This document shows, one piece after another, positions 1 through 44,521 of a stretch of 44,521 nucleotides of DNA. Numbering within the stretch: position 1 is the stretch's first letter; every line of letters begins with the position of its first letter. A program made the position numbers and the translations under genes. Below the pieces are notes generated by a model, which saw nothing but the letters and a program-made list of their open reading frames with translations, had not been told where the DNA came from and did not search any database. The stretch comes from Myxococcota bacterium (lineage in GTDB: Bacteria > Myxococcota_A > UBA796 > GCA-2862545), in contig JBCCQY010000062.1 in assembly GCA_039208735.1 (NCBI GenBank), forward strand, positions 1 to 44,521, in the 5' to 3' direction.

Positions 1-2640
1 ACCGACCCGACCCTCGACGATACTGATGGCGACGGCATCTTGGACGACGACGAGGTCGCGTCGCAGGGCACCGACACCGAAACGGATCCGCTCAACGCCG
101 ATTCGGATGGCGACAACCTGTCGGACGGCGAAGAGCTGAACAATACGGGAACCAACCCGGCTCTTGCGGACACGGACGCCGATGGCCTGAACGACGACGT
201 GGAAGTCGCCGGTCCGACCGATCCGCTCGACTCCGATAGCGATGATGACGATCTGCTCGATGGGGCCGAAGTCACGCTGGGCACCGACCCGATGGTCGCC
301 GACACGGACGGCGATGGCCTGACGGACGGCGACGAGGTGAACGTCCACCAGACGCTGCCCCTCGACAACGACACCGACGACGACACCCTGTTGGATGGCG
401 AAGAACTCAACACCACCAACACGGACCCCACCCTCGCCGATACCGATGGTGACGGACTCGCCGACAACGTTGAAGTGGCGGGACCGACCGACGCGACGGT
501 CGCCGACACCGATGGCGATGGTCTAAGCGATGGCGTCGAGGTCAATGACGAAGGCACGAACCCCATCATTGCCGACACCGACGGTGACGGTCTAAGCGAT
601 GGGGCCGAAGTCAACGACGAGGGCACGGATCCTCTTGACGATGACTCCGACGACGACACCCTGTTGGACGGCGCCGAGGTCAACACCTACCAGACCGACC
701 CGAACGACGATGACTCCGATGACGATGGGCTGACCGACGATTTTGAGGTCAACTCTCCCCTCGAGCTCGACCCCAACAACGACGACACCGATGGCGACAC
801 GCTGCTCGATGGCGATGAGGTCAACAACATTGGCACGAGCCCGGTGCTCGCCGATACCGATGGCGACACCATCAACGACAACATCGAGCTGAACTCGGTG
901 CCGCCGACAAGCCCCGTGCTCGCGGACACCGATGGTGATGGTCTCAACGACGCAGCCGAAATCGCCGGGGCGACGGATCCCACGGACTCCGACACGGACG
1001 GTGACGGCCTTTCGGATGGCGACGAAGCGACCATGTTCGGGACGAGCCCGGTGGTTGCGGATACCGACGGGGACGGCCTTTCGGATGGGGCCGAAGTCAA
1101 CGGCAACCCGGCCACGAACCCGTTGGTGGTCGACACCGACGGGGACGGACTGAGCGACGGGGCCGAGGTCAACGGCAACCCGGCCACGAACCCCGCCGTC
1201 GCGGATACCGATGGGGACGGCCTTTCGGATGGGGCCGAGGTCAATGGGAATCCAGCGACCAACCCCACGCTCGCCGATAGCGATGGCGACGGCCTGGACG
1301 ACAACGTTGAGCTGAACACCACGATCACCGACCCGAACGTGGCCGACTCGGATGGTGACGGACTGTCCGACGGCGCCGAGGTCAACGGTACTCCGGCGAC
1401 CAATCCCAACCTCGTGGATACCGACGGCGATGGCCTGAACGACGATGTCGAGGTCGCGGGTCCCACCAACCCGGCGGTGGCCGATACCGACGGTGACGGC
1501 CTTTCGGATGGGGCCGAGGTCAACACGACGCTGACCAACCCCATTCTCGTCGACACGGATGGCGACGGCGTTGGAGACGGCGCCGAGCTGTCGAACGTTC
1601 CGGCGACCAATCCCTTGGTGGCCGACACCGACGGTGACAACCTCTCGGATGGCGCGGAACTCGCCGCGGGCACCAACCCCACCGAACTCGATACCGATAA
1701 TGACGGGTTGAACGACGACGTCGAGGTGAACGGGCCGACCGATCCGCTGGTCGCCGACACGGACGATGACGGCCTGTCGGACGGTGACGAAGTCATCATC
1801 CACCTGACGCTGCCCACCAACAGCGACACGGACGGCGACGGCCTGTCCGATGGGGACGAAGTCAATGGGGTCGACGGCACCGATCCGCTGCTCGCCGACA
1901 CCGATGGCGACAGCATCAACGACTTCGATGAGCTGAACGTCACCAACACCGATCCCACGCTCGCCGACACCGACAACGACGGACTCGACGATGATGTCGA
2001 GGTGGCCGGACCCACCAATCCCAACGTGGCCGACACCGACAACGACAATCTCAACGACGGCGATGAAGTCACCGAGGGGACGGACCCGCTCAACCCCGAC
2101 ACCGACGGCGACACGTTGCTCGACGGCGACGAAGTCAACCTCTACATGTCGGACCCAAACCTCACTGACACCGACGGCGACACGCTCGACGACAACGAAG
2201 AAGTGCTCGCCCTGGTTCCGCCGTTTCCCGATGATGGAATGGGCAACTCGCTGTTCGACGACACCGACCCCAACCTCGTCGACACCGATGGCGATGGCCT
2301 CGACGACGACGAAGAACTCGCACTGGTGCCGCCGACCGACCCCACGGTGGCCGATACTGATGGTGACGGGCTGTCCGATGGCGACGAGGTCAACAACCTC
2401 GCCACCAATCCAAACAACAGCGACACCGATGGTGATGGCCTCTCCGACGGCGATGAGGTCAACGTCACAGGGACGAACCCATCGCTTAGCGACACCGACG
2501 GGGATGGCCTGTCGGACGGCGACGAAGTCAACGTCCACAGTACAAGCCCGATCAACAACGACAGCGACGGCGACCTGGTCAGCGACGGTGACGAGGTCAA
2601 CCTCTACGGTTCGGATCCGCTCGACAGCACCGACGATGGC
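1..2640 (+). repeat. Tandem coding repeat, 37 units of mostly 22-24 aa, consensus T(D/N)PxxADTDGDGLSDGxEVNxxx (thrombospondin type 3-like Ca-binding)
   Basis: Counted in the translation. Three consecutive units around 1040-1260 are near-identical (DTDGDGLSDGAEVNGNPA). Confidence 0.92.
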
Positions 2641-5600
2641 ACCTTCGATCTCGAGTTGCAGCTCGAAGACCGTACGGGCCTTGTCACCATCGATGACACC
2701 ACCGGAGCGGCCGGGTCGACCCAGCTGACCCAGCCCCGCGACTCCATCAACCCCGAGACCGCCGGCAACGGCAAGGTTGATGTGCTCGACGGCAACGGCA
2801 ACGTGATTGGCGGCCTTTGGGCCAACTTCACGGGGGCTGGCTACCTCGACATGGGCCTCAACATCGACGATGCCTTCGAGTTCGATGTCAATGCGCCGAA
2901 CGCCGACACCTACACCATCACCTTCCGCTACGCGATTGCGCAGTCGTCGGGCACGAATACGCGTCCGATGGACATGACGGTGAACATGGGGGCGACGCCC
3001 ATCCTCCTCAACTTCGGGCCGACCCCGGATTGGGACCAGTGGGGTGAGCTTTCCGTCGACGTGATGTTGAACGCCGGTGTGAACACCATCCGGGTCGAAA
3101 ACAACATCACGACGGGCCCGAACCTCGACCGCGTGAACGTCAAGCGCGACCCGAACCGCATTACGCCAGTGGTTCAGCCGGGCCCTCGCAACGTCTTGGG
3201 CATCAACTTCCAGGATGGTGCGGCTTCGGTGGATCCGGACTTCGACGTCGACACGTTCGCGCCGTTCGGCTTGCGGACCAACGGTCGGTCGTACGGTTGG
3301 GTCACCGAGGCGTCCGCGACGGATGCTGACGGTACGACCAACAGCCCGATCACCGCGACCTATCCGGCCGTGGCGATTAACGAACGTACCGGAGCCCCGT
3401 TCGACTCCTACGATCCGCGCCTTACGGGCTACGCCCACTTCGACCTGCCGAGCTACCCGCAGACGGGTGACGACGGACGTGTGGCCTGGGAACTCGCCAC
3501 TCCGAATGGCTACTACGAAGTAACCGCGGCCGTCGGCGATACCGGCGGTCCAAACGATAGCGCCAACCGGCTCTTCGTCGAAGGTCAGCTCGCGACCGCA
3601 TGGCAGGCCACGACCGAGTTCAAGTCGCAGCTCGTCACTACCGTCGCCAATGTCCAGGATGGGTTCCTGACTCTGTCGGCGCAGGGCGGTACGATCACCG
3701 AGATCCAGTACCTTGAAGTGCGGGAGCTTCCCGATCTTACGCCGACCGACGGCAACCCCGCCCCCGATGACTACGCCGAGTTCACCACGCCCGAAGCGAT
3801 CGCCGGCGTGGGCTCCGGCACCACCATCGTCTCGTTGGCGGTGGGCGACGGTCTTCGCCCCGATGGTGTGGACCCGTCCTCTGACCTCATTTTGGGTGTC
3901 AACGTCGTGCCGGGCCGCGGCGGTGTGCTGCTCGCAAGCCTCACCGATGGCTCCATTCAGCTCTTCGAGACGTTGACGGGCATTGCCGTTCCCTTCACCG
4001 CGAACACCACCGGCGGGTTCGACGCGCTGACGATCAGCCCCGTCGGAAATCTAAGCGAGAACACGAGCTACACCCTTCTCATCGACGGCTTCCGGGACCG
4101 GGGTGACAACAACAACGCTCTGTTGCCGAGCCGCGAGTTCAAGCGGTTCTCCACCTCGTTCGTGACCGGAACGGCCGCCGTGATCCCCGCAACGCCGGTG
4201 GCCTTCAACGACACCCTCGAGCTGAACGGCGCGGTCGACAACGCCTTCGCGTTCACCTCGGTGGAGATGTCGCCGGCCGGTGACCAGCTCTACATCTCGA
4301 CCCTCAACGGTGAGATCAAGCGCTACGACCTGGATGCGACGACGGGCGCGCTCGACACCGCGTCCTTGCAGACGTTCACGCCGCAGGGCGACTTCGTGGT
4401 GGGCGCCAACCGGCGCGGCATCATCGGGCTCACCTTCGACCCGACCGACCCGAACACCCTGTGGATCACCGACAACTACCCCATTCCATTGTCGGGTCGT
4501 GACAACGGCGTTCCGGACTTCTCGGGCCGACTCTCCAAGGTCACGCTCGGGGCCGGCGGGTCGCTCACGAATGCGACGGTGGCGCCCTACGTTACCGGAT
4601 TCCCCCGGTCGAACGGTGACCACGTCACCAACTCGATCGAATTCCGCCTCAACCCCGCGTTCGGGACCCCCGGCGAGCCGCAGCACCTGCTGTACGTCAT
4701 CCAGGGTTCGAACACGGCGATGGGTGCACCTGACACTGCGTGGGGCCAGCGTCCCGAGCGCCTGCTGAACGCGGCCGTCCTCGAGATCGACCCGACGCTC
4801 ACGCCGCCGGCCAATGGCTTCGACATCGCGACCGAGCCGCTGCCCGCCGACGGTCAGAACCGTCGTTTCACCGACACCGACAACGACCTGAAGAACGGCG
4901 GCATCACGATTGATTCCGGACCGTTCAACGGCAACTTCCTGCACTTCGACGCGGATGGCGTGGCGACGGTCCGCTCGGGTTCGGCGGCGAACTCGACGCT
5001 GGTGCAGTCGTTCTACGACCCGTTTGCGGCCGGAGCGCCGGTGCGCATCTTCGCCCAGGGGCAGCGCAACGCCTACGACCTTGTCTGGCACAGCAATGGC
5101 TTCCTGTACGTCCCGACGAACGGCTCGGCCGCTGGCGGTAACGTGCCCGACAACCCCGCAACCGCGACCAACGAAGCGGTCAATGGGGTTGAGAAGCAGG
5201 ACGACTACTTGTTCCGCGTCGTGGCGGGAGACTACTACGGTCACCCCAATCCGCTGCGTGACCGGTTCATCCTCAACGGCGGCAACCCCACCGCAAACGT
5301 CGACCCCAATGAGGTCACGTCCTACGCCGTGGGAATTCTGCCGGAAGCGGACTACGACCTGACGGGGTCGTACTCGGTCAACGAGAACCGTTCGCCAAAC
5401 GGCGCCATCGAGTACACCAGCAACGCGTTCGGCAGCTCGCTTCAGGGTGCCGTGCTCTTCGTCGAGTACTCGGGCGGCAACGACGTTCGCGCGGTCACGC
5501 TCTTTGGTGACGGCACGGTCGATCAGGACTTTGTTCTCGGCCGCCCCGACGGCACGACCATCAACAACTACCCCGACCCGCTCGACGTCACGCAGGACGC

Positions 5601-8019
5601 TTCGGGTCGGCTGTACGTGGCGACCCTCAACCGTGGGAACGGCCAGAGCCAGCTGATTCGTTTTGACCCCGCTCCGGGCCAGACCCCCACGGATACGTCA
5701 GCCGACGAAGACGGCAACCTGGCCCTCACGGTGGTCGATGCGCTCACCCCCGCAGCGGTGGTGTTTGGCCTCAATGGTGTGGATGCCGACATCGTGTCTG
5801 TGTCCTCGAGTGTGGATAGCGGAGCGGCGCAGGCGGTCACGCTGGATGCCAACGATCAGTTCACCCTCGACCTGTCGTCGGTAACGGGCACCGCCACGGT
5901 CGACGTGACGGTCACCGATGACGACGCCAACACGGCCACGGTCACGGTGATGGTCACGCCGGGTACGAACCCCACGCCATCGGCGTTGTTCATCGATGCG
6001 GTGGCTTCCGAATGGGTCATCCTCGACACCGATGACGGCTCGATCAAGCGCATCATCAGCGACCCCACCACGCACGAAAGCACGACAGCCAATGATGCCA
6101 ATGGCGATGGCCTCAACGACAACTACGATGGCCAGGGCTACATCGACGTCAACGGAGGCGCCGAGCCCAAGGCCACGGTCGACATCAACGTCGCGACGGC
6201 TGGCCAGTACGACATCGCGTTCCGCCTCGCAAACGGCAGCAACAACAATCGCCCCATGACGTTCACGCTCGGCTCACAGACGCAGACGATTGCGGACACC
6301 AAGTCGGGCGATTTTACGACCTGGCAGGACTTCACGATTCCGCTCGACCTCACCGCAGGCAGCAACGTCGTGACGATCACCCAGGACACCGGGGCGGGTG
6401 GTCCGAACTTCGATAGCCTCACCGCGACCTTCGTGGCTCCGTCGTCTTCGGCGCCCAACAGCGGCACTCAGATGGTGAACGGCATCCAGAACACGTTCTG
6501 GGAAGAGGATCTCGCTACCCTGTCGGGCGGTGCGATCGTCGGTACGGCGGCGCGCAACCAGAGCGGAACGGGGTACATCGACTTTGTCGACACCCCGAAC
6601 GTGGTCGACCCCGACCAGACGGTCGAGTGGACCGTATCGGTGCCAACCGCAGGAACCTACAACGCGGCCATCATCTACGCGCTTGCCGTCTCAAAGGGTG
6701 CGCGTCCCATGGCCCTCGAGGTCAATGGGGTGGGTCAAGGCACACTGCCGTTCGTCGGTCAGAGCAACGCCAATGAAGACGATTGGTTCCCCGAGACGTT
6801 CCAGGTCGCGTTGAACGCGGGCATCAACACCATCGCGGTGACCGCGCCGGGTGGCGCCGGTCCCAATGTGGACTTCCTGCGGATCGAAGACACGCCGGTG
6901 CCGCAGTTCCCCACGAACCCGGACGCGGACATCGAGATCGAAAGCCTCGATCCCGGTTTCTACAGCAACCGCCTGCACTTCAGCTTCCTGGTCAACAACA
7001 GCGCATCGGCCAACAATCGGTCGTTCAAGGACACCGCCACGGTGCGCATCTCGAACTCGGGAACCGTTAACCTGGACTTCTTCGATGCGACGATCGCGGG
7101 CTTCTTCACGCTGCAGAACCCGACGGCCTTCCAGAACCTGACCCTGGCTCCCGGCGCGAGCCTCGATGTGGTTGTGGTCTTCGACGGCAACGCGGTCCCC
7201 CCGCGGAGCAACAACCAAAACGGCGTGGTCAACGGAACGCTCACGCTCACCACGAACGACGCCGAAGACCAGCTCTCGGTCATCGACCTCTCGGGCTTTT
7301 GGCAGGCACGCGACGAGGGGGGCCAGGAGCCCAACCTCAACGAAGTCTGGGAAGTCATGGGCTTCAGCACCCGCGTGGTCGGACTTCCCTTCGGAGGAGG
7401 AGGCGGAAACTCGATCCTCGACTTCTGGGATGTCTACCTACCCTACGACCTGAATGATCCCACCGAAGTACTCGAGCCGGTCTGGCAGATCGCGCCCGGC
7501 GTGACCCAGGCCCGCATGACCCAGATCGCAGCCTTCCATGGCCCTGGCGGGTCGAACATGGGCATTCACGAGCCCGGCGACAAGGGCGACGACGATCGCT
7601 TCTGGAACCACGACGGCAGCCACAATCAGCGCATCATGCCGCTCCAGGGCAACGGTGACTTCTGCACTGAACTCTTCGACAATGCCCAGATCCCCGACGC
7701 GTGGACCGGTCCCGACACCTTCAGCTTTGAAGTGAGCGGGCTTTCGACCAACCCGACCCTCAATCCGACCGGCGCGGGTGCGCCTTCGCAGGCGGATCTG
7801 AACAACCGGTACCCCGGCTACACCGTCACCAACGGCAACGTCTCCGACCCGCAAGGGAACGCGGTGCCAGACGGCTACACGGTGCGGATGTTCCAAGCGA
7901 AGGATCCTGCCGGAAACCCGATTCCCAACACCTACTTGGGCGTAATGGACTTCACCGGCATCAACTACGACTACAACGACAACATGTTCCTCGTTACCGG
8001 CGTCACCCCGGCCCCCTAA
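1..8019 (+). CDS. Giant secreted/surface protein (5'-truncated, >2670 aa): Ca-binding DxDxDG repeat stalk, several CBM6/CBM35-like modules, Ig-like domains and a GSDH-like beta-propeller
   Basis: Frame is open from base 1 (TDPTLDDTDGDGILDDDE), so the TTG at 40 is not the true start. 37 acidic repeats are followed by three modules with GxGY(L/I)D...GPN(L/F/V)D, a Big_5-like LSENTSYTLLIDG segment, a propeller motif RNAYDLVWHSNGFLYVPTNG and C-terminal YDYNDNMFLV. Confidence 0.85.
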   Translation, partial: TDPTLDDTDGDGILDDDEVASQGTDTETDPLNADSDGDNLSDGEELNNTGTNPALADTDADGLNDDVEVAGPTDPLDSDSDDDDLLDGAEVTLGTDPMVADTDGDGLTDGDEVNVHQTLPLDNDTDDDTLLDGEELNTTNTDPTLADTDGDGLADNVEVAGPTDATVADTDGDGLSDGVEVNDEGTNPIIADTDGDGLSDGAEVNDEGTDPLDDDSDDDTLLDGAEVNTYQTDPNDDDSDDDGLTDDFEVNSPLELDPNNDDTDGDTLLDGDEVNNIGTSPVLADTDGDTINDNIELNSVPPTSPVLADTDGDGLNDAAEIAGATDPTDSDTDGDGLSDGDEATMFGTSPVVADTDGDGLSDGAEVNGNPATNPLVVDTDGDGLSDGAEVNGNPATNPAVADTDGDGLSDGAEVNGNPATNPTLADSDGDGLDDNVELNTTITDPNVADSDGDGLSDGAEVNGTPATNPNLVDTDGDGLNDDVEVAGPTNPAVADTDGDGLSDGAEVNTTLTNPILVDTDGDGVGDGAELSNVPATNPLVADTDGDNLSDGAELAAGTNPTELDTDNDGLNDDVEVNGPTDPLVADTDDDGLSDGDEVIIHLTLPTNSDTDGDGLSDGDEVNGVDGTDPLLADTDGDSINDFDELNVTNTDPTLADTDNDGLDDDVEVAGPTNPNVADTDNDNLNDGDEVTEGTDPLNPDTDGDTLLDGDEVNLYMSDPNLTDTDGDTLDDNEEVLALVPPFPDDGMGNSLFDDTDPNLVDTDGDGLDDDEELALVPPTDPTVADTDGDGLSDGDEVNNLATNPNNSDTDGDGLSDGDEVNVTGTNPSLSDTDGDGLSDGDEVNVHSTSPINNDSDGDLVSDGDEVNLYGSDPLDSTDDGTFDLELQLEDRTGLVTIDDTTGAAGSTQLTQPRDSINPETAGNGKVDVLDGNGNVIGGLWANFTGAGYLDMGLNIDDAFEFDVNAPNADTYTITFRYAIAQSSGTNTRPMDMTVNMGATPILLNFGPTPDWDQWGELSVDVMLNAGVNTIRVENNITTGPNLDRVNVKRDPNRITPVVQPGPRNVLGINFQDGAASVDPDFDVDTFAPFGLRTNGRSYGWVTEASATDADGTTNSPITATYPAVAINERTGAPFDSYDPRLTGYAHFDLPSYPQTGDDGRVAWELATPNGYYEVTAAVGDTGGPNDSANRLFVEGQLATAWQATTEFKSQLVTTVANVQDGFLTLSAQGGTITEIQYLEVRELPDLTPTDGNPAPDDYAEFTTPEAIAGVGSGTTIVSLAVGDGLRPDGVDPSSDLILGVNVVPGRGGVLLASLTDGSIQLFETLTGIAVPFTANTTGGFDALTISPVGNLSENTSYTLLIDGFRDRGDNNNALLPSREFKRFSTSFVTGTAAVIPATPVAFNDTLELNGAVDNAFAFTSVEMSPAGDQLYISTLNGEIKRYDLDATTGALDTASLQTFTPQGDFVVGANRRGIIGLTFDPTDPNTLWITDNYPIPLSGRDNGVPDFSGRLSKVTLGAGGSLTNATVAPYVTGFPRSNGDHVTNSIEFRLNPAFGTPGEPQHLLYVIQGSNTAMGAPDTAWGQRPERLLNAAVLEIDPTLTPPANGFDIATEPLPADGQNRRFTDTDNDLKNGGITIDSGPFNGNFLHFDADGVATVRSGSAANSTLVQSFYDPFAAGAPVRIFAQGQRNAYDLVWHSNGFLYVPTNGSAAGGNVPDNPATATNEAVNGVEKQDDYLFRVVAGDYYGHPNPLRDRFILNGGNPTANVDPNEVTSYAVGILPEADYDLTGSYSVNENRSPNGAIEYTSNAFGSSLQGAVLFVEYSGGNDVRAVTLFGDGTVDQDFVLGRPDGTTINNYPDPLDVTQDASGRLYVATLNRGNGQSQLIRFDPAPGQTPTDTSADEDGNLALTVVDALTPAAVVFGLNGVDADIVSVSSSVDSGAAQAVTLDANDQFTLDLSSVTGTATVDVTVTDDDANTATVTVMVTPGTNPTPSALFIDAVASEWVILDTDDGSIKRIISDPTTHESTTANDANGDGLNDNYDGQGYIDVNGGAEPKATVDINVATAGQYDIAFRLANGSNNNRPMTFTLGSQTQTIADTKSGDFTTWQDFTIPLDLTAGSNVVTITQDTGAGGPNFDSLTATFVAPSSSAPNSGTQMVNGIQNTFWEEDLATLSGGAIVGTAARNQSGTGYIDFVDTPNVVDPDQTVEWTVSVPTAGTYNAAIIYALAVSKGARPMALEVNGVGQGTLPFVGQSNANEDDWFPETFQVALNAGINTIAVTAPGGAGPNVDFLRIEDTPVPQFPTNPDADIEIESLDPGFYSNRLHFSFLVNNSASANNRSFKDTATVRISNSGTVNLDFFDATIAGFFTLQNPTAFQNLTLAPGASLDVVVVFDGNAVPPRSNNQNGVVNGTLTLTTNDAEDQLSVIDLSGFWQARDEGGQEPNLNEVWEVMGFSTRVVGLPFGGGGGNSILDFWDVYLPYDLNDPTEVLEPVWQIAPGVTQARMTQIAAFHGPGGSNMGIHEPGDKGDDDRFWNHDGSHNQRIMPLQGNGDFCTELFDNAQIPDAWTGPDTFSFEVSGLSTNPTLNPTGAGAPSQADLNNRYPGYTVTNGNVSDPQGNAVPDGYTVRMFQAKDPAGNPIPNTYLGVMDFTGINYDYNDNMFLVTGVTPAP

Positions 8020-8046
8020 GGGACGGGACAGGCTGGAGGCTTCCCC

Positions 8047-8466
8047 ATGCGCAACCTCGTGATTGGATTGATCGGACTTGTGGCCCTCGTGGGCATTGGT
8101 CTGGCCGTATGGGGAGGCTCGAGTTCGACCTCGACCGACGCGGACTCCGAGTTGGTTCGGCTCGAGGCACCGCCCGAAGACTTCCCTCTTGCGCCGCTGC
8201 CCGCGGCCGAGGGGACATTCCTCACCGCGAGTTCGCGAGAGGTCTCGGGCATCAAGACGGTCACCGTGCAGTACGCGCTGGCCGAAGGGGTCGATGAGGA
8301 TGGGTTGCTCGAGCGCTATGCGAACCTCATGGCCTCGGAACGCGGCACGCCCGTGCGCAACGGGCTTCAGGTTCGTGCGGCCCGCGACGGGGGGCTCATG
8401 ACGGCCCAAATCGTTGAGGGCAAGCCCGGCCGGGTGCTCACCTTGGTCGCGGTCAAGACCCCCTAA
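8047..8466 (+). CDS. Hypothetical membrane-anchored/secreted protein (139 aa)
   Basis: ATG with upstream GGAGG; hydrophobic N-terminal segment LVIGLIGLVALVGIGLAVW. Confidence 0.7.
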   Translation: MRNLVIGLIGLVALVGIGLAVWGGSSSTSTDADSELVRLEAPPEDFPLAPLPAAEGTFLTASSREVSGIKTVTVQYALAEGVDEDGLLERYANLMASERGTPVRNGLQVRAARDGGLMTAQIVEGKPGRVLTLVAVKTP

Positions 8467-8526
8467 CGAGCACGTTCCGGAGCCTCAGCAGCGACGTGAG
8501 GCCAGGCCGTCGATTACGGTCGAGCC

Positions 8527-9402
8527 ATGGTACTCACCTTGCTCTTGGGGCTCGCGGCGGCGGGCGAACTCAATTTGTCCATGTCGGCCGACGACTTTGT
8601 GCTTACAGCCGACACCGAACGCGGCGTGAAGCGCGTCATGGGCCGCATGTTTGCCGCCTACGACGGCGAACTTGGGTTGACGTACCCCAATCGCACCGCC
8701 ATGCGCGTTCGTCTGATCGAGAATCGTGCGGCTTACGATGCAGCCGCAAGGGGCATTGGGGTCACTCAGCCAACGCTTGGCTTCTTCTCGACCCGCACGG
8801 GTGAAGGGGTGGTCTGGCGCAACACGAGTGAGTCCGAGATGCGGGCGACCCTCGTCCATGAGGCGAGCCACTTCCTCATGGCCCGTGGGGGAGCCATTTA
8901 TGCGCCCCGGTGGCTCCATGAGGGCATGGCCACCCTGTTCGGTCACGCGCGACTAGCGGGCAACGCGGTCTACCTCGATCCGCCAGCGGGGATTGGGCGG
9001 GTCCTGCAAGGCATGAACGATGCGATCCCCGAGGTGGAGGTGCTTTTAGGCAATCCCCGGGCCTGGGCGCAGATCCCGGCGACGGCATCCCACGGCCCGG
9101 CTGACTACTCGGTCGGATGGGCAATCTGCGCCTTCTTAATGCGCAATGATCGCGGAAAGGCAGTTCTTGCGGAATTGCTGAAGACGCGACCAGGCCCCGC
9201 CATGGTAGCGGTGGTTGCCAAACGGTGGCCTGGCGGGTTGCGCGCTTTCGATCAGGCGTGGCGACGATGGTGGGCGAATCCCCAGTCCATCCAGTTGCCC
9301 ATCCGCGCCGCAACGAAGCCCGTCGATGGGGGCTGGATTCGCTGCGACAATGGCACCCTCATTCGCGCAGACAGCGGAATGGAGTGCCCTAAGCGTCTCT
9401 GA
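8527..9402 (+). CDS. Secreted gluzincin-type metallopeptidase-like protein (DUF1570/peptidase MA-like)
   Basis: Signal peptide; HEASH motif followed by PRWLHEGMA (third zinc ligand Glu). Confidence 0.75.
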   Translation: MVLTLLLGLAAAGELNLSMSADDFVLTADTERGVKRVMGRMFAAYDGELGLTYPNRTAMRVRLIENRAAYDAAARGIGVTQPTLGFFSTRTGEGVVWRNTSESEMRATLVHEASHFLMARGGAIYAPRWLHEGMATLFGHARLAGNAVYLDPPAGIGRVLQGMNDAIPEVEVLLGNPRAWAQIPATASHGPADYSVGWAICAFLMRNDRGKAVLAELLKTRPGPAMVAVVAKRWPGGLRAFDQAWRRWWANPQSIQLPIRAATKPVDGGWIRCDNGTLIRADSGMECPKRL

Positions 9403-9406
9403 ATCC

Positions 9407-10846
9407 TCACCCGTCGCGGTCGATGCCGGCGAACGGGTTGAACTTCAAGGTTTCCTGACCGTCACCAAGGGCGGACGGGTCCATGGCCGGGGGATTGCGG
9501 ATGCGATCGAGGGCCCCCTTGAAGGACGTCCAGATTGCGTCGGCGGACTCTCGAGGCACGTGCCCGGTCTGCCGCCAGCGACGTTGCAGGTCCCGAATCA
9601 CCGCGTCGGGATCTTCCACCCCTTCGTCGGCCAGCCGGTTGGCTTGTTCGATCAGGTCCTGCCGTGCGCGTAAACTTTCGGCGTGCATGGCCTCGCGTTT
9701 GGCACGGCGCCCCTCGAACACCGCATCAGCGGCGGTCCGAAAGCGCGTCCACACTGCGTCTCCCTTCTCGCCACGAACGCCCCCCACCTCCTTCCACTGG
9801 GCCTGGAGTCGCTTAATCGCCTCGGCGGCCTTTTCCGGGTCGTCCGATCGGGAAAGAGCTTCGGCCGAGTCGGCGAATGCCTCAAGGCGGACCAGCCGGG
9901 CGGCCTGTTCCTCGTCGCGACGCGCGAACACCGCATCCATCACCGTGCGAAAACGGGTGGTCTGGGCTTTCGCGACGTCTCGGGCCACGCGCGGCGCGTC
10001 CCGCCACTGCTTTTGAAGGGCCTTGGCCTGGCTGATGGCCGCGCGGAGGTCCGGCAAGCCAACGAGTCCCTCGGCGTTCTCGATGAGCGCTTCCCGCATC
10101 GCGATGTGCTTCTTTTCTTCTTCGACCTTGGGGTCCACCATTGCGTCGATCCGAGCCGTCACCTTCGCGAGATGCTCGCCGTAGGCCGCTTCGAGTCGGT
10201 CGCGGTCGGATGGAGGAATGGGCTTGAGCGCTCGCCACTCGCGAACCAGCCGACTTCGGGCGGCGACCAGCTTGTCGCGGGGGGCTTCTGCATCTGCGAT
10301 CGATTCGTCGAGCTCGGTGAGCAAGGCTTCGAGCTTGGGCACCACGATCCAGGCCAGGGTGGCCTGGTCTCGCTGTTTCGGCGATGGCCGGTTCGGGCCA
10401 TCGTTGGCCGCCACCGGAGCCGGAGCGGGTGCCGGTTTGGGGGCCGGAGCCGGTCGGGGGGCTGGGGCCTCGGCTTCTTCGGGTTCAGGCTCCCGTTTGG
10501 GCTTGGGGCTCTCCGCAGCTTCCGCGGGCAACAAGCTTCGAGGGGCCGCAGGTTCAGGTTTGGGGGAGGGCTTGGGGATCGTGGGACCCTTCACCTCGAC
10601 CGGATCCTCTTTGAACCACCCCGGCGGCTGCTTTCGCTGGCGCCGTTTCTGCTTCTTCTTCTTTCGCTTCTTCGGTTTGTCCTCTACGGCAGCATCGTTC
10701 GCCTTTGCGACCTTCGGGGCCGAGGAGGACGCTTCGGCGGCTTCCGTCGTGGCGGGCGCCTCTGCCGTCTCCTCTGTTGCTTCACTCGCGGACGGCGCGG
10801 GTTCGGGCTTTCGCATCCCGAGCGCACCGCGAATCCAGTCCCACAT
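9407..10846 (-). CDS. DUF349 domain-containing protein with long Pro/Ala/Lys-rich N-terminal region
   Basis: Repeated helical units LQxxW+xxGxV...WxxF+xAxDxVF typical of DUF349. Start is ATG 10846 or TTG 10852. Confidence 0.8.
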   Translation of the reverse strand: MWDWIRGALGMRKPEPAPSASEATEETAEAPATTEAAEASSSAPKVAKANDAAVEDKPKKRKKKKQKRRQRKQPPGWFKEDPVEVKGPTIPKPSPKPEPAAPRSLLPAEAAESPKPKREPEPEEAEAPAPRPAPAPKPAPAPAPVAANDGPNRPSPKQRDQATLAWIVVPKLEALLTELDESIADAEAPRDKLVAARSRLVREWRALKPIPPSDRDRLEAAYGEHLAKVTARIDAMVDPKVEEEKKHIAMREALIENAEGLVGLPDLRAAISQAKALQKQWRDAPRVARDVAKAQTTRFRTVMDAVFARRDEEQAARLVRLEAFADSAEALSRSDDPEKAAEAIKRLQAQWKEVGGVRGEKGDAVWTRFRTAADAVFEGRRAKREAMHAESLRARQDLIEQANRLADEGVEDPDAVIRDLQRRWRQTGHVPRESADAIWTSFKGALDRIRNPPAMDPSALGDGQETLKFNPFAGIDRDG

Positions 10847-11027
10847 GCCCAACGGCCACCTCCATCCGGCGGAGGTAACCGCCCCACCGGGAGGTCACCG
10901 CTTTGGCGATGGTCCCCGTCGATGAGAAGCGTCGTTGGGTGTCGTTCGTGGCTCCGCTCCACGATCCCCAACTCGAGCGGATCAGGGACAGGAACCGACG
11001 CTACCCAGACGGGCAGTGTCGTCCGTA

Positions 11028-11759
11028 TCAGTCCGCTCGGTGGAGACGGTAGGTGATGCGAAAGGTGTAGTACGCCGTCGTCCGTGCCGGTGCCTCGTAC
11101 GAATGCCAGCGGGACTTGAACATGGCGCGGCGCGTTCCTTCGTGGAACTCGGCGGGGCAATTGGACACGATGACGTCCTGGGCCTTGCCGTCGGGACCCA
11201 CCGCCACTTGCACGTCACAGATCTGTTCGGGGATCCCAAGCCGCCGGGCTGCGACAGGATAGAGGGGTTCAACCATGCGTTTGGGCCGCAACTTGACGGT
11301 TGAGGCTCGTCCGGGTCCCGTCCCGCAATTTGAGCCTTCGCACGGGGAGGTGCCTGTGCCTCCTTGCTTTCCGACCTTGGAGCCGTTGACGACGCCATTC
11401 TTCTGCCCTTTGGCAGATGGCGACTTCGAAGACGTGATCTTGGGTTCGAAGACCGTCAGGGGCTGGGGTTCGCGTGGTTCGTCATCGGGCTCGGGCTCGA
11501 CATCGTCGTCTCCGTTCGCCGTGCCCAACCGAGGTGGGGGTGGGGCTGCGGGTTCGAGTTCGTCGATCGGTTCGTCGGGGGGCACGAAGACCCGGTAGGG
11601 ATCAGGCTCGGGGTCGGCGATGACCTCGGGGACCGTCATCATCAATGCGGCACCGATGGCCGCACCGAACAAGCCCGCCAAAACAAGGGTGTACGCCACC
11701 GATTCCGCTTGGCGTCGAGTGAACGTCTCGTCCGGATTCGTGCCGATGTTGTCGAACAT
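11028..11759 (-). CDS. Energy transducer TonB-family protein
   Basis: N-terminal TM helix, Pro-rich linker and C-terminal PLYPVAARRLG...V.V.VGPDG.A.DV.V domain. Confidence 0.8.
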   Translation of the reverse strand: MFDNIGTNPDETFTRRQAESVAYTLVLAGLFGAAIGAALMMTVPEVIADPEPDPYRVFVPPDEPIDELEPAAPPPPRLGTANGDDDVEPEPDDEPREPQPLTVFEPKITSSKSPSAKGQKNGVVNGSKVGKQGGTGTSPCEGSNCGTGPGRASTVKLRPKRMVEPLYPVAARRLGIPEQICDVQVAVGPDGKAQDVIVSNCPAEFHEGTRRAMFKSRWHSYEAPARTTAYYTFRITYRLHRAD

Positions 11760-11813
11760 CCATTCCCCAAATCGTGGGTCTACCTGACTTCGTGGCGAGA
11801 CGGTTCTCGATGT

Positions 11814-12737
11814 TCACCCTCGGGCGGTGCCCGACCATCGGACGCCCCAAGTCCACCGACTGGCTTCTCGGATGGTGGCGAGATGGAGGTCGACGATCAC
11901 TTCGACATCCGGTGCGTAGCCACCCCCCATCGTCACCGCGACGGGAACCCCACGAGCGTGACAGGCTTCAAAAACGCGACGATCGCGAAGGGTGACGCCG
12001 GGACCCGATACGGCCAAGCGGCCCAACTTGTCGCCCTCGAAGACATCGACGCCCGCGTTGTAGATGACGAGATCGGGCGCGATGCGGTCAAAGGACTGGG
12101 CCAGCGCGTCGTCAACCGCCAGAAGGTAGTCGTCATCACCAAGATTGTCGGCAAGCGGAACGTCCAGGTCGCTTCGAGCCTTCTTGAACGGGAAGTTCTT
12201 CTCGCTATGCACGGACAGGGTGAACGCGGTGGCGTCCCCCTGCAGACAGTTGGCGGTTCCGTTGCCTTGATGCACATCGAGATCGACAACTAAGGCCTGG
12301 GAAATTTTTCCCTCGTTCTGCAAGGCGCGAATCGCGACGGCGGCGTCGTTGAAGAGGCAAAACCCTTGTCCCTGGCCTGGGCTTGCGTGGTGGGTGCCCC
12401 CGGCGAGGTTCACCGCCACGCCGTCTTCAAGAGCGGCACGTGCGGCATCCAACGTGCCCCCCGACGAATGGCGTTCGCGGTACGGCAGTGCGGGGGACTG
12501 CGGAAAGCCGATGACGCGGACTTCACGGTCCGTCAACGTCTGGGTGAGGACCCGCTCCAGGTAGTCGGCGTCGTGGACCCGGGCGAGTTGCGCCTGGCTT
12601 ACCGGGGATGCGCCAACGAGTTCGACCTTGGGCAGCTCGGCCTCCACGCGTTCTCGCAGTCGCCGGTATTTGGCCATCGGGAACCGGTGGGTGGGCGGCA
12701 GGGGCAGGACGAAGGTGTCGGAGGTGAAGGCGCGCAT
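11814..12737 (-). CDS. Histone deacetylase family protein
   Basis: Motifs HRFPM.KY, GGTHHA, GFCLFND, DLDVHQGNG, GVD...D.LG and MGGGY. Confidence 0.95.
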   Translation of the reverse strand: MRAFTSDTFVLPLPPTHRFPMAKYRRLRERVEAELPKVELVGASPVSQAQLARVHDADYLERVLTQTLTDREVRVIGFPQSPALPYRERHSSGGTLDAARAALEDGVAVNLAGGTHHASPGQGQGFCLFNDAAVAIRALQNEGKISQALVVDLDVHQGNGTANCLQGDATAFTLSVHSEKNFPFKKARSDLDVPLADNLGDDDYLLAVDDALAQSFDRIAPDLVIYNAGVDVFEGDKLGRLAVSGPGVTLRDRRVFEACHARGVPVAVTMGGGYAPDVEVIVDLHLATIREASRWTWGVRWSGTARG

Positions 12738-12751
12738 GAATTGGCGCGTAT

Positions 12752-13213
12752 CTACGGCGTGGGGTCGAGGTCCCCGCAGGCGTCGACCGAAGGTCGCGTA
12801 GGGCGTTGGTCAGCGGGCAATCGGTCGAACGCCGTACGGGCGCCACGGCGGACCAATGCGTCCTCGTGACACCAATGCTCCACCGCAACCGGGCCTGCGG
12901 CTTTCGGATGATGCCGGGCCAGCGTCATGAGGAGCTTGAGCCGCGTCGCCGCAGGTACCGAAGCATCGCCAATGCCCTCGACGGCCAAGGCGGGGTCGGG
13001 GGCGGTCGCGAGAACCTGCCAGGCTCGATCGCGCACCAACGGAGACACCTCACCGTCTTTCGCGATGCGGGACAGGGTGGTCCCCAACGCCTCCGTCTCG
13101 GTTGCCAGTTCCGTGTAGGAGGGCACCTCGTGAAACGCGGAGAGCCTAATTACTAAGCCCTCAGCGGGGTCAGGAGCGGTTCCACAAGCGAGCCAGGCCA
13201 GCGAGAAAATCAT
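12752..13213 (-). CDS. Hypothetical lipoprotein, helical (HEAT-repeat-like)
   Basis: Lipobox WLAC; ATGA overlap with the upstream protease gene; two LVRxxA motifs. Confidence 0.65.
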   Translation of the reverse strand: MIFSLAWLACGTAPDPAEGLVIRLSAFHEVPSYTELATETEALGTTLSRIAKDGEVSPLVRDRAWQVLATAPDPALAVEGIGDASVPAATRLKLLMTLARHHPKAAGPVAVEHWCHEDALVRRGARTAFDRLPADQRPTRPSVDACGDLDPTP

Positions 13214-14496
13214 CGAGTCACCGGGTTTGCACGAAGGACATCGCCCTGGTCACCGGTCAACGTCTGGTTCGCAATGGCCGCAACTGGGAACATCAGGTTC
13301 CCCACGTCAGGACAGCCGCCAAGCGACTGGTTCTCAAGCCGATCTGCAATGTCGGGACATTCGGGGGTGTCGAGGAGGGGATCGGCTGCGGTTCCAGTGA
13401 GTTCCGTCGTATGGAAGAGCCCGAGCCAGTGCCCCACTTCATGGGCCATGACGACTCCGGTGAGTTCTGCGCCGAGACCCGGATCCTCATTGCTGCCCAG
13501 GCGCAGCAGCTCCGCCGTGAGGACGACACCACTGGCCGGTGTGCCGTGCAGTCCTGGAGGACCTGGCAAGCCTTGGGAGATGCCAATGGCGTCCGAGTTG
13601 GGAATCGCGATGGTGGAGACCAAGAAAACATTGACCGACAGCCGTTCTGAGTCACTGGACCCCGGTTCGACGGACCGCGCGACGAGGCGACCGAGGTCCG
13701 CTCGCTCGTCGATCACGGTGAGGTCGTCCACATCTGGACCCTCCAGCTCCACGTAGCGGACCTCCCCGAGCGTCACTCCGACCCCGCTGAAGGTGCGGTC
13801 CAAAGTGGCGAGAGTGCGAGCCAGATCGGAGTCGTCGGGCCCCTCCTCGGCGGACAGATCGGGGAGCCCAACAAAATAGAGATTGAGGTCGAGCTGCGCC
13901 GGTGTGGACGTCGATTCAAGGGCCACGTAGCTGCAGAGCTCGTTGGTGTCCGTGCGAACCGTGTAGTCATGCACCCCGGCTTGCACGAGATTGGACAGCC
14001 CGGGCACCTGATCGAGGAACACGGGGGCCGTGAAGCCGAGCAACGCCGCGGTCGTGGCGAGCTGTCGATCCTCACCCTCGAAATTGAGACGATCGCCGTT
14101 GGGCAAGGTCAACCGAACCGGTCGCACCGGCTCGCCATCCGTCGAAAAGGGGACGAACATGTAGCTTTCCGTGCCCGGAGGAATGGTGAACGTCAGGGTG
14201 GTCGTCCCTCGCACGGGGGCTTGGCATTGCACCGACGAAAGGCCCCGCGAGGTGGGGGGCTGCATGCCATCGGGCAAGGGATTGGTGCAGCCCTGCGTGT
14301 CGAACATCGTGAGGCATACGTCGTTCCCGTCGCAGTCTGCGTCAGACTCACACTCGAGCACACAACGGCTTTCGACAAGCACCGGATCGATCCAACAGGC
14401 CCCGTTGGGCCCACAGTCCTCGTCGGTACGACAGGGCGCACCCAGATCCATCGACCCGCACGCCGCAAGCATCCCCAAGAGTCCCCAACGCATCAC
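13210..14496 (-). CDS. Lipoprotein zinc metalloprotease (M43/pappalysin-like metzincin) with Cys-rich N-terminus
   Basis: Lipobox LAAC; CxxDxDC repeats; HEVGHWLGLFHT and a Met-turn NLM; strong RBS GAGGAGG. Confidence 0.85.
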   Translation of the reverse strand: MMRWGLLGMLAACGSMDLGAPCRTDEDCGPNGACWIDPVLVESRCVLECESDADCDGNDVCLTMFDTQGCTNPLPDGMQPPTSRGLSSVQCQAPVRGTTTLTFTIPPGTESYMFVPFSTDGEPVRPVRLTLPNGDRLNFEGEDRQLATTAALLGFTAPVFLDQVPGLSNLVQAGVHDYTVRTDTNELCSYVALESTSTPAQLDLNLYFVGLPDLSAEEGPDDSDLARTLATLDRTFSGVGVTLGEVRYVELEGPDVDDLTVIDERADLGRLVARSVEPGSSDSERLSVNVFLVSTIAIPNSDAIGISQGLPGPPGLHGTPASGVVLTAELLRLGSNEDPGLGAELTGVVMAHEVGHWLGLFHTTELTGTAADPLLDTPECPDIADRLENQSLGGCPDVGNLMFPVAAIANQTLTGDQGDVLRANPVTR

Positions 14497-14550
14497 GTTG
14501 CCTCCTCGATCCAGTGACCGATCGGGTCCGCGATCGTGACACGACCCCGA

Positions 14551-15429
14551 TCACTGGAAGCGGATGACGAGGTCTCCGCTGAAGGTCGATGCGTAAACAT
14601 CGGCCCCGCCCTTCCCACGACGAGCCGACAGGGAGCGACCCGGGCCAAAACCTTGTTTTGAAATGGCTTTGCCGTCGAATAGAAGCTGCCCCGAGAAGCT
14701 TGACAACTCCACATCGGTGTCGAGGGAGGACGGCAGCACGATTCCAACATCGCCGCTATGGGACTGGACTTTCAACGTGCCGCCCGTGGTCAATGTCGCG
14801 AGCAGCTCGATGCGGCCCGAGACACTCGTGAGATCGCCCCTCGAAACTTCACCGGTCACCGATTGGTCGCCACTCACGGATTGGGCCCCCAGCCGGCCGG
14901 AGACTCGAGTGAGTCGGATGGCACCGCTGACCGTCTGGATTTGAACGTCCTGACGGGCGTCATTCACTTCCACGTCGCCCGACACGGTGTGCACGGCGAC
15001 CGGGCCCATGCGCTCCCCACCTTGCAAGGTCACCTTGCCACTGACCGTTTCGGCGTCGATGCGGCTCGACAGACCCGTGACGGAAAGGTCCGCCGACACC
15101 GCCTCGATGTCCAGGTCGGGGGTCGGGGGGAGGGACAGCGTGAGCTTGGCGCAGAATGAGCCGGTCTTGCGTTTGTTGTCGCGCTTCTTCACCCGGATGC
15201 GCATGCGCCCGCCTGCTTCCGTCACGACCACCACAGCATCGGAGTCGACGGTGCCCTTGAGTTGGATCGAGTCGCGACGCTCCCCCAACACCGTGACGCT
15301 ACCGCAGACGTTGCGGATGTCGATGGCACTGGGGGGCGTTTCGGCCAACCTCCGATCGAAGCGAGGCGCCACGATCACGGTTTCGGTGGCCCCGGACAGC
15401 GGAGAAAGAAGCATCAGAAGGGTCTGCAT
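14551..15429 (-). CDS. DUF4097 family beta-strand repeat protein
   Basis: Repeated (T/S)VSG(D/K/A/R)(V/I) units; signal-like N-terminus; follows an ECF/anti-sigma pair. Confidence 0.88.
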   Translation of the reverse strand: MQTLLMLLSPLSGATETVIVAPRFDRRLAETPPSAIDIRNVCGSVTVLGERRDSIQLKGTVDSDAVVVVTEAGGRMRIRVKKRDNKRKTGSFCAKLTLSLPPTPDLDIEAVSADLSVTGLSSRIDAETVSGKVTLQGGERMGPVAVHTVSGDVEVNDARQDVQIQTVSGAIRLTRVSGRLGAQSVSGDQSVTGEVSRGDLTSVSGRIELLATLTTGGTLKVQSHSGDVGIVLPSSLDTDVELSSFSGQLLFDGKAISKQGFGPGRSLSARRGKGGADVYASTFSGDLVIRFQ

Positions 15430-15442
15430 GGCGGCTTCCAGT

Positions 15443-15895
15443 TCAGGGGTGGGTCCCGATCACGCCCGCGAGAACGTCAATGCGGGACGACCAAGCGAGC
15501 GACAGGGCCTTCGCCACGTCTGGGTGGTCGGGATGTTCAGCGAGTGCGGCTTCGCACTCGGCAATGGCTTGATCGATGACACCGAGGTTGCGTTCAATCT
15601 CGGCGCGGGCTGCAGAATCCAGATCGTCCCGCGCCATCAGTGTCGCCTCCAAGGCCTCATTGGCGAGACGCATCTGGACCGCCCAGTCCGGAGGCGACAA
15701 GGGCGCAGGGGGGGCCGACAGAAACCCCCAGAGGACCGCTGCAGCGGCGAGGAGCCCTCCCACGGGCGGGGCCCATCGCCACCAGCGCGTCGTGGGGGGC
15801 TCGACCGCCGCAGCAATGTCGGGCCAAAGGTCTCGAGAAGGGGCAACCGAGCGCGGCAACTCGGCGAGTCGGGTGTCGAGGTCATCGGGGGTCAC
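15443..15895 (-). CDS. Putative single-pass anti-sigma factor
   Basis: GTGA overlap with the ECF gene; N-terminal LPRSVAPSRDLWPDI, one TM helix and a helical C-terminal domain. Confidence 0.7.
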   Translation of the reverse strand: MTPDDLDTRLAELPRSVAPSRDLWPDIAAAVEPPTTRWWRWAPPVGGLLAAAAVLWGFLSAPPAPLSPPDWAVQMRLANEALEATLMARDDLDSAARAEIERNLGVIDQAIAECEAALAEHPDHPDVAKALSLAWSSRIDVLAGVIGTHP

Positions 15896-16440
15896 GACAG
15901 GGCCTCCTGAAGCAGCTGGCGCGCGCGATGAAGTTGGGCCTTAGAAGTCCCTTCCGCTACCCCGAGGAATCCTGCGATTTCGGCATGGGACCAGCCTTCG
16001 ATCGTGGCGAGGACCAAGATGTGGCGGGCCTTGGGAGGCAATCTGGCGATCGCTCGTTCGAGGTCAAGCCGCGCGCCGTCTGGGGCGACACAGGGGTCCG
16101 GCGCGTCGATCGGTCGATCCGTTTCACCCAAGGTGACGCGAGCCCGACGACGCTGGTGGCTGCGTCGATCATCGAGGGTGATGCGAACCGCAATCCGACG
16201 CAGCCACCTTCGGAAGGACCCGCCGCGAAAGCCGGACAGCCGCTGCCAGGCGCGTACGAACACCTGCTGGGTCAGCTCTTCGGCCAATCGGTTGTCGCCA
16301 GCGAGACGGGCACACAGGGCGTAGACGATTCCCACGTGCTCGCGGTATAGCGCCTCGAAGGCGTTGTGCTCGCCACGGGCGGCGGCCTCGATGAGGCGCG
16401 CCGTCGCATCTTCGAGGCGACGGGAGTGGGCTGCGGACAC
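15892..16440 (-). CDS. ECF-family RNA polymerase sigma factor
   Basis: Region 2 (AFEALYREH...AEELTQQVFVRAW...FRRWLRRIA) and region 4 (LPPKAR...EGWSHAEIA..LGVAEGTSKAQLHRAR); RBS CAGGAG. Confidence 0.95.
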   Translation of the reverse strand: MSAAHSRRLEDATARLIEAAARGEHNAFEALYREHVGIVYALCARLAGDNRLAEELTQQVFVRAWQRLSGFRGGSFRRWLRRIAVRITLDDRRSHQRRRARVTLGETDRPIDAPDPCVAPDGARLDLERAIARLPPKARHILVLATIEGWSHAEIAGFLGVAEGTSKAQLHRARQLLQEALS

Positions 16441-16464
16441 GTGACGTCTCCTGGGTCATCCCAG

Positions 16465-16492
16465 TAGACGCCGCCGGCCCTGCGAAGGTTGG
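16465..16492 (-). promoter_or_regulatory. Probable ECF-dependent (autoregulatory) promoter
   Basis: Minus strand reads CCAAC-N17-CGTCTA about 25 nt upstream of the sigma start, matching the AAC...CGTC ECF promoter pattern. Confidence 0.6.
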
Positions 16493-16496
16493 AAGT

Positions 16497-17075
16497 TCAT
16501 TCGAGACAGGCGGCAGCGGCCTTGCGGGAGACGCCATCGCCGTTGGCCGCGGGGCGCAACTCGATCACTCGCCGGTCGCCGAAGTTGTGGCTGCGGACCA
16601 AGTAGAAGCCGCTGATGTGGAAGGTGGCGGATTTGCCGCCTTCGCTCGAGGCGACGCAGTTGACGTCGTTGAACGGATGCGTCGTCCGTGTGCCGGGGAA
16701 GACTTCGAGGTCGACCTCGGCCTTCCCTACTTTGCCGATGTTGGGCAGATAGTACTCAACGCCCGAAGCCATCGGGAAGGAACCGAGCTGCCCCTTACGA
16801 CAGTCGACGGGGTATCGCCGCATGTCGCCTTCGTTGGAGGTAAGGATCGCGGCCGGCTGACTTCCGTCGACGGTGACCTTGATGTCGACGCAGACGAGCG
16901 AGTGGTTGGCGAGCTTATCGAGGCTTTTGAGCGTGGCCCCGGTGGCGCGGTTTGCCTCTTTCCGAGCGTCGATCGGGACCGTGAGGTCGATCGCGTCGTC
17001 CTGGGCGTACGCCGAAGGTGCGAGCCACAGCCCGACGGCGCTGATCAGCGCAATTGCGCCTCGGATGTCGTTCAT
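16497..17075 (-). CDS. Hypothetical secreted protein (192 aa, 4 Cys)
   Basis: Signal peptide ending AYA|Q; strong RBS AGGAGG; 30 nt downstream of the GH19 gene. Confidence 0.75.
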   Translation of the reverse strand: MNDIRGAIALISAVGLWLAPSAYAQDDAIDLTVPIDARKEANRATGATLKSLDKLANHSLVCVDIKVTVDGSQPAAILTSNEGDMRRYPVDCRKGQLGSFPMASGVEYYLPNIGKVGKAEVDLEVFPGTRTTHPFNDVNCVASSEGGKSATFHISGFYLVRSHNFGDRRVIELRPAANGDGVSRKAAAACLE

Positions 17076-17105
17076 GCTCCCTCCTGTGCGGACTCGGCCG
17101 TAGCC

Positions 17106-18281
17106 TCACCGACGGTTTTTCTTCTGCTGCCGACGCTTCTTGCGTTGACGCTTCTTGCGCTTGCGGCGTCGCTTCTTTCGCTGGCGAATCTGCTTTTTGG
17201 TCGGCGGCGTGCGCAGGTTGCCCTGGGCGGCGGCTGCAGCCCCTCCACCGACGACGCCGGTGAGATTCCGAATGGGTCCGATCGGGTTGGAAAAGTCGAT
17301 GGACCCTTGGTTGAGTTCGTAGTCGTCCTCTTCGGAGACCGGGCCGACGCGACGGCCTTCGTCGATCGCGTCGGGAGCGCGGCGGCGAACCTTGCCGTCG
17401 GCGCCTGTGACTCGGCCCGCGGGCACGTCGGTCATGCGAGCGGTGGCCTCCTCGGCCGAGGACGCGTGGGGAGCCGACGCCGGAACCGCCTTGATGAACT
17501 GGTGGATTTCGAGCGCGAAGTCAGCGAGAAGATCCCGCTTGTCGAGGCCATTCACCGTGCGCCGGGCTTCGAGGTACCCAATGCGGTCATCGGTAATGTC
17601 TGCGTTGATGTAGCTGGCGAGGCCTTTGCCGTATTCGGCGTTGTACCAACCTCGAACCATCCCCTCCATGAGGGCGGCCGTCGAGACCCACTCCCGAAGG
17701 GCCAGATCGGCCTGGTTGACGAGCCTCCGGTCGAGGTCCGCGAACCGGTCCCCATTTTGGGTACGGGACAGCTCAATGCCCACCCGCCAATAGTTGACGA
17801 GGTGGGTGAGCTGGACTTGCCCACGTCCGTAGTAGGACTGACCCGTCGTGGAATCGGGCTCCCAGTAGCGCTGTCGCACGAGCCGCTTGCGCCACAGTCC
17901 TTCCAAGTAGTCAAGAGCGCACTCGGCATCCTCGCAGAGGCCCTCTCGGACGGGGAAGAGGTTGCCCCCGGTCTCCCAAAACACCGTCGCGATGATGTAG
18001 GCAAGCCAGCGAGTATCCGTCAGTTCATCGCTCGTGTCCCAGCGGTTGAGGATGCCTTGCATGGCGTTGAAGGACTTTCGCGAGAGCTGTTTGGGATCTT
18101 GGGCAAGTGGATGGGTTCGGTTGAACCTTCGAAACCCTTCATAGAAGGCTCGCCTATCGATGCACTCCGCTTTCGTGCACCGATCGTTTCCCTGAGCACT
18201 GGCGTTGGACGCCGTGCCTACGAGGACTGCGACCAACCAGGCCAGGATGACGTGTACGACCAGCGTTCCGCGACTTCGCAT
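17106..18281 (-). CDS. Secreted glycoside hydrolase family 19 (endolysin/lysozyme-like) protein with polybasic C-terminal tail
   Basis: ATG 18281 with GGAGG RBS; signal peptide ending ASA|Q; WLAYIIATVFWET, PVRE, YYGRGQVQLTHLVNY (GH19 signature) and ARRTVNG. Confidence 0.85.
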   Translation of the reverse strand: MRSRGTLVVHVILAWLVAVLVGTASNASAQGNDRCTKAECIDRRAFYEGFRRFNRTHPLAQDPKQLSRKSFNAMQGILNRWDTSDELTDTRWLAYIIATVFWETGGNLFPVREGLCEDAECALDYLEGLWRKRLVRQRYWEPDSTTGQSYYGRGQVQLTHLVNYWRVGIELSRTQNGDRFADLDRRLVNQADLALREWVSTAALMEGMVRGWYNAEYGKGLASYINADITDDRIGYLEARRTVNGLDKRDLLADFALEIHQFIKAVPASAPHASSAEEATARMTDVPAGRVTGADGKVRRRAPDAIDEGRRVGPVSEEDDYELNQGSIDFSNPIGPIRNLTGVVGGGAAAAAQGNLRTPPTKKQIRQRKKRRRKRKKRQRKKRRQQKKNRR

Positions 18282-18370
18282 CCGTGTGCCCTCCCGGCCG
18301 CGAAGTATATGCGACCGGGACAACACGTGCCGCTTGTGGCAGCCTGTGCGTCGATGCCACGGGAGGTTGC

Positions 18371-19660
18371 ATGGGCCATTGGATTCCTGTCGTCTTGAGC
18401 GCGTTGGGGGGGTGCGGGGGCGAATCCACCGCCGATGATCCAAGTGCCGAAAAGTCTGCCTTAAAAACGGACAAGGGTGTCGATGCGACCGCCAAGGTGA
18501 TCGCGATCGGGGCGCTGAATGACGAAAGCGGCCCGGCGGCTGCGATCGGCAAGCCCTACGCCGTTGGCAAACGCCTCCTCGCGGCGCGGATCAACGCCGG
18601 TGGCTCGGGGCTTGTCCCTGAAGGGTGGACGGTGCGGCTGGTCGAGCGCGATCATGGCTACAATCCACAACAATCGGTCCAGGCTTACGATGAGATCAAG
18701 GACGAAGTCCTGTTCATCGGGACGAGCTTTGGCACGCCCAACACGCTTCCCTTGCGGCCGAAGCTCGAGATTGACGATCTGGTCGCGTTCCCGGCGTCGC
18801 TGTCGTCGGAAATGGCGAACCATCCCAACACCCCGCCGCTTGGTGCGCCCTACAAGTCCGAAGGCAAGCGCGCGATCGACTTCATCGTCTCTCAGGCTGG
18901 GGGCACCGATGGCGTGAAGGCAGGCATCGTCTACCAAAAGGACGACTACGGCAAGGACGGTCTCGCCGGCTTCAAGGAGGCTGCGGCTGCCCAAGGCGTC
19001 GAAGTGGTCGCCGAGCAGACCGTCGACCCCGGCCAGAAAGACATGGCGGCGGTGATCACGGGCTTGCAGGATGCAGGGGCCACCCACGTGGCGCTGATGG
19101 TGCTTCCATCGTCCACCGGACCCATCGTCGGAACCGCAGCCCAGCTTCAGTTCACGCCGATGTGGGTCGGGGCCACGCCGTCTTGGATCGATGCGTTCTT
19201 CAACCCCGAGGTCATTCCCTCGGCCGTGTTCGCGAACTTCTATTGGGCACAGTCGCTTCCCTTCTGGGGAGAAGATGTTTCTGGAATGAGCGACTTTGCC
19301 TCGATCTACGAGGCACATGGCAAGGATATGGGCACGCAAGACTGGTACATGCTGGTCTCGTACATCCAGGGACTCGCCCAGATTGAAGCTGCGAATCGCG
19401 CAATTGAGAGCGGAGACCTCTCCCGAGCCGGCTACAAGAAGGCCCTGACCTCTCTCACCGCCTACGACGCGGGCGGGATGATCAACCCCATCGATCTGTC
19501 GAAGACCCCCTACCAGGTGACGGATCAGGTGCGGGTCCTCAAGCCCGACTTCGAAGCTCGATCGTGGACCGTGGCCATGCCCTATGGCGCGCCTGGCACC
19601 ATGCCGACGCAGGACGCCGCACCCGCCGAGGATGCGGAAGCGGCGGGCGACGCAGAATGA
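18371..19660 (+). CDS. ABC transporter substrate-binding lipoprotein (Liv/branched-chain type)
   Basis: ATG 18371 after GGGAGG; lipobox LGGC; IGALNDESGPAA, DHGYNP and YQKDDYGKDG motifs. Confidence 0.9.
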   Translation: MGHWIPVVLSALGGCGGESTADDPSAEKSALKTDKGVDATAKVIAIGALNDESGPAAAIGKPYAVGKRLLAARINAGGSGLVPEGWTVRLVERDHGYNPQQSVQAYDEIKDEVLFIGTSFGTPNTLPLRPKLEIDDLVAFPASLSSEMANHPNTPPLGAPYKSEGKRAIDFIVSQAGGTDGVKAGIVYQKDDYGKDGLAGFKEAAAAQGVEVVAEQTVDPGQKDMAAVITGLQDAGATHVALMVLPSSTGPIVGTAAQLQFTPMWVGATPSWIDAFFNPEVIPSAVFANFYWAQSLPFWGEDVSGMSDFASIYEAHGKDMGTQDWYMLVSYIQGLAQIEAANRAIESGDLSRAGYKKALTSLTAYDAGGMINPIDLSKTPYQVTDQVRVLKPDFEARSWTVAMPYGAPGTMPTQDAAPAEDAEAAGDAE

Positions 19661-20460
19661 GCGAAGCCCCTCCGCTGCTCGAGGTCCGCAACCTTCAGAC
19701 CGTTTACCACGACGTGGTGCGGGTTCTAAGAGGGGTCAGCCTCACGGTGGCTCGGGGGGGCATCACGGCTTTGCTCGGGCCGAACGGTGCGGGCAAGACC
19801 ACGACGTTGCGAGCCATCTCGGGGTTGTTGAGTGTCCATGATGGTCGCATCACCAAGGGCCGGGTGACCTTCGATGGCGAAGATTTGGCCCCGTTGACCG
19901 CCGCACAGCGGGTGGCCCGGGGGCTCGCGCAGGTCATGGAAGGCCGGCGGATCTTTCCGGAACTCACCATTGAGGAAAACCTCAGGGCAGGAGGCTGGCA
20001 CCGCTCCGCAGCGCAGATCCGTGCGCACCTGGAGCGCTTCTATACGCGGTTTGCCGTCCTCAAGGCCCGTCGCCATCGCCCCGCCGGCTACCTGTCGGGA
20101 GGCGAGCAGCAACTGCTTGCGATTGCCCGTTCCCTGACGAGCCAGCCCCGACTGCTGTTGCTGGACGAGCCGTCGCTCGGACTCGCTCCCCGCATCGTGG
20201 CCGACGTGGCGGAACTCATTCGCGAGATCGTGGCTGACGGCGTTTCCGTCCTCCTTGTGGAGCAAAATGCGACGCTTGCGCTGTCGCTGGCCAATGAAGC
20301 CACCATCCTCGAAAATGGCCGCGTTGTGCTGGAGGGCACGGCCCAGGCCTTGTCCGCAGATGAGGATGTGCAGGAGTTTTACCTGGGCGTGGGAGGAGAA
20401 GGACGCCGCTCCTATCGGGACGTCAAGCACTACCGGCGCCGGAAGCGCTGGCTTGGATGA
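19657..20460 (+). CDS. ABC transporter ATP-binding protein (LivF-like)
   Basis: ATGA overlap; GPNGAGKTT, LSGGEQQ, LLLDEPSLGLAP, VEQNA. Confidence 0.93.
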   Translation: MSEAPPLLEVRNLQTVYHDVVRVLRGVSLTVARGGITALLGPNGAGKTTTLRAISGLLSVHDGRITKGRVTFDGEDLAPLTAAQRVARGLAQVMEGRRIFPELTIEENLRAGGWHRSAAQIRAHLERFYTRFAVLKARRHRPAGYLSGGEQQLLAIARSLTSQPRLLLLDEPSLGLAPRIVADVAELIREIVADGVSVLLVEQNATLALSLANEATILENGRVVLEGTAQALSADEDVQEFYLGVGGEGRRSYRDVKHYRRRKRWLG

Positions 20461-20469
20461 GGAGGTCGC

Positions 20470-21243
20470 ATGCTTGTCATCGACAGCCTGGAGCTTCGAT
20501 TCGCCGGGGTCACCGCCCTTGACGGCGTGAGCCTCTCGGTGGATGAAGGGGAACTCCGGGCGGTCATCGGTCCCAATGGGGCTGGAAAGACATCGCTTTT
20601 CAACTGTATTTCGGGGCTCTACCGTCCCCAGTCGGGCCGGCTTCGCTACGGCGAGGTCGATCTGATCCGGGCCAAGGCTCATGCGCGGGCGGGGCTCGGG
20701 ATTGCGAGGATGTTCCAGAACATCGCGCTGTACGACCAGTTGACGGTGCTCGAGAACCTGCTGGTCGGGCGCCACCACACCTACCGCACGCCTGCTTGGT
20801 CGGACCTGTTCCGGACGCGCCGCTTTCGTCGAGAGGAGGTCCGCCAGCGGGAAGCCGTCGAGTCGATCATCGACTTTCTCGACCTCGAAGCGGTTCGACA
20901 CACCCCTACGATGGTCCTCCCGTACGGGGTGCTGAAGCGGGTGGAGCTGGGACGGGCGCTCGCGATGGATCCCCAGTTGCTGTTGCTCGACGAGCCTGCG
21001 GCCGGCCTCAACCAAGAGGAAACCGAGGCCATGGCCCGCTACCTGCTGGACATCAAGGAAGAACGAGGAATCACACAGATCCTCATCGAACATGACCTGC
21101 ATCTCGTTCTCGACCTTGCGGATCGCGTCACGGTGCTCGACTTCGGGCGCGTGATTGCAGAAGGTACGCCCGAACAAGTGCAACGCGACGAAGCGGTGGT
21201 GCGCGCCTATACCGGCGGGCTCACCACGGAGGCGTCGGCATGA
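20470..21243 (+). CDS. ABC transporter ATP-binding protein (LivG-like)
   Basis: GPNGAGKTS, LPYG..KRVELGRALA, LLLDEPAAG, IEHD. Confidence 0.93.
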   Translation: MLVIDSLELRFAGVTALDGVSLSVDEGELRAVIGPNGAGKTSLFNCISGLYRPQSGRLRYGEVDLIRAKAHARAGLGIARMFQNIALYDQLTVLENLLVGRHHTYRTPAWSDLFRTRRFRREEVRQREAVESIIDFLDLEAVRHTPTMVLPYGVLKRVELGRALAMDPQLLLLDEPAAGLNQEETEAMARYLLDIKEERGITQILIEHDLHLVLDLADRVTVLDFGRVIAEGTPEQVQRDEAVVRAYTGGLTTEASA

Positions 21244-23042
21244 ATGAAGCGCCAACCCTGGTGGGTCGACTGCTGGGCCACGCCAAGGAACGTCCCGACG
21301 CAGTGGCTTTGCGTCACAAGCGGTTCGGGCGCTGGGAAGAGATCCGTTGGCAGCAGTACTGCGACCATGTCGCGGAAGCCGCCCATGCCCTTCATGAGGC
21401 GGGTGTGGGTCCCGGCGATGCGGTGGGCATCCTGTCCGACAACCGGCCGGAGTGGCTCTACGCGGACCTCGGTGCGCAATCTATCGGTGCATTGGCCGTG
21501 GGCATCTACCAGACCAATCCGCCGGCTGACGTGGCCTACATCCTCGATCATGCCAAGGTGAAAGTCCTCATTTGCGAAGATCAGGAGCAGGTCGACAAGG
21601 CGATCGAGGTCGCGGCGGAGACGCCGTCGGTGACCCGAGTGGTGTGCATCGATCCCCGCGGAACCCGAGGGTACGACGATCCGCGGTTGGTGACGTGGCA
21701 CGCATTCACCGAGACGGGGCGAGCGGCACGAGGCGCGGATCCGGACTGGTGGTCGGCGCAGGTCGCGGCTCGCAACCCGGAAGCCCCGTCGATGGTGGTC
21801 TACACCTCGGGAACCACCGGGCCCCCCAAAGGAGCATTGCTCTCGCCGCGCAATGCCACCGCGGTGGTCGGGGATCTGTCGCGCTCTCTCAAGGCGAGCG
21901 AGCAGGATTGGTTGCTTTCTTACCTGCCTCTGTGCCACGTCGCGGAGAAGATCTACTCCGTCTTCATCCCCCTTACGGTGGGCTGCGTCGTCCACTTTGG
22001 GGAGTCCATCGAGACGGTCCAAGAGGATCTCAAAGAGGTTTCGCCCACCATCTTCTTAGGAGTGCCAAGGATTTGGGAGAAGATGCACGCCGCCGTGACC
22101 CTGCGCATGCGCGACTCGGGGTGGCTGCAACGCCAGTTGTTCGACTTCTTTGTGGCGCGAGGACAGCACTGGCGTGATCCGGAGCGGATCAAGCCGCTGG
22201 GGCCTTTCGAATGGCTGGGTGCGCAACTGGGCGATCTGCTGGTGTTTCGAGCACTCCATGAGCACTTGGGATTGCGGCGTTGTCGACTGCCCACAAGCGG
22301 TGCCGCCCCCATCGCGCCTGACTTGTTGCGCTGGTTTTCGGCCGTTGGACTGCCGGTACGCGAGGGCTACGGCATGACCGAGTGTGCGGGAGCGACTCAT
22401 TTCAACCTGCCGCATGCCAATCGCCTAGGCACCGTGGGCCAAACGCTTTCTCCACTCGAGACGAGTGTGGCGGACGACGGAGAGATCCTCATCCAGGGGC
22501 CCTCCGTGTTCTGTGGCTACCTGCACAACGAAGAAGCTACGCGCGCCATAATCGACGAGCAAGGGCGCTACCACACGGGCGACATCGGTTCGATCGATGC
22601 GGACGGATTCCTGTCGATCACCGGGCGCAAAAAGGAGATCCTCATCACCGCGGGAGGCAAGAACCTCTCGCCGGAACGCATCGAGAATGCGCTCAAACTG
22701 TCGCCTTACATCAAGGAGGTGGTGGCGATTGGGGACCGCCGCAAGTTCGTTTCGGCCCTCGTTCAGATCGATGCCGACGCCGTGGGGGACTGGGCGTTGC
22801 GAGAGCGCATCCCCTTCACTGACTTCGAGGATCTGACCAAGCAAACGCAGGTCACCGACCTGGTTGACAAGGAGATTCGCAGGGCGAACGAGGCGTTGGC
22901 GCGAGTCGAGCAGGTGCGGGCATTCCGCTTGTTCCCGAAGGAGCTGCACCAGGACGACGGGGAACTCACCCCAACCCAAAAGGTTCGTCGCAAGGCCATA
23001 GGCGAACGGTGGGGCCGTCTCGTCGAGGAGATGTACCGATGA
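21240..23042 (+). CDS. Long-chain fatty acid-CoA ligase (AMP-binding family)
   Basis: YTSGTTGPPKG, EGYGMTE, TGDIG, ITGRKKE and ELTPTQKVRR. Confidence 0.93.
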   Translation: MNEAPTLVGRLLGHAKERPDAVALRHKRFGRWEEIRWQQYCDHVAEAAHALHEAGVGPGDAVGILSDNRPEWLYADLGAQSIGALAVGIYQTNPPADVAYILDHAKVKVLICEDQEQVDKAIEVAAETPSVTRVVCIDPRGTRGYDDPRLVTWHAFTETGRAARGADPDWWSAQVAARNPEAPSMVVYTSGTTGPPKGALLSPRNATAVVGDLSRSLKASEQDWLLSYLPLCHVAEKIYSVFIPLTVGCVVHFGESIETVQEDLKEVSPTIFLGVPRIWEKMHAAVTLRMRDSGWLQRQLFDFFVARGQHWRDPERIKPLGPFEWLGAQLGDLLVFRALHEHLGLRRCRLPTSGAAPIAPDLLRWFSAVGLPVREGYGMTECAGATHFNLPHANRLGTVGQTLSPLETSVADDGEILIQGPSVFCGYLHNEEATRAIIDEQGRYHTGDIGSIDADGFLSITGRKKEILITAGGKNLSPERIENALKLSPYIKEVVAIGDRRKFVSALVQIDADAVGDWALRERIPFTDFEDLTKQTQVTDLVDKEIRRANEALARVEQVRAFRLFPKELHQDDGELTPTQKVRRKAIGERWGRLVEEMYR

Positions 23043-23935
23043 CCACGTTTGTGCAGCTTCTCGCGGGAGGGCTGGCGTTGGGGGCAGTCTATGCGTTGAC
23101 CGCGCTCGGATTTGTCGTGATTTATCGCGCCTCCGCGGTCTTCAACTTTGCCCAGGGCGAGCTGGTGACGGTGGGCGCGTTGTCCATGGTGTCCTTTTCG
23201 AAGTTGGGATGGCCATGGGTGGCCGCATTGCTGGCCGCCATGGCGGTCACGGGGGCGTTTGCTGCGAGCGTCGAGCGCGTGGTGTTGCGACCGCTGGTGG
23301 GAAGGCCTGTATTCACCACCGTCATCGTCACCATCTTCGTCGGCTTGCTGATTCGGGCGGGAGCCCTAATCGTATGGGGGACCGACACCTATGGCATGCC
23401 CACGCCCTGGCCTACCGATCAGGTGGTCGTACTTGGGGACGCTCGCATTCTCGTGAACAGTGTTGCGACCGTTGTGGCGGCCATTCTCGCCCTCGGCTTG
23501 TTCGCTGCTTTGGTTCGCTTTTCCCGACTTGGGGTGGCCATGCGTGCCACCGCCTCGGACCAGGAAGCGGCGCTTGCCCTCGGTATTCCCGTAGGCCGAG
23601 TCTTCATGACGACGTGGGCCATCGCCGGTGCCTATGCCGCACTGGCCGGCGTCTGTCTGGCGTTCTTCCCCCGCAGCGCCGACGTCACGATGGGCTTCAT
23701 CGCGCTTCGGGCGTTCCCTGCGGTCATCGTGGGAGGTCTCGATTCCGTTGGGGGGACCGTGCTTGCCGCGGTCTTGCTCGGCGTACTCGAAGTGCTCACC
23801 CAGGCGTATGTCAATCCACACCTTGGGGAACTCGGACACAACCTACACACCGTGTTGCCCTACTTGCTGATGATCGTCGTGCTTGTCGTGCGGCCCTACG
23901 GGTTGTTCGGACGAGCTGAAGTGGAGCGTGTCTAA
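23039..23935 (+). CDS. ABC transporter permease (LivH-like)
   Basis: ATGA overlap; VFNFAQGE, G.AMRA...D...A...GI; multiple TM helices. Confidence 0.92.
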   Translation: MTTFVQLLAGGLALGAVYALTALGFVVIYRASAVFNFAQGELVTVGALSMVSFSKLGWPWVAALLAAMAVTGAFAASVERVVLRPLVGRPVFTTVIVTIFVGLLIRAGALIVWGTDTYGMPTPWPTDQVVVLGDARILVNSVATVVAAILALGLFAALVRFSRLGVAMRATASDQEAALALGIPVGRVFMTTWAIAGAYAALAGVCLAFFPRSADVTMGFIALRAFPAVIVGGLDSVGGTVLAAVLLGVLEVLTQAYVNPHLGELGHNLHTVLPYLLMIVVLVVRPYGLFGRAEVERV

Positions 23936-25023
23936 TGCCGAGTCGCCCACTGGTTGTTCGTTACGAACAAGATCTTCAGCGATTCGTGACCCGATGGCAA
24001 TACTGGGGATTGGCCATTCTTGCCGTTGTGATCATCCTTTGGCCGGTGGTTTTGCCAAGTCGATGGGTCACGATTGGCGTACAGGCATGTACGGCTATCG
24101 TGGGGGCATTGGGGTTGATGGTATTGACAGGTTTCGCCGGTCAAATCAGCCTTGGTCACGCCGCTTTTCTGGCCCTTGGGGCGTACACGGTGGCCATGCT
24201 TGGGGTGCACGCCCACGTGCCCTTCTGGCTGGCGCTGCCCGCCGGCGGTCTTGTGGCGGCCGCGGTGGGCCTGTTGGTGGGGCCCTTTGCGCTTCGACTT
24301 CGAGGGCTCTACCTGGCCATTGTGACGCTTGGCCTGCTCTATGTCGTCGACCACGTCCTGTTGTCGTTTTCGGAGTGGACCGGCGGGGTTTCGGGTACTC
24401 CAGTGCCGATGTACTTGGGCTTCACGTCCCCCGAAGGCACCTCAGCGCTCGGCGATGTGCCCACCATGGACCTTGGCATCGAGGTGACGTTCGCTCAGCG
24501 CCTGTACGTGCTGTTCGTGCCCATCGCCATCGGCAGCACGTTGCTGGTCGAGAACATCCGGCGCTCTCGGCTCGGGCGCGCCATGATGGCCGTCCGCGAC
24601 TCCGATCTCGCTGCGATTGCTCTCGGGATTCGGCCGGCGCGGGTGAAGGTCGCCGCGTTTGGGCTTTCGTCGTTCCTCGCCGGTCTGGCGGGAGGAATGT
24701 TCGGCTACCAACAGCAATTCATCACCGTCCATCCTCCGTTCGACCTCAACCTGTCCGTCCAGTACATCGCGATGATTGTGCTGGGGGGCGTAGGCACCGT
24801 GTTTGGCGGGGTCGCCGGGGCGATTGCCTTCGTCGTGCTCACACCCCTCGCCGAACTCGTCGGCCGGCAGCTGCCCCTGATCGGAGACCTGTCGAGTGCC
24901 CAGCAATCCACGGTGTTGTTTTCGTTGGCCGTGATCGGCGTGCTGGTGGTCGAGCCCCTCGGGCTGTACGGAGTCTGGCTACGGGTGAAACGGCTGTTTG
25001 CAGCTTGGCCGTTCCGCTACTGA
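23935..25023 (+). CDS. ABC transporter permease (LivM-like)
   Basis: GFAGQISLGHAAF, LRLRGLYLAIVTL, GRAMMAVRD. Confidence 0.92.
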   Translation: MPSRPLVVRYEQDLQRFVTRWQYWGLAILAVVIILWPVVLPSRWVTIGVQACTAIVGALGLMVLTGFAGQISLGHAAFLALGAYTVAMLGVHAHVPFWLALPAGGLVAAAVGLLVGPFALRLRGLYLAIVTLGLLYVVDHVLLSFSEWTGGVSGTPVPMYLGFTSPEGTSALGDVPTMDLGIEVTFAQRLYVLFVPIAIGSTLLVENIRRSRLGRAMMAVRDSDLAAIALGIRPARVKVAAFGLSSFLAGLAGGMFGYQQQFITVHPPFDLNLSVQYIAMIVLGGVGTVFGGVAGAIAFVVLTPLAELVGRQLPLIGDLSSAQQSTVLFSLAVIGVLVVEPLGLYGVWLRVKRLFAAWPFRY

Positions 25024-25200
25024 TTCAAAGTTTGCCGTCCAAGCAATGGCGATCCGGCGAAAGTCCCCCTTCGAACGATTGTTCGCAACGAGGGCAAGGG
25101 ACTGCATTTGCGGTTTTCCTGATCCGAGAAGCGGGGTGCGCGGGGAGGCAAAAACGCTTCTCCGCAGGTCAGAATACCGCTTTCGCAAGGAGAGGGCATC

Positions 25201-26046
25201 ATGGGACTGACTGTCAACACCAATATGGCTTCGCTCGGTGCGATCTCAAACCTCAATAACGTACAGGGAAACCTGCAGAAGTCGCTAGCGCGCATCAGCT
25301 CCGGCATGCGGATCACGCGTGCCGGCGATGATGCCGCGGGCCTCGGCGTGGCCGAGAACCTGTCGGCGGCAAACCGCTCGCTGAAGATGGCGATGCGGAA
25401 CACCAATGACGGCATCTCGGTCGTGCAGACCGCAGAAGGTGCGGCGGGTGAGATCGGCAACATCCTGAAGCGGATGCGCGAACTCGCGGTCCAGTCGGCT
25501 TCGGAGACGCTCGAGAACCAGGAACGCACCTACGTCAACGACGAGTTCGCGGCGCTCGCAAGCGAAATCGACCGGATCGCAGAAGTGACCGAGTTCAACG
25601 GCGTGCCCCTGGGCAACGCCGCGGCCGCAGCCCTGGCCAACCTCCAGGTCCAGGTGGGCATCGATGGGTCGGCGAATAGCCGGATCGCCATCGCGTTGTC
25701 CAACCTCCGTTCGGACTCAGCGAACATGGCTGTGGACACCGGTTCCATCGACCTGCTGACCGCGGGCAACGCCCAGACGGCGATCGGCGGAATCGACTCC
25801 GCTATCGACTTCATCAACACCGTTCGTTCGGGCTACGGTGCCACGCAGAACCGGCTCGAAGCCGCTCTGCGTCAAACCGACAACTACTTCCTCAACCTCA
25901 AGGATTCGGAAAGCCGGATCCGCGACACGGACTTCGCCTTCGAGTCCGCTGAGCTGTCGAAGTACCAGATCATGCAGCAGTCCGGTGTGGCCGTTCTCGC
26001 CCAGGCGAAGGGAATCTTCGCCCAGGCGGCCCAGCTCATCCAGTAA
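25201..26046 (+). CDS. fliC: Flagellin (minimal, 281 aa)
   Basis: N-terminal VNTN...RISSGMRI..A.DDAAG...RNTNDGISVVQTAEGA..EI..IL.RMRELAVQS; C-terminal G A.QNRLE...SRIRDTDFA.E...L.K.QI.QQ...A.LAQA. Confidence 0.96.
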   Translation: MGLTVNTNMASLGAISNLNNVQGNLQKSLARISSGMRITRAGDDAAGLGVAENLSAANRSLKMAMRNTNDGISVVQTAEGAAGEIGNILKRMRELAVQSASETLENQERTYVNDEFAALASEIDRIAEVTEFNGVPLGNAAAAALANLQVQVGIDGSANSRIAIALSNLRSDSANMAVDTGSIDLLTAGNAQTAIGGIDSAIDFINTVRSGYGATQNRLEAALRQTDNYFLNLKDSESRIRDTDFAFESAELSKYQIMQQSGVAVLAQAKGIFAQAAQLIQ

Positions 26047-26049
26047 TTC

Positions 26050-26589
26050 CTACTCGGTGGGCAATTCGTCGGTCGTGGGGACGACGATCTCGACCTGCAC
26101 GACCGGCTTGATCTTCAGGGCTCCCATCAACGCCGAAAAGGGTTTGATGCCGAACTCGGGCTGACGGATTTTCGCCTTTGCGACAAGCTGTTCGCCCTGC
26201 TCTTGAACGGTGGCCTTCACGGGCTTGGTTCGTCCGTGCAGGGTCAGGTTTCCCTGAACCCGGATCTGCCCCGAGCCATCCCGACGCATGCGCGTGGTGG
26301 CCCACTCGATCTCGGGGTGCTCCGTACTGTGCAGAATGTCGTTGCGTACGTAGCCTTCGATGGTCGCCCGGTCGCTGTCGGACAGCGCCCCGGGATTTTC
26401 TTCGCCATTGGCCATGGCACAGACCACTTCGAGGCTGTTTGCGTCGAACGTTCCGCGCACACCCCGTCGGTCTGCCGTCACCTCGAACGAGGCGACGCGC
26501 AGTTTGACGTCGTGTCCTGCGGCGGCGAGCAGACCCTCCTTAAACGTGTAGACGAAGACACTTGCGTTATCCGCGGTCCAGACCGGCAC
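26050..26589 (-). CDS. YceI family protein
   Basis: L....HPEI, GNLTLHGRTKPV and FGIKP motifs; GTG start with GGAGG. Confidence 0.85.
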   Translation of the reverse strand: MPVWTADNASVFVYTFKEGLLAAAGHDVKLRVASFEVTADRRGVRGTFDANSLEVVCAMANGEENPGALSDSDRATIEGYVRNDILHSTEHPEIEWATTRMRRDGSGQIRVQGNLTLHGRTKPVKATVQEQGEQLVAKAKIRQPEFGIKPFSALMGALKIKPVVQVEIVVPTTDELPTE

Positions 26590-26619
26590 CCCAACCTCCC
26601 GTCGGCGTGGTGTATCGCT

Positions 26620-27132
26620 TCATGCGTCCTTAGGGCGCAGCGTCACGGATCCCAAGAAGGCACGCTTGCCAAGCGGAACGCCGTTATGGCGAAGGATCGC
26701 GTAGGCATGGGTGAGGTGGAAAAAAAAGTTCGGAAGGGCGAACTCATGAACGTAGTCCGCGGCTTCCATGACGTAGTCCTTGGCGAACGGCGGATGAATC
26801 GGACGGGACCCGTCGAAATCGGCCTCGGGTAGGGTGTCGAGGTAGCTGCACACACTGTCGATGCGAGCCTCCAGTTCGCTCATCGTGGTCTCGTCATCGG
26901 CATGTTTCGGCGCCTCACTCACGGCAAGACGAGCCGCCGTGAGCTTGGCGGTGTCCGTCACGGCCTGGACCTGACGAACGAAGGGGAACTGGTCGGGTGC
27001 AAGGCGAGCTTGCAACAGGCCGTCGGCGTCGAAACTACGCTGTTCTGCATAGGTCCGAGCTTCCCCCAGCCATTGCTTGAGATGGGTGAGCTTTGGCTTC
27101 ATCAGGCCCACAGACAGAGTGTAGAGCGACAC
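26620..27132 (-). CDS. DUF1993 family protein
   Basis: GTG 27132 (MSLY..SV) with GGAGG; ARLAPDQFPF..QVQ and LPNFFFHLT.AYAILRHNGV.LGK. Confidence 0.9.
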   Translation of the reverse strand: MSLYTLSVGLMKPKLTHLKQWLGEARTYAEQRSFDADGLLQARLAPDQFPFVRQVQAVTDTAKLTAARLAVSEAPKHADDETTMSELEARIDSVCSYLDTLPEADFDGSRPIHPPFAKDYVMEAADYVHEFALPNFFFHLTHAYAILRHNGVPLGKRAFLGSVTLRPKDA

Positions 27133-27337
27133 AGGAGCACCTCCGATGCGGCTGCCCATACCATCGTGGTGGCGGTCTTCGGGACAAGCCGCTACCGGCC
27201 CAGATCATCGGCGTGGCAATTGTCTTTTTTTCGTGAGGGGGAGGAAGCCCATTGCCGTGGGCTGTGTCGCTACGGGGGCCTTGTCTTAAGGTGGAGGGGA
27301 CATTGGGCGATGGCCCAACGAAACCGTGAGGAAATCC

Positions 27338-30202
27338 ATGCGGATGAACCCCTGGCCCGCTGTGCTGCTGCCGGTCGTCCTGACCGTTGCGGCGTGCGAC
27401 AAGGCCGAGCCGAACGCGGCGACCAACCAGATGGCCACGCTGACTGCACCCACCGTTGACGTCCCCTACGAGACGTTCACGCTCGACAATGGGCTTACGG
27501 TGGTCGTCCACGAAGACCACAAGACGCCGATCGTAGCCATCAACGTCTGGTACCACGTCGGATCGAAGAATGAGCCCGAGGGACGAAGCGGCTTTGCGCA
27601 CCTCTTCGAGCACCTGATGTTCCAGGGAACCGAGAACTTCAAGGGCGAGTTCTTCGAGCCCTTTGAGCGCGTGGGGGCCACGGATCAGAACGGCACGACC
27701 AATGAGGACCGGACCAACTACTTCGAAAACGTGCCCAGCCCTGCGTTGGACATGGCGTTGTGGATGGAGTCGGACCGGATGGGTCACTTCATTGGCTCGG
27801 TGACGCAAGAGCTGCTCGACGAGCAGCGTGGTGTTGTGAAGAACGAAAAGCGTCAGGGGCTCAACCAGCCCTACGGGGAGGCCTGGCAGATCATTGGATC
27901 CTACACCTACCCGAAGGGTCATCCCTACAGCCATTCGGTCATTGGCAGCATGGAGGACATCAACGCGGCTTCGCTCGATGATGTCAAGCAGTGGTTCGAC
28001 ACGTGGTATGGGCCTTCGAATGCAGTCATCGCCCTAGCGGGTGATGTGACCATGGACGAGGCGAAAGAAAAGGTCGAACTTTACTTTGGCGACATTCCTC
28101 CCGGGCCGCCGGTCGAGCGTCCTGCAGAATGGGTCGCGAAGATGGAGGGACCCACTCGCCTTGCGATTGAAGATGAGGTTCCCCAGGCCCGCCTGTACAA
28201 GGTCTGGAACGTGCCGCCGTACCTCGCCGCCGACGAACGCCGGCTCGAACTTGTGAGCAATCTGCTCACGTCGGGCAAGACGTCACGGCTCTACGAGCGC
28301 CTGGTCTACCAAGATGAGCTGACGACCGATGCCGTGTCGTTCGTGGCTTCGGCCGAGATCGGTTCGCAATTCTTCATTTACGCTACGGCGCGCAAGGGGA
28401 TTGACCTGGCCGATGTCGAAGCCGCAATCGACGAAGAGTTGGCCCGGCTCACGACCGAAGGACCGACCGAGGACGAGCTGCAGCGCGCGAAAATGGCGTA
28501 CTTCTCCTCAGGCGTGTACAGCTCCGAGCGCATCGGTGGGTTTGGTGGCAAGTCCGACCTGCTGGCGAGTAGCCAGATCTACGGGGGAAGCCCGGATGCG
28601 TGGGTCACCGGCGATGCGATCATTCGCAACGCCACATCGGCAGATCTCAAGGCGACGATGACGGAATGGTTGGACGATGGGGTGTTTAGCCTCGAAGTCC
28701 TCCCGCCCGAGACGTACGACGGGACCTCGCCTTACGCGAGCACGCCAAAGCGAAGCGACACCGTCGAAAACGGCATGGAGGGACCCCAGCTCGTCAAAGA
28801 GGCCCGCGACCGTGAGTTTGCGGCGAACCGCGAGGGGGCTGACCGGACGAAGCTGCCCGATACCGGAACCCCACCCGATTTGACCCTGCCGCCGTTGCAA
28901 CGCGCAACCCTTGGCAATGGGCTGCAGATCGTGCTTGCCGAGCGCCATGAAGCGCCGGTCGTGCGGGCGCAGATGGTGCTAACGGGTGGTGGTGGAGCGG
29001 ACCCGAAGGGCCTATCGGGCTTGGCGAACCTCACGATGCGCATGCTCGATGAGGGCACGGAGACCCGTGATGCGCTCGCGATCAGCCGCGAACTCCAGCG
29101 CCTCGGTGCTTCGGTGAGCAGCTCGGCTAACCTTGACCACTGCTTCGTGTCGCTGTCGACGTTGGCCACGACCTTGGAGCCCTCGCTCGAGTTGTACAGC
29201 GAGATTGCGTTGCGCCCTTCGTTCGCCGACGCCGAACTCGACCGTCAGCGTACGGCAGTGCTCGCGCGGATCGACCAGGAGAAGGCGAGCCCTACATCGT
29301 CTGCGTTCCGACTCTTGGGCCCGCTCATGTTCGGCGACGACCACGCCTACGGCGTTCCGTTGACCGGCTCGGGCACCATCGAAGGAGTTCAGGCCATCAC
29401 GCGGGACGATCTCGTCCAGTACCACCAGACGTGGTTCCGCCCGGATCAGGCCACCCTCGTGGTGGTCGGCGACACGACGCTGGCCACGTTGATGCCCAAA
29501 CTCGAAAAGACCTTTGGGAGCTGGACTGCCCCGAGTGAAGCGGCTCCCGAACGGAATGTTGGAGTGGTCAAGCCGGCGAGCGAAGCCAAGATTTACACGA
29601 TTGCCAAGCCCAACTCCGAGCAGACGATGCTCGTCGGCGGCTTGTTGCTGCCACCGCGCAAGGAAATCGACGTTCCGCTCGAACTCGTCAACGGGGTTCT
29701 GGGAGGCCAGTTCTCGGCCCGACTCAACATGAACCTGCGTGAAGACAAGCATTGGGCCTATGGCGCCTACAGCTTCATTGTGTCGACGGCCAACCAGCGG
29801 GTGCTCGGCCTCTTTGCTCCTGTGCAGACCGACAAAACGGCAGAAGGGCTGTTCGAGATGCAGAAGGAGCTGGTCCAGATTGCGGGGAAGAGGCCGCCAA
29901 CAGCCGACGAAGTCAACGTGCTGAAGGACAACTTGACCTTGGCCTTGCCAGGTGAGAACGAAACCGGCGCTGAGTTGTTGTCAAGCCTCGTGGAAATCGT
30001 CGTAAATGACTTACCAGACGATTATTGGAACAGCTACGTTTCCGAGGTACGGGGAACGACGCTCGAGGAAGTGAGTAAGGCTGCGACCGACTTGGTCCGG
30101 GCCGACCAAACCACCTGGATTGCGGTAGGTGACCTTGAGCGGATCGCCAAGCCGGTCGCCAAGCTCGGCATCGCAGAGATCCAGGCACCGCCTAAGCCGT
30201 AA
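27338..30202 (+). CDS. M16 (pitrilysin/insulinase) family zinc peptidase, lipoprotein, two-lobed
   Basis: Lipobox VAAC; WYHVGS.NE..G.SGFAHLFEHLMF inverted HxxEH motif; second, inactive M16 lobe. Start could be 27326 or 27344. Confidence 0.93.
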   Translation: MRMNPWPAVLLPVVLTVAACDKAEPNAATNQMATLTAPTVDVPYETFTLDNGLTVVVHEDHKTPIVAINVWYHVGSKNEPEGRSGFAHLFEHLMFQGTENFKGEFFEPFERVGATDQNGTTNEDRTNYFENVPSPALDMALWMESDRMGHFIGSVTQELLDEQRGVVKNEKRQGLNQPYGEAWQIIGSYTYPKGHPYSHSVIGSMEDINAASLDDVKQWFDTWYGPSNAVIALAGDVTMDEAKEKVELYFGDIPPGPPVERPAEWVAKMEGPTRLAIEDEVPQARLYKVWNVPPYLAADERRLELVSNLLTSGKTSRLYERLVYQDELTTDAVSFVASAEIGSQFFIYATARKGIDLADVEAAIDEELARLTTEGPTEDELQRAKMAYFSSGVYSSERIGGFGGKSDLLASSQIYGGSPDAWVTGDAIIRNATSADLKATMTEWLDDGVFSLEVLPPETYDGTSPYASTPKRSDTVENGMEGPQLVKEARDREFAANREGADRTKLPDTGTPPDLTLPPLQRATLGNGLQIVLAERHEAPVVRAQMVLTGGGGADPKGLSGLANLTMRMLDEGTETRDALAISRELQRLGASVSSSANLDHCFVSLSTLATTLEPSLELYSEIALRPSFADAELDRQRTAVLARIDQEKASPTSSAFRLLGPLMFGDDHAYGVPLTGSGTIEGVQAITRDDLVQYHQTWFRPDQATLVVVGDTTLATLMPKLEKTFGSWTAPSEAAPERNVGVVKPASEAKIYTIAKPNSEQTMLVGGLLLPPRKEIDVPLELVNGVLGGQFSARLNMNLREDKHWAYGAYSFIVSTANQRVLGLFAPVQTDKTAEGLFEMQKELVQIAGKRPPTADEVNVLKDNLTLALPGENETGAELLSSLVEIVVNDLPDDYWNSYVSEVRGTTLEEVSKAATDLVRADQTTWIAVGDLERIAKPVAKLGIAEIQAPPKP

Positions 30203-30296
30203 GCTCCGTAGCGGAACGGTGACCATTGCGTTCCCGCATGCCATCTGGCATGGTTGATGACGATCGCAAGGCGACGCGCCGGCCAGGAGGGAACGC

Positions 30297-30791
30297 ATGC
30301 GGTGGTGGTGGATTGGAGCGGCCCTGGTTGCCTGCGACACTGGGCCGGACGGCCCACGCTCGGGGGAGTGGAGTTTTTCCAGCGCTGAGGTGGTGTCGAA
30401 TCAGTGCCAGTTTCCCGAAGAGGATGTGGTGGAGCAAGGCACGTTTTACCTTCACTCTGGTGAAGACGAAGGCGTGACCATCGCACTGCCTGACAATCCA
30501 GAGCCCCTCCCCTGCGCCGCCGCGGCTGATGGCACGCTGTACTGTGTGGATGAATTGGTCAGCGAAGTGGCGACCGGAGGCGCGGTCATCACAATTGGCA
30601 CAGAACTGATGGCGATGTTCATCGACGAAGTGACCGGCGAGGTCACCCAGGAACTCGATGGCGATTGCATGGGCAGTTTGTGTTCATTGGCGGCTTCTGC
30701 CTTGAACACATCTTTTCCGTGCACGGTCGATCTTCATTACGACGTGATGTGGCGGTCGGACGACCTCGGGATTCTTGCCAAAGACCGCTGA
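30297..30791 (+). CDS. Hypothetical Cys-containing lipoprotein (164 aa)
   Basis: RBS AGGAGG; lipobox LVAC; six further Cys. Confidence 0.7.
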   Translation: MRWWWIGAALVACDTGPDGPRSGEWSFSSAEVVSNQCQFPEEDVVEQGTFYLHSGEDEGVTIALPDNPEPLPCAAAADGTLYCVDELVSEVATGGAVITIGTELMAMFIDEVTGEVTQELDGDCMGSLCSLAASALNTSFPCTVDLHYDVMWRSDDLGILAKDR

Positions 30792-30816
30792 TAGGCCCCG
30801 AGGAAAGGAAGCTTCG

Positions 30817-31470
30817 ATGGCGGACGACGTGAAGACCTACTCAGGCAGTGCAGCCGACATGACCTGGGACGGTCGGTTGTGCATCCACGTGGGGGAGTGT
30901 GGACGGGCGGCGAACGCCTTGTTTGAGGCTGGACGAAAGCCTTGGGGAGACCCTGATCAGGGAACGGCGGATGAGGTGGCGGAGACGGTGATGCGCTGTC
31001 CTACCGGAGCGCTCGCCTTCGTGCGTAAAGACGGTGGCCCAGCCGAAGCAGCGACCCCAGACAACACCGTGGTCGTGGCCAACCATGGCCCGCTGTATGT
31101 CCGCGGTGACCTAGCGATCGAAGGAGTGGCCGACGACATGCCGGGCGTCAACTTCCGGGCGGCGCTTTGTCGGTGTGGGCAGTCGAAGAACAAGCCGTTT
31201 TGCGACAACAGCCATGAGGCTTCGGGATTCTCCGACCGTGGCGCGGTGGGCGAGACCGGCTCGAGCCGGAGTGGTTCGGGGGGCACGCTCAACGTTGCGC
31301 TCGCCCCGAACGGGCCTCTGCTCCTTCAGGGCAATGTGCAAATCATCGCGAGTAGCGGTCGCGTGGCCTGGGAAGGGGAAAAAGCCGCGCTCTGTCGGTG
31401 TGGTCACTCGAAGAACAAGCCGTTTTGCGATGGCGCTCACCGCGCAGCGGGATTTGACAGCTCGCAGTAG
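30817..31470 (+). CDS. CDGSH iron-sulfur domain protein with N-terminal divergent 4Fe-4S mono-cluster domain
   Basis: CIHVGEC...CPTGAL followed by two LCRCG.SKNKPFCD(N/G)(S/A)H motifs. Confidence 0.92.
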   Translation: MADDVKTYSGSAADMTWDGRLCIHVGECGRAANALFEAGRKPWGDPDQGTADEVAETVMRCPTGALAFVRKDGGPAEAATPDNTVVVANHGPLYVRGDLAIEGVADDMPGVNFRAALCRCGQSKNKPFCDNSHEASGFSDRGAVGETGSSRSGSGGTLNVALAPNGPLLLQGNVQIIASSGRVAWEGEKAALCRCGHSKNKPFCDGAHRAAGFDSSQ

Positions 31471-31474
31471 TCCC

Positions 31475-32260
31475 TCAGGGTGCGCTGGCCGGATTGCGGA
31501 CCAGTGCATCGGGAAGTGGGTACACCACCAACTCGTCGTAAACGTAGTACCCAGTGGGAAGCTCACCAATGGGCGCGTCGTCGACATCGGCGGCGAGTAG
31601 GCGTTGGTCCGTCAGGACCGCACCGGCTTCAAGCTCGAATCCCTGCCAGTAAGCCAGGGGCTCAACCCCCAATTCGTAGGGTTCTTCGCCTTCTCGGTCG
31701 CCCTGGAGCGTCGTCTTCGCCATGAAGCCTGGGGTTGCTTCAAGTTCAGAGAGCAAGCCCGGCTGAAGCATCGCTCCGGTCATGGCAAAGCGCCAGGTGA
31801 GTGCGCTCCAATAGGTCAGGGCGTCGTCATCCTCAAGGTACTGAGTGTCGAGATAGCCCTGTTCGGGACAATTGGTCGTGGTCGTCGCGGTGTTTCCAGG
31901 GATCGAAAGCTGCCATTGGCGACCTGATGTGTCGTCAAGAGCGTCCGTGGCCAGTCCAGCCACGCGCACCGCGACCTGACAGTCCGGAAGATCGAGGCCA
32001 GCATCCGCCGATAGCGTAAGAACGACCGCCGAAACAAAACCTGGTTCGCCATCGATCGTGGTCGGATCCACAATCGCCTTCGCCGGGTTGTCCCACGCGA
32101 TGTACGCATTGATCCGGAGCGTCTTCGCAAACGCAGGGATAGGTGGAGGTGGCTCCGGCATCGTCGCGCTGTCGTCAGGCAACGCTTCAATACGGCCGCC
32201 TGAACAGCCAATGCAACCGAGCAAACCGAATCCGAGGCCAAGGCGTGCGCACGACATCAT
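31475..32260 (-). CDS. Hypothetical lipoprotein, paralog of 32741..33736
   Basis: Lipobox-like IGC; shares AWDN, QWQL.I, YW.AL.W, GEEP and LPTGYY..D with the paralog. Confidence 0.75.
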   Translation of the reverse strand: MMSCARLGLGFGLLGCIGCSGGRIEALPDDSATMPEPPPPIPAFAKTLRINAYIAWDNPAKAIVDPTTIDGEPGFVSAVVLTLSADAGLDLPDCQVAVRVAGLATDALDDTSGRQWQLSIPGNTATTTTNCPEQGYLDTQYLEDDDALTYWSALTWRFAMTGAMLQPGLLSELEATPGFMAKTTLQGDREGEEPYELGVEPLAYWQGFELEAGAVLTDQRLLAADVDDAPIGELPTGYYVYDELVVYPLPDALVRNPASAP

Positions 32261-32276
32261 CGGCGCTCCTTAACGC

Positions 32277-32741
32277 TCACTGGGATGGAGCGAGGACCAA
32301 CGTAGCGGGACGGTCTTCGTTGAGCAGAATGGGCTCAATCAGGTTGTTCAAGCATCGGTCGAACGTGACCGCCGACAACTCGGGCGCCGTGACTTGAGCG
32401 GTCCACAACCCCTCGTCGGTGGGCGTGTAGGACGCCACCAGTTCGATCGACTCGCCGAACGTCGTTCCATCGTGGAGGCGGGCCAGTTCGAAACAGCCCT
32501 CGATTTCTCGAGAGCGGATCGAAAGCGCGCTTTCCAAGTCGCGGGCCCGGTTGAGTCGAGTCACCATTTGATCGACGCGCTCGGGCTTACTCGCAACCTG
32601 GGCTCGCTCCCGCCGAACGTCATCTCCGACGGGGGCCAGGTTGGGATTAGACGGCATCTCACGCGGGCTGAACACCCAAAGGCCGAGGGTACCGAGCACC
32701 CCCAACCCGATGAGGACGAGCAGCCAGCGTGACACGCTCAT
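32277..32741 (-). CDS. Hypothetical single-pass membrane protein with a possible divergent AgmX/PglI-like C-terminal domain
   Basis: N-terminal TM helix; IEGCFE...G.....V...FDRCL Cys pair spaced as in AgmX/PglI domains; TGATG overlap with the upstream gene. Confidence 0.6.
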   Translation of the reverse strand: MSVSRWLLVLIGLGVLGTLGLWVFSPREMPSNPNLAPVGDDVRRERAQVASKPERVDQMVTRLNRARDLESALSIRSREIEGCFELARLHDGTTFGESIELVASYTPTDEGLWTAQVTAPELSAVTFDRCLNNLIEPILLNEDRPATLVLAPSQ

Positions 32742-33736
32742 CAGTTACCGGTGTCGCTCGTGTCGCCGGCCGTATCGGTATCGGTGTCGGCATCCGTATC
32801 GCTGTCGGTATCGGCGTCCGTATCGGTGTCGGTGTCGGCATCCGTATCGGTGTCGGTGTCGGCATCCGTGTCGGCGTCACCATCGGAGTCGGTCAGACCC
32901 GAGTTGGTGCGCTCGAGGACTTCCGGCAGGAACTGGATGACGAAGCCATCGAACTGGTAGTAGCCGGTGGGCAGGCCGCCAGCGGCGACGTCGGTGATCT
33001 CAGCGGCGGTGTACTGACGGTTTTCGATGCCGTCATTCCCGAAGCGCACGTCGCGGCCTTCGAGTTCCCAACCACGGATCGTGAAGAAGTTCGCGAGGTC
33101 TTCGGACTGGGGAATGCCGAAGGGCTCTTCGCCAGCCAGGTTTGCCTGGACCCAGAACTGCAGGTCGATGTCGTCGGAGTCGCTCAAGAACTCTTCGAGG
33201 TCTTCATCGAGGTTCTCGTCGAACACCGTGAGCTGCCACGGCAGGGCGCCCCAATACTCAAGCGAGCTGTTCTTGCCGACGAACTGCTCTTCGGAGAAGC
33301 CCTGGTTGATGCAGGTGGTATCGACGGGCTTGAAGCCTTCGGGGAACTGGGGCCCCTCGCCCATCACGCCTTCCTGGATGTTCAGCTGCCACTGGGCACC
33401 CGGAACGAACGGCTCAGCCTCGAATCCTTCCAACTGGATGCGGACGCGGCACTGGTTCGCCTCGGAAGCGTCCAGCCCGTCTTCGTTGTACAGCTCGAAG
33501 ATGATGAAGGAGTTGAAGCCCTCTTCACCGTCGACCGTGTAGTCCGTGATCACCCGGTTCTCGTTGTCCCACGCGAAGATGGCCGTGTAGGTGATGCCTC
33601 GGACGAGCTTGGCCGGCTCTTCGAACACGGAGTCACCGCCGGGTGGGGGCGGAGGCGGGGTATCGCTCGGCTCGTCATCACCGCCGCTGCAGGCGATAAA
33701 CATGGAAACAAGCGGAACGACAGTGAGTAGGCGCAT
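32741..33736 (-). CDS. Hypothetical acidic lipoprotein with C-terminal Asp-Thr/Asp-Ala repeat tail
   Basis: Lipobox FIAC; poly-Pro linker; tail DSDGDADTDADTDTDTD...; strongly GC3-biased codons. Confidence 0.8.
   Translation of the reverse strand: MRLLTVVPLVSMFIACSGGDDEPSDTPPPPPPGGDSVFEEPAKLVRGITYTAIFAWDNENRVITDYTVDGEEGFNSFIIFELYNEDGLDASEANQCRVRIQLEGFEAEPFVPGAQWQLNIQEGVMGEGPQFPEGFKPVDTTCINQGFSEEQFVGKNSSLEYWGALPWQLTVFDENLDEDLEEFLSDSDDIDLQFWVQANLAGEEPFGIPQSEDLANFFTIRGWELEGRDVRFGNDGIENRQYTAAEITDVAAGGLPTGYYQFDGFVIQFLPEVLERTNSGLTDSDGDADTDADTDTDTDADTDTDTDADTDSDTDADTDTDTAGDTSDTGN
32745..32893 (-). repeat. Hexanucleotide coding repeat encoding (D-T/A/S)n
   Basis: Tandem gtatcg/gtgtcg/gcatcc units on the + strand. 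Confidence 0.85.
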
Positions 33737-33895
33737 ATGCGCTCCGAGGGGCTGAGGTTGTAGGTGACGACACTGTTACCACATCCCACGTGGCGCCTGC
33801 CACTTCGTTGTCAACGGCCTACGGCGATTTCTCGCAAAGTTGTTGTAAGGCGGTCTTGGGGACGACCAACCTCGAAAATCGGTCCTTGACCGAAG

Positions 33896-34510
33896 CTACG
33901 GGCGTGGAACGCTTGCAAAGCCACGAAGCAGTTCGGATGCAAGCGTTCCATCGGCGGACCCGTTCTCTCCGCGACGCCGCAGGGCGTCGTTGATGCGGTG
34001 TCCACGGCCGTCATGACGGTCGTACGGACGCACCAGGTTCATGACGAACCGAGACCGTCCTCGACTGGTTCCTGCGTGAGCGAGGTGAACCGTGCCATCT
34101 TTGGTCACGCCCAGCACGATGGCAATGTGGGACAGCTCGTCGTCCTTTCGCCCATTTCCGTTCCGGTCATAGGTGTGATCGAAGAACGCGAGGTCCCCGG
34201 TTTGGGGGACGGCCTGTCGGTGGGTCCAACCCTTCGAGGCCGCAACGTCCCACAACATTGCGGTCGAGCCCCGGAGCGGTAGACCCACCCGTGCGAAGGT
34301 CGCTTCGACAAAGCCTGAGCAGTCGTCTCGGAAGCCCTTCGGGTAGTGCTTGAGCGTGTAGGCCGCGACGCGGGCGATCTGTTCACCAAACGGCGGTTCT
34401 GGCGTCGCAGCACGATGCTGCGAAGGTTGAACGAAGGCGGTAGAGGCCTGTGCCTTGACGCAACCGGTGGTCACCAGCCCCCACACCAACCAGCCGGCTC
34501 GGAGCGTCAT
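33896..34510 (-). CDS. NlpC/P60 (CHAP-like) cell-wall peptidase lipoprotein
   Basis: Lipobox TTGC; DCSGFV catalytic Cys, GDLAFFD and SHIAIV catalytic His. Confidence 0.88.
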   Translation of the reverse strand: MTLRAGWLVWGLVTTGCVKAQASTAFVQPSQHRAATPEPPFGEQIARVAAYTLKHYPKGFRDDCSGFVEATFARVGLPLRGSTAMLWDVAASKGWTHRQAVPQTGDLAFFDHTYDRNGNGRKDDELSHIAIVLGVTKDGTVHLAHAGTSRGRSRFVMNLVRPYDRHDGRGHRINDALRRRGENGSADGTLASELLRGFASVPRP

Positions 34511-34671
34511 GGCCCTGCCTCATCGCGTCGAATCCGCTTGGGGTGTCGCATCAGGCTCGCTGCCTCCTGGTGGCGGGTCGGGTGATAGAGACGTCCCGTT
34601 GGCGAATTGCTTCGATGTTGTTGCTCCTCGATGGAGGAGCGACGGCCCAACATTCCGGAAACGAGCACGAA

Positions 34672-36270
34672 ATGGTGATTCTCGGCGTCGCCGATGGACG
34701 GGACGCCGGCGCGGCACTGGTGGTGGGGGCCAAAACGGTCTCGCTGCGCCTGCAAGAGCGATTTGATCGCATCCCTCGGTCCGATGCGTTTCCGTGGGAG
34801 GCGATCGAGCAAGTGTTGGTCGATGGGGGCGTGCGACGGGAGCAGGTGGATGTGGTCGCCGTAGCCGGCCGCATTACGCCACCGTTGATCGTGCGTCGCC
34901 ATCGAGGGTTGCGCAGCTTCGCCCAAGATCCGTTCTCGGCCGTGCTCGATGCCCAAGTGGCACGCGATGGATTTCTTCGGCAGTCCGGGTTGGCGGCCCT
35001 CGAGTCGGATGCCGCGGCCGAGTTCTTCAACGAGGCGTTCGTCCAGCGAGGGTTCAATCCACGACGGGTGGTCATGGTGGACCAACACCGCGCCCTGGCC
35101 GCTGCGGCATACCGAACCCAACCCGAGTCCGACGCCATCGTCGTCTCGTTGCATGGTCGAGGGGACGGGGTCGGGCTTGCCGTGCACCGTGGACGCTCGG
35201 GGCAGCTCGAGCAAATCCTCTCGCAAGCGGGCATCTCCGCGGTTCATCTCCACCTCGATCGCTGCCGTGCGGTGCTCGGGTTGCACGGACAACCTCACGC
35301 GGACCTGTCGGCCCTGGGCGCCCGAGGTTCCATCGATGAACATCTCGTGGCCGAGCTGCACCAGGTCTGGGGGGTGGATCGCGGCATCATCGAGCGTCGC
35401 AGCCTTCGACTGCGTGGGCAGACCGCATCGCCATGGAAGCAGCTGGCTGCGGCACCTCGAGAAGTCGCCGCGGCGAGCATCATGGCGCACCTGCGGGAAT
35501 GCGTCCTGGGGTTGATTCAGGGGCACCTCGAACAGCAGCGAACGTCGACGGTGATCGTCGCTGGGTCGATGCTCGCCGATCCGCGAATCGTCGCGTCCAT
35601 CGCGCACGCGGGGGCCACGGTCTACACCCCGCCGGTGCCTGGGTTCACCGCGTTGCCCCTGGGGGCGGCATTGGCCCAAGCTGGATCTGCGCCAGCCGAC
35701 GTGTCCACGGCGTTGTGGGCTCCTCAGGTCACCGCCGTGCCACCGGACTCCGCAGTCCCGTTCACGGCTTCCCGCATGGCGGAGCGCCTGCATGCCGGCC
35801 ATGCCATCGCCCGCTTCGTGGGGGGCCACCCCGGATGTCCATGGGGCGGGGGCAGCCGTTCGGTGTGGGTGGCCGGCCACAACAAGACGGCGATTCGGGC
35901 TCGGTTGCGTCTTCCGGGGTGGGCCGAGCCGGCCGTGATCGCCCTTCCTCGAACCATCGAGGTCGAAGACCGCCCACGCCTAGCGGGCCCCTTGGGTCAC
36001 GGAAGTGCGGCCATTCGCCCCCTGCGATCGCCGGTGCCAACGTTGGCCGACGGGCGGCTCCATCTGCGGGAAGTCGCAAGGGATGAAACTGAAATGCAAG
36101 CCGTCCTTAGGGCCTTGGCCCAGCGGGGAGCCCCGCCGGTGGCCATGATTTGGCCGCTGCGTGAGGCTCGTCAGCCGATCGTCGCGACGGCCGACCGGGC
36201 CATCGACCTCTGGCGCCGCGCCCACCTCGATGCACTCCAGGTGGGCAGGCACTGGGTCGAACGCTCATGA
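34672..36270 (+). CDS. Carbamoyltransferase (CmcH/NodU/TobZ)-like protein, catalytically degenerate
   Basis: MVILGV...DAGAALV, QERFDR, FPWEAI..VL, VAA.I...L and QPIVAT...AI match the family layout, but key motifs are substituted. Confidence 0.75.
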   Translation: MVILGVADGRDAGAALVVGAKTVSLRLQERFDRIPRSDAFPWEAIEQVLVDGGVRREQVDVVAVAGRITPPLIVRRHRGLRSFAQDPFSAVLDAQVARDGFLRQSGLAALESDAAAEFFNEAFVQRGFNPRRVVMVDQHRALAAAAYRTQPESDAIVVSLHGRGDGVGLAVHRGRSGQLEQILSQAGISAVHLHLDRCRAVLGLHGQPHADLSALGARGSIDEHLVAELHQVWGVDRGIIERRSLRLRGQTASPWKQLAAAPREVAAASIMAHLRECVLGLIQGHLEQQRTSTVIVAGSMLADPRIVASIAHAGATVYTPPVPGFTALPLGAALAQAGSAPADVSTALWAPQVTAVPPDSAVPFTASRMAERLHAGHAIARFVGGHPGCPWGGGSRSVWVAGHNKTAIRARLRLPGWAEPAVIALPRTIEVEDRPRLAGPLGHGSAAIRPLRSPVPTLADGRLHLREVARDETEMQAVLRALAQRGAPPVAMIWPLREARQPIVATADRAIDLWRRAHLDALQVGRHWVERS

Positions 36271-37034
36271 CGCCGCAGGAACGACGAGCCGCGCTGGTCG
36301 AGGTGGGGGCGTTGTTTCTGCTCACCCTGCTCGCCATCCGGGTGGTGGTGGAAATTCATCAGCTGGGCCCTGGCGGATGGGTGTGGGACGTCGTGTTGGT
36401 TGGGGTTCCCCTGCTCTTCATGTGGACGCCGGTCTGGTCGTGTCGGCTGCGGGGGGCGGACCCTTGGGCCTACCCGATGGCGGTGCCAGATTGGCCGTGG
36501 CGGGACCCAACCTCCAGGCGGGAATGGTCCGATGCGCTTCGCCTCGGAGGAGGGTTTGCGCTTGCCCTGACGCTGCCCTTTTGGGGCGGCTACCACCTTT
36601 GGCAGGTGTACCTCGTACCCATCGTCGAGCAGACGCTGGCCGTGGACCTGTACAGGCCGGACCCTGTCTTTGCCTGGCGGTTGCCGCCTGATCTGGGATT
36701 GCTGGTGCCCTACCACCTGTTCTTCGTGGCGATTCCCGAGGAGATCTTCTACCGGGGCTATCTCCAAACGCGGCTCGACGAGGTGTTCCCCCCTACGGTC
36801 CAGGTGTTTGGGGCCAAGCTGGGGTGGGGATTCGCGCTGACGTGCCTGTTGTTCGCCTTTGGTCATTCGATCGTGCTCTTCCAGTGGTGGCACGTCTTCA
36901 TCGTGTTCCCGAGCCTTGTGTTCGGGTGGATGCGTGCCCGAACTGGCGGCTTCCTCGCGGGGGCGATCTTCCACGCGTGGTGCAACGTTGTCGTCCAGAT
37001 CCTCGATCACCTCTACGGGATTGGGCTGTCCTGA
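36267..37034 (+). CDS. CPBP family glutamic intramembrane protease, myxosortase (MrtC)-like
   Basis: PEEIFYRGYLQ, LFAFGH, VFPSLVFGWMRARTG and AIFHAWCN; ATGA overlap with the upstream gene. Confidence 0.85.
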   Translation: MTPQERRAALVEVGALFLLTLLAIRVVVEIHQLGPGGWVWDVVLVGVPLLFMWTPVWSCRLRGADPWAYPMAVPDWPWRDPTSRREWSDALRLGGGFALALTLPFWGGYHLWQVYLVPIVEQTLAVDLYRPDPVFAWRLPPDLGLLVPYHLFFVAIPEEIFYRGYLQTRLDEVFPPTVQVFGAKLGWGFALTCLLFAFGHSIVLFQWWHVFIVFPSLVFGWMRARTGGFLAGAIFHAWCNVVVQILDHLYGIGLS

Positions 37035-37074
37035 CCGATGGGACATGCGTTCCTTCGGATTCCGTGGAGCCTCC

Positions 37075-37974
37075 ATGGACGAATGCCCATTCTGTGGCCA
37101 GGACATCGACGACGCATTGGCTCGCTTCGGTGGGACTTGCCCGCACTGTTTCACCGAGATCCCCGGTGAGGAGGCGGCGACCGATCCGGGCGCGGCCCCG
37201 GGCCCCGTGCCTGCCGTCTCGGATCGAAGGCTCCCGATTGCGCTCGCAATTGGGGTCGGTGCCTTCGTTGGCCTGTCTTTGATGATGTTGGCCGGCGTGG
37301 GGTGGCGATGGACCCAACGCGCGCAGGCCTCGACCCCCGTGCTTGACTTCGACGCATTGCCCATCCCCGACGTCGTCGAGGTTGACGCGGCTCCTCCCAA
37401 GGGGGCTTCCTCGGCCCCTCGCGTAGCCCGTGCAGATCGGTTCGTCGGAGGCGGCACCGAGGTGGGCGCAGCGTCGGACGCGGCGAACGCCCTGTCGAAT
37501 GCCACTCCGTCGCGTCGGTCATCCACCGGTCCGCGGCGGGTTCGCTCCGATTCCGGTCGAGCGAGCCTGCCGAAGGTCGGCCCATCGCTGGGCGACCTCG
37601 AACGCAGGGGGACCGCGGCCATCGATTTGAGCCTCGGAGGCGGGACCGTCAATCGTGACGACAACGTCGTCCTCGATGATCCCCTGGCCATCCGAATGAT
37701 GATCGGCGACCGACTCCGTCGAGGCATCGCGGAATTGCGCGGGTGCTACGACCGCCGCCTCAAACAGCGTCCTGACCTTTCCGGCCGATGGAAGCTAACG
37801 TTTACCGTGTCCTCCGAGGGCCGTGCTACCGAGGCGAACCTCGTGGGTCTCGATCGGAAGGATGCCAAACTCGAGCGCTGTCTTGAAGACCATGTGCTGC
37901 GCCGATGGGCCTTCGCGCAGGTCTCCGAACCCACGGAAGTGAGCAAGACGCTTACGTTCCACGTGGGCCGCTAG
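37075..37974 (+). CDS. Zinc-ribbon/TM/AgmX-PglI C-terminal domain protein
   Basis: CPFC...CPHC, one TM helix and C-terminal LRGCYDRRLKQRPDLSG...FTVSSEG...LERCL...W.F. Confidence 0.82.
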   Translation: MDECPFCGQDIDDALARFGGTCPHCFTEIPGEEAATDPGAAPGPVPAVSDRRLPIALAIGVGAFVGLSLMMLAGVGWRWTQRAQASTPVLDFDALPIPDVVEVDAAPPKGASSAPRVARADRFVGGGTEVGAASDAANALSNATPSRRSSTGPRRVRSDSGRASLPKVGPSLGDLERRGTAAIDLSLGGGTVNRDDNVVLDDPLAIRMMIGDRLRRGIAELRGCYDRRLKQRPDLSGRWKLTFTVSSEGRATEANLVGLDRKDAKLERCLEDHVLRRWAFAQVSEPTEVSKTLTFHVGR

Positions 37975-38335
37975 GCGACCAGCGTAGGACCAACGCATCG
38001 GTACCATCCGCGTAGTACCCCCGTCGCGCGCCCACCGGTGACCATCCGTGCGTGGCGTAGAGCGAACGCGCAGCGTGGTTGTCCGTCCGGACTTCGAGGA
38101 AGGCCTGTCGGATTCCGTGCTCGGTGAACCGGTCATGGCAGGCTCGGAGCAGTTGCGCTCCGAGACCTTGCCGCCGATGGCTTCGATGCACGACGATGCG
38201 CAGCAATTCACCCTCGTCAGCGACGACCGAAATCAGGGCAAACCCTCGGTCTGCCAAGCCGAGACCGAGGACCGTCGGTCGACCAAGCAAGGAGGCGAAG
38301 GCCTCGACCGACCAGCCGTCGGGTTCCGCGTCCAT
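37952..38335 (-). CDS. rimI: RimI-like GNAT acetyltransferase (start uncertain; homology seems to extend to ~38390)
   Basis: ELLRIVVH..HRRQGLG, LEVRTDN..A..LY...G and RRGYYADG.DALV. Confidence 0.8.
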   Translation of the reverse strand: MDAEPDGWSVEAFASLLGRPTVLGLGLADRGFALISVVADEGELLRIVVHRSHRRQGLGAQLLRACHDRFTEHGIRQAFLEVRTDNHAARSLYATHGWSPVGARRGYYADGTDALVLRWSPSGPRGT

Positions 38336-38373
38336 CGCGGCCAAGGTGGATGCGTCCGAAGCGTCGACGGTGA

Positions 38374-38895
38374 CTACGGCGTGGATGAGGGCACCGGAGG
38401 AACCCGACGAACGCGGGCGATGGTGCGCAGTCGATCCAAGTGCAGCGTTGCCGCATCTTTGAATGCATCCGCGTTGCCCGGGTCCACCAGCAAGTTGCGC
38501 CCCAGGTACCGGTCGACCACCAAGCGTCGCCGAAGGATGACTTCGAGGCGGGCCTCGTCGGCAGAGATGCGGTCGAGAAACGCGCGCCAGGACCGTCGGT
38601 CGGGGAACTGCGCCCGGACCGCCTCGAGGCGTCGGCGGACGTCCTGGCGCGATGGTTCGTACAGCCGCACATCGGACGCAATTGTTCGGACGATCGCGGC
38701 GTCGATGAGCCGATCCTCGGGGGTTCGCCAGGTGGGATCCCAAAAGGGCGTTCCACTGCGGTCAACCTCGGCGAGCACGGCTTCACGCGCGACGTCACTC
38801 ATGAGAACGAGCTGGCCGTCAACATCAGCCACAATCCGATCGACAACCTCCTGGCCGTTCGCCAGAACCATGCCAAGCAGGGCAAGGATGATCAT
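38374..38895 (-). CDS. Secreted protein resembling the SurA N-terminal chaperone domain
   Basis: Signal peptide, then VVDRIVADVDG..V..SDV; ends L..LR..ARV. Confidence 0.7.
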   Translation of the reverse strand: MIILALLGMVLANGQEVVDRIVADVDGQLVLMSDVAREAVLAEVDRSGTPFWDPTWRTPEDRLIDAAIVRTIASDVRLYEPSRQDVRRRLEAVRAQFPDRRSWRAFLDRISADEARLEVILRRRLVVDRYLGRNLLVDPGNADAFKDAATLHLDRLRTIARVRRVPPVPSSTP

Positions 38896-39072
38896 GTCAG
38901 CGCCGTAACCGACCCGTTTCCCTCGATCACCTGCTGGTGCGGGTTATCGGGGGTGTGGCCGATAGTGGAACCCATAGCTGGCAAATCGAGTCCCGATTCG
39001 AGCATGCGCCTCTCGACGCTGCCGACCCGGGTCATTAGGCATCAGACGCATCATTTGCAGGACGACATCGTC

Positions 39073-39687
39073 ATGAAGGGAACGAAGAGCGACCGAGAGC
39101 TACTGCGCACCCGCGTGAAGGACGCGCTAGGCGATCGCACCCAAAAGCAACTCGAGCAAACGCTCGAGGTATCGGGCGGCACGCTCTCGCGCGTCTTCGG
39201 CGGTCGTCGGAACGTCGATGCAGACTTTCTGCGAGCCCTGGCGGATGCGCTGGACGTCGAGGTCCACCGACTGCTTCACGGCACGGACTTCCTGCTGTTG
39301 TTCGACGACGAAGAACTCCCGCGTGAAGCCGGTGAGGTCGATGTTGTGGCCCCCCTTCCCCCCGCTCCTTCGGAGGGGCCAGCTCCGGTCGACAGCCTTC
39401 CGTCTCGCGGAGGTCCCGCGGCCGATGCCGTTCCCGAAGCGGCTGCAGAAGAGCCGGAAGTGGCTTCCGAGCCCGAGCCCGAACTCGAGGCCATCCCGCC
39501 GTCCGAGGTGGTGACGGAACCCACCATGACGGTGGTGGATCCGCCTGAACCTGAACCGGAACCTGCCTCAAGCTCGAAGCCATCCGACGAGACGGATACC
39601 GTGACCGTCGACGATGCTACGCCTTCCGAGCGACCAGGCCTCGGAGGTCGCATTCGTCGGTTCATCGCGAGAATGTTCGGAGGGTAG
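39073..39687 (+). CDS. XRE-family HTH protein with long acidic/Pro-rich tail
   Basis: TQKQLEQTLEVSGGTLSRVFGGRRN...L..LADALDV...LL; start taken as ATG 39073. Confidence 0.78.
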   Translation: MKGTKSDRELLRTRVKDALGDRTQKQLEQTLEVSGGTLSRVFGGRRNVDADFLRALADALDVEVHRLLHGTDFLLLFDDEELPREAGEVDVVAPLPPAPSEGPAPVDSLPSRGGPAADAVPEAAAEEPEVASEPEPELEAIPPSEVVTEPTMTVVDPPEPEPEPASSSKPSDETDTVTVDDATPSERPGLGGRIRRFIARMFGG

Positions 39688-39692
39688 GTCGC

Positions 39693-41213
39693 ATGGTGGT
39701 TGGGGTTGCGTGGGCGGCATTGGTTGGATGCTCGGGAACGCAGCAAGCCGGTTCGGCCCCCGAAGGCGCGGTGACGCTGGTCATTGGGGGACGAACGGAA
39801 GGCGAAATCGAGCCGTGTGGTTGACCCAAGAACCCTCTGGGCGGTCTGCCCAGGCGCAACACCACACTTGCCTCCCTGCCTGCTGAACGCGTTGTTGTCG
39901 ATGTCGGCGCTTCACTGGACCGCCCTGGGCTGGGCGGCGCCACAGGACCCCTCGACCAACGCCGGGTGAAGGCCGAATTGGTCGCTGAGGGCTACGCGAT
40001 GGGGGGCATCGATGCCATGGCTCTTTCCGCGTCCGACTGGGCCCTGGGGGCCGAGTTCGTGCGCGGTCTCATCACGAAGCACGACCTGCCCATCGTTGCG
40101 GCGAACCTCGTGTGTGACGGGGATGCGCCGTTCCCTCCTTCGCGGACCTTGACCGTGAACGGCCGTCGCATTGGAGTGGTTGGCGTGACGGTGGGTCCGG
40201 TCCCGGGGTGTGAGGTGGCCGATCCGTTGCCTGCGGTGGCGAAGGCGGCGGCCGCGCTTGAGAATGTGGATCTGACCGTTGCCCTTCTGCCGATCGTTCA
40301 AGCGCGTGATGTCGCCCAGGCGTTCACGACGCTCGACAAGAAGCTTGACGTGGACCTCGTTGTCGACGCAACGAACCGGTCGCTATCGGCCCAGCCCCAA
40401 CAACGAGCGGGTGCATGGTCGATCTCCGCCGGTTCTCGAGGGCGTCACCTCGGAGTGGCCACGTTGGTCTTTGGCCAAGGTCCCTGGAGTTTTGAACTTG
40501 GGGCGGGCAACAAGCTTGAGGAGCAGCTGGCCCGCTTCAAGGAGCGCAAGGCCGAAGTGGAACGGTTGGCGGCCGACGCCGACGATGCAGCCAAGTCGCG
40601 CTACCAATCACAGATTACGGCCTACGAACGCCGCATCGGAGAGGTTCAGGATCAACTGAAGGCGGGGAGCAACTCCACCAACCGGATTGCCCTCACGTCG
40701 GTTCCGCTCGATCGAACCGTGGCCGATCACCCTGCGACGTTGAAGATCGTGGAGGCGGGAAAGGAGGCGATCACCACCTTAGGCGGAGCCTCCCCCAAGA
40801 CGTTTGTGACGCGCAAGGTGAAGTCAGGACCCTATGCGGGCGGCGAAGTTTGTGCGGGCTGTCACCCGGGCCCTCATGCGCAATGGTCGCGCACGGGTCA
40901 TGCTCGCGCATGGCAGGCTCTGGTCAATGACAATCGTGCCTTCGACGATGCATGCTGGTCTTGCCACGTGACCGGGGCGCGCAAGCCTGGCGGACCGCAG
41001 ACGGTCAAAGAGACGGGGCCGTTCCGCGACGTGCAGTGTGAGGCCTGTCATGGGCCCGGACGGGCGCATGTCGAGAATCCTGCCGAAGTGAAGCCCGTTC
41101 GCGATCCCGGCCCGGCCGTGTGCACCGAGTGCCACGACGGCGTGCGGGATGGCGGACAGTTCGTGTACGAGGACTACCGGCCCAAGGTCGTTCATGAGGA
41201 TGTGGCCAAGTGA
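39693..41213 (+). CDS. Predicted selenoprotein (506 aa): lipoprotein, UshA-like domain with C-G-U motif, coiled coil and tetraheme c554-like cytochrome c
   Basis: ATG 39693 is in frame with the 39966 ORF: MVVGVAWAALVGC...GEIEPCG[TGA 39822-39824]PKNPLGGLPRR...VVVDVG. Four CxxCH motifs: CAGCH, CWSCH, CEACH, CTECH. Confidence 0.85.
39825..39854 (+). promoter_or_regulatory. Bacterial SECIS element
   Basis: Hairpin CTGGGC-GGTCT-GCCCAG (39837-39853). The loop starts 18 nt after the TGA, with G and U at positions 23 and 24 counting from the U of UGA. Confidence 0.8.
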
Positions 41214-42097
41214 GTGCGGTGCGGACCATCACGGCAGTGCCCGGGGTGCGGGCGGCCCATGCCACCGATGAGGACGGCCAAACGGGCGTCACGGTGCTGC
41301 GGTTTGATGAGGGCGCGCGAGGGGCGGTTTGGATCCCGGGTTCAGCGATCGGGTCTCGCGAGCTAAACGTGCTCGCCGCAGGGCATACCGCGACACGGGT
41401 GCACGGGCTGTGTCTGTCGGGAGGCAGCGCGTTTGGGCTCTCCGCCGCCGACGGCGTGATGGCCGCGTTGCTCGCCGATGGGGTGGGCTACCAGACGGAG
41501 TACGGTCAAGTTCCCATCGTGCCTGCGGCGATCTTGTTCGACCTTCACACCGCCTCGGTGCGTCCAGGACCGACGCTGGGCGAGGCAGCCACGCGAGCTG
41601 CGAGCCGCGAGCCGCTTCCCCAAGGCCGGTTTGGGGCGGGACGGGGCGCTCGAGTGGGCATGGCGTCAGGGACACCAGCCCCCGGTGGCGTGGGCTCGGC
41701 CGCAGTGGAGGTTACGCCGTTCACCATCGGTGCTGTGGCGGCCGTCAACGCCCTGGGTTCGATTCGCGATCCCAAGACGGGTACGTGGGTGGCGGGGGGG
41801 CCGGTCGATTGGAACCAAGCTCCCACGCCCGAGCCACGGCAGCAAACCACCCTCGTTGCGGTGGTGACGGACGCTCCGCTCGACCGAGATGCGGCCACGG
41901 TCATTGCGAAGATGGCGAGTGCGGGCATGGCGCGAGCGATCGAACCGGCCTTCTCTCCGTTCGACGGGGATGTGGTGTTCGCATTTTCGACGCGCGAAGG
42001 GCCCCCGGTAGAGCGGCTCCAGCTGTTGCGACTGGGCGCAGCGGCGGCGGATCTCGTGGCCACGGCCATCGTGCGTGGGGTCCAGCCTCCTGCATGA
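41210..42097 (+). CDS. P1/S58 family peptidase (DmpA-like)
   Basis: ITAVPGV...H, LSGGSAFGL.AADGV, VPIVPAAILFDL and FDGDVVFA; GTGA overlap. Confidence 0.9.
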   Translation: MSAVRTITAVPGVRAAHATDEDGQTGVTVLRFDEGARGAVWIPGSAIGSRELNVLAAGHTATRVHGLCLSGGSAFGLSAADGVMAALLADGVGYQTEYGQVPIVPAAILFDLHTASVRPGPTLGEAATRAASREPLPQGRFGAGRGARVGMASGTPAPGGVGSAAVEVTPFTIGAVAAVNALGSIRDPKTGTWVAGGPVDWNQAPTPEPRQQTTLVAVVTDAPLDRDAATVIAKMASAGMARAIEPAFSPFDGDVVFAFSTREGPPVERLQLLRLGAAAADLVATAIVRGVQPPA

Positions 42098-42112
42098 CGT
42101 TACCCCTTGGCG

Positions 42113-43075
42113 ATGCGCGTCTTGGGGATCGAAACGAGTTGCGATGAAACCGCGGCCGCCGTCGTGGGGGCGGACGGCGTGCTTTCGGATGTGGTGCACT
42201 CCCAACTCGAGCACCTACCGTTCGGGGGCGTGGTGCCAGAACTCGCGGCCCGAGCCCACGTTGAGCGGCTTGGCGCGGTGGTGGACCGGGCGCTCGCCGA
42301 GGCGGGGGTCGAACGACCCGATGCGGTGGCGGCTACGGGCGGGCCTGGACTCATTGGAGCCGTGCTCGTGGGCTTTTCGTGGGCCAAGGCGCTGGCGTGG
42401 GCCTGGGACGTTCCCTTTCGCGCGGTGAACCACCTTGAAGGCCATCTGTTGTCGGCACGAATGGAGGACCCCCCGCCGGCGTGGCCTTTCTTGGGGCTGG
42501 TGGTGAGCGGGGGCCACACCACGCTGTACCTGGCCCACGACCTTGGGCGTTACGAGGTTCTCGGCCAGACCGTCGATGACGCCGCAGGTGAGGCGTTCGA
42601 TAAGGTCGCGCGATTGTTGGGTTTGGGGTATCCCGGGGGGCCCCTCATCGATCGGCTCGCAACCACCGGAAATCCTCACGCCGTCGAATTCCCGCGTCCC
42701 AATCCCGGGGGCCTCGACTGGTCGTTTTCGGGTTTGAAGACCGCGGTTCGGCAGCACCTTCAACGACCCGAGCGGGCCTCTGATGCGGACGTGGCAGCGT
42801 CTTTTCAGGCGGCGGTGATCGATTGCTTGGTGGACCGCATTGAGCGCGCCATGGCGCGGACGGGCGTTCGGCGGTTGGCGTTGGCCGGTGGGGTTGCGGC
42901 CAACCGGGGCTTGCGCGAGCGGGTCGCGAAGCTGGGTGTCGACACCTTCATCCCACCGATCCGGCGTTGCACCGACAACGCCGCGATGATCGCGTTTGCC
43001 GGGCGCTGTCACCTGGTGCAGGGGCGTTGCGATGACCTGTCGCGCGGCGCCGAGCCCGCTTGGGCCATCGCGTGA
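42113..43075 (+). CDS. tsaD: tRNA N6-threonylcarbamoyltransferase subunit TsaD
   Basis: VLGIETSCDET, GGVVPELAARAH, VNHLEGH, VSGGHT, DDAAGEAFDK and CTDNAAMIA. Confidence 0.97.
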   Translation: MRVLGIETSCDETAAAVVGADGVLSDVVHSQLEHLPFGGVVPELAARAHVERLGAVVDRALAEAGVERPDAVAATGGPGLIGAVLVGFSWAKALAWAWDVPFRAVNHLEGHLLSARMEDPPPAWPFLGLVVSGGHTTLYLAHDLGRYEVLGQTVDDAAGEAFDKVARLLGLGYPGGPLIDRLATTGNPHAVEFPRPNPGGLDWSFSGLKTAVRQHLQRPERASDADVAASFQAAVIDCLVDRIERAMARTGVRRLALAGGVAANRGLRERVAKLGVDTFIPPIRRCTDNAAMIAFAGRCHLVQGRCDDLSRGAEPAWAIA

Positions 43076-43917
43076 CCGAGCGCGACGACATTCCCGAGGA
43101 TTTGGGGACCCACCCCAAGGCGGAGCTGCGTGCCCTCGAGCAGCGAGCCCGCAAGCGCTTCGGCCAGCACTTCTTGCACGATCCTGGAGTGCCGGCGCGC
43201 ATCGTGCGGGCCGCGCGAGTGGTCGAGGGCGACAAGGTCGTCGAGATCGGTCCGGGGCTCGGCATCCTCACCGGGGCGCTGCTTCGTGCAGGAGCGGACC
43301 TGACCGTCGTGGAACTGGACCGCGACCTGGCGGCGTACCTTCGCGATCGGGTCCCTGGGCTCAAGGTCATCGAGGCAGACGCCCAGAAGGTCGACTGGGA
43401 CGAAGTCTGTGCCCCAGGCACCAAGGTGGTAGCGAACCTACCTTACAACGTAGGCACCCACCTGGTGATGCAGCTGCTTCGACGTCCGGACCGGTTTTTG
43501 TCGATCACGGTGATGCTGCAGCAGGAAGTGGTGCAGCGTTTGCTCGCGGAGCCCGGCACGAAGGCCTACGGGGCATTGTCCGTCGAGGCCCAGGCTCGCA
43601 GCCACGGCACGTTCATCATGCAGGTGGATCCCTCTCGCTTTGTGCCCCCTCCAAAGGTCACATCGGCGGTCGTGCGGCTCGACCTGCTCGACGAGCCTCG
43701 TTTTGGTGAGTTCGATCCCAAGTCCTTTGACCGCGTGGTTCGAGCTGCGTTTTCTCAACGTCGCAAGACGCTACACAACGCACTGGGAGCGTCCTACACA
43801 AAGCCGTTGGCCCTCGCTGCACTCGAGCGGGCTCGGGTGGATCCGCGTTGGCGAGCCGAGCGGCTTACGGTCGAGCAGTTCGTACGTCTGGCAGCCGAGA
43901 TCGACCCATCCGGGTAG
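43072..43917 (+). CDS. rsmA: 16S rRNA m6,2A1518/1519 dimethyltransferase
   Basis: KRFGQHFL, VEIGPGLG.LT, VANLPYNV, F.PPPKV.SAV and F.QRRKTL.N; GTGA overlap with tsaD. Confidence 0.96.
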   Translation: MTERDDIPEDLGTHPKAELRALEQRARKRFGQHFLHDPGVPARIVRAARVVEGDKVVEIGPGLGILTGALLRAGADLTVVELDRDLAAYLRDRVPGLKVIEADAQKVDWDEVCAPGTKVVANLPYNVGTHLVMQLLRRPDRFLSITVMLQQEVVQRLLAEPGTKAYGALSVEAQARSHGTFIMQVDPSRFVPPPKVTSAVVRLDLLDEPRFGEFDPKSFDRVVRAAFSQRRKTLHNALGASYTKPLALAALERARVDPRWRAERLTVEQFVRLAAEIDPSG

Positions 43918-43946
43918 GTTGTGGCCTTGGACTTGGCGAGGACCGC

Positions 43947-44521
43947 ATGCGCATCGTTTCCACCGGAATGACCGACGTTGGTCTCAAGCGTGGACACAAC
44001 GAAGACAACTACCTCATCAACGAAGAACTCAATCTGTTCGTGGTGGCGGATGGCATGGGGGGCCACGCCGGTGGGGAGTACGCTTCGGCCATCGCGGTCA
44101 ACACCGTCGAAGAAGTCGTGACGTCGCTCGAGCTCGAAGGGGTGGCCGGCGAGGACGATGAGACCGATCCCGTCGAGCTGACGCGGCACAAGCTGTCCCA
44201 CGCGATTCGCCTCGCGGGCCGGCGCATCTTCGACAAGGCGCGGCAACAGCCGGGCTACCACGGGATGGGCACGACGGCCGTGGTGCTGTTGGTGCAGGGC
44301 CTCAACGCATTCGTGGCTCACGTGGGCGACTCGCGGCTTTATCGAATGCGCGACGGTGCGGTCGAGCAGATTACCGAAGATCATTCGCTCATCGCCGAAA
44401 AGGTGAAGCACGGCCTCATCACCCCCGAAGAGGCCAAGAACCACCGTATGCGCAATGTGATTACCCGGTCGCGTGGGTGCCAAGAGGAGGGGGGGGTCGA
44501 CCGTCAAGTGCTGGCGGGCCA
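43947..44521 (+). CDS. PP2C-family Ser/Thr protein phosphatase (Stp1/IreP/Pph1-like), 3'-truncated
   Basis: Absent from the ORF track because it has no stop in the window. Translates as MRIVSTGMTDVGLKRGHNEDNY...VVADGMGGHAGGEYAS...GMGTT...AHVGDSRLY...QITEDHS...RNVITRS. Confidence 0.95.
   Translation, partial: MRIVSTGMTDVGLKRGHNEDNYLINEELNLFVVADGMGGHAGGEYASAIAVNTVEEVVTSLELEGVAGEDDETDPVELTRHKLSHAIRLAGRRIFDKARQQPGYHGMGTTAVVLLVQGLNAFVAHVGDSRLYRMRDGAVEQITEDHSLIAEKVKHGLITPEEAKNHRMRNVITRSRGCQEEGGVDRQVLAG

Follow-up and report, generated by a model that had tools for sequence, protein, structure and literature searches.

A GH19 lysozyme-like protein of a Myxococcota bacterium, P0001, joins a predicted Sec signal peptide and a catalytic domain of putative phage endolysin type to a strongly basic C-terminal tail, and its gene is followed by a second gene, P0038, for a predicted exported protein. 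We favor, at a rough probability of 0.45, the reading that P0001 is a lysozyme of phage origin that the cell exports and uses against other bacteria, with the tail docking it on anionic surfaces and the partner P0038 shielding the producer's own wall. The window (the whole stretch of DNA that was analysed, 44,521 nt) contains the following features of this system.

17106..18281, minus strand: GH19 lysozyme-like gene with basic tail (P0001), based on the ORF, a GC3 of 0.76, 11 close homologs and nucleotide differences mostly at third codon positions
18195..18281, minus strand: predicted Sec signal peptide, aa 1-29, based on sequence, a Kyte-Doolittle (KD) value of 2.96 and homologs
17484..18194, minus strand: GH19 catalytic domain, putatively of endolysin (Acinetobacter/Rhizobium-phage) type, aa 30-266, based on PHROG_181, hhalign and fold
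17973..17975, minus strand: E103 of the GH19 domain, in the motif WET (W102-E103-T104)
17943..17945, minus strand: E113 of the GH19 domain, in the motif PVRE
within 17484..18194, minus strand: GH19 residues T159, N163 and N244 (domain aa 30-266)
17301..17483, minus strand: linker, aa 267-327, variable and leaning acidic, in which a short VGP motif is conserved, based on identity and pLDDT
17199..17300, minus strand: conserved pre-tail motif, aa 328-361, with a Pro/Gly turn, an 18-residue uncharged Gly/Ala run and TPPT
17109..17198, minus strand: polycationic tail, aa 362-391, net +23, a predicted single non-amphipathic helix, based on composition, AlphaFold and homologs
16497..17075, minus strand: partner gene P0038, predicted to encode a 192-aa exported all-beta orphan with conserved cysteines, with its own ribosome-binding site, 30 nt after the GH19 stop

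The 391-aa P0001 is the product of an ORF that runs from 18281 to 17106 on the minus strand, with a GGAGGG motif resembling a ribosome-binding site 8 nt upstream. A Sec signal peptide had been proposed in the first-pass annotation, and the N-terminus, as read from the sequence alone without SignalP, agrees with that prediction: a basic n-region is followed by a hydrophobic h-region (best 15-mer KD 2.96) and an A-x-A site. A hydrophobic N-terminal stretch recurs in 9 of the 11 close homologs, the remaining two being without an N-terminus. Export by the Tat route was considered and rejected, as there is no twin-Arg in P0001 and one occurs in just three of the homolog signal peptides.

The last 30 residues of P0001 do include 23 Lys or Arg (nt 17109-17198), as the first-pass annotation had counted, together with no acidic and only one hydrophobic residue (3%). 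A frameshift or assembly artefact as the origin of this tail, a possibility raised at the outset, is ruled out by the tails of homologs, by gap-free independent contigs and by third-position differences. The homolog search, in which the best 7,996 candidates were scored, yielded 37 proteins including the query; a basic C-terminal tail of net +8 to +25 is present in 11/11 of the closest homologs (39-66% identity) and in none of the other 25 homologs. A contig from a run of another study (X2) spans 16562-17198, the whole tail, and one from run X3 spans 16904-17149, part of the tail, both without gaps or indels, and 16 of the 20 listed nucleotide differences in the GH19 gene fall at third codon positions. 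P0034 has a basic patch (14/30) at its N-terminus.

Nor are basic tails a habit of this genome. When ORFs of the 9.4-Mb genome were crudely called and filtered by codon-position GC, leaving 9,696 coding-like ORFs, P0001 had the highest K/R count in the C-terminal 30-mer, 23, with the runner-up at 16. The second most basic 15-mer among the scanned coding-like ORFs is an internal 12/15 K/R patch in a DUF349 protein of the window (9407-10852, minus strand). GH19 matches occur in 147 of the fetched loci, 143 of which include the stop codon; among these, at least 17 K/R are found in the tail only for the P0001 gene and three copies of its ortholog in G014, a genome classed in the window's genus, while the C-termini of the remaining 139 complete ORFs reach at most 10. 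In a quick tree of 109 rows with midpoint root, the 12 tailed proteins form one clade (SH-aLRT 94), in which the two most basal members have net +8 and the crown +12 to +25, and the sister of this clade (support 98) is a tail-less G014 paralog, all of these lying among phage and proteobacterial GH19s. This paralog (G014:C49; L060, 1633-2568, minus strand) has a signal peptide and Arg-rich insertions, lies near a kinase gene and an ECF sigma gene with no partner gene within the 16 kb fetched, and offers a natural control for the tail.

Between the catalytic domain and the tail, a flexible linker had been annotated. This description stands for aa 267-327, where identity among homologs is 12-40% (aa 267-309) and 0-18% (aa 317-327), and the AlphaFold pLDDT drops below 50 from about residue 300. 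It does not stand for aa 328-361, the conserved Gly/Ala motif, which the first-pass annotation had missed along with the conserved downstream gene. Identity over aa 328-361 is 68-82% in 7 of the 11 homologs and 15-44% in the other 4, and catalytic-domain identity in those 7 is 62-74%. Because this stretch is as conserved as the catalytic domain, the module appended to the GH19 domain appears to be motif plus polycation, more than a floppy tail. The 18-residue Gly/Ala run, which precedes the polybasic helix in 8 of the 11 homologs and is missing in three, has a mean KD of 0.66 and a best 19-mer KD of 0.94, and is too weakly hydrophobic for a normal membrane helix. Myxo-CTERM and GlyGly-CTERM-type sorting signals consist of a motif, a transmembrane helix and a short basic cluster; a signal of this type was rejected on the 19-mer value of only 0.94, and no NCBIfam model of a C-terminal sorting signal matched P0001 at E<=0.1. 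A search for the pre-tail motif on other proteins, weak in that it missed known members, returned three matches among 120 candidates, all of them family members. In the AlphaFold model an arm of low confidence leads to the tail, which forms a single helix (362-390) with a hydrophobic moment of 0.13, i.e., not an amphipathic cationic terminal helix; with the tail, the calculated pI of the mature protein (about 41 kDa) rises from 5.75 to 9.9.

This anatomy invites comparison with Artilysins, and a strict reading as a natural Artilysin, in which the free enzyme kills intact Gram-negative cells as the tail pulls it through the outer membrane, was considered. The tail, aided by the Gly/Ala segment, would displace the cations that bridge LPS, and its unusual length would have evolved to cope with the ionic strength of seawater. 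A polycationic nonapeptide on the GH19 endolysin OBPgp279 is reported to kill Pseudomonas aeruginosa, longer linkers being helpful (PMC4161244), and positive C-termini are described as frequent in natural lysins active on Gram-negative cells (PMC11003714, PMC11929351). The terminal polycation on a putative peptidoglycan hydrolase (+23 over 30 residues, with basic tails in 11/11 close homologs), the uncharged run before the polybasic helix in most homologs and the charges of basal versus crown members agree with such a reading. However, the tail is 3% hydrophobic with a low hydrophobic moment, vs 45% hydrophobic in the LysAB2 peptide; NaCl is reported to impair lysins fused to cationic permeabilising peptides (PMC11222872), and the DNA can be traced in metagenomes from marine sites and microbial mats, a saline habitat; one of these, X1, may be the window's source. 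C-terminal fusions are described as generally weaker than N-terminal ones (PMC4161244), the mature protein has about 41 kDa, and the producer's own outer membrane would be exposed as well. We therefore regard the strict reading as unlikely, and its fullest form, a natural Artilysin that evolved from a captured endolysin of a phage, withstands seawater, crosses prey outer membranes and has a partner representing a new inhibitor family of undescribed fold, as quite improbable. Surface docking or retention accounts for the same anatomy with fewer assumptions than outer-membrane crossing.

The first-pass annotation had taken the enzyme itself for a lysozyme-like GH19 of phage type that acts on peptidoglycan, and PHROG_181, the alignment to the endolysin Abtn-4 and the structural matches point the same way. 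P0001 has no match over the cut-off to Pfam PF00182; because that model matches most of the distant homologs, we read its absence from P0001 as divergence, and the GH19 identity rests on the match to the PHROG_181 endolysin family (E 1.7e-17), the homologs and the predicted fold. The AlphaFold model (pLDDT ~95 over the GH19 domain) has the two-lobed helical fold of GH19. Its top structural match is the putative phage endolysin 9MS7 (Z 14.2, rmsd 2.9, 173 aligned), followed by the SPN1S endolysin (4OK7; Z 13.0), 7R6S (12.9) and TseP (PDB 8XCL; 12.6), with 9EOI and bacterial chitinases tied at 12.4. Judged by title or family, all of the aligned matches at ranks 1-39 belong to GH19, and the top five are phage or effector lysozymes. 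Below the top match, endolysin and chitinase structures are nearly tied (Z 13.0-12.4 vs 12.4), a point against the lysozyme reading that we favor, and Foldseek E-values, none of them below 0.001, place chitinases first.

For the distinction between endolysin and chitinase types, sequence is more decisive than structure. Phage records matching at E<=1e-3 number 184, holin-adjacent endolysins among them, with tblastn identity up to 39%. Aligned by hhalign to Abtn-4 (185 aa), the gene for which sits behind a holin in Acinetobacter phage D2, the family profile covers 172 columns at 27% identity (probability 99.9%, E 1.4e-34), and P0001 has in common with it both glutamates and the motifs AYxxAT..HET and AR.I.NG. 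The structural neighbours of P0001 bear PG_binding_1, LysM and SH3/CHAP domains. By sequence, phage endolysins are nearer relatives of P0001 than chitinases are; we assign it to the Acinetobacter-phage type, and its substrate is very probably peptidoglycan. A chitinase with a basic tail would be compatible with a family that includes chitinases, with the Z of 12.4 and first Foldseek places of bacterial loopless chitinases, and with the plant chitinases that are phmmer's best PDB matches over a 37-residue motif. Yet P0001 has no Cys at the chitinase-specific positions 97/105 and no chitin-binding module, and the proteins related to it in sequence are endolysins of phages or carry peptidoglycan-binding domains, making a chitinase highly improbable. 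The loop-3 disulfide C97/C105 described for chitinases (PMC8547705) is absent here: Trp follows Y139, and there is no Cys beyond residue 121.

The GH19 signature noted in the first pass is intact, and both of its candidate catalytic glutamates, E103 and E113, are invariant in 37/37 aligned sequences, as are G152-R153-G154, Q157, N163, Y164 and N244; T159 is kept in at least 90% of these 37. The acid, the base, the water-positioning Thr/Ser, the GRG-x2-Q-x-T-x3-NY motif (with YYGRG at residue 150) and the C-terminal N(G) are all present. The +1-subsite His before the first catalytic Glu is replaced by Trp (W102, before E103) in P0001 and in 10 of the 11 close homologs, and this replacement may alter activity. 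Residues Y95/T99/T104/R240/V243 correspond, by motif offset and by eye rather than by the profile of the paper, to Y41, T45, T50, R183 and V186, minority residues of the ELYS type at 9-12% each in Table 1 of PMC8547705. Relative to the ELYS pattern I33/R109/G118/L-Y173 plus His48, the motif offset gives G147 at G118, P142 at R109 and W102 at His48, and Acinetobacter endolysins are themselves described as outliers for this pattern (PMC8547705). A nearby GH19 clade (P0018, P0019 from Duganella, and P0021) has Arg before the catalytic Glu, with signal-peptide-like N-termini in P0018 and P0019, and is apparently another group of domesticated, exported endolysins. Other GH19s of the order (L057, L061 of G025, and L144-L147) are of unrelated architecture, either multidomain frames of ~1,000 aa or frames of ~420 aa whose N-termini are long, and have no basic tail.

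The partner gene directly follows the GH19 gene in the two genomes where adjacency is seen directly, the window genome and G014. It accompanies 9 of the 11 tailed clusters, where association beyond these genomes, for the other eight, is judged from equal-sized longest contigs; these tie the partner to seven tailed clusters directly, plus P0012/P0051 (9,288), and the P0010 cluster to P0047 (12,762). Twelve close homologs of the partner were found, the four unmatched ones lying on contigs of 1.0-1.7 kb, and a profile search widened the family to 37 representatives. All 14 of the 14 nucleotide differences in the partner gene are at third codon positions, and its product has a signal peptide in its sequence. 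The protein has no Pfam, PHROG, NCBIfam or PDB match. Its model is all-beta at pLDDT 91, with no Foldseek match at E<=0.001, a best Z of 4.4 among 48,161 chains (weak OB-like matches) and no known inhibitor among the structural matches listed. An ADP-ribosyltransferase-like fold was rejected as below the bar (TM 0.44-0.48 for a model at pLDDT 0.51, Z about 3). Complex prediction for the GH19 domain and the partner scored 0.00 in two runs, which counts neither way.

A conserved adjacent gene for an exported protein, as in effector-immunity pairs, fits a weapon plus self-protection, and the partner is a candidate periplasmic inhibitor or helper. That it inhibits lysozyme is a tentative guess by analogy with the Xanthomonas pair XAC2609/XAC2610. 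The partner profile found no member in the 49 genomes with distant GH19s, a set without a positive control, and one in a phylum sample of 401, the window's own genome. Shorter stand-alone relatives with no GH19 nearby occur at G000:C34:40253-40741 (L148) and G012:C9 (L155), the former with a lipoprotein-like signal and located behind an FAD-oxidoreductase-like gene.

Under the favored reading of an exported lysozyme with a docking tail, P0001 would be exported through Sec to the periplasm, where the partner would inhibit or escort it, because a periplasmic peptidoglycan hydrolase would otherwise attack the producer's own wall, and it would then be released by type II secretion or in vesicles. 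The +23 helix on its ~95-residue arm would bind LPS, teichoic acids or exposed walls, taking the role of the peptidoglycan-binding, LysM or SH3 domains of its relatives, and P0001 would cut peptidoglycan once this is reachable, i.e., in Gram-positive cells and in Gram-negative cells that other factors have opened or the tail has partly loosened. The individual elements have reported precedents: the GH19 effector XAC2609 lyses its producer when periplasmic immunity is absent (PMC10933484), GH19 lysozymes are secreted by myxobacteria (PMC9098779), a polycationic peptide improves a Gram-positive lysin too, including its salt tolerance (PMC5075790), and Abtn-4 is reported to kill both Gram-negative and Gram-positive cells (PMC7936296). 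Against this reading, the partner family occurs alone as well and resembles no known lysozyme inhibitor, and no partner lies within the 16 kb fetched around the sister paralog in G014, which has a signal peptide but no tail.

The genomic setting is that of host genes. The first-pass annotation had seen no holin or phage genes nearby, and Pfam likewise found no such families among the 40 window ORFs, PHROGs having covered the two cassette proteins only. By Pfam, the pair is flanked in the window by host genes, and a prophage lysis cassette was rejected on these host genes and on the position of the G014 ortholog between flagellin and the partner gene. Gene order is common to G014 and the window, with no synteny beyond yceI between the window and three genus relatives. 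A scan of the locus for promoters and terminators gave nothing above shuffles, and no RNA dataset was among the listed holders of this DNA. Two close homologs of P0001 carry the name Myxococcota bacterium, on which the analysis based the host's placement. The full ortholog is present in 2/5 genus and 2/49 family genomes, many of them incomplete, a patchy distribution as expected of an accessory gene, and there was no further tailed copy among 154 genomes of the order.

The host genome has GspD and GspE matches over the cut-off, indicating type II secretion, as well as four RcpC/CpaB matches (Tad); TssC was not found in this genome, which is 93% complete. Predation by the host is no more than plausible, because Tad systems, reported to serve prey killing in Myxococcus xanthus, also serve adhesion (PMC10849154). 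Other window genes include a flagellin (25201-26046, plus strand), which together with an FlhA-type gene elsewhere in the genome (G000:C13) suggests a flagellated lineage member, and an open-ended giant protein of more than 2,670 aa (1-8019, plus strand) with about 20 bacterial TSP3 repeats and CBM35/CBM6, likely a surface or secreted adhesin or enzyme. A CHAP/NlpC-P60 protein with a lipoprotein-like N-terminus (33896-34510, minus strand) may be another wall hydrolase of the window, and two similar-looking orphan lipoprotein-like genes without Pfam match lie at 31475-33736 (minus strand), one with a long Asp/Thr repeat tail at its end.

The tail could hold P0001 at the producer's inner membrane, because basic stretches are reported to slow Sec transport, lowering its rate and efficiency (PMC6028853). 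The enzyme might then remodel the producer's own wall, with the tail stalled in or behind the Sec channel or bound to anionic lipids, tethering the enzyme to the inner membrane on its long arm, and the partner acting as a regulator. The Arg-flanked 18-residue uncharged run with its polybasic end echoes C-terminal anchors, and in G014 the gene and flagellin are divergently oriented. Such self-directed remodelling is nevertheless doubtful, since the run has little hydrophobicity and three of the 11 homologs lack it, no sorting model matches, the distribution over genus and family is unlike that of housekeeping enzymes, and an ABC transporter cluster separates the GH19 gene from flagellin in the window.

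A non-amphipathic Arg/Lys-rich helix suits polyanion binding. P0001 might accordingly be a scavenging or biofilm enzyme that digests the peptidoglycan of dead cells, with the tail binding extracellular DNA or acidic polysaccharides and so retaining the enzyme within the mat matrix or at the surface of the producer, and microbial-mat metagenomes are among the holders of the DNA. This use would leave the conserved pre-tail motif unexplained, and it differs from the docking reading mainly in the target, dead vs live cells, which sequence cannot separate; we judge it distinctly improbable.

Parts of the docking-lysozyme arrangement have each been described before: GH19 lysozymes that myxobacteria secrete, endolysins with cationic termini, and effector-immunity pairs built on GH19. 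P0001 belongs to the same GH19 subtype as the Acinetobacter-phage endolysins (Abtn-4, LysAB2; ELYS 6 in the GH19 Engineering Database), for which activity on intact Gram-negative cells by way of a cationic region has been reported. These phage enzymes are cytoplasmic and depend on a holin, whereas P0001 adds a signal peptide, an arm of ~95 aa and a separate, non-amphipathic +23 tail, and has Trp in place of the +1-subsite His. The LysAB2 'amphipathic helix' (113-145; +4, 45% hydrophobic) aligns inside the catalytic domain of P0001, at about aa 189-221, and is not the counterpart of the tail. Artilysins (PCNP-OBPgp279 and the LoGT series; Art-240) are, like P0001, built from a peptidoglycan hydrolase, a linker and a K/R peptide (PMC4161244, PMC5075790). 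As described there, they are engineered, with a 9-residue peptide, linkers of 4-18 residues and a usually N-terminal position; in contrast, the P0001 tail is natural, 30 residues long and C-terminal, follows a ~95-aa linker with a conserved motif and belongs to a protein that its producer is predicted to export.

Within the Myxococcota, C25GH19B of Corallococcus silvisoli and LlpM of M. xanthus are described as chromosomal endolysin-like GH19 proteins with lysozyme activity, and C25GH19B has, like P0001, a signal peptide (PMC9098779). It is reported as a ~20-kDa protein of the Microcystis-phage type with a Glu spacing of 9 (E79/E88), vs 10 in P0001, and the descriptions available for the two proteins, which rather than an alignment set them apart from P0001, do not mention a tail or a partner gene. 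XAC2609/XAC2610 resemble P0001/P0038 in that the gene of a bacterial GH19 lysozyme adjoins one for an exported protein (PMC10933484), and the T6SS effector TseP is a structural neighbour. XAC2609, described as lacking a signal peptide, and TseP travel by T4SS and T6SS, respectively, whereas P0001 has a predicted Sec signal and no XVIPCD domain, and its partner matches no known inhibitor in sequence, nor clearly in fold. In the full-text literature searched, outside which most subscription papers lie, no natural GH19 that is exported by Sec and has such a polycation appended came up.

On the favored reading, P0001 would be a naturally evolved counterpart of constructs that until now have come from protein engineering; polycation-tagged lysins are an engineering idea with salt as a known weakness. 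The twelve natural tailed versions, from +8 to +25 and with at least P0001 from marine settings, provide a ready series for probing tails at high ionic strength. If the Artilysin reading were true, the 30-mer tail may be an answer to a saline habitat, an attractive novel case. The partner, a confidently folding protein without a clear structural match, is a testable candidate for a new lysozyme inhibitor. Even if the tail only anchors the enzyme, it would be a new and simple targeting module that replaces a wall-binding domain.

Follow-up and report, generated by a model that had tools for sequence, protein, structure and literature searches.

An in-frame TGA codon predicted to specify selenocysteine in an UshA-like tetraheme protein of a Myxococcota bacterium

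The stretch of DNA analysed here (44,521 nucleotides, hereafter the window) contains at 39693..41213, on the forward (+) strand like all features described below unless stated otherwise, a reading frame which is open from an ATG (39693) to a TGA stop codon (41211-41213) and is interrupted only once, by the TGA at 39822-39824. When this codon is translated as selenocysteine (Sec, U) the full coding sequence comprises 506 residues plus the stop and would specify an UshA-like tetraheme selenoprotein, in which the predicted Sec44 stands in the context GEIEPCG-U-PKNPLGGLPRR and completes a CxU motif with Cys42 and Gly43 (TGT GGT TGA, 39816..39824). The list of open reading frames shows two pieces in the same frame instead: an ORF of 43 amino acids (39693..39824, starting with MVVGVAWAALVGCSG and ending with GEIEPCG) and another of 415 amino acids that runs from a GTG at 39966 to 41213. 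The initial annotation had claimed that the frame of the cytochrome reaches up to ATG 39693 with a single break at codon 44, and that standard annotation misses the selenoprotein; the former was confirmed on the sequence, and the latter agrees with the two separate ORFs that the gene callers return. Orthologs of the protein could be aligned over its full length, and a GGAGGG located 8 nt 5' of the ATG (39679..39684) can be read as a Shine-Dalgarno-like site, where it might serve in translation initiation.

The beginning of the frame bears a predicted lipoprotein signal peptide (MVVGVAWAALVG, 39693..39731), recognized as a pattern match only. It is short and its n-region is devoid of Lys and Arg. 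The L-V-G-C sequence first noticed here as a lipoprotein signal, with Cys13 at 39729-39731, fits the lipobox pattern [LVI][ASTVI][GAS]C. A Cys closing the short hydrophobic N-terminus is shared by 17 of the 18 rows in the ortholog alignment (A2, 27 rows) that reach this column. The selenoprotein is predicted to be a lipoprotein, likely exported across the inner membrane.

The N-terminal domain (39768..40502, approximately residues 26-270) has the fold of the 5'-nucleotidase/UshA/SoxB (metallophosphoesterase) proteins. The profile built from alignment A2 matched 5'-nucleotidases and SoxB among PDB entries with E-values from 1e-14 to 1e-10, and the AlphaFold2 (AF2) model of the protein (pLDDT 86.2, pTM 0.83) retrieved the same proteins by Foldseek (1oie, E 5.1e-16; SoxB 2wdc, E 1.3e-15; range 5e-16 to 1e-14, probability 1.00). 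This kinship was visible only by the profile and the fold search: the single sequence of residues 1-336 gave nothing relevant against the PDB sequences with phmmer, the Pfam search of the protein did not return Metallophos, and 5_nucleotid_C, the C-terminal substrate-binding domain of 5'-nucleotidases, was not matched at E <= 0.01. The first strand of the modeled fold is formed by residues 26-32, thus the part upstream of the TGA belongs to the fold; the loop carrying Cys-Gly-Sec was modeled with less confidence (mean pLDDT 72 for residues 41-50).

Besides the fold, the domain shares with the 5'-nucleotidase/UshA/SoxB group (COG0737) the motifs LEP, GG.aRR, the D of DaG and aNL. The two metals of 5'-nucleotidase/UshA enzymes are held by the motifs DxH, GD, GNH(E/D), H and GH. 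When the window's protein is aligned to 2z1a, R34/E36, A73, A113/S114, P200 and T227 stand where DxH, GD, GNH, H and GH, respectively, are expected, positions which we take to be those of the metal ligands. From these replacements we infer that dimetal phosphoesterase activity has been lost in the domain, which lacks the canonical ligands.

Where the 5'-nucleotidases and UshA have their C-terminal substrate-binding domain, the modeled protein has a helical linker followed by a heme domain. The long linker (40512..40676) consists in the AF2 secondary structure of helices at residues 274-294 and 298-328. It is followed by a C-terminal cytochrome c554-like domain (40818..41210) with four CxxCH heme-binding motifs (40851-40865, 40953-40967, 41037-41051 and 41121-41135, starting from residues 387, 421, 449 and 477), whose Cys and His columns are invariant. 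Pfam assigned PF13435 to this domain (48.7 bits, cut-off 20.8) and PF09699 was also matched, while the profile comparison pointed to cytochrome c554 of Nitrosomonas (1bvb, E 1.4e-18) and to the multiheme protein 6i5b (E 2e-26). The difference from cytochrome c554 is that here the domain is the C-terminal module of a selenoprotein and not a free-standing electron carrier.

The best family match of the whole protein was NCBIfam NF041198 (UshA_like_PCGU), "UshA-like (seleno)protein, PCGU", with 250.7 bits (E 2.6e-74); residues 17-492 were aligned to positions 14-518 of the 519 in the profile, the length of which takes in the cytochrome tail. The exact P-C-G-U motif is shared (P41-C42-G43-U44), Sec alternates with Cys in homologs, and all 27 rows of A2 matched the profile (best E 3.6e-89). 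On the other hand the score of the window's protein does not reach the curated equivalog cut-off of 275, which the orthologs of the order straddle. Counting the genome of the window itself, 58 of the 61 genomes from the order gave a match, and the relatives carry the labels of many phyla, hence the family is widespread. Judged by these profile matches the predicted product belongs to the catalogued NF041198 family or stands as a close sister to it, and does not represent a new class. A second family, NCBIfam NF049981 (family 2, CxxU), was rejected: it matched the N-terminal 90 residues weakly (E 5.3e-05) and 19 of the 27 orthologs, but the score of the window's protein, 22.8 bits, lies under the cut-off of 140, and the motif spacing of that family is different (CxxU, in the available part of PMC13188914).

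These results agree with the initial annotation, which had mentioned that UshA-like CxU selenoproteins were already known from genome surveys. NF041198 corresponds to the 'COG0737, UshA-like, CxU' selenoprotein family, which was listed by Zhang and Gladyshev in 2008 (PMC2398784) and in later reviews (PMC9312934, PMC13188914), as far as the accessible portions of these texts go; it has been in the catalogues since 2008, the same portions of the three papers give no function for it, and NF041198 is named in one review table, again in the text accessible. In the literature searched there was no description of the architecture or chemistry of the family, and none of a combination of selenocysteine, multiheme and nucleotidase modules. 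The gene represents a sound annotation fix within a catalogued selenoprotein family, to which the present analysis adds two modest points: the metal ligands of the hydrolase are gone, and Cys-Gly-Sec is situated in the loop that follows the former motif I.

Based on this arrangement, the protein might act as a periplasmic oxidoreductase that has the Cys42-Gly-Sec44 loop as its reactive centre and would swap electrons through the four hemes. We regard this redox role, which is suggested by the logic of the motif, as plausible, although somewhat short of an even prospect. The broader proposal has to be worded more tentatively, as a possibility below even confidence: the family could be an uncharacterised type of periplasmic selenoenzyme, in which the dimetal hydrolase site of an old 5'-nucleotidase/SoxB-type fold has disappeared and a reactive Cys-Gly-Sec loop has been acquired. 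With this loop wired via the helical arm to four c-type hemes, the enzyme would act outside the cytoplasm, oxidising or reducing a small compound of sulfur, selenium or a similar kind.

Sec may also be inserted at this site for a different purpose. Cys42 and Sec44 could be ligands of a metal in a rebuilt site within the old dimetal pocket, together with E36, E38, E40, D70 and D115, rather than a selenenylsulfide redox pair; in formate dehydrogenase and [NiFeSe] hydrogenase Sec does coordinate a metal. Acidic residues that coincide with or adjoin the former motif positions are well kept (E38 and E40 in 26 rows each, D115 in all and D70 in 23 of the 27 rows), and His occupies the positions of motifs IV and V in five of the 27 rows each, in the more distant orthologs. 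Nevertheless, the canonical ligands have disappeared from the window's protein, and the CxU spacing is usually a redox feature in other selenoproteins according to the accessible text of the reviews (PMC2398784, PMC9312934, PMC13188914), so we consider this arrangement unlikely, if still worth weighing against a redox pair.

Both proposals presuppose that the TGA is decoded as Sec, and this was examined first at the column of codon 44 in the relatives. The close set comprised 30 loci, found by searching 61 genomes that belong to the same order; two of the loci are cut before the site, thus 28 cover it, the window's locus included. TGA occupied the column in 27 of the 28, within the pattern GEIEPCG-U-PK.P.GGL[SP]RR, and the remaining one, from the same genus (L024), had TGC and was the only Cys form among the close orthologs. 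P41, C42, G43, the Sec/Cys column and P45 were invariant in all the rows of A2 (26 with TGA, one with TGC). Out of 80 loci in a wider set, the strict PCG[U/C]P pattern was found in 13, eight with TGA and five with TGC or TGT; the other 67 were outside this pattern, a few of them carrying TCGU or [SP]CGCA. The expectation that homologs should have Cys or TGA at this column was borne out, since no other residue occurred in the 28 close loci or in the 13 wider ones with the PCG[U/C]P pattern. Furthermore, the frame remains meaningful beyond the codon: PK.P.GGL.RR, VVDxG and QRR.KA are encoded in frame in all orthologs before the position of GTG 39966 is reached. Reads with TGC or TGT at the site had been named as a possible objection to Sec; contigs of four public runs, one of which is possibly the source of this DNA and not independent, had no other letter at 39822-39824. 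Contigs from three metagenome runs of two other studies covered 39797-39862, where neither the TGA nor the hairpin showed a listed change. No RNA run was listed among the public runs holding the sequence.

A SECIS-type hairpin was predicted by RNAfold downstream of the TGA (39836..39854), with seven pairs (39836-39842 with 39848-39854) that enclose a GGUCU loop (39843-39847). It was located where the initial annotation had placed it, with the letters CTGGGC (39837-39842), GGTCT (39843-39847) and GCCCAG (39848-39853), RNAfold adding a U.G pair between 39836 and 39854. The spacing from UGA to GGUC is 18 nt, and GGTC starts from base 22 if the U of UGA is taken as base 1. GGTC begins at the same base in fdhF of E. 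coli K-12, and so the register formerly assigned by analogy to the fdhF SECIS is correct; in addition, both elements have the loop letters GGUCUG and a stem that closes the loop. G23 and U24 of the fdhF SECIS contact SelB. The two elements differ in that the conserved stem is short in the window (four invariant or wobble pairs, seven in the window's own sequence), and the long lower helix of the fdhF SECIS has no counterpart in it.

The importance of this segment at the RNA level is indicated by its conservation. Columns 18-27 after the TGA (GGGCGGTCTG) were invariant in all the 27 TGA-bearing sequences, whose proteins are 36-58% identical to that of the window, and the conserved core of the hairpin was GGGC-GGUCU-GYCC (39839-39851). 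Among 19 invariant amino acid columns with degenerate codons, a single codon was used in the 26 Sec forms only at G50, G51 and L52 (GGC, GGT and CTG), which are the three columns inside the hairpin, while the other 16 used two to five codons each. The synonymous sites of G50, G51 and L52 are thus frozen, unlike those of every other invariant residue, which argues for selection on the RNA. The conservation of the amino acids themselves is a separate matter: G50, G51, L52, R54 and R55 are retained also in non-seleno 5'-nucleotidases (GG.aRR), therefore it is not due to a SECIS. The natural Cys form, L024, reads GGC GGC TTG TCG at the same codons, where two of the three frozen codons have changed and consequently the loop and the stem of the hairpin are lost. 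In the wider set GGTC was found at base 22 in seven of the eight PCGUP loci (one of the seven being on the same contig as L048) but in none of the five PCGCP loci. The decay of the SECIS in natural Cys forms is a further addition to what has been catalogued.

Other properties of the hairpin were less distinctive. Its folding energy did not exceed that of shuffled sequences (z = -0.26; 75 of 200 shuffles folded at least as well), and the Rfam search of 39600-40100 at E <= 10 returned chance-level matches and no SECIS family. RNAalifold kept four conserved pairs, the lower three being unpaired in 7-10 of the 26 distinct sequences. Covariation was weak, with one of the seven pairs changed on both sides and a score reached by 131 of 500 shuffles; since it was not significant, the case for an RNA element is built on the conservation and the frozen synonymous sites and not on compensatory change.

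The genome from which the window derives (9.4 Mb, 92.7% complete) was searched for the Sec machinery, and selA, selB, selC and selD, the presence of which had been proposed as a check, were all detected above their cut-offs: selA with 451.5 bits, selB with 312.9 bits and selD with 372.6 bits (curated cut-offs), and the tRNA-Sec with 64.1 bits (Rfam cut-off), the latter identified by ARAGORN as SeC with the anticodon tca. The selD gene of this genome itself carries one in-frame TGA. Otherwise TGA serves as an ordinary stop in the window, where three genes with Pfam support (39693..41213, the S58 peptidase gene and tsaD) end in it, hence the code has not been reassigned.

Taken as a whole, 39693-41213 is very probably a single gene in which the TGA at 39822-39824 is read as Sec44. 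In this model the in-frame TGA would be decoded as Sec44, and the hairpin at 39836-39854, with its GGUCU loop in the fdhF register, would serve to recruit SelB. The insertion of Sec at codon 44, proposed at the outset, is supported as a reading by the conserved TGA/Cys column, the frozen nucleotides of the hairpin and the Sec machinery, and at the level of sequence analysis we infer that it takes place.

It is highly improbable that the TGA is a true stop, leaving either a dead gene or a 43-residue lipopeptide followed by a cytochrome restarted at GTG 39966. Standard gene calling does yield exactly these two ORFs, TGA does end genes elsewhere, including this one, and the hairpin is thermodynamically unexceptional; however, TGA occurs at one and the same column in 27 of the 28 loci with Cys in the remaining one, and the residues between the TGA and the GTG are conserved in the family in frame in all orthologs. 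A product starting from 39966 would be without the signal peptide that a c-type cytochrome needs and without the first strands of the fold, and a frame kept in 27 genomes is unlike a pseudogene. Decoding of the TGA as Trp, Cys or Gly (by near-cognate read-through or a reassigned code), or an assembly error for TGC, is even harder to accept: low-level insertion of Cys or Trp at UGA is known in bacteria, and the existence of Cys forms indicates that Cys is functional at this site, but a reassigned code is contradicted by the genes ending in TGA, the genome has the complete Sec machinery, and it is only in the TGA forms that the nucleotides of the hairpin are frozen. The same TGA recurs in 26 other assemblies and in the contigs of the four runs, so it is not an assembly error.

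With Sec44 accepted as the most probable reading, the practical yield is a corrected gene model: default callers give a 415-residue "cytochrome" without an export signal in place of the 506-residue selenoprotein, so the selenoproteome of this marine, myxobacteria-like lineage would be undercounted.

The gene is flanked by genes for an HTH protein and a GNAT/rimI-like protein (minus strand), by a Peptidase_S58 gene and by tsaD. The neighbourhood was considered as a clue to the function and discarded, the neighbours being of housekeeping type without a redox partner. The Peptidase_S58 gene (41210..42097, +), a neighbour only, begins with a GTG that overlaps the stop codon of the selenoprotein gene (GTGA); among the loci of the relatives tsaD was found in 10 of 29, and S58, downstream of the ortholog, likewise in 10 of 29.

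When the TGA at 39822-39824 is read as selenocysteine (U), an open frame of 506 residues begins on the forward strand at the ATG at 39693 and closes with the stop TGA at 41211-41213. The ORF listing of the window (64% G+C) gives two pieces here, a 43-codon ORF (39693..39824) and a 415-codon ORF that shares its frame and runs from the GTG at 39966 to 41213. U is residue 44, in the context GEIEPCG-U-PKNPLGGLPRR; GGAGGG lies 8 nt 5' of the ATG, and the N-terminus of the selenoprotein, MVVGVAWAALVGC, terminates in L-V-G-C, a lipobox pattern. The frame, the TGA, the motif, the hairpin after it and the lipoprotein signal pattern had all been described in the initial annotation, and direct checking found every one of them correct. 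Its interpretation that Sec44 is inserted is supported by the conserved TGA/Cys column, the frozen codons of the hairpin and the presence of the Sec machinery, and we predict with high confidence that selenocysteine is inserted at this TGA.

The ortholog search covered 61 genomes from the window's order, its own genome among them, and a match was present in 58. Thirty loci were returned, two of which end at contig edges before the Sec site, leaving 28 informative ones (L039 and L041 are near-identical). The same column holds TGA in 27 of these and TGC in one, the same-genus locus L024, in keeping with the earlier expectation of Cys or TGA in homologs; the proteins of the TGA-bearing orthologs are 36-58% identical to the window protein. 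A wider scan of genome contigs found PCG[U/C]P in 13 of 80 loci. Seven of the eight with TGA have GGTC at base 22, counted with the U of UGA as 1 (one of the seven is on the same contig as the locus L048), and the remaining one, L117, differs in the sequence 3' of the TGA; GGTC at base 22 is absent from all five loci with TGC/TGT. Close relatives are labelled, for example, Myxococcota, Deltaproteobacteria and Oligoflexia, along with some plainly odd labels, and more distant ones span many phyla by label. Other Sec-bearing branches carry LETCG-U-P (loci L061, L066 and L069, two of them labelled Blastocatellia) or VAPCG-U-P (L117, labelled Eisenbacteria), and their downstream hairpins differ as well, with no GGUCU at base 22. 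A further full-length paralog, with roughly 30-34% identity and free of in-frame stops, occurs in many genomes of the order (e.g. G054:C138:47126-48496, G060:C37:147637-149046 and G046:C82:4144-5550, given as genome:contig:positions).

The contigs of four public sequencing runs showed no alternative letter at 39822-39824, hence none of the TGC/TGT readings that would have spoken against recoding. One of these runs is a possible source of the window DNA. The remaining three belong to two further studies and contributed short contigs of related organisms covering only 39797-39862, the conserved motif and the hairpin. These contigs of other organisms, from microbial-mat metagenomes, align nowhere else in the window and match this 65-nt stretch with at least 85% likeness, a sign of how strongly its nucleotides are conserved.

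The hairpin 3' of the TGA consists of the 5' stem CTGGGC (39837-39842), the loop GGTCT (39843-39847) and the 3' stem GCCCAG (39848-39853), to which RNAfold adds one U.G pair (-11.7 kcal/mol). The weight of the evidence for it lies in conservation, not in energy or covariation. Its folding energy is not beyond chance (z = -0.26; 75 of 200 shuffles fold equally well or better), covariation is barely above chance (two-sided change in one of seven pairs; 131 of 500 shuffles reach the score), the three outermost pairs are each missing from 7-10 of 26 distinct sequences, RNAalifold keeps only the four inner pairs, and an Rfam search over the region matched no family. Columns 18-27 3' of the TGA (GGGCGGTCTG) are invariant across the 27 TGA sequences. 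As an internal control we took the amino-acid columns with at least four synonymous codons that never vary among the 26 Sec forms in the ortholog alignment (27 rows, one of them a Cys form). Sixteen of these 19 columns use two to five different codons; a single codon in 26/26 was found only at G50 (GGC), G51 (GGT) and L52 (CTG), precisely where the 5' stem ends and the loop lies. Of the five remaining invariant Gly columns, four have GGT as the minority codon, and the natural Cys form reads GGC GGC TTG TCG from G50 onward, so that loop and stem are gone. The conservation of GG.aRR at the protein level is inherited, because ordinary 5'-nucleotidases conserve it too, and therefore only the frozen synonymous sites argue for an RNA element. 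The SECIS register claimed in the initial annotation held in a direct comparison with E. coli K-12 fdhF (TGA at codon 140): GGTC begins at base 22 in both, with identical letters GGTCTG, and G23 and U24 are presumably the SelB contacts. The Gly codon directly 5' of the UGA (39819-39821) is GGT in 20 of the 26 Sec forms, unlike most other invariant Gly columns, where GGT is rare, which may reflect an influence of codon context on recoding.

In the window's genome (9.4 Mb, 288 contigs, 92.7% complete, 6.15% contaminated) all four genes of the Sec machinery, whose search had been suggested at the outset, scored above their cut-offs: tRNA-Sec (64.1 bits vs 47; called SeC by ARAGORN, anticodon tca), selB (312.9 vs 242.25), selA (451.5 vs 267.9) and selD (372.6 vs 125). 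The selD gene also contains a single in-frame TGA, and a separate hairpin that has GGU in its tip lies 3' of it. TGA keeps its ordinary function as a stop in this DNA, as it terminates the UshA-like selenoprotein gene, the Peptidase_S58 gene and tsaD. The selD (locus L018, contig G000:C188, locus position 1531) is itself a selenoprotein gene, with ACAG-U-ASKLGP and a GC-rich hairpin of 9 bp 3' of the TGA, the GGU of which is two bases farther from the UGA than in the UshA-like gene.

The best NCBIfam match of the window protein is NF041198, "UshA_like_PCGU, UshA-like (seleno)protein" (E 2.6e-74; residues 17-492 align with positions 14-518 of the 519 in the profile), at 250.7 bits, which falls short of the curated cut-off of 275. 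All 27 rows of the ortholog alignment match this family, with a best E of 3.6e-89, therefore the orthologs of the order straddle the cut-off, and the window protein adds a member, or a near-member, to a family already known. Zhang and Gladyshev 2008 name "COG0737, UshA-like, CxU" as one of the major selenoprotein families in ocean metagenomes, and treat it as a family without obvious Cys-based redox family assignment (PMC2398784); two reviews give it as COG0737 (2022; PMC9312934) and NF041198 (2026; PMC13188914), both with the CxU motif. Our search of a literature library for selenocysteine together with multiheme and nucleotidase yielded no paper, NF041198 is named there in a single one, and a description of the function was absent from that library. 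The outcome is an annotation fix of a gene whose family was already known.

Pfam matches are confined to the tail (Cytochrome_C554 at 48.7 bits, and Paired_CXXCH), where four CxxCH motifs start at residues 387, 421, 449 and 477; their Cys and His columns are invariant, as are H403, H459 and H501. A profile search with the ortholog alignment matched the tail to cytochrome c554 (1bvb, E 1.4e-18) and the N-terminal domain to YfkN, 5'-nucleotidases, SoxB and UshA (E 1e-14 to 1e-6), and none of these N-domain relatives was recovered by a single-sequence search with residues 1-336 of the window protein. The AlphaFold model built on this alignment (mean pLDDT 86.2, pTM 0.83) places the first strand at residues 26-32, upstream of the TGA, and has a long two-helix arm (residues 274-328) and a CGU loop of lower confidence (mean 72 over residues 41-50); Foldseek aligned it with E. 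coli 5'-nucleotidase (1oie, E 5.1e-16, 280 columns) and SoxB (2wdc, E 1.3e-15), both with probability 1.00.

In the profile alignment to the Thermus 5'-nucleotidase 2z1a, HTNDTHAHLEPV....SGEKTPVGGVARR pairs with ysarveGeiePC....GCPknPlGGLsRR, therefore Cys-Gly-Sec occupies the loop that immediately follows the first metallophosphoesterase motif. At the positions that we take to be the metal ligands of these enzymes the window protein has R34 and E36 for D-x-H, A73 for GD, A113 and S114 for GNH, P200 for the motif IV His and T227 for the motif V His; more distant orthologs retain His at these last two positions, each in 5 of 27 rows. E38 and E40 are conserved in 26 of 27 rows each, and D115, C141 and C173 in all 27. 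From these replacements we infer that the N-terminal domain is not a dimetal phosphoesterase. Its putative reactive centre would be Cys42 and Sec44, which may work as a selenenylsulfide pair delivering electrons to the hemes or may instead bind a metal in a rebuilt site.

The gene order in 37952-43075 is a rimI-like GNAT gene on the opposite strand, an HTH protein gene, the UshA-like selenoprotein gene, a Peptidase_S58 gene and tsaD, with no redox partner among the flanking genes; the GTG start of the Peptidase_S58 gene overlaps the selenoprotein stop (GTGA, 41210-41213). This synteny is common to relatives across families of the order (of 29 loci, 10 have S58, 10 have tsaD and 5 have the HTH protein), and favours vertical inheritance at a housekeeping location that stays fixed. 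The upstream ORF, 38440-39687, has its HTH_31 domain at residues 229-276 only and a Pro/Glu/Ala-rich tail; the protein probably begins further in, close to MKGTKSDRELL.
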